A DNA stretch of 37,827 bases from Chlorobiales bacterium (GCA_014380515.1 JACMJS010000306.1:1-37827); one strand, 5' to 3'. Positions 1-37,827 are shown, counted from the stretch's first letter. The notes: generated by a model from the sequence alone, not told the origin. Program-made: numbers and translations.

Positions 1-960
1 CTTTATCAAGAAAAAAAATTGGCGATCATTCACGGCGCCGGTTCGCCGGAGAAAAACCGCTCGCATTTCGATGCGCAGGATTTCATGGAGAACGGCACGC
101 CGGGCCGCAAAGGCACTGCGGACGGCTGGCTCAACCGCACGATGGAAACTTCAAGCATGCTCCAGAAACCGTCGTCGCCGTTTCAAGCCGTTGCGCTTAC
201 GGCAGCATTGCCCCGTTCGCTTTACGGCGACCGCAAAGCAATTGCGATGTCGAACCTCAACGAGTTCGGCGTGCGGCTCGGCGGCGGCGCACAGGCGGCG
301 ATGGCTTCGGCGGCAGGAAATAGTTTCGAAGAACTTTATGCGAAAAGCACCGAGGAACTGTTGAGCGGTACGGGCAAAGAAAGTTTCGAGGCGGTGAAAG
401 TGTTATCGAAAATCGATACGCGAAATTATCAACCGGAAAATGGCGCGCAGTATCCGAACTCCCCGCTCGGCAATAGTTTGCGGCAGATCGCCCAGTTGAT
501 CAAATCCGATCTGGGTGTTGAGATTGCGTTTGCCGAATCGGCGGGCTGGGACACGCACGTCGGCGAGGTGAATCAATTCAGCGCGCGGGCGACGGACTTG
601 TCGAAATCCATCGCGGCGTTCTGGAGCGACCTGCAAAAATATCAGGACGACTTGGTGGTGATGACGATGACGGAGTTTGGCCGGACGGTCAAGCAAAACG
701 GTTCGGGCGGCACGGATCACGGACGCGGCTCGTGCTTCTTCGTGCTCGGCAATAATGTAGATGGCGGAAAAGTTCACGGATCAATTCCAACTTCGCTCGA
801 ACCCGATGCGTTGGAAGACGGGCGAGACCTGCCGGTTACAACCGACTTCCGCGCGGTCTTCAGCGAAGTGGCAGGCAAACAGTTTTCAATCGCCGCCGCA
901 AAAGACAACGTGATTTTTCCGAACTGGACGGGCAAGCGTTTGCCGCTGTTGAAGGCGTAA
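1..960 (+). CDS. DUF1501 family protein (5'-truncated by window edge)
   Basis: Frame is open from base 1 (LYQEKKLAIIHG...). Motifs RSHFDAQD, GWDTH, MTEFGRT...NGSGGTDHG and GRDLPVTTDFR are typical of DUF1501. Confidence 0.85.
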   Translation, partial: LYQEKKLAIIHGAGSPEKNRSHFDAQDFMENGTPGRKGTADGWLNRTMETSSMLQKPSSPFQAVALTAALPRSLYGDRKAIAMSNLNEFGVRLGGGAQAAMASAAGNSFEELYAKSTEELLSGTGKESFEAVKVLSKIDTRNYQPENGAQYPNSPLGNSLRQIAQLIKSDLGVEIAFAESAGWDTHVGEVNQFSARATDLSKSIAAFWSDLQKYQDDLVVMTMTEFGRTVKQNGSGGTDHGRGSCFFVLGNNVDGGKVHGSIPTSLEPDALEDGRDLPVTTDFRAVFSEVAGKQFSIAAAKDNVIFPNWTGKRLPLLKA

Positions 961-1005
961 CACGGATAATCTCTCGGAAACTTTTCTCTTGTACTTTTCT
1001 CTCGC

Positions 1006-1017
1006 GTCATTCCTGAC
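1006..1017. repeat. Degenerate half-copy of the GTCATTC palindrome family
   Basis: GTCATTCCTGAC is identical to 14708-14719; no clear partner arm. Confidence 0.3.
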
Positions 1018-1075
1018 GCTTGATTGAGATTTTTTTACGACGCTTGCAAACTCGGAACGGGTTCGGCAGCGAACG

Positions 1076-1147
1076 GATCGACAGGCCGAGTCGCGTTGAA
1101 CTTTCGCCGCCGGTGGGCTTGGCGGAAAGGCGTTGGAACATGCCGAG
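1076..1147 (-). pseudogene. Histidine kinase HATPase fragment (gene remnant)
   Basis: Translates LGMFQRLSAKPTGGESSTRLGLSI, nearly identical to FGRFQRLSAKPTGGESSTGLGLAI in the 3127-6633 kinase. Lies 2 bp after the 1150 stop, with no N-terminal part and a junk tail. Confidence 0.7.
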
Positions 1148-1149
1148 GT

Positions 1150-3033
1150 TCAAATTGATGCGGGTAGTTCGATGGTAAAAGTGCAGCCTTTGTCTTTGCC
1201 TTCGGAGGCAACACGGACGTTGCCGCCATGCAATTCGACCAGACGCTTGACGATGGCTAGCCCCAAGCCCGTCGAGGTTTCTTTGCCCGTCGGTCTTGCC
1301 GAAAGGCGTTGAAATTTTCCGAAGGCTTTTTTCAAATCGTCTTCCGTCATGCCTTGTCCCTCGTCCTTGATCTCGATGCACACGGTTTCTTCGGCGTCTT
1401 CATCGGCACTGCGGCTGACGGCGATCCAAATCGTTTGACCTTCGAGCGAGTATTTCATCGCATTGCTGATGAGATTATCAAGCACTTCCATCATACGATC
1501 TTCATCGGCCCAAGCCATACAACCAAGTCCCGTGCGGAGTTCCAAGGTTTGTTGTTTCTGATCAGCACGCGGCTGATAACTGTCAACCATGAGCGAAGTG
1601 AGCTGGGCAAGATCGATCCGGCGACGGTTGAGCGCGATTTTTCCGCTTTCAATCGCCGTTGTGTTGAGCAGTTGCTTGATGATGTGCAGCATTTGCCGCG
1701 AGAGATCGCCGATCAGGTTGACGTAAATTTCCTTGCGACCTTCGTTGCTTTCTTTGCTCGACAGCATATCGGAAAAGTTGAGGATCGCCGTGAGCGGGTT
1801 TCGTAAATCATGCGCGGCAATGGAGAGCAGTTCGGATTTCATCATGTTCGCTTCCGTCAATTCGGCGTTGGCTTTGACGAGCGCGACGTTTTTCAGCCGG
1901 TAGACTTCCGCCTCGATGCGTTGGCGTTCGGCTTCGCTTTCGGCGCGTTCGAGATCGAAGCGGCGTTGCATCTTGCGGGCGTTTTCGGCGGATTCTTCCG
2001 TGAGCACTTCGGCGCGGAGCGCAAAGAATTTTTTGTAATGCTCAAACGCTTTCTCGAAGTTCTGCGCGGCGGCGTAGGCTTCGGCGAGGGCTTCATGAAT
2101 TTTAAATTCAAGCGGCTTGATAAAATGTGCCGATGCCAAATTCAGGGCGGTAGTTAGCTGCTGCACCGCCGCCTTGAATTTTTTCCGTTGCATGTCAATG
2201 GCCGCAAGGTTTTGCAAGCAGACTGCCTCACTGTTGGCGTCGCCATGCCGGGCGGCTTTGGTGCAGGCGCGATGGAAATAGTCCGCCGCCTTTTCAAGTT
2301 CACCCAATTGAAAATACGTCTCACCGATGTTGCACAGTGATGAGGCCTCGCTTTGATCCGCTCCGGCATCGCGCCGCAAGGCCAGACTATCTTCGAAACA
2401 GGCCAAGGCATTGCGGTAGTTTTTCAAATCGAAATGAATCACGCCGATGCTGTTGAGCGACGTGGCAATGGCGGCTTTGTCGTTCAAGGTTTCGCGGATC
2501 GCAAGGGCCTGCTCGTAATATTTCATCGCGTCTTGCGGCTGACCGAGTTGGCGGTAAATGATGCCGATGTTGTTGAGGACTGCGGCTTCGCGTGCCTCTT
2601 CATTGTGCGATTTCAGCAGGCGGTAGCTTTCGGTGTAATTACCCAGCGCGGTAGAGAGATCGCCCAGTTGCCAGTAGATAAGGCCGATGGTGTTGAGCGA
2701 TTTCGCCCGTCCGACGTCATCGCCCAGTTCTTCGTAGAGCCGGATCGATTCGCGCGTCGCAAAGGTAGCGATGTCGTAGTCGGCTTTGCTCCAGCAGCAG
2801 AAGCCGATGAGGTAAAGACTTTCGGCGAGTTGATCGGTGCACTCCGAGGCTTCGGCCAGCCCGCGGGCGCGTTGAGCGAAGGTGAGAGCCTGAACCGCGT
2901 CGCCCGCGGAAACCATCGTTGCAAGTTGATTGAATATCCGCGCCCGCTCGCACGCATCGGTGAGCGTTTCCTGTTTTCGAAGCAGCGTTTGCACTTGCTC
3001 GGAAAAGGCGGCGGGTTGGGATGTATTCGTCAA
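1150..3033 (-). CDS. TPR-repeat sensor histidine kinase (TPR + HisKA + HATPase_c)
   Basis: TPR repeats (SLNTIGLIY, VLNNIGIIY, SLNSIGVIH), H-box AAHDLRNPL, N-box NLISNAMKY, G1 DEGQG, G2 TGLGL. TTG start is uncertain. Confidence 0.9.
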   Translation of the reverse strand: MTNTSQPAAFSEQVQTLLRKQETLTDACERARIFNQLATMVSAGDAVQALTFAQRARGLAEASECTDQLAESLYLIGFCCWSKADYDIATFATRESIRLYEELGDDVGRAKSLNTIGLIYWQLGDLSTALGNYTESYRLLKSHNEEAREAAVLNNIGIIYRQLGQPQDAMKYYEQALAIRETLNDKAAIATSLNSIGVIHFDLKNYRNALACFEDSLALRRDAGADQSEASSLCNIGETYFQLGELEKAADYFHRACTKAARHGDANSEAVCLQNLAAIDMQRKKFKAAVQQLTTALNLASAHFIKPLEFKIHEALAEAYAAAQNFEKAFEHYKKFFALRAEVLTEESAENARKMQRRFDLERAESEAERQRIEAEVYRLKNVALVKANAELTEANMMKSELLSIAAHDLRNPLTAILNFSDMLSSKESNEGRKEIYVNLIGDLSRQMLHIIKQLLNTTAIESGKIALNRRRIDLAQLTSLMVDSYQPRADQKQQTLELRTGLGCMAWADEDRMMEVLDNLISNAMKYSLEGQTIWIAVSRSADEDAEETVCIEIKDEGQGMTEDDLKKAFGKFQRLSARPTGKETSTGLGLAIVKRLVELHGGNVRVASEGKDKGCTFTIELPASI

Positions 3034-3126
3034 AGCGGTTTGTACTTACGTGCGAAAATAAAATATGCGCGAGTAAAATGTACGAGAGCGAAACCTGCGG
3101 GAGTGAACCGCCCGCTTGAGAGCGAT

Positions 3127-6100
3127 TTAGTTTCTGATGACGGTCGCATTGATAACGGCGCCGTTTTCACTTTGCTTGTTTTCACTTTGCACCGGCAACC
3201 GGACGATAAAGCGACTTCCCTGTCCTTGTCCGCCGGATTCGGCACTGACGCTGCCGCCGTGCAGTTCGATCAGTTGTTTAACGATGGCAAGTCCTAAGCC
3301 CGTCGACGATTCGCCGCCCGTCGGTTTCGCCGAAAGCCGTTGAAAGCGTCCGAAGAGTTTGGCTTTGTCCATTTCCGTCAGGCCTTGTCCTTCATCGCGC
3401 ACTTCGATCACCACCGACTTCTCGCCGTGACTGCCGTTACCATCCGCCGCGACTCCCGTTGCGGCCATATCAGGAGCGGCTTTGCGGACGGCGACGAAAA
3501 TCTTTTTGCCGAGCGGCGAATACTTAATCGCGTTGCCGATGAGATTATCAACCACTTCGTGCAGCCGTTCTTCGTCGCCGGTTACGGTGCAGTCCGGCTC
3601 AAGATGCGCCACAATTTCTTGACCTTTGCGCTCGGCCTGCGGTTGATTGAACGTGATGACGCTGAGTACCAACCGGCTTATATCGACAGCGGATTTATGC
3701 AGTTCAAGATTTCCCGTATCCAACGCGGCGGTGCGAAGCAGGCTTTCAATCAGATCGACCATGCGGCGCGAGGCATCAAAGATGTGGCGAGCATATGTGG
3801 CCACGAGCGAATCTTCCGGCACGCTTTCATTGGTGAGCGAGGCGAAGCCCATCACGGTTTGCAACGGATTTTTCAGATCGTGCGCCGCCATGGAGAGCAA
3901 CTCTGACTTCAGCGCGCCCGCCGATTGCGCCGATTCGCGTTGCCGCTCGGCCTCGCGCCGCTGATGATCGGCACTGGTCTTTTGGCGTTCGGCATCTTCG
4001 CGTGCGGCCTGCGCAGCCGTTAGTGCCGATTCGGTTTCGGCTTGTTGAAGACGCAAGTCTTTGGTACGCAGTTCAACCTCAGCGAGCAGTTCCGCTTCGC
4101 GCTCGCTGACTTGCTTCATCCGAAACCGATATAAGCCGACCCCGCCGAACACGAGCAACATAGCCGCGCCCAAATAAAATGTGGCCGTTTGATAGAAGTA
4201 TGGTTCGAGTTCGATTCGCAACGACGCTCCCGATTCATTCCACACGCCGTCGCTGTTGCACGCCATCACGCGGAAAGTGTAAATGCCCGGCGGCAAGTTG
4301 GTGTAGAAGGCTTCGCGCCGTTTGCCGCCATCGATCCACTTTTTATCGAAGCCGTCGAGCTTGTATCTGAACCGTACTTTCTCCGGCGCATAGAGCGACA
4401 GGCCCGCGTATTGCACTTCAAACCGCTCCGTGCCCGGCTTCAACTTCGCCGCACCGGAAGCGAGCAAACTTTGTCCTTCTGCTCGGACGTCTTCGATGAC
4501 GATGAGCGGTACGACGTCGTTGCGCAGGATTTGACGCGGGTTGATGGCCACGAGACCTTTCGTCGTCGAGAACCACAGCGATCCGTCTTTGCGGCGGAAG
4601 GACGAAGGCTGCGAGACCGCGCTGCATTCGGAACTCTTCATGCCGTCCGACATGCCATACTGGATGGGCGTGAGCGCGGGAATTTTCTTCTCTAAAAAAT
4701 CCGAGATGTTTTTTTTGTTCAGGCGCGTGATGCCTTTGTTGCCGGAGAGCCAAAGCCAGCCGTCGTCATCTTCTAAAATGTTGAACACCGTGTCTTCGAA
4801 AAGACCTTCGGTCGACGTCAGGCTTTCGAACTTACCCTGTTTCATCCGCGAAAGTCCGCCGCCCGACGTGCCGATCCAAAGCGTGCCGCTTGTATCTTCA
4901 TAAACACAAAATACAATGTCGCTCGCAAGGCCGTCTTGCTTGGTGCATGGCGTAAATTTTCCGTGCTCGAACTTCACGAGGCCGCAACCGTCCATCCCGA
5001 TCCAGACCGCGCCGCTGCGACTGCGGAAAACGGTAAGCACCAAATTGCTCGGCAGACCGTTTTTGTCGGTGTAGGTCGTGATCGTTTCATCCGCCGCAAC
5101 GTGGCAAAGCCCGCCGCCGACGATGCCGATCCACATACCGCCCGCACCGTCGCTGCACATTGAAGAAATACGGTTGCCCGTCAATCCGCCCGTTGGCCCT
5201 TTGCTCTCCGTAAAGACTTTTACCTTGCCCTCTTTGATGCGCGCCGCGCCGCGGCTCGTGCCGACCCACACCGCGCCGCTCGTGTCCTGAGCGAGTGATT
5301 GCACAAGTTTATCCGGCAAGCCGTTCGCCTCCGAAAAAAACGTGATGCCGCCGTCCGGCGCGATGCGGTTCAAACCGCCGTCCGCCGTGCCGATCCAGAG
5401 CGCGCTGTCCCGCGTTTCGATGAGCGTGCGGGTGAAGTCGCTTGAGAGACCTTCTTTGGAGGTGTGGGTTACAAACTTGCCCATCTTCAAACGGCCAAGG
5501 CCGCCGCCCGCCGTGCCGATCCAGAGCGAACCTTCGCGGTCTTCGTGAATAGCGCGGACGAAATCGTTGGGCAATCCTTGTTTGGCCGAATACCGTTCAA
5601 TCTTTCCGTTGCGCCACCGCGCCAGACCGCCGCCATATGTGCCGATCCACAGCGTTTGGTAGCGGTCTTCGAAGAGCGACAGGATAATCGGATTCGGAAG
5701 CCCGTCGGAGACCTTGTAGGTTTTAAAAACACCGTCTTTGTATTGACATAGGCCGTCGCCGTTCGTGCCGATCCAGAGTGTGCCGTCGCGGGCGGTGCAG
5801 AGCGAGAAGATAAAGTTCGAGGGCAGACTGTCTTTCGTGGTGTAGGTCGTAAACTTATCCTCTTTGAAGCGCGAGAGGCCGCCGCCGTTCGTGCCGATCC
5901 AGATGGCACCGTCGGCACTTTGACGAATCGCGCGGACGACGTTGTGCGCGAGGCCTTGCTCGGTGGTGTAGTTTGTAAATTTTCCCGCTTTGAATTTTGA
6001 AAGGCCACGGTTCGTGCCGATCCAGATGTTACCCTCGCGGTCTTCGGTAATACTTTTGATAAAGTCGTTGGCCAGACCTTCCTTGACGGTGTAAGTGGTA

Positions 6101-6633
6101 AACTTTCCCGCCTTGTAAGCCGTAACGCCGCCGCCGTTCGTACCGATCCAGAGCGTGCTATCGCGCGATTCAGCGAGGGCGAGCACGCTGCTGTTTTTCA
6201 ATTCGCGTACCGAGGCTTTGTCGAACAGTTTAAACTTGATGCCATCGAAGCGCGCGAGGCCTTCATATGTGCCGAGCCAGATATAGCCGTCGCGCGTGGC
6301 GAGGATTGACATGACGGTATTTTGCGGCAGGCCGTGTTCGGTACGCCAGTTGTCCTGACTGTATTGCGTGATGGCTTTGTCAGGATCGAGGCCGATGGGC
6401 GCACCGACGGCGGGCGTTGTTGAGAAATTATCAGGCAGCGATTGCGTTGCGGGCACGGGCGGCACAGGCGATACCGCTTGGCCGGATGCGATGCGCATGT
6501 TGACCAGCGTCATCATCACGCACATCAACCATGCGACCCGCCATGCGGCACGGCGCGGCGCGACGCGGAACCGCGGTGTGATTTTTTGTTTACTGTGCAG
6601 ATACTTCAACATGCGGACGGCGAACCCTATCAA
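3127..6633 (-). CDS. Membrane sensor histidine kinase with Reg_prop beta-propeller repeats and Y_Y_Y domain
   Basis: Many (L/I)WIGT-GGGL repeats, YKLDGFD...YTNLPPGIYTFRV (Y_Y_Y), TM after PYFYQT, AAHDLKNPL, NLIGNAIKY, DEGQG, TGLGL. No receiver domain. Start uncertain. Confidence 0.9.
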   Translation of the reverse strand: MIGFAVRMLKYLHSKQKITPRFRVAPRRAAWRVAWLMCVMMTLVNMRIASGQAVSPVPPVPATQSLPDNFSTTPAVGAPIGLDPDKAITQYSQDNWRTEHGLPQNTVMSILATRDGYIWLGTYEGLARFDGIKFKLFDKASVRELKNSSVLALAESRDSTLWIGTNGGGVTAYKAGKFTTYTVKEGLANDFIKSITEDREGNIWIGTNRGLSKFKAGKFTNYTTEQGLAHNVVRAIRQSADGAIWIGTNGGGLSRFKEDKFTTYTTKDSLPSNFIFSLCTARDGTLWIGTNGDGLCQYKDGVFKTYKVSDGLPNPIILSLFEDRYQTLWIGTYGGGLARWRNGKIERYSAKQGLPNDFVRAIHEDREGSLWIGTAGGGLGRLKMGKFVTHTSKEGLSSDFTRTLIETRDSALWIGTADGGLNRIAPDGGITFFSEANGLPDKLVQSLAQDTSGAVWVGTSRGAARIKEGKVKVFTESKGPTGGLTGNRISSMCSDGAGGMWIGIVGGGLCHVAADETITTYTDKNGLPSNLVLTVFRSRSGAVWIGMDGCGLVKFEHGKFTPCTKQDGLASDIVFCVYEDTSGTLWIGTSGGGLSRMKQGKFESLTSTEGLFEDTVFNILEDDDGWLWLSGNKGITRLNKKNISDFLEKKIPALTPIQYGMSDGMKSSECSAVSQPSSFRRKDGSLWFSTTKGLVAINPRQILRNDVVPLIVIEDVRAEGQSLLASGAAKLKPGTERFEVQYAGLSLYAPEKVRFRYKLDGFDKKWIDGGKRREAFYTNLPPGIYTFRVMACNSDGVWNESGASLRIELEPYFYQTATFYLGAAMLLVFGGVGLYRFRMKQVSEREAELLAEVELRTKDLRLQQAETESALTAAQAAREDAERQKTSADHQRREAERQRESAQSAGALKSELLSMAAHDLKNPLQTVMGFASLTNESVPEDSLVATYARHIFDASRRMVDLIESLLRTAALDTGNLELHKSAVDISRLVLSVITFNQPQAERKGQEIVAHLEPDCTVTGDEERLHEVVDNLIGNAIKYSPLGKKIFVAVRKAAPDMAATGVAADGNGSHGEKSVVIEVRDEGQGLTEMDKAKLFGRFQRLSAKPTGGESSTGLGLAIVKQLIELHGGSVSAESGGQGQGSRFIVRLPVQSENKQSENGAVINATVIRN

Positions 6634-6635
6634 AT

Positions 6636-6694
6636 CTTTTCGGACGGTTTTTCAGAGGCTTTTCAAACGGTTTCTCGAACGGCTTTTCAGACGG
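6636..6694. repeat. Five imperfect 11-12 bp tandem repeats, consensus YTTTTCRRACGG
   Basis: cttttcggacgg / tttttcagagg / cttttcaaacgg / tttctcgaacgg / cttttcagacgg, directly upstream of the propeller kinase. Confidence 0.75.
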
Positions 6695-6809
6695 CTTGGC
6701 AATACGGTGGCAGGATGATTAAGACGCCCCGCAGCGATGGGCTTGAACCGGATCAGGTTTAAAAATGCGGACGAGGCGAAGAAGTTTTTGGCCGGTGAAA
6801 AAGACGGAG

Positions 6810-6817
6810 CAAAGTTA
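6810..6817 (-). promoter_or_regulatory. Putative TAnnTTTG promoter element for the propeller kinase
   Basis: Minus strand TAACTTTG in the intergenic region, correctly oriented. Confidence 0.4.
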
Positions 6818-6913
6818 CACAAGTTCCCGCAGAGTTTAAGCCTTTGTGATGATTGATGCAACCGTGAATGCCGATCTCGAACGCATACCGCCTGCATTTA
6901 GGCGGCAGCCTGC

Positions 6914-8308
6914 TCACGCGAACCCGAAAATGATTTTTCCCATCCGGCAGTCCAGACAGCGGAACGGATCGCAATATTTTTTTTTGAGTTCCAACAAGGC
7001 TTGTTCCATCGATGCCGACTTGACGGTGTAACCTTCACCGAGCAATTCGTCAAGCACTTGCCGCGCGGCTTCCGAAGTCAGTCCTTTCGGATATACGCTG
7101 TAAAGCCGCATCACGGCTGCCGCGAGCGGCGTGTTTGACGTTTGATCTGCATAGAATTTCAGCACGGGCAAAAGCGCGTTGATCACAATTTCCGCCGCGC
7201 GGTTTTTGCCGACCAAATTTCCAATCGGCTTTTTTGCGATTGCGCCGAAGCGGTAATGCGTTTGCCAATAGCCCGACGCATCGGCCATGAATAGATTTTC
7301 CATCAGCAGTATTTTGCGGCGGTCGCTGACGGGCATTGAGATAATTTCGAGGGCACTTTCCAAGAAGCCTTGCGCGGTCTGCGGTGATGTCTGCTTCGTG
7401 AGTACTTCGGCGAGGGCGGCGACGCGCAAGGTCGGGAAGTTTGAAGGGCGCAAGCGGAAAAATACCCACGCGGTTTGCGGCATCGCAGAGAGCGTGCTCA
7501 CCCACGGCGGCACAACCGCTTTGAGCGACTGCAAATACATCTGCGTCTCGCCGTCCTCCGAATCCTCCGGCGGTATCAAGCCGGAGAGCGCGAACAAAAC
7601 GGCTTCGAGCATCGTGCGGCGGGCGGCGAAAGTTTCGAGGCGCAAAAATTCGGGCGAAGATTCAAGGCGCGTCAATGGCGTTAGTGAAACCAACTGCTCC
7701 ATCGCTTCGGCGTTTTCGCTGTAGCCGAGGGAGCGGGCGAAACTGCGGGTGATGACTTGATTGTAAGTCTCGCCGGTCAAATGCGCGGCGAAACGGTGAA
7801 CTTTATTTTCGAAGCGCAGCATGGCCAGTTCATCCAGCCATTTTAATTTTTCGGCATCACCAATGGATTCAATCTGCGGCGAGCAATGCAGCACTTTGCG
7901 AGAGGCGAGTGCCGATTCATCGCGGATGCACTGAGCGATCACGGTGTGCGCTTCGCCGTTCAATTGACGCTGCATTTCGAGCACGGGAATATGATTCGGA
8001 GCATTCATAGCACCGGGTGATTTTTCATCGTGATCGAACACGGCGTGCAAAATCACGCTGTCGTAGTGCGGGTTGCCGCTGTGCTTGTGGCGTTGCCAAT
8101 CTGAAGAACGCGAGTGAATTTCTACGTCGCCTTCTTTCAACTCGCCATCGATGACGACTTTGGCGCGGTGAAAGTCCGCGCCTTCGTTGCGGTTGAGTGT
8201 GCCGACGGAAAGTATGGACAGGGTGCGTCCGTCGGCGGTAGAAAGTTTGGGCAAGTCCAGATAAAGATTTTTCCAGATGTGCCGCACGAATTTTTCAGGA
8301 ATAGCCAT
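6914..8308 (-). CDS. DUF2851 family protein
   Basis: N-terminal GxxNxxxGADF...GDVEIH..SSDW..HxH..NPHYDSVILH, RLRPSNFPTLR, C-terminal YCDPFRCLDC. Confidence 0.85.
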   Translation of the reverse strand: MAIPEKFVRHIWKNLYLDLPKLSTADGRTLSILSVGTLNRNEGADFHRAKVVIDGELKEGDVEIHSRSSDWQRHKHSGNPHYDSVILHAVFDHDEKSPGAMNAPNHIPVLEMQRQLNGEAHTVIAQCIRDESALASRKVLHCSPQIESIGDAEKLKWLDELAMLRFENKVHRFAAHLTGETYNQVITRSFARSLGYSENAEAMEQLVSLTPLTRLESSPEFLRLETFAARRTMLEAVLFALSGLIPPEDSEDGETQMYLQSLKAVVPPWVSTLSAMPQTAWVFFRLRPSNFPTLRVAALAEVLTKQTSPQTAQGFLESALEIISMPVSDRRKILLMENLFMADASGYWQTHYRFGAIAKKPIGNLVGKNRAAEIVINALLPVLKFYADQTSNTPLAAAVMRLYSVYPKGLTSEAARQVLDELLGEGYTVKSASMEQALLELKKKYCDPFRCLDCRMGKIIFGFA

Positions 8309-8357
8309 AGCATTGGTGCGTTGAGGGTTGGCAAAAGTATTTGACTTGCGTTGTTTG

Positions 8358-9107
8358 TTACCGCGTAAAATAATGCCGCCGGATTCGAAGCAATTCCCAA
8401 AATGCCGTGAGAAAATCCTGCGACTTGACTTTTGAGCCGCGCACGTCTTTCCACACCTTGAGCGGCAGTTCGTAAATTACGGTTTCCGCTGGCGGCTCGC
8501 CCCGCTCGCGGCGGCGGATAATCAATCGTGCGAAAATTTCAATATCAAATACCCACCGCGCAAGAAACGGCGTTGCAAACACGGCGGTAGTTTCCGGCGA
8601 GACTCGAAATAGTTTCGCGCCGCACTGTGTGTCATAAACACCCAAATCCAATACTATACTTGCCAGCGTCGCTCCGATGCGGCCAAGATAGTGCCGTACT
8701 CCGTTGCGTTCGACCGTGCGGCCTAGCAACTTGACGCGCGACCCGACCACCATTTGCAGATGCAATTGCGATTCCATCAGCAGGATGAACTCTAAGATCG
8801 TTTCCAACGGCGTCGCCAAATCAGCATCCCAGAATCCGATGTATTCCGGCGTCTCATTCAAAGCGTGCAGCAGACCTTCGCGCACGGCTTCCGCTTTGCC
8901 GCGGTTGAGTTGCAATGAATAGAGGCTGAATGCCTCGGCATTCAAAGCGCAAAGTTTCACGATGATCTCCGGCGTGTCGTCGGTTGAGCCGTCGTTGCTG
9001 AATAGGAAATGAATATCAGGATGCAGGTTGGCAAACGTGATGAAGGCATTGGTGTCCAGCCGTTTGGCTTCGTTGTAGCAAGGAATAACGATGATGGTTT
9101 TGGGCAT
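8358..9107 (-). CDS. Glycosyltransferase family 2 (dolichol-phosphate sugar synthase-like)
   Basis: IPCYNE, NDGSTD, NRGKAEAVREG, DADL, DTQCGAKLF, FDIE. Start set at MPKTIIV rather than 9176. Confidence 0.88.
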   Translation of the reverse strand: MPKTIIVIPCYNEAKRLDTNAFITFANLHPDIHFLFSNDGSTDDTPEIIVKLCALNAEAFSLYSLQLNRGKAEAVREGLLHALNETPEYIGFWDADLATPLETILEFILLMESQLHLQMVVGSRVKLLGRTVERNGVRHYLGRIGATLASIVLDLGVYDTQCGAKLFRVSPETTAVFATPFLARWVFDIEIFARLIIRRRERGEPPAETVIYELPLKVWKDVRGSKVKSQDFLTAFWELLRIRRHYFTR

Positions 9108-9220
9108 GATGAGAAATAAAATGAGCCGGACTTTTCTACGCTTTTCTATGTGAATTCTTTTATAGCGGCCAAACATAACTTTTCACCACCGCTTTTTCAC
9201 CCTCGGTATGAGCCGCCTCA

Positions 9221-9260
9221 AAAGTTTCTGAAAGTGATTGAAAGTTTCTGAAAGTCATTT
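9221..9260. repeat. Four 10-bp phased repeats AAAGT-N5 (ABAB pattern)
   Basis: aaagtttctg aaagtgattg aaagtttctg aaagtcattt in the divergent GT2/mltD intergenic region. Confidence 0.7.
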
Positions 9261-9267
9261 TTCCGGT

Positions 9268-9275
9268 TATCTTTG
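9268..9275 (+). promoter_or_regulatory. Putative TAnnTTTG promoter element for the transglycosylase
   Basis: TATCTTTG about 130 bp upstream of the CDS. Confidence 0.45.
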
Positions 9276-9403
9276 CAAGCCCGCACCTGCACGGCGTTTG
9301 CAGCGATGGCGGGATAACGATTGAACATCTACCAACTACAGCGACCTAATTTTTTCAACGCACAGGCAACGCCATCATTTCACCGCCGCCTGCTGCAAAA
9401 AAC

Positions 9404-11161
9404 TTGATCTCGATGCGCTATATCATCTGGCCTTCTCAAAGGCCACACACTTTCTTCTTGCCCCGCCATACTTTACTTGCCGCCACCGTTCTCATCACCG
9501 CTTCCCTGCTCTCCGGCTGCACTTCGGCACAGCGCACTTTATCCGCACCTCCGGCGCAAAGCGTTTCCGCCGCACCCGCAGCGATGGTCGATACTTTAGG
9601 ACTAGGGCAACCTGAATCGGCGGACGCCTCGAAAGCCAAACAGAAAATCGCCAAAACGGATAGCCTCCGAGACAAAGCCTTGCGGATTTCTTCCGATGCC
9701 ACCCGCCAGAAAGTCAGCAGCATCAACCGGCTCTATGCTTCCGCTACGAAACATATCAGCGCGATCAATATGCCCGCGTCCGATAGTTCCCGCGCGTTCG
9801 CCGAAGAAGATTTGGAAAAAGCCATCGATCTCATTTCGGAACTGATCGAGAAAACGGAACTCGGTGAAGACAGTTCGTTTCGCACGCTCGCGCAAAATGT
9901 GATTGAGACGTACGATACCCATATTCAAAAAATTGATGCGTTGGATAGCGATAGTCCCGCCCTCGCTGTCAGGGAGCGGCTTTTCGGCGATGCGAGTAAA
10001 ATCGTCGTCGATGAAAATGCGTTCAAAGGTATCGCGGTTCCCAAAACGCAAATCCCGCTTGAACTCAACAAGCAGGTCGAACAGTATATCACTTACTACA
10101 GCACCCGCGCCCGCGGCATCTTTCAGCGTTACTTAGACCGCTCGGAAATTTATTTCCCGACGCTAGAGAAAATCTTGGCCGAAGAGCAAATGCCGCCCGA
10201 AATGATTTACCTCTGCATTCTTGAAAGCGGCGTCAATCCTGCGGCCCGCAGCCGCGCCAATGCGTTGGGCATGTGGCAGTTCATGCGCGCCACCGGACGC
10301 TACTACGGCCTTGCTGGAAACCAATGGTTCGATGAGCGTCAGGATATTTTCAAAGCCACCCGCAGCTCGATGCGCCACCTCAAAGACCTCTACAAAACTT
10401 ACGGCGATTGGTACTTGGTGCTGGCTGCTTACAACAGCGGCGGCGGACGCGTCAACCGCGCGGTGCGCAAGTCAGGCACCAAAGATTTCTGGCAGATGTC
10501 CAAACACTTCCGCCGTGAGACGAATGAATACGTGCCGCGGTATATCGCCGTCGCCATCATTGCGATGTCGCCGGAAAAGTTCGGATTCGCGCCGCTGAAG
10601 ATGCGTCAGCCGATTACATGCGCGGAAGTCCCGATGCCCGCCTCCGTTTCCCTGCCGACGATTGCCCGTTACACCGGCCTCAACCTCGACACGCTGCGAT
10701 TTCTCAATCCCGAGTTGATTAAAGACATGACGCCGCCCGCCTACCGAGGCTACAAACTCCGCGTGCCGACGGACAAAGGCGAGGAAGTGGCGGCGCGGTT
10801 GGATTCGATTCCATTATCGGAACGGCAGCATTTTCTGGCGCACAAAGTTCGCAAAGGCGACGGCCTGACATCGATTGCGGCGAAGTATCGAACTTCCGTG
10901 CCGATGATTGTGGCGGTGAATGATCTCAAAGCGCGCACCGCACCCGTTGGCCGCGTCCTGATGATCCCGACCTCGCCCGAACAGGCCGCCGTTGCAACCT
11001 ACACGATGCGCGAACTTTCGGACGAAAACCAAGAGAAGCGCGGACGGCGCTCCCGCCGCTACCGCCGCTCGAAACGCAAATCCAAACATGGCAAAGCGGA
11101 CAAATCGAAAAAAGTCAAACTCGCTTCCGCCGCCCGTCCCGCGGCCTCCGGCACGCACTAA
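9404..11161 (+). CDS. mltD: MltD-like lytic transglycosylase lipoprotein (SLT + LysM)
   Basis: Lipobox-like LLSGC, catalytic ES motif (ILESG), GMWQFM, AAYNSG, ETNEYVPRY, LysM HKVRKGDGLTSIAAKY. Start may be ATG 9413. Confidence 0.88.
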   Translation: MISMRYIIWPSQRPHTFFLPRHTLLAATVLITASLLSGCTSAQRTLSAPPAQSVSAAPAAMVDTLGLGQPESADASKAKQKIAKTDSLRDKALRISSDATRQKVSSINRLYASATKHISAINMPASDSSRAFAEEDLEKAIDLISELIEKTELGEDSSFRTLAQNVIETYDTHIQKIDALDSDSPALAVRERLFGDASKIVVDENAFKGIAVPKTQIPLELNKQVEQYITYYSTRARGIFQRYLDRSEIYFPTLEKILAEEQMPPEMIYLCILESGVNPAARSRANALGMWQFMRATGRYYGLAGNQWFDERQDIFKATRSSMRHLKDLYKTYGDWYLVLAAYNSGGGRVNRAVRKSGTKDFWQMSKHFRRETNEYVPRYIAVAIIAMSPEKFGFAPLKMRQPITCAEVPMPASVSLPTIARYTGLNLDTLRFLNPELIKDMTPPAYRGYKLRVPTDKGEEVAARLDSIPLSERQHFLAHKVRKGDGLTSIAAKYRTSVPMIVAVNDLKARTAPVGRVLMIPTSPEQAAVATYTMRELSDENQEKRGRRSRRYRRSKRKSKHGKADKSKKVKLASAARPAASGTH

Positions 11162-11164
11162 AAA

Positions 11165-11226
11165 ATTGCGGATTGCCAGTTGCCAAAATTGCGAAGTGCG
11201 GACTGCGAATTCTGCAATCCCTAATT
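11165..11226. repeat. Degenerate heptamer repeat tract (TTGCGGA/TTGCCAG/ATTGCG-like)
   Basis: attgcggattgccagttgccaaaattgcgaagtgcggactgcgaatt followed by a partly complementary ctgcaatccctaatt. Confidence 0.4.
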
Positions 11227-11235
11227 CACACTTCG

Positions 11236-11378
11236 GGCCGTGTATTAAACATATGTTTTTATCTTCGGTGTCATTCTGAGTGTAGCGAAGAATCTGCATT
11301 TAATTCGAAGACGAATGCAGATTCTTCACTGCGTTTGTACTTCGTTCAGAATGACAAAACACAACTTGATACACGACC
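11236..11378. mobile_element. 143-bp MITE, probably IS1595-family derived
   Basis: TIRs GGCCGTGTATTAA (11236-11248) and revcomp GGTCGTGTATCAA (11366-11378), 11/13 match. Perfect 8-bp direct repeat ACACTTCG at 11228-11235 and 11379-11386. Confidence 0.75.
11269..11356. repeat. REP-like nested palindrome (TGTCATTCTGA...TCAGAATGACA) inside the MITE
   Basis: 11-bp perfect outer arms; 14-bp perfect inner arms GAAGAATCTGCATT (11287-11300) / AATGCAGATTCTTC (11314-11327). Confidence 0.8.
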
Positions 11379-11470
11379 ACACTTCGTCATTCTGCAATTT
11401 TTTGTGCCTTTTTTATTCGGGAATTTCGTCTCACATTCGTTTGAGGTTTTGAAGTTTCCATCGGCCTGTT

Positions 11471-13876
11471 ATGATCATTTCCGTGTTGCATCATTTTTTT
11501 TCCCATCGCCCGCTGCGCCGCGTCCTGCAAGGCATCGCCGTGATGATGCTCTTGACGCTTTCCGCCTGCGCGACGAGCGACGCCGGTTTTTTCGGCAAGG
11601 CGTATCATAATTTCACCGCGTATTTTAATTCCTACTACAACGCTCAGATTGAGTTCGACCGCGGCGTGAAAGCCATTGCGGCTTCGCAGCTCTACGGACG
11701 CACGTCGGTGCTCGGTATTTTCCCATCGATTGAAACCGCGGCTTCCGGCAAAGCAAATTTTGATTTGGTCATCAAAAAAACGGCGGATATTCTCAAAGCC
11801 CATCCGCAATCCGACATCGCCGACGACGCCCTGCTGCTGCTCGGCAAAGCCTACTATTACAACCGCGAGTTCCCGCTCGCCGAACGCAAGTTTCAGGAAA
11901 TTATTTCCAACTATCCCGATGGCGACCGGCTCGGTGAAGCCACTTTTTGGTATGGCCGCACGCTCGCCCAACAGCAAAGCCTTGCCGAAGCCCGCGAAGT
12001 TTTAGGCCGTGTGATCGCATCCTCCAAATCGGACAACGAGTCAAAATCGGACGCGCATTTTGCGCTGGCGGAACTGGCCATTCGCGCCGAGGAATACGCC
12101 GTCGCGGTAACGCAAATTCAGTTGGGGTTGCCGCTCACCTCAGACCGCGATCTCAAAGGCCGCGCCGCCTTCACGCTCGCCCGCATCTATGATTTGCTCG
12201 GCAATTACATCAATGCTGAAAAAACGTATCAGCAAGTCCTTGATCTCGATCCGCGCTACGAACTTCGATACGCCTCGCAAATCAATTACGCCGTCGACTT
12301 GCGCGAGCAAGGCCGCATCGATCAAAGCATCACGTATTTAAAAACGCTGCTCGCCGACGGCAAAAACATCGACCGCTTCGCCGAGATTCGTTATGAACTT
12401 TCGCTGTGCTACGAACGCCAAGATCGCATCGGACAAGCGATTGATCTTTACATCGAAATCATCCGCAAGCATCCGCGCACCGAACAATCGGCGCGAAGTT
12501 TTTACCGGCTCGGCACGATTCGTCAGGAAGTGAGTTTGGATTATGCCGGAGCGAAAGCGTTCTACGATAGCGCGCGCACCGAATACGCACAAGGCGAATT
12601 GGGCGCACTCTTTACAAAGTCGGCGGCGACAATGGAACGCATTCTCGACTTGCGTTACACGGTCTCGAACTTAGATAGCGTCATCGGTTTGGGTATTCGC
12701 ACGGATGTGCGTTCCGACACCGCCAAGCGCGTGGAAGTCGACAGTGTGCAATCTGCGGCTGAAAGCAATGTGCTCGTCCGCCGCACGCGAAAAGATTACC
12801 GCCGCAGTGTATTCTACGCGCTCGGCGGTACGGATGCGTTCAGCGAAACGACTGTGAAAGTCGTAACCGCTCAAGCGCGGCGCAGCTTTCCCGTCGCCCG
12901 CGATACGCTATCCTTCGTGGCGTATCAAAAGGAACTGATCGATAAAAAATTTGCGACGGGAAATTTTTATCACATCACGCTGCCGATTGAAGATTCCGCC
13001 GCTCTGTGGTATGAGCGAACGCTCGTCGAAATTCAGGCACGCCAACAGAGCGGCATCGATTCCAGTTTTCTCAGCAGCACGATGGAACTGACGCTGTTCT
13101 CGCTCGCCGACGTCTATCGTACGGAAAAGCAGGACGCGAAAGTGGATTCGCTCTACCGGCTGCTGTTGCAAGCTTATCCGGCGGGGCGTTATGTGAACCG
13201 GGTGCGGGCATATTACAACTTGCCGCCGCTCCGCACCGAAGATCGTGAGCCGGATAAACGGCTTTATCTCGAGGGACATGCGTTGATCTCCGGCAAGAAG
13301 TCGGAAGAAGCCGTCAAGCGGTTTGCAGAGTTGCTCGCACTCTATCCGCGTTCGCCGCTCGCCCCGAAAGCATTGCTCAGCCTCGGCTATGTGTATGAAA
13401 GCGTGCCCAACCGCTCCGATTCCGCAGTGGCTATTTACAAGCGGCTCAATGCCGCGTTTCCGAAATCGCCCGAAGCCGCATCGATTTCCGAGAAGATGGT
13501 TCAGATCGGTTTGTTCGAACGCCGCGCGAAAGCCGTTGCCGATTCCATCCGTTCGGATTCACTGGCGCGAGTGCCGAAACCAACGGCGGCGGATTCATTG
13601 AAGAATCTCAAGACAGTGAAACCAGATATGAAAGATTTGAAATCGCGTTCGAAACTTTCCGGAGCAACCGGGGATTCAGCCAAAGTGGCCGGACAAAGTT
13701 CGAAGGGTTCGAAGTCATCGCCGTCATCCGTGAAAGATTCGGCGCAGGCCGTGCCGCCGCGTCCGGCAACGGATTCCGCCGCATCGCCGAACGTACCTCC
13801 GAATGCGCAACCCAGTGTCCAACCGAAGAGGCCGCCGCGAAAATCGTTGAACGATTCACTTGATGTTGACAAGTAA
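11471..13876 (+). CDS. TPR-repeat lipoprotein (SprE/PorW- or BamD-like)
   Basis: Lipobox LSAC, YHNFTAYFNSYYNA, many TPRs (DDALLLLGKAYY, PKALLSLGYVYE), low-complexity C-terminal tail. Confidence 0.8.
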   Translation: MIISVLHHFFSHRPLRRVLQGIAVMMLLTLSACATSDAGFFGKAYHNFTAYFNSYYNAQIEFDRGVKAIAASQLYGRTSVLGIFPSIETAASGKANFDLVIKKTADILKAHPQSDIADDALLLLGKAYYYNREFPLAERKFQEIISNYPDGDRLGEATFWYGRTLAQQQSLAEAREVLGRVIASSKSDNESKSDAHFALAELAIRAEEYAVAVTQIQLGLPLTSDRDLKGRAAFTLARIYDLLGNYINAEKTYQQVLDLDPRYELRYASQINYAVDLREQGRIDQSITYLKTLLADGKNIDRFAEIRYELSLCYERQDRIGQAIDLYIEIIRKHPRTEQSARSFYRLGTIRQEVSLDYAGAKAFYDSARTEYAQGELGALFTKSAATMERILDLRYTVSNLDSVIGLGIRTDVRSDTAKRVEVDSVQSAAESNVLVRRTRKDYRRSVFYALGGTDAFSETTVKVVTAQARRSFPVARDTLSFVAYQKELIDKKFATGNFYHITLPIEDSAALWYERTLVEIQARQQSGIDSSFLSSTMELTLFSLADVYRTEKQDAKVDSLYRLLLQAYPAGRYVNRVRAYYNLPPLRTEDREPDKRLYLEGHALISGKKSEEAVKRFAELLALYPRSPLAPKALLSLGYVYESVPNRSDSAVAIYKRLNAAFPKSPEAASISEKMVQIGLFERRAKAVADSIRSDSLARVPKPTAADSLKNLKTVKPDMKDLKSRSKLSGATGDSAKVAGQSSKGSKSSPSSVKDSAQAVPPRPATDSAASPNVPPNAQPSVQPKRPPRKSLNDSLDVDK

Positions 13877-13891
13877 CTGTAGAAAATATCC

Positions 13892-14686
13892 ATGACGATG
13901 CAACCGCTTTACGACTTGCCTTTGACGGTCGTTGAAAATATCCGCTTGACTTCCGTAACCAACGTGCTGGTGCTGGACGCGCCGGTGATCGCGCCGGTAA
14001 TTCGGTCGGGACAGTTCGTCAATGTTAAAGTCAATGGCTTTCATCAACCGCTGCTGCGGCGTCCGCTCAGTGTTCACCGCGTGGTTGGCTCACAGATCGA
14101 AATAATGATTCGGATCGTCGGCATCGGTACGCAAATTCTTTACGATGCGCCGGTCGGGACGGCGTTGCAAACGCTCGCGCCGCTCGGCAATACGTTCGGC
14201 TACAACCGCGATGATTTCGATACGGCGTTGCTTGTTTCCGGCGGCATCGGCGTCGCTCCGATGGCGATGCTGGAGGAAACCCTTTTGAAGCGCGGCAAAA
14301 AAGTTGTGAACTTTATCGGCGCTCGCTCCGCACCGGACGTCATCACGCGCGGGCTGACAAACATTCATGCGGCGACGGACGATGGCTCGCTGGGATTCAA
14401 AGGCAACATCGTCCGGTTGCTCGCCGAGGAACTGCCGCAGTTCAACGGCGAACGGCTGCGCGTCTTTTCATGCGGACCGAACCGGATGCTGGAATCACTC
14501 GCGCAGTTTTGCAATGAGCGCGGGCTGCCCTGTGAAGTGTCGATTGAATCGATCATGGGTTGCGGCATCGGCATTTGTTACGGCTGTCCGGTGCGGGTGC
14601 GCGGTGAAGACGGCCTTGCGCACAATCAACTGCTTTGTCAATACGGCAGCGTGATCGATGCGAAAGAAATTATGTTCGAGGTTTGA
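13892..14686 (+). CDS. pyrK: Dihydroorotate dehydrogenase electron transfer subunit
   Basis: GQFV, LRRPLS, GGIGVAP, CGP, and 2Fe-2S motif MGCGIGICYGC...LLCQYG. Confidence 0.9.
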   Translation: MTMQPLYDLPLTVVENIRLTSVTNVLVLDAPVIAPVIRSGQFVNVKVNGFHQPLLRRPLSVHRVVGSQIEIMIRIVGIGTQILYDAPVGTALQTLAPLGNTFGYNRDDFDTALLVSGGIGVAPMAMLEETLLKRGKKVVNFIGARSAPDVITRGLTNIHAATDDGSLGFKGNIVRLLAEELPQFNGERLRVFSCGPNRMLESLAQFCNERGLPCEVSIESIMGCGIGICYGCPVRVRGEDGLAHNQLLCQYGSVIDAKEIMFEV

Positions 14687-14706
14687 TTGATTGTCGAATT
14701 GCCCTG

Positions 14707-14734
14707 TGTCATTCCTGACTTCGCAGGAATGACA
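14707..14734. repeat. Short GTCATTC-family palindrome
   Basis: TGTCATTCCTG-acttcg-CAGGAATGACA, perfect 11-bp arms with ends related to the 11269 element. Confidence 0.7.
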
Positions 14735-14764
14735 TGAACAACATGTAAAAGAGGTGGCCACAAT

Positions 14765-14798
14765 AAAAAAGCCGGAACACATTGTCCGGCTTTTTTTT
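14765..14798. terminator. Bidirectional rho-independent terminator
   Basis: AAAAAA-GCCGGA-acacattg-TCCGGC-TTTTTTTT between convergent pyrK and the FadL-like gene. Confidence 0.85.
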
Positions 14799-14818
14799 AT
14801 TTCAGTTCGTGCGGCTTC

Positions 14819-16306
14819 TCAGAAGCGGAAACTGGCGGTAACGACGACGTTGGTGGCCTTCACGCTTTCCGTAATCACGTCTGCGGTCGGATACGGACGC
14901 GACTCCAGAATTTGCGTGGTATAAAGATAGGCGACATCGATGGCGAAAGTTTTTCGGAAGAGCAATCCGGCACCGAGCGACAATGTTTTCCGCGCGTCGT
15001 TCAAATCCGTCCGCACCGAAGGCGTTGCGGAAGGCGCGGCGAGTTTAAATTTGTACGGTGAATTTTCAATGCTGTATCCCGCCCGAAGCCGCACCGGCGT
15101 TGCAGGTACACGCAGCTCGCCGCCGACCGCAAAATCCAGCGTCTGTTGAAAATCACTTTTGAAAAGGGCATTGACATCCGAAAGTTCCGAAGTGATGTAG
15201 CGTTGCTGCGTCCAATCCTTGAATGTAACATTGCCGGAAAGCGTCAGGAATAAAAACTCGTAGGAAAGGCCGCCGCTGAAAACGAAAGGCGTGGTGAGTT
15301 CATACTCGAATTCGCCGTCGTAGAAATTATTACTTGCATCGGTCGAGGAATCCGAAGTGCTGAACGATACGCCAAGCGACGAACTATATCTGTCTTTGAG
15401 CCGGAAGTAGGTCGGCGTCTCGACCGTCAGGCCGAAGCGCCATGCGTCGTCCAAGCGGTAGAGTAAACCGGCTTTGAGGTTGAAGCCGTTCACATCGCTT
15501 TCAATATCGTCTTTGAGCGTGAAGCTATTGAAGTTTGCATACACATTGCTGACGTCCTGTTCGCTGTAAGTGCGTGCGTAGGAGTAACGACCATTGATAA
15601 AGTTAAGCGTGGCGCCGAGAAACAAACTCGGTGCGGCCTCGAGTGCACCGGAGAGCACGAATGAATTCGTGCCGCCGTCCTCAAGCAGCTTCGATTGCTG
15701 TTGCACGTTGCCGGTGATGCGCGGGTCGATGTATCGAGGATTTGTACCGCCGTCTTCATTGAGCAGGAAAGCGTTGTAGGCAAGCGAGCCGTAATCCTGC
15801 AGGATAATTCCGTCGCTGCCGAACTGCGGTGTGAACTTTTGAAAGTAAGTATTGATGCTTCCCGACGAATTGAACGCATCGATATTCTGCGCGGTGTTGA
15901 AATTTTGCGAGCGGTTGTATCCGAAGGCGAAGACCAAACTGCCGCGGTAGGTCGGTACGGGCAAAACGAGGCCGAGACTGTTGAGCGCGGTTACAGGATT
16001 ATCGGCGGTAACCGTTTTGCCGAGGTAGGTCGCGTCCGAACCGGCGTTGAGGAAATTAAATCCGGCGTTGAACTCCAAGCGGCGCATCTGCGCAAGACCC
16101 GCCGGATTAAAAAAGACGGCGGAGTAGTCATCGGCGACGGCGGTATAAGCACCGCCCATCGCAAGAGCGCGAGCCGTGATGCCTTGTCCCTGCGTGCTGT
16201 AGCGAGTTGCATCCACTTCCGATTGGGCGCGGGCGGATTGCGGAATGATATTTTGGATCAATAAAAAAAAGAGCAGCAGTGAAATGGGGAAAGCAGATTT
16301 AATCAT
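14819..16306 (-). CDS. OmpP1/FadL-family outer-membrane beta-barrel transporter
   Basis: Signal peptide, ARALAMGGAYTAVADDYSAVFFNPAGLA, amphipathic beta-strands, C-terminal Phe. Confidence 0.85.
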   Translation of the reverse strand: MIKSAFPISLLLFFLLIQNIIPQSARAQSEVDATRYSTQGQGITARALAMGGAYTAVADDYSAVFFNPAGLAQMRRLEFNAGFNFLNAGSDATYLGKTVTADNPVTALNSLGLVLPVPTYRGSLVFAFGYNRSQNFNTAQNIDAFNSSGSINTYFQKFTPQFGSDGIILQDYGSLAYNAFLLNEDGGTNPRYIDPRITGNVQQQSKLLEDGGTNSFVLSGALEAAPSLFLGATLNFINGRYSYARTYSEQDVSNVYANFNSFTLKDDIESDVNGFNLKAGLLYRLDDAWRFGLTVETPTYFRLKDRYSSSLGVSFSTSDSSTDASNNFYDGEFEYELTTPFVFSGGLSYEFLFLTLSGNVTFKDWTQQRYITSELSDVNALFKSDFQQTLDFAVGGELRVPATPVRLRAGYSIENSPYKFKLAAPSATPSVRTDLNDARKTLSLGAGLLFRKTFAIDVAYLYTTQILESRPYPTADVITESVKATNVVVTASFRF

Positions 16307-16380
16307 CGGAGAAATAATGGTTGCTAAAAGTTATGCGTGAGTTATGAATCGCGGATCGTTCGATGCTTCAAAAAAAATTT

Positions 16381-17127
16381 TCAGCGTGAGCGCGGTGAAC
16401 TGCGTTTTTCTTCGGTGTTCGTGTTACCGTTGTTGCCACTGTTTGTAGTCGTGCCGCTCGTGCTATCGCGCGAACGGGTTTCGCCGCCGCCCGATGTGCC
16501 GGTTGAAGATTCTTTTCGCGTTGTGCTTGAGCCGGTCGAACCGGATGATTCTGCCGGTCGTGCGGCAGGCGTTGCCGTGGTTGTGCTCGGCGTGCTTACG
16601 GGTGCCGGACTGTAGACGCCGGTGGCTGCGGGGTTTCTAAACGCGCCCATCCCGCGCCGAAAACTTTGCCGTGCGCGAACGCTGCCGTTCGCAGAGCCAG
16701 CGGAAGATAAATCAGGACCGCCGCCCGCTGCTGCACTGTTTGCACCGGTAGCGAGGCTGTAACCATCAAACCACCATGGATAGTAGTAGTAATAATCATA
16801 GTCCGAACCGGCGTAGTTTGAAAGTCCCTTGAACTCCGTCGCGGTTGCCGTGGCCACGCGGTCGTAACTCGTCGTGCGTTTTTCCGCCGCGCGGGCGTAG
16901 CCTTCGTATTTGTTCGCCATTTTCTCGTGGCAACTTTTGCAATCGGAGACGGGCGAGACTTCTTCGAACACAAATTTGCCCGTCGGTTCGTCGCGTACCT
17001 CGACCTCAGGATGATCGAGCACCGTGAAACTGCCGCAGCCGGATACAGCCACCGAGACGGCAAAGATGGCCGCCGATCCGATCATCACCGACAAATGTTT
17101 GAAGCCATATATCAATTTATTTTTCAT
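16381..17127 (-). CDS. Hypothetical lipoprotein with a single CxxCH motif and Ser/Thr/Gly-rich tail
   Basis: Lipobox VSGC, CKSCH at 16927-16941, YDYYYYYPWW, disordered C-terminus. Start could be 17145. Confidence 0.75.
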   Translation of the reverse strand: MKNKLIYGFKHLSVMIGSAAIFAVSVAVSGCGSFTVLDHPEVEVRDEPTGKFVFEEVSPVSDCKSCHEKMANKYEGYARAAEKRTTSYDRVATATATEFKGLSNYAGSDYDYYYYYPWWFDGYSLATGANSAAAGGGPDLSSAGSANGSVRARQSFRRGMGAFRNPAATGVYSPAPVSTPSTTTATPAARPAESSGSTGSSTTRKESSTGTSGGGETRSRDSTSGTTTNSGNNGNTNTEEKRSSPRSR

Positions 17128-17160
17128 ATCAACTTTACGTTTCATAAGTGCTTCGAGAGA

Positions 17161-18144
17161 TTAACGCCCGCGTGTTGATCCGCCGCGGTTGCCGCCGTTC
17201 GAATTTCCTGAACCGCTTGAACTTGAAGAACTGCTCCGGTTGCCTCCGCCGCGATTCCCGCCCTGACCGCCTTCGCTGCGGCGCGGGGCGTTATATACCG
17301 GCGCGCTGCGTTGCGATTCACGCTGCGGACGCGCTTCGTAAGTTGACCGTTCATTGCTCTGGCGTCCTGCCTCGATAGGCCGCCGTTCTCTCTGGGCGGG
17401 TCGCTGATACGACGCGGGTGAGCCTTCGCCGCGCGTGCGTGAACCTGATACACCGGCGGCATTGTTGGTCGTGCGGCTGCGGGAATAAATTACCGGTTGG
17501 TCTGTTTCTTCATACACACTGCGGCTTCGCGTGCCGACGATGCCGCCGCGCGTCGCCCCGAATGTGCGAGGTCTGAATAATCCCGACCTGGCCGGCGTGC
17601 TGCCCCAGCCACCATAACCACCGTATCCGTAACCGCCATAGCCGCTGCCGTAGTAAGGCCAGCCATAACCGCTGTATCCATAGTAGCTGTTGCCGTAAGG
17701 TCCATATCCGTTGTTCCAGTTGTCCCAATAACCGTATCCGCCGTTGTAGCCCCAACGATCCCAGCGGTTAAATCCGAAACCATAACTGCCGAAACCGAAA
17801 CCAAGTGAAAGTCCGGGCTGACCGAAGAACGGATCGTAGTCGCCGCCTGAATTATCCGGCGTGTCGAAGTACTGCGCGTAAGGCTGATCGTAGTACTCAT
17901 CAACGATCACGGTCTCGCCCGCAACGGTTGTGTCAATGGCGACTGGCGACGGGCGGCGTTTTGAATACTTGGGTTTGGATTCCTCGGTGTATTCATCGTC
18001 CCAACTATCACGGTAGCGGCGCGGACTTTCATCGACCATTTGCGTGTAGCAACCTGAAAGCACGGTTGCTCCGACAAGCACGGTGAAAATCATTGGCAAC
18101 AGCGGTGCGACTTTTCGAATCATTGTTTTGAGCGTCGTCTTCAT
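17161..18144 (-). CDS. Hypothetical Gly/Tyr/Trp-rich lipoprotein
   Basis: Lipobox LSGC(YTQM), long GY/GW-rich tract, Arg/Ser/Gly-rich tail. Confidence 0.8.
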   Translation of the reverse strand: MKTTLKTMIRKVAPLLPMIFTVLVGATVLSGCYTQMVDESPRRYRDSWDDEYTEESKPKYSKRRPSPVAIDTTVAGETVIVDEYYDQPYAQYFDTPDNSGGDYDPFFGQPGLSLGFGFGSYGFGFNRWDRWGYNGGYGYWDNWNNGYGPYGNSYYGYSGYGWPYYGSGYGGYGYGGYGGWGSTPARSGLFRPRTFGATRGGIVGTRSRSVYEETDQPVIYSRSRTTNNAAGVSGSRTRGEGSPASYQRPAQRERRPIEAGRQSNERSTYEARPQRESQRSAPVYNAPRRSEGGQGGNRGGGNRSSSSSSSGSGNSNGGNRGGSTRGR

Positions 18145-18324
18145 GGTATCCTACAAAGTTGCGTAATGAAAAAAAATCTTCAGAGGAGCAATTTTAATTA
18201 CTCGTTCAACACGCGCCGCAAGGTGATTCGTTCGCGGTCGGCAGCGGAACTTCGAGAGAAACCTAACACTTCCCCGCTCAAAATCAAGTGCCGCTTTATG
18301 TATCCACCTTCAATGTATCCCTCA

Positions 18325-19089
18325 TCAAAAAGTGTTGATGTATTCCAAGCGAACGCTGCGCGTGGCCGCACCAATGTCTTTGAAGTTGTTGGAAAGGTTG
18401 GAAAGATTGAGTTCGAGCGTAATGCCGCTGCCCACCGACCATCTTAATCCTGCATCCCAGAAGCCGCGTCCCGTGCCGAGCGCGGAAGGGGAATTGTCAT
18501 TGAACGCAAAATCGTACTGCGAGTAGATTGTAACCTGCGGCCCGATGGTTTTTTCAAGGCCGACGTAAAAATTCGCATCACGATCATCGCGCGTTTCCAA
18601 ACTATAATTCACGCCGCCGTGCAGCGTCAGAAATCCCAAGAACTCCAAGTTCTTGCTTGCCGCCGCAAAGAAGCCCGCCGACTTGCGCTCATACCGCCCG
18701 AGCGAATCGATGTAGTTGCCGCGACCTTGGGAATCAAACCCAAGTGTGATGGCGGGAAAAAATAAATCTTCGGGAATGATGCGGTAGCGCACCATCACGC
18801 CCGGCAGTTTGTTCCAGACGGGATCGCCGGAGCCGACCACATTGCCCGCGCCGTAACTGATGCCGAACGTCAAGTCGTTCGATATACCGACGCTCATCGC
18901 GGCCAGCACGCCGCCGCCGGAAAAAATCAACCCTTCGATGGCATAACTGCCCCGCTCCAGCGTTCCCGCCGACGGCAGATTAAAAATGTATCTCGCTTCC
19001 TGCGTTGCCGCCGAGCCTGCCGATCCTTGAGCGTAAATGACGTTTGTAATGAACAGCAATCCCAGAAACAATGCGGCTATTTTTTTCAT
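18325..19089 (-). CDS. YjbH-like outer-membrane beta-barrel protein
   Basis: MKK signal peptide, NLPSAGTL, FPAITLGFD, alternating beta-strands, C-terminal Phe. Confidence 0.7.
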   Translation of the reverse strand: MKKIAALFLGLLFITNVIYAQGSAGSAATQEARYIFNLPSAGTLERGSYAIEGLIFSGGGVLAAMSVGISNDLTFGISYGAGNVVGSGDPVWNKLPGVMVRYRIIPEDLFFPAITLGFDSQGRGNYIDSLGRYERKSAGFFAAASKNLEFLGFLTLHGGVNYSLETRDDRDANFYVGLEKTIGPQVTIYSQYDFAFNDNSPSALGTGRGFWDAGLRWSVGSGITLELNLSNLSNNFKDIGAATRSVRLEYINTF

Positions 19090-19108
19090 CAAGTTTGTTT
19101 TTCATTGA

Positions 19109-19900
19109 TTAGTTGAACACGGTGAAGGGTTTCATTGCAGCGGGCAGCATTTGTAAGAACGGAATGCACAAGTCGTAATCGAGTTCATAGAACTCCTCGC
19201 CAAGCACGCGCAGGTTTTGATAATACGCCTCACGATGCGTCCAGATGTAAGCTTCACTCGGCAGTCTCCAACTTGCTGTGCCCAGATGTTGCGAGAGAAA
19301 CCATTTCTCCAGCAAGCGTGCTCCGCGCCCGTTGCCATCCCCAAACGGATGGATGTGAACGAAAATCAGGTGCACGAGTGCGATATGGTAAAAGGCCCGT
19401 TCAGGTTCAAGTTTCGTTTTGCAGAGTGCGGCTATATCGGTGAACAATTCCGTCATCAACATTTTCACCTTCGTATGTTCCGGCGAGAAATACTCGATAC
19501 GGTTGCCGCCGAGCACCGCCATTTTACTTTTGCGATAGACACCTTGCTCGCTTTTTCCAAGCAGGTTTTGCGATAAAATTCCGTGTGCTTCCAGCAAATT
19601 AGCCTCAGTAATTTTCCGTCGCTTTGCAAAAGTATATGCGGCAATCAGGTTTTCAATCTCAGCAAACTCCTTGGCCTTGAATTTTCTTTTGCGGGGCTGA
19701 GAGTTGATAAAACGGCTGAGGTCAAGACTATTGCCTTCAATGCGGGATGAATAAACGGCGGCGGACTCGGTGTAGTAATTAAAAGTTGCTTGCGGTTTTG
19801 ATTTTACAAACTTCACAAAAATTTTCCTCAACTCTGAAATATTTTCACCGCCCGTCGCCCGTCGCCATGCTTTAAAATACTTTTCATCGGTTACGCGCAT
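19109..19900 (-). CDS. Fic family protein (class II, internal inhibitory motif)
   Basis: HPFGDGNGRGAR catalytic motif and upstream SSRIEGN. Start set at MRVTDEK to avoid overlap with the upstream gene. Confidence 0.9.
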   Translation of the reverse strand: MRVTDEKYFKAWRRATGGENISELRKIFVKFVKSKPQATFNYYTESAAVYSSRIEGNSLDLSRFINSQPRKRKFKAKEFAEIENLIAAYTFAKRRKITEANLLEAHGILSQNLLGKSEQGVYRKSKMAVLGGNRIEYFSPEHTKVKMLMTELFTDIAALCKTKLEPERAFYHIALVHLIFVHIHPFGDGNGRGARLLEKWFLSQHLGTASWRLPSEAYIWTHREAYYQNLRVLGEEFYELDYDLCIPFLQMLPAAMKPFTVFN

Positions 19901-19911
19901 CGTTTGCCGAT

Positions 19912-20769
19912 TCAAAGTTGAATGAAAGCATTTGTGTAAGTGTCGTCGGGAAAGATTTCTATTGAGTTGATGATGGCCGTTGAGCGGCGTACCGAACCGC
20001 TGTTGATGAAATGCACGCCTTGTACGTCGTATTCTTCGGCGCGGTGAAAGTGTCCGTGCAGCGCGATCTTCGTGTTCATTTTTTTCAGCGTGGCAAGGTA
20101 TGCGTCCTTTTCCAAAAGCTCCATCGCCCAAACAAACGCCCTGTCGACGGGCGTTTGCGGCTCATAGATTTTATAAGCATGATGACACAGCGCAACGACG
20201 AACTTTCCCTGAAGCACTTCCAGCACTTCCGGCTGCTCAATCGCCTGCCGCTCCGACGCATGAACATAGCCGCGTGCGCCCGTCGGGTTGAGCCGCAGCG
20301 ACCACTCCAAAACACTGTTGAACGAAACCATCGCAATCCCCGCTTTGCCGCCGCCGAGCACTTTGACGAACGGAAAGTATCCGGCCAGTTCCGCGTCTTC
20401 AGTGATCGTTTCGCGGAAGATGTCGCAGAAGGCGTGCAATTTTTGTGCGGCGGCGAGCGCGACCCGCTGCTGCATCGCGGTGGCAATCACGCTGAGGGCT
20501 TTGTTGCCTTTCGTGTCGTACTTGCCGAAGATGTCGTGATTGCCCGGAATGATCGTCGTCTGTTCCCAATTTAAAATGCCGTTTTGCTTGAGCACTTCGC
20601 GCACCTTGCGCAGATCGTCGGTGTTGGCGACATCAACGACGTCGCCCGTGATGACGAGGTGATCGTAGTTATGTTCAAGAATGCGTTTGATGAGCCGGTC
20701 AAATTCCCAGATGCTGCCGGGGCGGGCGGGCGTATCGATGTGAATGTCGGAGATATGTGCAATTTTCAC
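19912..20769 (-). CDS. Calcineurin-like metallophosphoesterase
   Basis: SDIH, TGDVVD, GNHD, CHH, HGHFH. GTG start at VKIAHISD is inferred. Confidence 0.88.
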   Translation of the reverse strand: MKIAHISDIHIDTPARPGSIWEFDRLIKRILEHNYDHLVITGDVVDVANTDDLRKVREVLKQNGILNWEQTTIIPGNHDIFGKYDTKGNKALSVIATAMQQRVALAAAQKLHAFCDIFRETITEDAELAGYFPFVKVLGGGKAGIAMVSFNSVLEWSLRLNPTGARGYVHASERQAIEQPEVLEVLQGKFVVALCHHAYKIYEPQTPVDRAFVWAMELLEKDAYLATLKKMNTKIALHGHFHRAEEYDVQGVHFINSGSVRRSTAIINSIEIFPDDTYTNAFIQL

Positions 20770-21111
20770 AGGGCAATCGGAATAAAGTGTTTGCTGTCGG
20801 ATGGCGGTCAATATGGCTATAAGACCGCTGCTGATGCGGCTCAAGCGGCTTTCCAAACTCGGAGCGCAACTTACGACATTTTGAAAAGTGAAAAAAATTT
20901 CGTTCCCTTGCAGTCGTTCCGTGCAACGGCGCCATCAACATCGCTATTAAATTGACCTTGATTTGTTGCCTGATCGCGGATTGAACTGCTCACAACCAAC
21001 GCTTCAAAGCCAACGCTTCCGATATATCTTCCCCGCCGCTGTTTTCGTAGCCTTCGGCGAGCATCAAACCCGCGTTTGAAACTCGCTCTAATTCAACCGT
21101 CAAAAAACTAT

Positions 21112-23256
21112 ATGCCCGAAGTCAAATCTGTGTCGCGCTCGAAAAAATCCGCGATGAGTATCGCTGATCTCATTACCGGCCTGCGGTCGCTTTCCAAAAA
21201 TTTGTGGTGGACATGGAACAGCAGTGCCCGCGATGTGCTCGCTGAACTTTCGCCGCTCTATTGGTCGCGGTTCAATCACAACGCGGTTGAAATCATGGCG
21301 CGCGTCTCCGAGCCGGAACTCACCGCACGCCTCAGCGATCCCGATTATGCCGAGCGCGTTGCCGATGTGCTTGCCACGTTCAATAAATATCTCGGCGAGA
21401 AAAAAACATGGGCGTCGGAACACGCGAAGGAATTGACGAAGCAACCCATTGCTTACTTCAGCGCGGAGTTCGGCTTGCACGAAAGTTTGCAAATCTACTC
21501 CGGCGGTCTCGGCGTGCTCGCGGGCGATCATATCAAATCGGCCAGCGACTTGGGATTGAATTTTGCGGGCGTCAGCCTGTTTTACCGCGAAGGTTATTTT
21601 CAGCAACGGCTTTCGGCGGATGGCTGGCAACAGGAAGTTTACCCGCTCTTCCGTCCCGATTCACTCGCCATGTCGCAAGTGATCGGCGAAGACGGCAAGC
21701 CGGTGACGGTGAGCGTCGAACTTGGTCAGAGCGTCGTGCATGTTCAGGCGTGGGCGGTGAAAGTCGGGCGGGCGACGCTCTACTTGCTCGATACAAACAT
21801 CGAACAAAACGAACCGCACTACCGCGACATCACGAGCAAAGTCTACGGCGGCGACGCCACCACGCGCATCAACCAAGAAATCATTCTGGGCATCGGCGGC
21901 GTAAAATTTTTACACGCACTCGGCCTGAAACCGGCAGTGTATCATATGAACGAAGGTCATTCGGGGTTTCTCACATTGGAACTTGTGCGTGAGCAAGTTG
22001 TAGCGGGCAAGTCGCTTGATGATGCCAAAGCCTTTGTAAAAGCGGAATGTATTTTTACAACCCACACGCCCGTACCCGCCGGACACGACCGCTTCTCGCC
22101 CGATCTGATGGGTTACTCGCTCGGCAAATATGCGGAATCATTGAAGATCGATTTCAACACGTTCATGGCTCTTGGCCGCGAGCATCCGAACGATCCACAA
22201 GAGCATTTTACGATGACGGTGCTGTGTCTCAACCTTTCGCGGAGTGCGAACGGCGTTTCGGAATTGCATGGCGAAGTCTCGCGGGACATGTGGCGCGGCC
22301 TCTATGGAAATGTTGAAGCCAAAGACGTGCCCATCGGATACATCACCAACGGCATTCACACGTTCGGGTGGCTGGTGCAAAAGACCGAACGCTTCTGGCT
22401 CTCGCGGACGCAGAACGACCGTGAATTTTTCCGCAACCCCGAACGGTTGAAAGAAATTTTAGATGAAGTTTCGGACGAGGAACTCTGGTCGCTCCGGTAC
22501 CGGCTCAAGCGCGACTTGATGGAATTTGCGTACGGACGCTTGAGCGCGCAGTACGAGCGTAGCGGTCAGATGCTCGGCGAGTCGTTTGGCAATGCGCTGT
22601 CGCCCGACGTCCTCACGATTGGTTTCGCGCGGCGGTTTGCGACATACAAGCGTGCGCCGCTCGTGTTCAGCGACATCGACCGCATCACGCGCATCATCAG
22701 CAACAGTGAAAAACCCGTTCAGTTTTTCTTTGCGGGCAAAGCGCACCCGCGCGATGATGCCGGAAAAAAATACATTCAGCAGATCGTCAGTCTTACACGG
22801 CAGTCGCAGTTTTTGGGCAAGGTCGTCTTTATCGAGAACTATGATATGAACGTCGCGCGGCATTTGATTTCGGGCGTGGATGTGTGGCTTAACAACCCGA
22901 TGCGTCCGCTCGAAGCGAGCGGCACCTCGGGACAAAAAGTGATTGCGCACGGCGGACTCAACTGCAGCATCTTGGACGGCTGGTGGCGCGAAGCCTACAA
23001 CGGCGAGAATGGTTGGTCAATCGGCAAAGATGAAAATCATGCCGATCAAAATTATCAGGATTCGCTCGATGCCAATTCGCTCTACGATATCTTAGAGCAA
23101 GACCTCGTACCGACGTATTACAACCGCACGGAAAGCGGCATCCCGACCGCGTGGCTCAAAAAAGTACGCAACTCAATGCTTTCGCTGATGCCGGTCTATA
23201 ACACCCACCGTATGGTTTCGGATTACGTGCTGAAGTATTACAAGCAGAAAGTCTGA
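21112..23256 (+). CDS. glgP: Alpha-glucan (glycogen) phosphorylase
   Basis: NLWWTW, YSGGLGVLAGD, HMNEGH, FARRFATYKRA, PLP motif EASGTSGQK. Confidence 0.95.
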   Translation: MPEVKSVSRSKKSAMSIADLITGLRSLSKNLWWTWNSSARDVLAELSPLYWSRFNHNAVEIMARVSEPELTARLSDPDYAERVADVLATFNKYLGEKKTWASEHAKELTKQPIAYFSAEFGLHESLQIYSGGLGVLAGDHIKSASDLGLNFAGVSLFYREGYFQQRLSADGWQQEVYPLFRPDSLAMSQVIGEDGKPVTVSVELGQSVVHVQAWAVKVGRATLYLLDTNIEQNEPHYRDITSKVYGGDATTRINQEIILGIGGVKFLHALGLKPAVYHMNEGHSGFLTLELVREQVVAGKSLDDAKAFVKAECIFTTHTPVPAGHDRFSPDLMGYSLGKYAESLKIDFNTFMALGREHPNDPQEHFTMTVLCLNLSRSANGVSELHGEVSRDMWRGLYGNVEAKDVPIGYITNGIHTFGWLVQKTERFWLSRTQNDREFFRNPERLKEILDEVSDEELWSLRYRLKRDLMEFAYGRLSAQYERSGQMLGESFGNALSPDVLTIGFARRFATYKRAPLVFSDIDRITRIISNSEKPVQFFFAGKAHPRDDAGKKYIQQIVSLTRQSQFLGKVVFIENYDMNVARHLISGVDVWLNNPMRPLEASGTSGQKVIAHGGLNCSILDGWWREAYNGENGWSIGKDENHADQNYQDSLDANSLYDILEQDLVPTYYNRTESGIPTAWLKKVRNSMLSLMPVYNTHRMVSDYVLKYYKQKV

Positions 23257-23258
23257 AG

Positions 23259-23330
23259 AAACCTCCTGTCCGCTTCGGGCGGACATCTCCCTAATTGAGC
23301 TTGCCGAAATAAATTTCGGATAAAGGGAGA
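23259..23330 (+). repeat. REP-like double hairpin, family B (AACCCCT-GTCCCGC..GCGGGACA-TCTCCCTTT..AAAGGGAGA)
   Basis: TGTCCGC-ttcgg-GCGGACA followed by TCTCCCT...AGGGAGA with an enlarged loop that contains CCGAAAT/ATTTCGG. Confidence 0.7.
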
Positions 23331-23370
23331 ATCGGATGAATGGACTTGTATTTTTCGGGTCTCGAAATAC

Positions 23371-23406
23371 AAAAGGCAACGTGCCCGGGGCGTTGCCTTT
23401 TTGTTT
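23371..23406. terminator. Bidirectional terminator
   Basis: AAAAGGCAACG-N9-CGTTGCCTTTTT between convergent glgP and the epimerase. Confidence 0.8.
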
Positions 23407-24417
23407 TCAAGCGGAAAGCAATTGCGGGTGGCTTCGCAAGTACATCGCGGCTTCCTTCACGGCGATCTTCGGCGGTTTGGGTGCAAAGCCCAATTCGGTA
23501 CGGGCTTTGGTAATGTCAAAATCCATGCGTTGTCCCCAGAACATTTCCACATCACTGCGCTGCAACAACGGCTGCGTGTCGGTGAGTTTGCTGATGAGTT
23601 CGAAGAGCGTTGCGTTGGCGTAAAGAAACCACCGCGGCACTTTAGGGGGCACTTTCAAGCCGAGGTCGGGATAAAGCGACTGAAGCAAGGCGGTCGTTTC
23701 CGAAAGTCCCATGCTTTTTTCATTCGCCAAAATATACCGCTCGCCCGCCCGGCCTTTTGTTGCTGCGGCGACACAGGCAGCGGCCACATCTTTCACATCG
23801 ATCCAGTTCAGAAAGATGTTTGACTCGACGGGTAACTTGCCCAAATACACCATCGCAAGAATCCGGTAAGATTCGTTGAGGAAAAAGGCTTCGCCGCCGA
23901 TCATCGCCGAAGGCAACACCGCAACCAACTCCAGATTCAACTTTGCGGCAAGATCAATCGCCACCTTTTCCGAATCGTTTTTCGAGTTGTAGTACATATT
24001 GCGCCGGTCAGGATTGTAACCGTCCGATTCTTTGATCGGCAGCGCGGCGTAGTTGAGTGCGGCGATTGAACTGACATAGACCACGCGCCGAACGCCTTGC
24101 GCGGCGGCGGCTTCGAGCACGTTGCGTGTGCCCTGCATATTAACATCATAAATTTCCTGCTGCGGATTTTTCGCCCAGAGCTTGAATGACGCCGCCACTT
24201 GATACAATGTATCTACGCCTTCAAGAGCCTTGACGAGCGAGGCTTTGTTCATCAGGTCGCCATGAACGACTTCGCAGTTTAAGCCTTCGAACGGCGCGCG
24301 GTTCTTGGGATTGCGAACGCTGGCGCGAACAGGGTTGCCTTGCTTTAACAAATGCCGCACGAGATTATTTCCCAAATGCCCGTTTGCACCCGTAACGAGA
24401 GCGCGTGAATTTTCCAT
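23407..24417 (-). CDS. NAD-dependent epimerase/dehydratase (dihydroflavonol-4-reductase-like SDR)
   Basis: VTGANGHLG, VYVSS, YYNSK (YxxxK), DVKDVA, GERYIL. Confidence 0.9.
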   Translation of the reverse strand: MENSRALVTGANGHLGNNLVRHLLKQGNPVRASVRNPKNRAPFEGLNCEVVHGDLMNKASLVKALEGVDTLYQVAASFKLWAKNPQQEIYDVNMQGTRNVLEAAAAQGVRRVVYVSSIAALNYAALPIKESDGYNPDRRNMYYNSKNDSEKVAIDLAAKLNLELVAVLPSAMIGGEAFFLNESYRILAMVYLGKLPVESNIFLNWIDVKDVAAACVAAATKGRAGERYILANEKSMGLSETTALLQSLYPDLGLKVPPKVPRWFLYANATLFELISKLTDTQPLLQRSDVEMFWGQRMDFDITKARTELGFAPKPPKIAVKEAAMYLRSHPQLLSA

Positions 24418-24419
24418 AG

Positions 24420-24452
24420 TTGCATCGATTTAAGATTTATGAATCGATGCAA
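24420..24452. promoter_or_regulatory. 11-bp perfect inverted repeat just before the epimerase start
   Basis: TTGCATCGATT-N11-AATCGATGCAA, ending 2 bp from the ATG. Confidence 0.5.
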
Positions 24453-24459
24453 GTTCGAT

Positions 24460-25056
24460 TCAGCCGGCGACTTTCCGCTTGACATTTGTTAGGAAATTGC
24501 GGCGGATGCGCGACAGCGATTCGGGCTTGATGCCGATGAACGAGGCGAGATGTTGCACCGGCACGTGGGCAACGAGTTGCGGTTGGTGTTGAAGCAAATT
24601 GAGGTAACGCTGTTCGGCGGTGAGCGAAATCAATTCGATGGTGCGTTGCTCTTTGCAGAGTAAGGACGATTCCATCAACTTGCGTCCGAAGAATTGCCAC
24701 TTCGCATCGCGGGCATAGAGCCGCTCAAGATTCTCGTGCGAGAGCCGCAGCAGCGTGCCTTCGCTCAGGCAATGAATGGTTTCGTGCGAGACCGCGCCGC
24801 CGATAAAACTTCCGAACGACGTCAAGAAGGTACCCGCCCCGACAAGGTGCGTTGTAACCTCTTCACCTTTCTGATAAAGGAATGCCCGCAGAAACCCCTC
24901 GTTCACAAAAAATAGTTCACGCGCGTATTGGCCTTGTCCCAGTAGCACATCGTGCTTTCGAAACGCGTGCGGTGTGAAGATGGATTCAAGCATCACATCA
25001 TCGCTGCGGGTGAGCGGAACGAGTTTCGTAATGGTCTGGCGGAGTTGGGTCAGCAT
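24460..25056 (-). CDS. Crp/Fnr-family cNMP-binding regulator
   Basis: LFFVNEGFLRAF, TAEQRYLNL, HLASFIGIKPESLSRIR (HTH). Confidence 0.9.
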   Translation of the reverse strand: MLTQLRQTITKLVPLTRSDDVMLESIFTPHAFRKHDVLLGQGQYARELFFVNEGFLRAFLYQKGEEVTTHLVGAGTFLTSFGSFIGGAVSHETIHCLSEGTLLRLSHENLERLYARDAKWQFFGRKLMESSLLCKEQRTIELISLTAEQRYLNLLQHQPQLVAHVPVQHLASFIGIKPESLSRIRRNFLTNVKRKVAG

Positions 25057-25253
25057 GAGCCGTCAAGTTTTGTTTGAAGCATGTCGAGTAGTCGACTTTA
25101 ACAAACGCAGAGTTGGAGTTCATCCACAACCATAGCCACGAAGAGCCAAGCCCTTGAGATGCGTTGGAGCAAAACACCGCGCGCAACCAAGCAAACCAAA
25201 CAACGTCTGCGCTTTGTAAACATGTCCATTGAATTGTTGCCGGTGTTCTTTTG

Positions 25254-26633
25254 TCAACGGACGGTGCGGGACTTGCTGTTTTGATACTTGACAATCCACA
25301 GACCTTGATTCTTGTCGGTGATGTAAATGAATCCGCGTCTATCAACCAATACATCTTCGGTTTGCAAGGCGAGTTTATCCTTCGGCATCGGTCCGAATCT
25401 TTTGGTGGGTTGAGGCGGCATAAAAAAGCCGACTTCAACCGGCTTTCTCCGGTTCGAGACGTTGTAAATCCGCAGTCCGGCGTTGAAATGAGCGAAGTAA
25501 AACAAATCACCCTGTTTCTCGACTGCCGGATTATGCTGTAAGTGATTGAAGTTGTGCGGTCCTGACCAGCCGCCTTTGGTAAAAAAATCGGGCGTTGAAT
25601 CCTCTGGCGGCGGCGATGGTTGCGGAAAAAGCGACAGCAAAAACGGTTGTGCCGGATTCGAAATATCGATTATCGAAGCGTGGTGAAGCGGTCCTTTGCC
25701 ATATGAAACGTCTTCGGAATTTGCAAAAGCAATGTTCTTTTCAGGTATCGGCAAAACGCCATGAACGCCAAAACGCGGATGAAACGGCGGACTGAAATCA
25801 AGCCGCCCGATTTGCCTCGGCTGAGTAACATCGCTGACATCGAGCACGATCATTCCGGCTGAACCATATGGCAAATACGCAAGATTTCCCACCACATATG
25901 GCGGACCGTGAAGCGATACATCAGCATCTGTGCCGCAAATGCTGTGGTCGTGGATTTGAGTTTGGCGACTGCTGTCGACGTTTCGTGCATCGGCTCCTAA
26001 ATCTAACTTTTCGCCGCCCGCCGTGTGCTGTCCTTTTACATGCCAGCGTCCCACTTCGCGCGGATTGGCAGGATTACTAATGTCAACAATGACATAAATG
26101 TTACCTTCGTAGCCGGGCATTCCGGCGGCCAAGTGCATATATCGCCCGCCCGAATAAAAATTGCGATGCGTCCCGCTTCCGCCGGTGCGAAACTGCCCGA
26201 CTTGTTTTGGATTTATCGGGTCAGCGATGTTCCAAATAATCACGCCTTCGTCAAAAGGCTTGCCGTCATCGCCGCCGAAACCGGGCAGAATCTTTTCTAA
26301 CGAAGTAATCATTATGTCGCCGGAAAGTTCGATCTGGCCTGTGAAAGTATTTTCGGGTCCTGCAACAAACTTAACCACACGTGGTTTTTCCGGGTCGGTT
26401 ACATCAACAACGCTCCAGCCGCGATGCCAAAAATGCGCGGTATAGAGATACCAACGTCCTCGATGTTCACGAATGGACATTTTGAAAGCCGGTTTGCCGT
26501 CCAAATCCGTGTATCCGACAGTTTGTACGTCGTTTGCAATCGAACCTTTCGGAAATTGCTGAGCGGTGGCTGTTACAACCAAGCCAAACACTAAGCTCAT
26601 TAACGCGACCATACCCAGCACTATTATTTTCAT
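25254..26633 (-). CDS. Secreted LVIVD-repeat beta-propeller protein
   Basis: Signal peptide; repeats VVDVTDPEKP, IVDISNPANPREVG, VLDVSDVTQP, IIDISNPAQP, AGLRIYNVSN. Confidence 0.85.
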   Translation of the reverse strand: MKIIVLGMVALMSLVFGLVVTATAQQFPKGSIANDVQTVGYTDLDGKPAFKMSIREHRGRWYLYTAHFWHRGWSVVDVTDPEKPRVVKFVAGPENTFTGQIELSGDIMITSLEKILPGFGGDDGKPFDEGVIIWNIADPINPKQVGQFRTGGSGTHRNFYSGGRYMHLAAGMPGYEGNIYVIVDISNPANPREVGRWHVKGQHTAGGEKLDLGADARNVDSSRQTQIHDHSICGTDADVSLHGPPYVVGNLAYLPYGSAGMIVLDVSDVTQPRQIGRLDFSPPFHPRFGVHGVLPIPEKNIAFANSEDVSYGKGPLHHASIIDISNPAQPFLLSLFPQPSPPPEDSTPDFFTKGGWSGPHNFNHLQHNPAVEKQGDLFYFAHFNAGLRIYNVSNRRKPVEVGFFMPPQPTKRFGPMPKDKLALQTEDVLVDRRGFIYITDKNQGLWIVKYQNSKSRTVR

Positions 26634-26799
26634 CTGTAGGTTTTAAAAAGTTCGGATAGAAAAAGAGGGCTAACGGCTGAAATGACATAAGCCGTGATCG
26701 TCTTACGAAGTTCAATCAGTATGGCTCATGGGATTAAGACGGTTGAGCATATGGGTTGCGGGAAGCATTTCGACAGATCGAACTTTGATTGCTCGAAAT

Positions 26800-26822
26800 A
26801 AAAAAGGGGCCGAAGCCCCTTT
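26800..26822 (-). terminator. Rho-independent terminator of the putative sRNA
   Basis: GGGGC-UUCG-GCCCC followed by U6. Confidence 0.85.
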
Positions 26823-26886
26823 CTGTAACGGCAGAAGTCCCCCACTTCTTCTGCCAACACCCCACAAGGCGTGTGGTGTTTTACAT
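26800..26886 (-). ncRNA. Putative ~87-nt small RNA: two stem-loops plus intrinsic terminator (Chlorobi-1-like architecture)
   Basis: Minus strand: UGUAA, hairpin AACACC..GGUGUU, hairpin GGCAGAAG..CUUCUGCC, UUACA, then AAAGGGGC-UUCG-GCCCCUUUUUU. Promoter directly upstream. Confidence 0.65.
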
Positions 26887-26892
26887 GACACT

Positions 26893-26921
26893 AAGATAGA
26901 CGCTCGAAATGAACTTTGCAA
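26893..26921 (-). promoter_or_regulatory. Promoter TTGCAA-N17-TATCTT for the putative sRNA
   Basis: -35 at 26916-26921, exact 17-bp spacer, -10 at 26893-26898 (TATCTTAG is also 1 mismatch from TAnnTTTG). Predicted start A at 26886. Confidence 0.6.
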
Positions 26922-26970
26922 GAGTTCGTGAAAAAAAACTTAATCTTTTTTTAATCTGCCGACTGTGCGG

Positions 26971-27849
26971 TCATTTTTCCCGTCCCGCGGTCGCTGTTTT
27001 TTCCAAAAATGCCAGCGTCAGCTGTACAAATTCTTCCGGTCGTTCGACCATCGGCACGTGGCCGCAGCGTGAAATCAACTGTAGTTCCGAGTTCGGAATC
27101 TCGCGGTGCGCGACTGCCGCATATTTTGTGGCGACGAAACGGTCGCTATCGCCCCACAGAATCAAGACGGGTAATTTCAATTCGCCGAGCCGCACACGCA
27201 AACCGGTACGCCGCAAATCCAGATGCTTGTAGTTGCGGTTGAGTGCCATCATTGCGTTGAAGTTCGCTTGATCGCGCACCATCGAAAGGTTGCGTTGAAA
27301 GTGTTCGTCGGTAATGTGCGCGGGATCGAAGTAAACCGATTCCATCGTCTTGCGGACGAATGATTCACGGCCAACCACTTTGTTAAGCAAATGCCGCACG
27401 CCCCACAAACTTGCCGCGCTGATGATCATCGGGACGTATAGAAATCCGTCCGTGTTCGTAACGACGAGCTTCGAAAGCACATTCGGATAAAGCACCGACA
27501 TCGCCAGCAGAATTTTGCCGCCCATCGAATGCCCGACGGCATATACTTTTTTTCCTGCGCCGGTCGCATTCATCTTTTCTAAAAACTCTACCAAGAGTTT
27601 GCTGAAGAGTTCAAGGCTGTAGGGCGCGTCCGTCGGTTTGTCCGATGCACCGAACCCGACTAGATCAATCGCCAAGACGCGATACCGCTTGGCAAACGCC
27701 GGCATCACTTTCTGATACGACAGCAGCGACGCCGAAAAGCCATGCACCAACAAAAGCGTTTCATCGCCTTCGCCCAGTTCCGCGTAGTGATGCCGGTAGC
27801 CGGAAAGCGTGATGAACTTTGATTGCGTGTTCGTTAAGGTTTCAGTCAT
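26971..27849 (-). CDS. Alpha/beta fold hydrolase
   Basis: LVHGF, DLVGFG, nucleophile GHSMGG, WGDSD, CGH. Confidence 0.9.
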   Translation of the reverse strand: MTETLTNTQSKFITLSGYRHHYAELGEGDETLLLVHGFSASLLSYQKVMPAFAKRYRVLAIDLVGFGASDKPTDAPYSLELFSKLLVEFLEKMNATGAGKKVYAVGHSMGGKILLAMSVLYPNVLSKLVVTNTDGFLYVPMIISAASLWGVRHLLNKVVGRESFVRKTMESVYFDPAHITDEHFQRNLSMVRDQANFNAMMALNRNYKHLDLRRTGLRVRLGELKLPVLILWGDSDRFVATKYAAVAHREIPNSELQLISRCGHVPMVERPEEFVQLTLAFLEKTATAGREK

Positions 27850-27854
27850 TTTCT

Positions 27855-28436
27855 CTAATCTGCGGCTCGAAGTTTCTGAGATGTGTTTTCTTCATACCTT
27901 TTTTTGCTTACTTCTAAATGTTCTAAAACATATTCTCCGGGAAAGCCTTTCGATTTCAACCAATTAACTATTGAAGTTTCGTTGGTAATAATTCGACAAG
28001 CCAAGTACTCATGCACAACATCTCCCTTTACAGAAAGCCTGTACGCCCATTCATACAAGATATTGTTAGGCTCTAATTCCACTGCTTTCTTTTGCATTTC
28101 CATACCAAGTTTGTCGTCATCTTGTCCGAAATACCATTCTGCTATCCAAAGAATTTTCCCAATGAAAAACAGATACTCTGTGTTATCAGAAAATTTTTTC
28201 TGTGATTCATCGAAATACTGTTTTAACAGCCCAGCCATGTAGTTGTGTTCGGAATTTATAGTCTCTTCTTCTAACACAATGTTGTGCAGCAAATAAATCA
28301 CTCTTACATATGCTTCAACGTCGTTAGGATGGTCTGCGATTACTTTTCGGGCTAACGCTGTTGCCGGTTTCCAGTCGAGCTTTGCATGAACGCCGAAAGT
28401 TTTTTCAATTTCTGCGAATTGCTCTTTCCAATTCAT
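27855..28436 (-). CDS. Hypothetical AT-rich alpha-helical (TPR-like) protein
   Basis: 193-aa ORF fitting exactly between two hydrolases; strong SD GGAGGTG 4 nt before the ATG; about one-third GC in a sampled line. Confidence 0.75.
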   Translation of the reverse strand: MNWKEQFAEIEKTFGVHAKLDWKPATALARKVIADHPNDVEAYVRVIYLLHNIVLEEETINSEHNYMAGLLKQYFDESQKKFSDNTEYLFFIGKILWIAEWYFGQDDDKLGMEMQKKAVELEPNNILYEWAYRLSVKGDVVHEYLACRIITNETSIVNWLKSKGFPGEYVLEHLEVSKKRYEENTSQKLRAAD

Positions 28437-28451
28437 ACGCCACCTCCCTAC

Positions 28452-29552
28452 TTAAAATTCCAAGTTTTGCGGCGCGGCGAAAGTGCGGTTGATCCACTCC
28501 GCCACGGCTGCCGCCGATTTCCAAACCACGCTGACATGATTCGCCCCTTCGGAAACAATCAACTCTTTTTGCTGCTGACCCATTTTCTCAAACGCAAACC
28601 GCGCGCCCGCTACGGAAAAAAGTTCATCTTCCGTGCCGATGACGAACAGCACCGGTGCGGTAATTTTTCTATACGTCTCCCGCGATGCCAACGGAAACGA
28701 CGCCAGAAAAAATTGCAACGAATACTTCAGCGTAAATAAATTTTTATCGGTTGCCGCTTTAATTAGCGCATCCTGCTGCGGCATAAAAATTTCGACGGGC
28801 TTCGGATGCACGCCCGCGAAGGCCAAGGGAATCGCCGCGAGCGACAGCCACGGATCGACTTTAGCAAACGACCGGTCGCTTTCCTGATCAAATTGTTTCA
28901 TGCCCATCGCGGCGACGGAATCGCCGGAAGCTTCGAGCAAAAATCCGCCCGACATAAAAACAAATCCGTCCGGCTCTTGATATGTTTTTTTACGGTCGGC
29001 GCGGTTCGCAAAAAACTCGACATACTTTTGCGCCACGCCCGCACCCAAACTATGGCCGCCCAGAATAATTTTGCGTTCGGGAAACTGACGGCGCAGCGTA
29101 TCTAAAAAAATTCGTACATCCCGCGCGAGCGCATCGCTGGTTCTGGAGTCGCCGCGCTCGCCGCCGGAAAGGCCGTGTCCGCGCAGATCGATCAAAGCCA
29201 CGCCGATGCCTGCCTGTTGCAAGGTTTCAGCAAAGGGAATGTAAAGTTTCGATTGTGCCGCCGTGCCGTGAATGAACGCCACAACGACGCGCATACTGTC
29301 GGGATTCATGGGAATATATTTTCGATATGCAATCGGCAACGCATCGTGCGTGTAGAATGTATCGATGGCCGTGTCGGGCAAAGCAATCAGGCGTTCATAC
29401 ACCGGACGGTCTTCATTCCTAATTTCAGAGATTGCTTTCTTCGGCGCGGTCGTTAAGGGCTGCGGCGATGTGCTGCCGCAGCCCGTCAGCAGTGCAAGCG
29501 TGAACAGGTTGAAAATGATTAGGCCAAAGAAAATCGGACGAAAGCGGTTCAT
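28452..29552 (-). CDS. Alpha/beta hydrolase lipoprotein (lysophospholipase/Hydrolase_4-like)
   Basis: Lipobox LTGC, FIHG, DLRGHGLS, GHSLG, GTEDE, ANH. Start set at MNRFRP. Confidence 0.85.
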   Translation of the reverse strand: MNRFRPIFFGLIIFNLFTLALLTGCGSTSPQPLTTAPKKAISEIRNEDRPVYERLIALPDTAIDTFYTHDALPIAYRKYIPMNPDSMRVVVAFIHGTAAQSKLYIPFAETLQQAGIGVALIDLRGHGLSGGERGDSRTSDALARDVRIFLDTLRRQFPERKIILGGHSLGAGVAQKYVEFFANRADRKKTYQEPDGFVFMSGGFLLEASGDSVAAMGMKQFDQESDRSFAKVDPWLSLAAIPLAFAGVHPKPVEIFMPQQDALIKAATDKNLFTLKYSLQFFLASFPLASRETYRKITAPVLFVIGTEDELFSVAGARFAFEKMGQQQKELIVSEGANHVSVVWKSAAAVAEWINRTFAAPQNLEF

Positions 29553-29681
29553 GGTTTTTCGTTTGGGTGAAAGCAACGTCGGTACTGGATCAAAGTAGAT
29601 ACGGATTTTCTGTGTTTGAAAAAACTTCGCCGCAACTCAATCCGCCTTGAATACTTTGCCAACACTTTGACATCGCTTTGC

Positions 29682-29689
29682 TATATTTG
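29682..29689 (+). promoter_or_regulatory. Putative TAnnTTTG promoter element for nuoK
   Basis: TATATTTG about 80 bp upstream of nuoK in a divergent intergenic region. Confidence 0.45.
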
Positions 29690-29771
29690 CCGCACCAAAT
29701 TGCTTCCCGTTGCAACGCTTTTTCTACGCTTGCGGCGCTACCAACTTCATTCACACCTATCTTTCGCAGCA

Positions 29772-30077
29772 ATGGAAATCGGAATGACGCATTACCTCGC
29801 GCTGAGCGCGTTTATGTTCACGACGGGCGTCATCGGCGTGCTCACGCGGCGCAACGCGATTGTGATTTTTATGTCAATTGAACTGATGCTCAACGCCGTC
29901 AATCTTTCGCTGGTCACGTTCTCGCACTACCTCAACGACGTTCAGGGACAAATGCTCGTCTTCTTCGTGATGACCGTTGCTGCCGCCGAAGCCGCCGTCG
30001 GCCTTGCGATTGTGATCTCGATGTTTCGCAACAAGCAAACGATCAACATCGACGAGATTAACATCTTAAAGTATTGA
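29772..30077 (+). CDS. nuoK: NADH-quinone oxidoreductase subunit K
   Basis: [32 protein letters not shown]; 101 aa from ATG 29772. Confidence 0.95.
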
Positions 30078-30080
30078 CTT

Positions 30081-30320
30081 ATGCCGACGCGCGTCAAGTG
30101 GAATATTGGCCGCGAAGGCCGCTCTTTTACACGAGCCGAAATCGATGCCCGCCATCAAGTCTTGCCTGAAAAAACGGAGGTCATCGACGGAAGGTTTTTC
30201 TGGACGGAGGAAGATCGGTTAAATGTTTTGGCGATTCTTTTAGAGAATGTCGGCATCGATAAAGTCGTTCGCTTAGGCAACCCTGAACTTTGGAAAGCGG
30301 CGGTTTCCGAATTGAAATAA
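30081..30320 (+). CDS. Small hypothetical protein (79 aa)
   Basis: Fills the nuoK-nuoL gap, starting 3 bp after the nuoK stop; PEKTEVIDG resembles the Uma2-type N-terminal ELIDG segment. Confidence 0.7.
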   Translation: MPTRVKWNIGREGRSFTRAEIDARHQVLPEKTEVIDGRFFWTEEDRLNVLAILLENVGIDKVVRLGNPELWKAAVSELK

Positions 30321-30353
30321 TTTTTTCCGGTTCAGCAATCAATCCATTTGACC

Positions 30354-32411
30354 ATGCACCAATATATTTTCCTGACCATTCTTTTTCCGCTCGCCGGATT
30401 TCTGATCAACTCGCTTTTTACGCTGACGAATTTTTTGGGCTGGCGCACCAAAGAGCGCGAAACGCTCGTCGGCTTGTTTTCATCGCTGATGATTGCAATT
30501 CCGTTCGGCATCGTGGTTGCCATCTTTTTAGAGATGCTCAGTGAAGCGGAGCGGCCTGCACATTTGGTTGAAGTCTATCAGTGGATGAACACCGGCTTGA
30601 TGAACGTCGCTATTGCGTATCAGGTCGATACGCTGTCGGTGTTGATGGCATTGATTGTAACCGGCGTCGGCACGCTGATCCACATTTACAGCATCGGATA
30701 CATGCACGGCGACGACGGCTTCTCGCGGTTTTTCAGTTACCTCAATCTCTTCATCTTCGCCATGATGAATTTGATTTTGGGCGCGAATATGGTCGTCATG
30801 TTTCTCGGCTGGGAAGGCGTCGGCCTTTGCTCGTATTTGCTCATCGGCTTTTGGTACGACCGCAAGTTCGAGGGCACGGCGATTGTTTCCACCGGCGACG
30901 CGGCCAAAAAAGCGTTCATCACGAACCGCGTTGGAGATTTTGCGATGCTGGGCGCAATGTTCCTCATCTTTCAAACGCTCGGCAGTTTGAATTACACCGA
31001 CATCATCGCCAAGCGCGACGCCTTCGACGGCACAACGGTTTTCTGGATCACGCTGCTCATCTTCATCGGATGTACGGGCAAATCGGCGCAGTTGCCGCTG
31101 TTCGTGTGGCTGCCCGACGCGATGGCAGGCCCGACACCCGTCAGCGCGCTCATCCATGCGGCGACGATGGTTACGAGCGGCATTTATATTACCGCGCGGC
31201 TTTCGCCGTTGTTTTTGATGGCACCGCAAACGATGGAAATCATTGCCGTCGTGGGCGCAATCACGGCGATCTTCGCGGGCACGGTGGGCTTGGTACAGAA
31301 TGATATTAAAAAAGTGCTTGCGTACTCGACCGTCTCGCAATTGGGATTTATGTTTCTCGCGCTCGGCGTCGGCGCATTTCAGATTGCGATCTTTCACGTG
31401 ATGACGCATGCGTTTTTCAAAGCGTGTTTGTTTCTCGGTTCGGGTTCGGTGATTCACGCGATGCACGAAGAGCAGGATATTCGAAAGATGGGCGGCCTGC
31501 GAAAATATATGCCGTCGACGTCCACCACGTTTTTCATTGCGTCGCTCGCGCTCGCCGGATTCCCGCTCACGGCGGGCTTCTTCAGCAAGGATGCCATTCT
31601 CGCCGAAGCCTTCGCATCGGGACACATTGTGCTTTACGCTATCGGCACCGTTGCTGCGTTCTGCACCGCGTTCTATTCGATGCGGCTGTGCGTCCTGACG
31701 TTTTTAGGCGAAGAACGCTTCAATAAATCCGTCGCCGCTCCCACAACCTCTTCTGTGGCGGAGCAGGAACCCGGTGGCGGACACGGCGATCACGGATATG
31801 ACGCGCACGATGATCACGGGCATGGTGATGCACACGGCGCAGATGGCCATGCAATTCATCCGCACGAATCCCCGGCGTTTATGACGGTGCCGCTCTGGAT
31901 TCTCGCCGCGCTTTCGCTCGGAGCGGGTTTTCTCGGATTGCCTGCGGTGGTAACGGAACACAGTTGGATTCACGGCTGGCTGGAATCGTCGGTGATGCAG
32001 GCGGAGGCGGCGCATCACTTGTCGCACGAAACCGAATGGATACTCCTCGGCATCGGCAGCCTTGTAGCTGTTCTCGGTTTGGGTTTCGGATATTTTGTTT
32101 ATGCGATGCGCATTGAAATTGCGGCGTCGGCCAAACGCTCGCTCGCATTTCTTTACACCACGCTGCTCGATAAGTATTATATCGATGAACTCTACGAACT
32201 CTTGTTCGTCCGTCCGGTGCAGTGGCTGTCGGATAAAGTGTTGTTCCGCTTTGATACATCGGTGGTCGATGGCACGGTGAACGGCATCGGCGATATTTTT
32301 ATGAGCCTCGGCAACGGCTTGCGTAAATGGCAATCGGGTGTCGCACAAAACTATGCCGTTGCAATCACGTTCGGTTTGATTCTCGTTATCGCCTTCATCG
32401 CTTTTCGATAA
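30354..32411 (+). CDS. nuoL: NADH-quinone oxidoreductase subunit L
   Basis: GWEGVGLCSYLLIGFW, GKSAQLPL.WLPDAMAGPTPVSALIHAATMV, AYSTVSQLG, HAFFKA; His-rich loop. Confidence 0.97.
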   Translation: MHQYIFLTILFPLAGFLINSLFTLTNFLGWRTKERETLVGLFSSLMIAIPFGIVVAIFLEMLSEAERPAHLVEVYQWMNTGLMNVAIAYQVDTLSVLMALIVTGVGTLIHIYSIGYMHGDDGFSRFFSYLNLFIFAMMNLILGANMVVMFLGWEGVGLCSYLLIGFWYDRKFEGTAIVSTGDAAKKAFITNRVGDFAMLGAMFLIFQTLGSLNYTDIIAKRDAFDGTTVFWITLLIFIGCTGKSAQLPLFVWLPDAMAGPTPVSALIHAATMVTSGIYITARLSPLFLMAPQTMEIIAVVGAITAIFAGTVGLVQNDIKKVLAYSTVSQLGFMFLALGVGAFQIAIFHVMTHAFFKACLFLGSGSVIHAMHEEQDIRKMGGLRKYMPSTSTTFFIASLALAGFPLTAGFFSKDAILAEAFASGHIVLYAIGTVAAFCTAFYSMRLCVLTFLGEERFNKSVAAPTTSSVAEQEPGGGHGDHGYDAHDDHGHGDAHGADGHAIHPHESPAFMTVPLWILAALSLGAGFLGLPAVVTEHSWIHGWLESSVMQAEAAHHLSHETEWILLGIGSLVAVLGLGFGYFVYAMRIEIAASAKRSLAFLYTTLLDKYYIDELYELLFVRPVQWLSDKVLFRFDTSVVDGTVNGIGDIFMSLGNGLRKWQSGVAQNYAVAITFGLILVIAFIAFR

Positions 32412-32428
32412 CTTTTCCGTCCTTCGAA

Positions 32429-32480
32429 CATCTCCCTTTGCGAAAGGGAATGCCCCGCGCAGTAAGCGGGGTGAGGGGTT
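32429..32480 (-). repeat. REP-like double hairpin, family B
   Basis: Revcomp AACCCCTCACCCCGCTTACTGCGCGGGGCATTCCCTTTCGCAAAGGGAGATG matches the 36581 copy. Confidence 0.75.
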
Positions 32481-32521
32481 TAAGACATTTGTATTATTGT
32501 TTCCGTTGCGGTTACTTTAAG

Positions 32522-32550
32522 GCGGACGCTGTGTCCGCTTTATTTTTTTT
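32522..32550 (+). terminator. Putative terminator after nuoL
   Basis: GCGGAC-gctgt-GTCCGC-TTTATTTTTTTT. Confidence 0.55.
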
Positions 32551-32554
32551 CGGA

Positions 32555-35500
32555 ATGCCAAATCAATCTTCACACAAACGTCCTTCACGGGCGACTTCAT
32601 CTTCCGCGACGCCGCCAACGGTGCCGCCTGTGCATTCGCGCCCGAAATCGGTCGATGCGTCTGCCAAGCCGCCGAAGCCTCTCAAGTCCGGTAAGCTAAA
32701 GCCCAAGTCGAAAAAATCCCAAAACGCCGTCGCAAAAAACGTCGCAAAGAAAATGCGTTCGGATTTGCACGATCAGCTCCTCACCGAAAACGCCTCGCTT
32801 GCCGCTTCGCAGTCGCTGCTGACCGGCCTTGCGACGTTCATTTCGGAAGTACAACGTCAATCGACGTTGTCGGAAAAACTTAAGCGGATTTGCAAAGCCG
32901 TCGTCCGGCTGGAGATTGCCGGTTTAACTTCCGTCCTGCTGTTCGATGAAGAGTTGACGCTTGAGCACACGAGTTTTTTCGTCAAGCACAACAGCGATCT
33001 CGAAGCGGTGGAAAAGGTTTTTGCGGAAAAGTTTAAGATCGGCACGCGGCTCAACCGGAAGTTTTACCAGCACCTTTTTTCCCCAACCCACGCCGTCTCT
33101 GAAAGTTACGTCGCCTCGATGCCGCTCATTTCACAATTGATGGCCGACATTCAATCCGGCGAACCGGTCGTCATGTACATGGAGCAAACCGACACCGCCG
33201 AAGTGAAAGATGCGACGATCTTCACGCCGCTCTACAACCGCAACGGCGGCATGATCGGCTATCTTTCTTCGGCACTGGATACAGTACCCGATGATCTCAA
33301 GGCGACGGTTCAACGCATTGAACTTTACGCCCGCATCATTGAAAAGGACATTGAACTCTTTCGCAACTACGAATCGGAACTGCGGCGCGGCGAGCAGGTC
33401 AGCCGGATGAAAACGCGGTTGCAAGACCTCTTCAATTTTTCGGCGGCCATTTCGCAGCAGCCGTCGGTCGAACAAAAAGTCCGCACGATGGCCGAGTCGA
33501 TTACGAAAGCGGGTGATTTCAAAAGTTGCATCGTCGTGCTCTACCGTAGCGACGGCTCGTTGGAACATACCGCCTTCGCCGGTTCGGGTCCGGGCACGCC
33601 CGATGCCGATACCGTGCAGGCGAACTTGACGGAAGTTCAACACACCCAGAAAAAAGTACTCGATCAAATTTTTTCGACGGCGGCGTTTCGCGTCGAGAAT
33701 AGTTATTGTTTCACGCCCGAACAGGTCGCGGCACTTACCCGGTTCAACTTAAAAGCATTCGGCGATGACGGCGGGCGGATCGCGCTGCCGCACGGTGAGC
33801 ACCCGTTGCGTTCGCTTCCGCCGGAATCGTGGCCGATGACGCTCGGCGAAGAAAACTTGCGGCACTTCGGCAGCGATGAACCCGTCGGACTTTTTACGCC
33901 CATTCAAACCGGCGGCATCACCTTCGGCTACGTGGGCTTGGGCGAACCGAAGGAAGGCATGCTCGGCACGGACGACTTGCGCGAGCGGCTCAAGATGATC
34001 AGCCTTTTCATCGATGAAGTCGCCAGCGACATCTTTCAGAAAAAACTTGAGCAAGACCGCGAACGCTACGCCGCCCTGAACCTGACGATCAGAGATTTGC
34101 TCGAAACGCTTTTCGCCGCAGGCAATGACGTTCAATCGGCGGCGACGGTTCAGGAAAAATTCAAACTTGCAGCCGATTCCATCGTCAATTCATTTGGCTT
34201 TCAGGAAGCCTCGCTCATTGCTTACGACGAACACTACGTCGTTACCGATGCGGCGTTCAGCATGAATCCGGCCACGCACAATGAGGAAGATTACGCCCGC
34301 CTCCGCGCCCATATTTACACCGGAAAGCAACTCACCCGAAAAGCGTTTGAAGTCATTCACGCCACGCCGGAGTTCGTCATCGGCGGATGCCGGTGCTATC
34401 ACGTCCGGCAAGTTGCGAAACTGATGGGCGATGAGAAACCGAACTTCATCGATCTGCGCGGCCACTCGCCCAAGATTGACGACCATGATCCGGCCTTGCT
34501 CAGTCCGACGGCGGGCTTGGACAATCTCGTGCGGTATCTGAACGGCGACACCGGCATCGGAATTATGTTCACCCTTTGCGATGAAACGGGCAACAGCGTC
34601 GGCAGTTTGAGTCTCGGCGATTTGATGCCGTCGTTTTCGGACATCACGGTGCCGGAATTTATCGAGCGGCTGAGGATCATTGCGATTTTCATCGAACGGC
34701 TCAGTCAGGATTATCTGCTGGCGCGACTGGCGGCGGAGCGCAAGCGCGAACTCTCGGAAAAGAACCGGCTTAATCATGCGCTCTCGGCGGAATCGAAACG
34801 GCTACAGGAAAAGAACCGCTTCATTCAAACGCTACTCGAGTTGGGCGTGCAACTCTCGCAGCCGATCACGCGGCAGGAAAAAATTAAAATCACGTGCGAG
34901 CGGATCGTCTCCGGTTCGGTTTTCAAATCCGTAACCGGCATCGTGGTTCGAGGCGGCGATTATCTGATCACGGATTTCTGCGTCGTCTCGCATCCGGCGT
35001 TGGCCGTGCCGGTATCTTACACGCAGCCCGCCGCGCACGCTCCCGCAGGGATGCGGAAACTCAACCAACGGTTCGTTGAACTTTCCTTCGCCGAAGAAAC
35101 GCGGATCGGCCATTCGCATTGCTACGACCTCCATTGGCTCTATGCGCGCACCGACGCCGTGAATGATAAACCGAAATACGTCATCAGAGAGGGCGTAGCG
35201 ACCGAGTTTACCGACATTCATCCGCACGCCGATTACCTGACGCACGCCGAGGCTTTTGACGTCTTCTGCGGCTTGCGCGGGGGCTACGATGCGTCGCAGA
35301 TTAATTTTCTTATTCCGATGCGCGCGGCGGAGGGCACGTTGCTCGGATTCATTTCGCTCGGCGGCTTGCTCGAGGGCGTGCGCAAAACCCGCGATGAGGC
35401 TCTCGAAGAAATCAGCTTGATCGAACTCATCGCTGGCAACCTCGCCTCCAGCCTTGCGACCGAGCAATTAACCGCCGACCTGAGCGCATCGGAAGCCAAA

Positions 35501-36580
35501 TACAAAAACATCGTTGAGAACGTCAGTTACGGATTTATCGCGGCGGATCGCAGCGGAGTGATTGAGTATATCAATCCGTTTTTGCGCACCGTACTCGGCT
35601 ACAGCGAAGCGGAAATGCTGGGCAAACCTTACGCCGCGTTCGTCAGCGCGGAAAGCGTTCCGGTGGCCATAGATCATTTCCGCAAATACTTGAGCAGATT
35701 CACCGCGACGGAATACGAGATACGGCTGCAACCCAAACAGGGCGAGCAAATTCCGTTTCGCATTTCAGCCACGCCCCAGGTCGGAAAAGATCAAGCGGGC
35801 GAGATGTGGGTCAAGGGCGCGTTCGGCGTCTTGGTGGATTTACGGCAGCAGAAGAAAGTGGAGGAACAACAGAAAGCCCTCGAGACGATTCAGGATAATT
35901 TTTTTGCGATGGTCATTCACGATCTCAAAGTGCCGCTCTCGGCCATCTACGGCTACAGCCAATTGCTCAGCGATCTTGAGCCGAACTCGATAGACCCGGC
36001 GCGGTATCATAACATTGTTTCGCAGATTCACTTATCGTCGGAAAACATCACGCGACTCGTGCAGGATATTTTAGATTTTTCGAAGTTCGAATCGCACAAG
36101 GTGTCGCTCCAGAAAGTGCGTCAAAGTTTATTGCTTGCGACGGAACTCGTCGCCGAGCAAGTGCACCATGATTTGGCGGGCAAACAACTGACGATTGAAC
36201 GCCGCTTCACGGCCAGCGAAAGGGAACTGACGTTTGACTTTGACTTTGATAAAATCGTCCGCGTGATCAACAATCTTATCGGCAATGCGATCAAATTTTC
36301 GAATCCGAAAACATCCATTCATCTCAGCCTCAGCCGCAGGGATGAAGGTGAATCGTGTTTCGCCGTGTTTCGGATTGAAGATCAGGGCGACGGGATGAGC
36401 GAGGAAGAAGTCGGATATATTTTCGATGCGTACCGGCAGGCGAACTCCAAACACGGTTCGCGCGGCACGGGTCTCGGCCTTTCCATCGCCGAACAGATTA
36501 TCGATCTGCACGGCGGATACATTCGCGCCGAAAGCAAGTTGGGCAGAGGCACAGTCATTGAGTTCGGCCTGCCGATGTAA
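32555..36580 (+). CDS. Cytoplasmic sensor histidine kinase (4 GAF-like repeats + PAS + HisKA + HATPase_c)
   Basis: Four internal repeats, PAS (SEAKYKNIVEN...YINP...LGYSEAEMLGK), IHDLKVPL, NLIGNAIKF, DQGDG, GTGLGL; no TM segment. Start at MPNQSS is inferred. Confidence 0.88.
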   Translation: MPNQSSHKRPSRATSSSATPPTVPPVHSRPKSVDASAKPPKPLKSGKLKPKSKKSQNAVAKNVAKKMRSDLHDQLLTENASLAASQSLLTGLATFISEVQRQSTLSEKLKRICKAVVRLEIAGLTSVLLFDEELTLEHTSFFVKHNSDLEAVEKVFAEKFKIGTRLNRKFYQHLFSPTHAVSESYVASMPLISQLMADIQSGEPVVMYMEQTDTAEVKDATIFTPLYNRNGGMIGYLSSALDTVPDDLKATVQRIELYARIIEKDIELFRNYESELRRGEQVSRMKTRLQDLFNFSAAISQQPSVEQKVRTMAESITKAGDFKSCIVVLYRSDGSLEHTAFAGSGPGTPDADTVQANLTEVQHTQKKVLDQIFSTAAFRVENSYCFTPEQVAALTRFNLKAFGDDGGRIALPHGEHPLRSLPPESWPMTLGEENLRHFGSDEPVGLFTPIQTGGITFGYVGLGEPKEGMLGTDDLRERLKMISLFIDEVASDIFQKKLEQDRERYAALNLTIRDLLETLFAAGNDVQSAATVQEKFKLAADSIVNSFGFQEASLIAYDEHYVVTDAAFSMNPATHNEEDYARLRAHIYTGKQLTRKAFEVIHATPEFVIGGCRCYHVRQVAKLMGDEKPNFIDLRGHSPKIDDHDPALLSPTAGLDNLVRYLNGDTGIGIMFTLCDETGNSVGSLSLGDLMPSFSDITVPEFIERLRIIAIFIERLSQDYLLARLAAERKRELSEKNRLNHALSAESKRLQEKNRFIQTLLELGVQLSQPITRQEKIKITCERIVSGSVFKSVTGIVVRGGDYLITDFCVVSHPALAVPVSYTQPAAHAPAGMRKLNQRFVELSFAEETRIGHSHCYDLHWLYARTDAVNDKPKYVIREGVATEFTDIHPHADYLTHAEAFDVFCGLRGGYDASQINFLIPMRAAEGTLLGFISLGGLLEGVRKTRDEALEEISLIELIAGNLASSLATEQLTADLSASEAKYKNIVENVSYGFIAADRSGVIEYINPFLRTVLGYSEAEMLGKPYAAFVSAESVPVAIDHFRKYLSRFTATEYEIRLQPKQGEQIPFRISATPQVGKDQAGEMWVKGAFGVLVDLRQQKKVEEQQKALETIQDNFFAMVIHDLKVPLSAIYGYSQLLSDLEPNSIDPARYHNIVSQIHLSSENITRLVQDILDFSKFESHKVSLQKVRQSLLLATELVAEQVHHDLAGKQLTIERRFTASERELTFDFDFDKIVRVINNLIGNAIKFSNPKTSIHLSLSRRDEGESCFAVFRIEDQGDGMSEEEVGYIFDAYRQANSKHGSRGTGLGLSIAEQIIDLHGGYIRAESKLGRGTVIEFGLPM

Positions 36581-36823
36581 TCGAACCCCTCGTCCCGCTT
36601 GGCGGCGGGACACTCCCCTTTCGCAAAGGGGAGATTGATGAAGAGGCGTTCGACAAAAAATTGACGGTTGCACTTCGGCTTTTTCAAATCGCTTCGTCCT
36701 TCGAATCTTTTCTTTTGCTTTTACACTTCTCCCTTTACCAAAGATCTTTGCTTTTGCTTTTGCTTTTACACATCTCCCTTTGGTAAAGGGAGATGTCCCG
36801 CCGAAGCGGGACAGAGGGTTCGA
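36581..36823. repeat. Inverted pair of family-B REPs (REPIN/MITE-like, 243 bp)
   Basis: 36581-36635 (+) and 36771-36823 (-) both begin TCGAACCC; internal partial copy TCTCCCTTTACCAAAG and TGCTTT tandem repeats. Confidence 0.8.
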
Positions 36824-36852
36824 ACAAGGATTCACATTTACATGTTGTTTCG

Positions 36853-36860
36853 TATCTTTG
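36853..36860 (+). promoter_or_regulatory. Putative TAnnTTTG promoter element for nuoM
   Basis: TATCTTTG 63 bp upstream of the nuoM ATG. Confidence 0.45.
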
Positions 36861-36923
36861 CCCCGCTTCGCACCTCGCTTCCGGTTGCCATCACCATAAA
36901 CGCCTTGTCTTCATTCTGCATTT

Positions 36924-37827
36924 ATGAACTCACTTCTGAGCATCGCCATTTTGCTTCCGTTTGTACTTGCCTTGCCGCTTCTGTTCTTCGACCGCAAAAA
37001 CGAAGGGTTGATTAAATTTTATACGCTCTTCGTCTCGCTTGCCACCTTCGCCATATCGCTCGTGCTCTATTTTAATTTTGATAGCAATGCGTCGGGCTTT
37101 CAATTTCAGGAAGAGGCGTTGCAGCATTGGCTCGGCGGCGATTTGGATGTGAAGTATAGCGTAGGGCTGGACGGCAACGCGATCTTACTGTTCGTCTTTA
37201 CCGCGTTTCTCTTTCCCGTCGTCATCATCGGTTCGTTCGGCCACGCGGTCGAAAAAGACCTGCGCGAATATTTTTTCTTTATGCTACTCTTGGAGACGGG
37301 CGTGCTCGGCGTGTTCAGTGCCACCGATCTGTTTCTCTTCTATATTTTCTGGGAAGCGATGCTCATTCCGATGTACTTTCTCATCGGCGTTTGGGGCGGA
37401 TCGAACCGCATTTATGCAGGCACGAAGTTTTTCATCTACACGATGTTCGGCTCGCTGCTCATGCTCGTCGGCATTATTTATCTCGGTTACTACGCACGCG
37501 ACTCCAACGGCGGCATCTTTACCACCGATTATCAAAAACTCATCACCGCGCCCTTGCCGACGAGCGTGCAAGAGATTTTATTCTGGGCGTTCGGCATTTC
37601 ATTCTTTATCAAAGTCCCGCTCTTCCCGCTCCACACGTGGCTGCCCGACGCCCACACCGAAGCCCCGACCGCCGGTTCAGTCATCCTCGCTGGCGTGCTG
37701 TTGAAGATGGGCACGTACGGTTTAATCCGCTTCAACCTGATGCTGTTCCCCGCGGCCTCCGCAACCTTTGCGCCGTTCGTTTGCGTGCTGGCGGTGATCG
37801 GAATTATTTACGGCGCGCTTATAGCGA
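36924..37827 (+). CDS. nuoM: NADH-quinone oxidoreductase subunit M (3'-truncated by window edge; absent from the ORF track)
   Basis: Manual translation MNSLLSIAILLPF...VGLDG...DLFLFYIFWEAMLIPMYFLIGVWGG...IKVPLFPLHTWLPDAHTEAPTAGSVILAGVLLKMGTYG. Confidence 0.95.
   Translation, partial: MNSLLSIAILLPFVLALPLLFFDRKNEGLIKFYTLFVSLATFAISLVLYFNFDSNASGFQFQEEALQHWLGGDLDVKYSVGLDGNAILLFVFTAFLFPVVIIGSFGHAVEKDLREYFFFMLLLETGVLGVFSATDLFLFYIFWEAMLIPMYFLIGVWGGSNRIYAGTKFFIYTMFGSLLMLVGIIYLGYYARDSNGGIFTTDYQKLITAPLPTSVQEILFWAFGISFFIKVPLFPLHTWLPDAHTEAPTAGSVILAGVLLKMGTYGLIRFNLMLFPAASATFAPFVCVLAVIGIIYGALIA

Follow-up and report, generated by a model that had tools for sequence, protein, structure and literature searches.

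The 337-nt minus-strand gap that separates an alpha/beta-hydrolase gene (26971-27849) from a gene for an LVIVD-repeat protein (25254-26633), part of a 37,827-nt stretch of Chlorobiales DNA that we refer to in its entirety as the window, raises the question of whether a small RNA gene of its own lies there, or whether its structured sequence belongs to one of the two flanking genes. An earlier note on this DNA had proposed a self-contained structured RNA gene, had offered the Chlorobi-1 motif as its possible identity and a riboswitch or attenuator acting on the LVIVD gene as an alternative, and had named an Rfam search, covariation among homologues and the consistency of their gene neighbourhoods as ways to decide. 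We conclude, with considerable confidence, that the locus holds a stand-alone structured RNA gene of about 87 nt, a diverged homologue of Chlorobi-1 whose product would act in trans.

Predicted architecture of the RNA

The elements on which the earlier proposal was built are all present on the minus strand. They include the TTGCAA and TATCTT hexamers with their 17-nt spacing, two hairpins, the closing helix UGUAA/UUACA and a terminator with a UUCG loop (Table 1), and the 167-bp distance given for the LVIVD gene agrees with an ORF start at 26633, about 167 nt 3′ of the RNA end. We set the RNA start at the A at 26886, 7 nt past the −10 box, and its end in the U tract. The minimum free energy (MFE) fold of nucleotides 26890-26795 yields the same architecture at −38.8 kcal/mol (z = −3.4), a stability that none of 200 shuffled sequences attained. 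The RNA would fold as a compact three-way junction in which a 5-bp closing helix (P0), beginning at the second transcribed base, carries two 8-bp hairpins (P1 and P2). The P0 helix of the window is A/U-rich and weak (−3.7 kcal/mol). The sequence GUGGGG does occur in both hairpins, as had been remarked, and this duplication is incidental because the P1 copy lies in a stem arm that is variable in relatives.

Table 1. Features of the RNA locus, in coordinates of the window
Feature	Position	Strand	Basis and remarks
T8 run (UP-element-like)	26931..26938	−	Read directly; 10-17 nt 5′ of the −35 box; putative function
−35 box TTGCAA	26916..26921	−	Read directly
−10 box TATCTT	26893..26898	−	Read directly; 17-nt spacer to the −35 box
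Predicted primary transcript, about 87 nt	26800..26886	−	Start and end both predicted
P0 closing helix, 5′ strand UGUAA	26881..26885	−	MFE fold; position covaries in f1-f3
P0 closing helix, 3′ strand UUACA	26824..26828	−	MFE fold and alignment-free helix test
Hairpin P1, loop GCCUU (26870-26866), one A.G mismatch	26856..26880	−	Rfam alignment
Hairpin P2, loop AAGUGGGGGA (26847-26838) with invariant UGGGGGA	26830..26855	−	Inverted-repeat detection (perfect 8-bp stem, 26855-26848 / 26837-26830) and Rfam alignment
Intrinsic terminator, 8-bp stem, UUCG loop, U6	26800..26822	−	Inverted repeat and fold; arms 26822-26815 / 26810-26803, six U at 26805-26800
Near-identity island (RNA and promoter) in a soil-metagenome relative	26789..26957	−	Contig X3 record 9

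The RNA is a diverged copy of Chlorobi-1

A scan of the whole window against Rfam at the gathering scores returned zero matches. When the region 26600-27050 was scanned in E-value mode, Chlorobi-1 (RF01696) matched nucleotides 26882-26814 on the minus strand over 67 of 67 model positions, with a score of 40.9 bits and an E-value of 3.7e-10 (7e-10 genome-wide), and the next best family in this region had an E-value of 0.14 or worse. The default scan was empty because 40.9 bits lie below the gathering score of 50, which is a curation cut-off and not a biological feature. This match is the sole copy in the 3.57-Mb, 420-contig genome from which the window derives.

The Chlorobi-1 motif was described in Weinberg et al. 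2010 (PMC2864571), which was the only source returned by a literature search on the motif; a search on Chlorobaculum sRNAs gave nothing relevant. Like the described motif, the window RNA consists of two hairpins directly followed by an intrinsic terminator, and the Rfam match reaches the 5′ arm of this terminator. The first hairpin of about 8 bp (26878-26858) carries the tetra- or pentaloop containing GCC that is found in Chlorobi-1, here GCCUU, and in both RNAs loop 1 is closed by A-U and C-G pairs. Loop 2, for which the consensus is AAUGGGGGaC, reads AAGUGGGGGA and then C in the window, with UGGGGGAC equal to the consensus and the core UGGGGGA(C) identical. Both are stand-alone genes from the same bacterial order. 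Indeed, an alpha-glucan phosphorylase encoded in the window has its best relatives, at 55-59% identity, among proteins titled Chlorobiaceae, Chlorobium, Prosthecochloris or Chlorobaculum.

To describe the distribution of the RNA, we denote the families of the order f1 to f4. The genome of the window is the only member of f1, the families f1-f3 are deep-branching, and f4 carries the canonical copies. RF01696 was run over 61 genomes; E ≤ 0.01 was reached in 45 of them, and the gathering score was exceeded in 29. Copies from f4 score 50-90 bits and often form tandem arrays, whereas those from f2 and f3 mostly score 24-53 bits and are window-like. At the gathering score, which none of the f2 copies and few of the f3 copies reach, RF01696 finds none of 12 f2 genomes and one of three f3 genomes, and it misses the genome of the window.

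We built a covariance model, R1, from nine deep-branching f1-f3 sequences with the closing helix included. R1 scores the window RNA at 60.7 bits and, among 138 genomes of the order, identifies the RNA in 79, comprising 12/12 from f2, 3/3 from f3 and 63/122 from f4 in addition to the genome of the window. Chlorobi-1 is thereby detected in every f1-f3 genome searched (16/16) and is not detected in about half of the f4 genomes searched. When R1 was applied to genomes sampled evenly across the phylum, each of the 25 with a match came from this order, and a search of 114 sampled genomes from other families of the phylum gave zero matches. The 50-90-bit copies are likewise from the same order. The two models retrieve each other's copies: R1, derived from f1-f3 only, recovers canonical copies from f4 with scores of up to 51.5 bits, and RF01696 recovers f1-f3 copies.

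As the earlier note had considered possible, then, the RNA is a genuine but known kind of element, a diverged copy of the described Chlorobi-1. It gives the sole meaningful Rfam match, albeit below the cut-off, this match spans the full model, and it has covarying homologues across the order. The window RNA differs from the Rfam consensus and the f4 copies in its P0 helix, which makes the three-way junction and which they lack. Furthermore, loop 2 of window-type RNAs begins with AAG, AUG or GUG, compared with AAU in the Chlorobi-1 consensus, and the window RNA is a single copy, whereas canonical Chlorobi-1 RNAs often occur in arrays. The main value of the find lies in annotation and family curation, since the current Rfam model misses the Chlorobi-1 RNAs of the deep-branching families and a model that includes P0 recovers all 16.

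Covariation supports both hairpins and, in deep-branching families, the closing helix

The covariation set comprised 30 f1-f3 matches, 25 of them distinct. Among the distinct sequences, 96.7% of pair cells hold a standard pair, versus 72.0% in column shuffles, although pair counts for f1-f3 and f4 alike were made on model-fitted alignments, which favours structure. Changes on both sides were seen for 18 of 21 pairs, none of 500 shuffles reached any of five measures, and control alignments with slid 3′ partners gave at most 47% pairing. The paired fraction amounts to 99.5% for P1, 100% for P2 and 86.6% for P0, with double changes in seven of eight P1 pairs and six of eight P2 pairs. Thus, covariation of the homologues, one of the checks named at the outset, is strong for P1 and P2, and it extends to P0 in f1-f3, where the closing helix read from the window sequence shows compensatory changes in relatives.

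These alignments also bear on whether the locus encodes a small protein, since a mechanical ORF list contains an ORF of 69 aa at 26712-26921 (minus strand) and another of 67 aa at 26728-26931 (plus strand). The homologues carry single-base indels in both loops and in the junction, their stem substitutions are compensatory, and no conserved reading frame was seen across the homologue alignments. Moreover, the minus-strand ORF would begin inside the −35 box. We consider the chance that the region encodes a small protein to be negligible.

The P0 helix required separate treatment. In the model-based alignment the P0 of the window is shifted out of register, since only two A nucleotides separate it from P1, compared with 3-5 nt in relatives, and the assignment of this particular helix therefore derives from the fold. 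Because the model-fitted alignment favours structure and had misplaced the window P0, we used an alignment-free test in which the 13 nt before P1 were folded against the 13 nt after P2 for each sequence. A helix of 5-10 bp formed in 19 of 24 distinct f1-f3 sequences, the five sequences without it being a short paralogue, and the mean P0 energy for f1-f3 was −6.9 kcal/mol, versus −3.85 with swapped and −2.95 with shuffled partners. Seven P0 sequences were observed, namely GCAAC/GUUGC, GCAGU/ACUGC, GUAAC/GUUAC, GAUGA/UCAUC, GCAGA(A)/(U)UCUGC, GUGGC/GCCAC and, in the window, UGUAA/UUACA.

The same test applied to 62 distinct f4 sequences showed no excess (−1.54 versus −1.24 swapped and −1.59 shuffled). 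P0 as a general feature of f4 was rejected on this basis, in that P0 is 69.5% paired in the model-fitted f4 alignment and yet the alignment-free excess is absent. Given the excess in f1-f3, we regard P0 as real: it characterizes the deep-branching families and is absent from the Chlorobiaceae-type copies behind the Rfam model, and it constitutes a structural feature outside the published motif.

Promoter-like sites and terminators accompany the RNA in relatives

A TTGCAA or TTGACA hexamer at a spacing of 16-17 nt is present in f2 and f3 relatives. One relative (G016) has hexamers and spacing identical to those of the window, and another (G014) has TTGCAA-17-TAGAAT. A promoter match of at least 8/12 positions that ends 3-14 nt before the model start was found in 15 of 27 distinct f1-f3 upstream regions versus 17% of shuffles, and six of the seven upstream regions that lack any match belong to second modules located directly behind a first. 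Most promoter-bearing homologues also have a run of 6-8 T upstream at a similar distance. A hairpin and U tract follow all homologous copies, with stem sequences that are unrelated to one another.

The case for these transcription signals rests on the relatives because generic scanning of the window listed neither signal. The window promoter has eight of 12 consensus matches and was not listed by a generic promoter scan that needs nine. Over 26000-27600 the same scan also omitted the clear minus-strand terminator at 26822-26800, which seemingly fits its stated rule for terminators. On the evidence of the homologues, transcription would start at the RNA's own sigma-70-type promoter (T tract, TTGCAA, 17 nt, TATCTT) and end at its own terminator.

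A different origin for the transcript would be the upstream hydrolase operon, of which the element could be the 3′ untranslated region and terminator with no separate gene involved. No terminator was found between the hydrolase stop (26971) and the RNA element, and the RNA terminator therefore probably also halts hydrolase read-through, which would end at 26800. Such read-through is compatible with a separate promoter and is no substitute for it. The homologues, however, are located behind genes of unrelated kinds and are often divergent to the gene upstream, NurA being one example, and the promoter-like site is kept 3-14 nt before the structure. Sequence conservation in a close relative, described next, likewise separates the promoter from the hydrolase gene. 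An origin as a mere operon end is thus quite improbable.

Two soil metagenome runs supplied DNA contigs from relatives. The contig of a close relative (X3 record 9) shows six differences from the window over 26789-26990, and because five of these lie at 26958-26985, there is at most one change in the 169 nt of 26789-26957. The promoter is therefore as conserved in this relative as the RNA itself, in contrast to the end of the hydrolase gene. The LVIVD gene start has 23 differences in 164 nt (about 14%; record 8), and the spacer 26664-26788 has diverged too far to be aligned with the relative, a contrast that we read as a sign of selection on the RNA and its promoter. In a contig from the second run (X2 record 6), the alignment is confined to 26823-26886, where 10 of 64 nt differ (84% identical), and the flanks are unlike. 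As these flanks still show a TATCTT box in the same place and a different terminator, the contig evidently represents another diverged copy.

Gene neighbourhoods are not conserved

We searched for the window's neighbours beside the homologues by tblastn with six proteins, the LVIVD protein included, and found none beside any homologue. The genes that do flank the homologues are mutually unrelated, encoding TauE, a citrate-transporter family protein, a LuxR-type response regulator, a PfkB kinase, a methyltransferase and RecX, as well as thioredoxin, OmpA, an S1-domain protein, HerA and an M17 peptidase. At six or more of the deep-branching loci, the gene downstream is convergent to the RNA. Homologues are hence not consistently located 5′ of related genes.

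Two recurrent arrangements exist elsewhere in the order. The main f4 arrays occupy one conserved gap, where they follow a PAD_porph-family (agmatine-deiminase-like) gene and are convergent to the malate dehydrogenase gene (mdh), in 37 of 44 f4 loci, a set (L002-L029 and L060-L075) in which six loci occur twice. A short paralogue without P0 is divergent to a NurA-domain gene in five f3/f2 genomes (L030/L055, L031/L051, L032/L053, L036/L037, L040), and one f2 genome has a P0-type copy with a convergent HerA-like gene. The window locus shows neither the NurA nor the PAD_porph/mdh pattern. Relatives with arrays have up to six matches per genome. In f2 relatives, two Chlorobi-1 modules are found 4 to about 33 nt apart (1501-1562 and 1567-1628 in L052, 1501-1563 and 1597-1659 in L047, and also L045, L048, L049 and L050). 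Because only the first module of such a pair has a promoter-like site, the pairs are taken to be two-module transcripts.

These neighbourhoods speak directly to the proposal that the RNA is a cis-acting leader, a three-way-junction riboswitch or attenuator controlling the LVIVD gene 167 nt downstream. The RNA has the same orientation as that gene, and a closed three-way junction followed by a terminator would suit such a role. Riboswitches of the purine type are three-way junctions in which a closing helix carries two hairpins, and the window-type RNA resembles them in having a closing helix and two hairpins whose stems share a conserved length of 8 bp. It is unlike them in its junction strands, which are only 1-5 nt long, and in having neither a conserved downstream gene nor an expression platform: with the terminator lying clear of the junction, no alternative antiterminator pairing is apparent. 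A fixed set of controlled genes is also lacking, given that downstream genes are unrelated and are convergent in the deep-branching loci noted above and in the mdh-facing f4 arrays. Weinberg et al. 2010 (PMC2864571) class Chlorobi-1 as neither cis-regulatory nor a switch. The leader proposal is therefore largely refuted and very improbable.

Because promoter position and terminator are conserved while neighbours are not, and because downstream genes are often convergent, we interpret the RNA as a stand-alone sRNA and not as a riboswitch. The promoter-like site, together with unrelated and often convergent neighbours, suggests independent transcription with no fixed downstream gene family, and it is on these features and the terminators that the original proposal of a self-contained small RNA gene finds its support.

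Flanking repeats probably do not mark an insertion

The direct repeat GCTCGAAAT occurs at 26791-26799 and 26902-26910, as the earlier note had reported, and could be viewed as the target duplication of a small mobile insertion. A second 8-mer, GAACTTTG, is shared by the flanks as well, and the conserved island in the soil-metagenome relative ends at 26789, beside the repeat. However, 2% of shuffles yield a 9-mer common to such flanks, and 59 of 1016 window segment pairs with the same spacing (5.8%) share one as well. The two shared words exchange places between one side and the other, which is not the pattern of a target duplication, and one GCTCGAAAT copy sits within the functional unit, between the −35 and −10 boxes. 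Since the repeat is within chance expectation, its words are swapped, one copy belongs to the promoter, the RNA occurs once in the genome and the homologues are free of flanking repeats, we do not read it as an insertion scar. Nor was any sequence seen whose homology runs unbroken across the site in the absence of the RNA. The repeat itself is thus real, and the insertion that it had been taken to hint at has very little probability.

Directly past the terminator lies a 33-nt near-palindrome (ATTTCGA...TCGAAAT, 26767-26799), a half-site of which is also present in the promoter spacer. Since the alignment to the close relative ends at 26789, this near-palindrome is not conserved there.

Loop 2 is invariant and may recognize a conserved partner

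The loop 2 sequence UGGGGGA, closed by a G-C pair, is invariant in 14/14 and 25/25 deep-branching sequences and is present in nearly all f4 sequences. Both loops vary little, although some f4 copies swap loop 1 for GAAA or GCAA and keep loop 2. A kissing interaction between the loops, considered as a reason for the conservation of loop 2, fails on this account, as loop 1 is replaced while loop 2 is kept; both this interaction and anti-Shine-Dalgarno mimicry were judged by eye only. The RNA would act in trans, with the UGGGGGA loop of hairpin 2 as the putative recognition surface.

Two general modes of action can be envisaged. In the first, the RNA binds or titrates a conserved partner, probably a protein, which we put forward tentatively, at somewhat less than an even chance. 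The second, in which the RNA base-pairs with C-rich RNA sites or engages mRNAs by seed pairing, seems somewhat less likely. We favour binding or titration over pairing because of the arrays, the two-module transcripts, the failure to detect Hfq or CsrA, and the rarity of loop complements and their location away from ribosome-binding sites.

Searches of 41 genomes from the order, that of the window included, detected neither Hfq (PF17209) nor CsrA (PF02599), and their controls were positive. An Hfq-dependent base-pairing sRNA was therefore rejected as a candidate, as was a CsrA sponge of the CsrB/RsmZ type, to which the presence of one G5A loop per module also runs counter. A link to the Chlorobi-RRM motif and RRM proteins was rejected too, that motif being present in 15/15 from f4 versus 0/16 from f1-f3 and having a consensus without a G-rich loop.

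The 7-mer complementary to loop 2 has 41 sites on both strands of the window's genome versus about 520 expected, the antisense of the RNA itself being counted. None of the perfect complements lies convincingly at a ribosome-binding site, as judged from crude, ORF-derived gene starts, so that weaker or imperfectly matching targets may exist. One site is in tRNA-Thr, one is just after tRNA-Cys and several are in the ends of repeat elements. Runs of C5/G5 number 939 in this genome versus about 9500 expected from base composition, or about one tenth. As a side observation, CCTCC stands at 0.24 of expectation in the same genome, and A5 runs are five-fold over-represented.

Multi-copy "sibling" and protein-titrating sRNAs are known from other bacteria in the form of Qrr, LhrC and CsrB/RsmZ. 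The Chlorobi-1 relatives resemble these RNAs in their tandem arrays and in short hairpin units that have an invariant apical-loop motif and a terminator of their own, and differ in their loop motif, which consists of a G5 run in place of GGA or UCCC. For an order in which Hfq and CsrA were not detected, a multi-copy sRNA with an invariant loop offers a reasonable entry to post-transcriptional regulation.

A more specific reading combines these observations. The three-way junction would be the ancestral form of Chlorobi-1, the RNA would be an abundant decoy, and UGGGGGA would recognize the avoided C5 tracts as a near-unique address. We regard this reading as speculative and unlikely. Its targets may be AUCCCCC ends of MITE-like elements or an order-specific RNA-binding protein that replaces Hfq or CsrA.

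Several repeats were recorded along the way. One family in the window's genome has ends of the form ATCCCCC-(TAA/CAG)-CCCCCTTTGACAAGGGGG, with 38 ends that form MITE-like inverted pairs about 80-200 nt apart (for example C103:7837/7920, C118:5808/5936, C124:3002/3142 and C316:6676/6825); the first bases of these ends are partly complementary to the G-rich loop of the RNA. The 13-mer CAAAGTCCCCCAA occurs at the unrelated sites C233:693 and C383:629 and could form 10 bp with loop 2 and the adjoining stem of the window RNA, although its occurrence at both may be due to chance. One of these sites lies 3 nt past tRNA-Cys. Finally, the palindromic repeat TCCCCTTTGNCAAAGGGGA, with conserved flanks, has 297 matches on both strands of the genome with up to four mismatches, corresponding to about 150 or more places. 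It is found in the window at 36614-36631, just past an ORF for a 1417-aa histidine kinase, and this abundant repeat probably contributes to the fragmented assembly.
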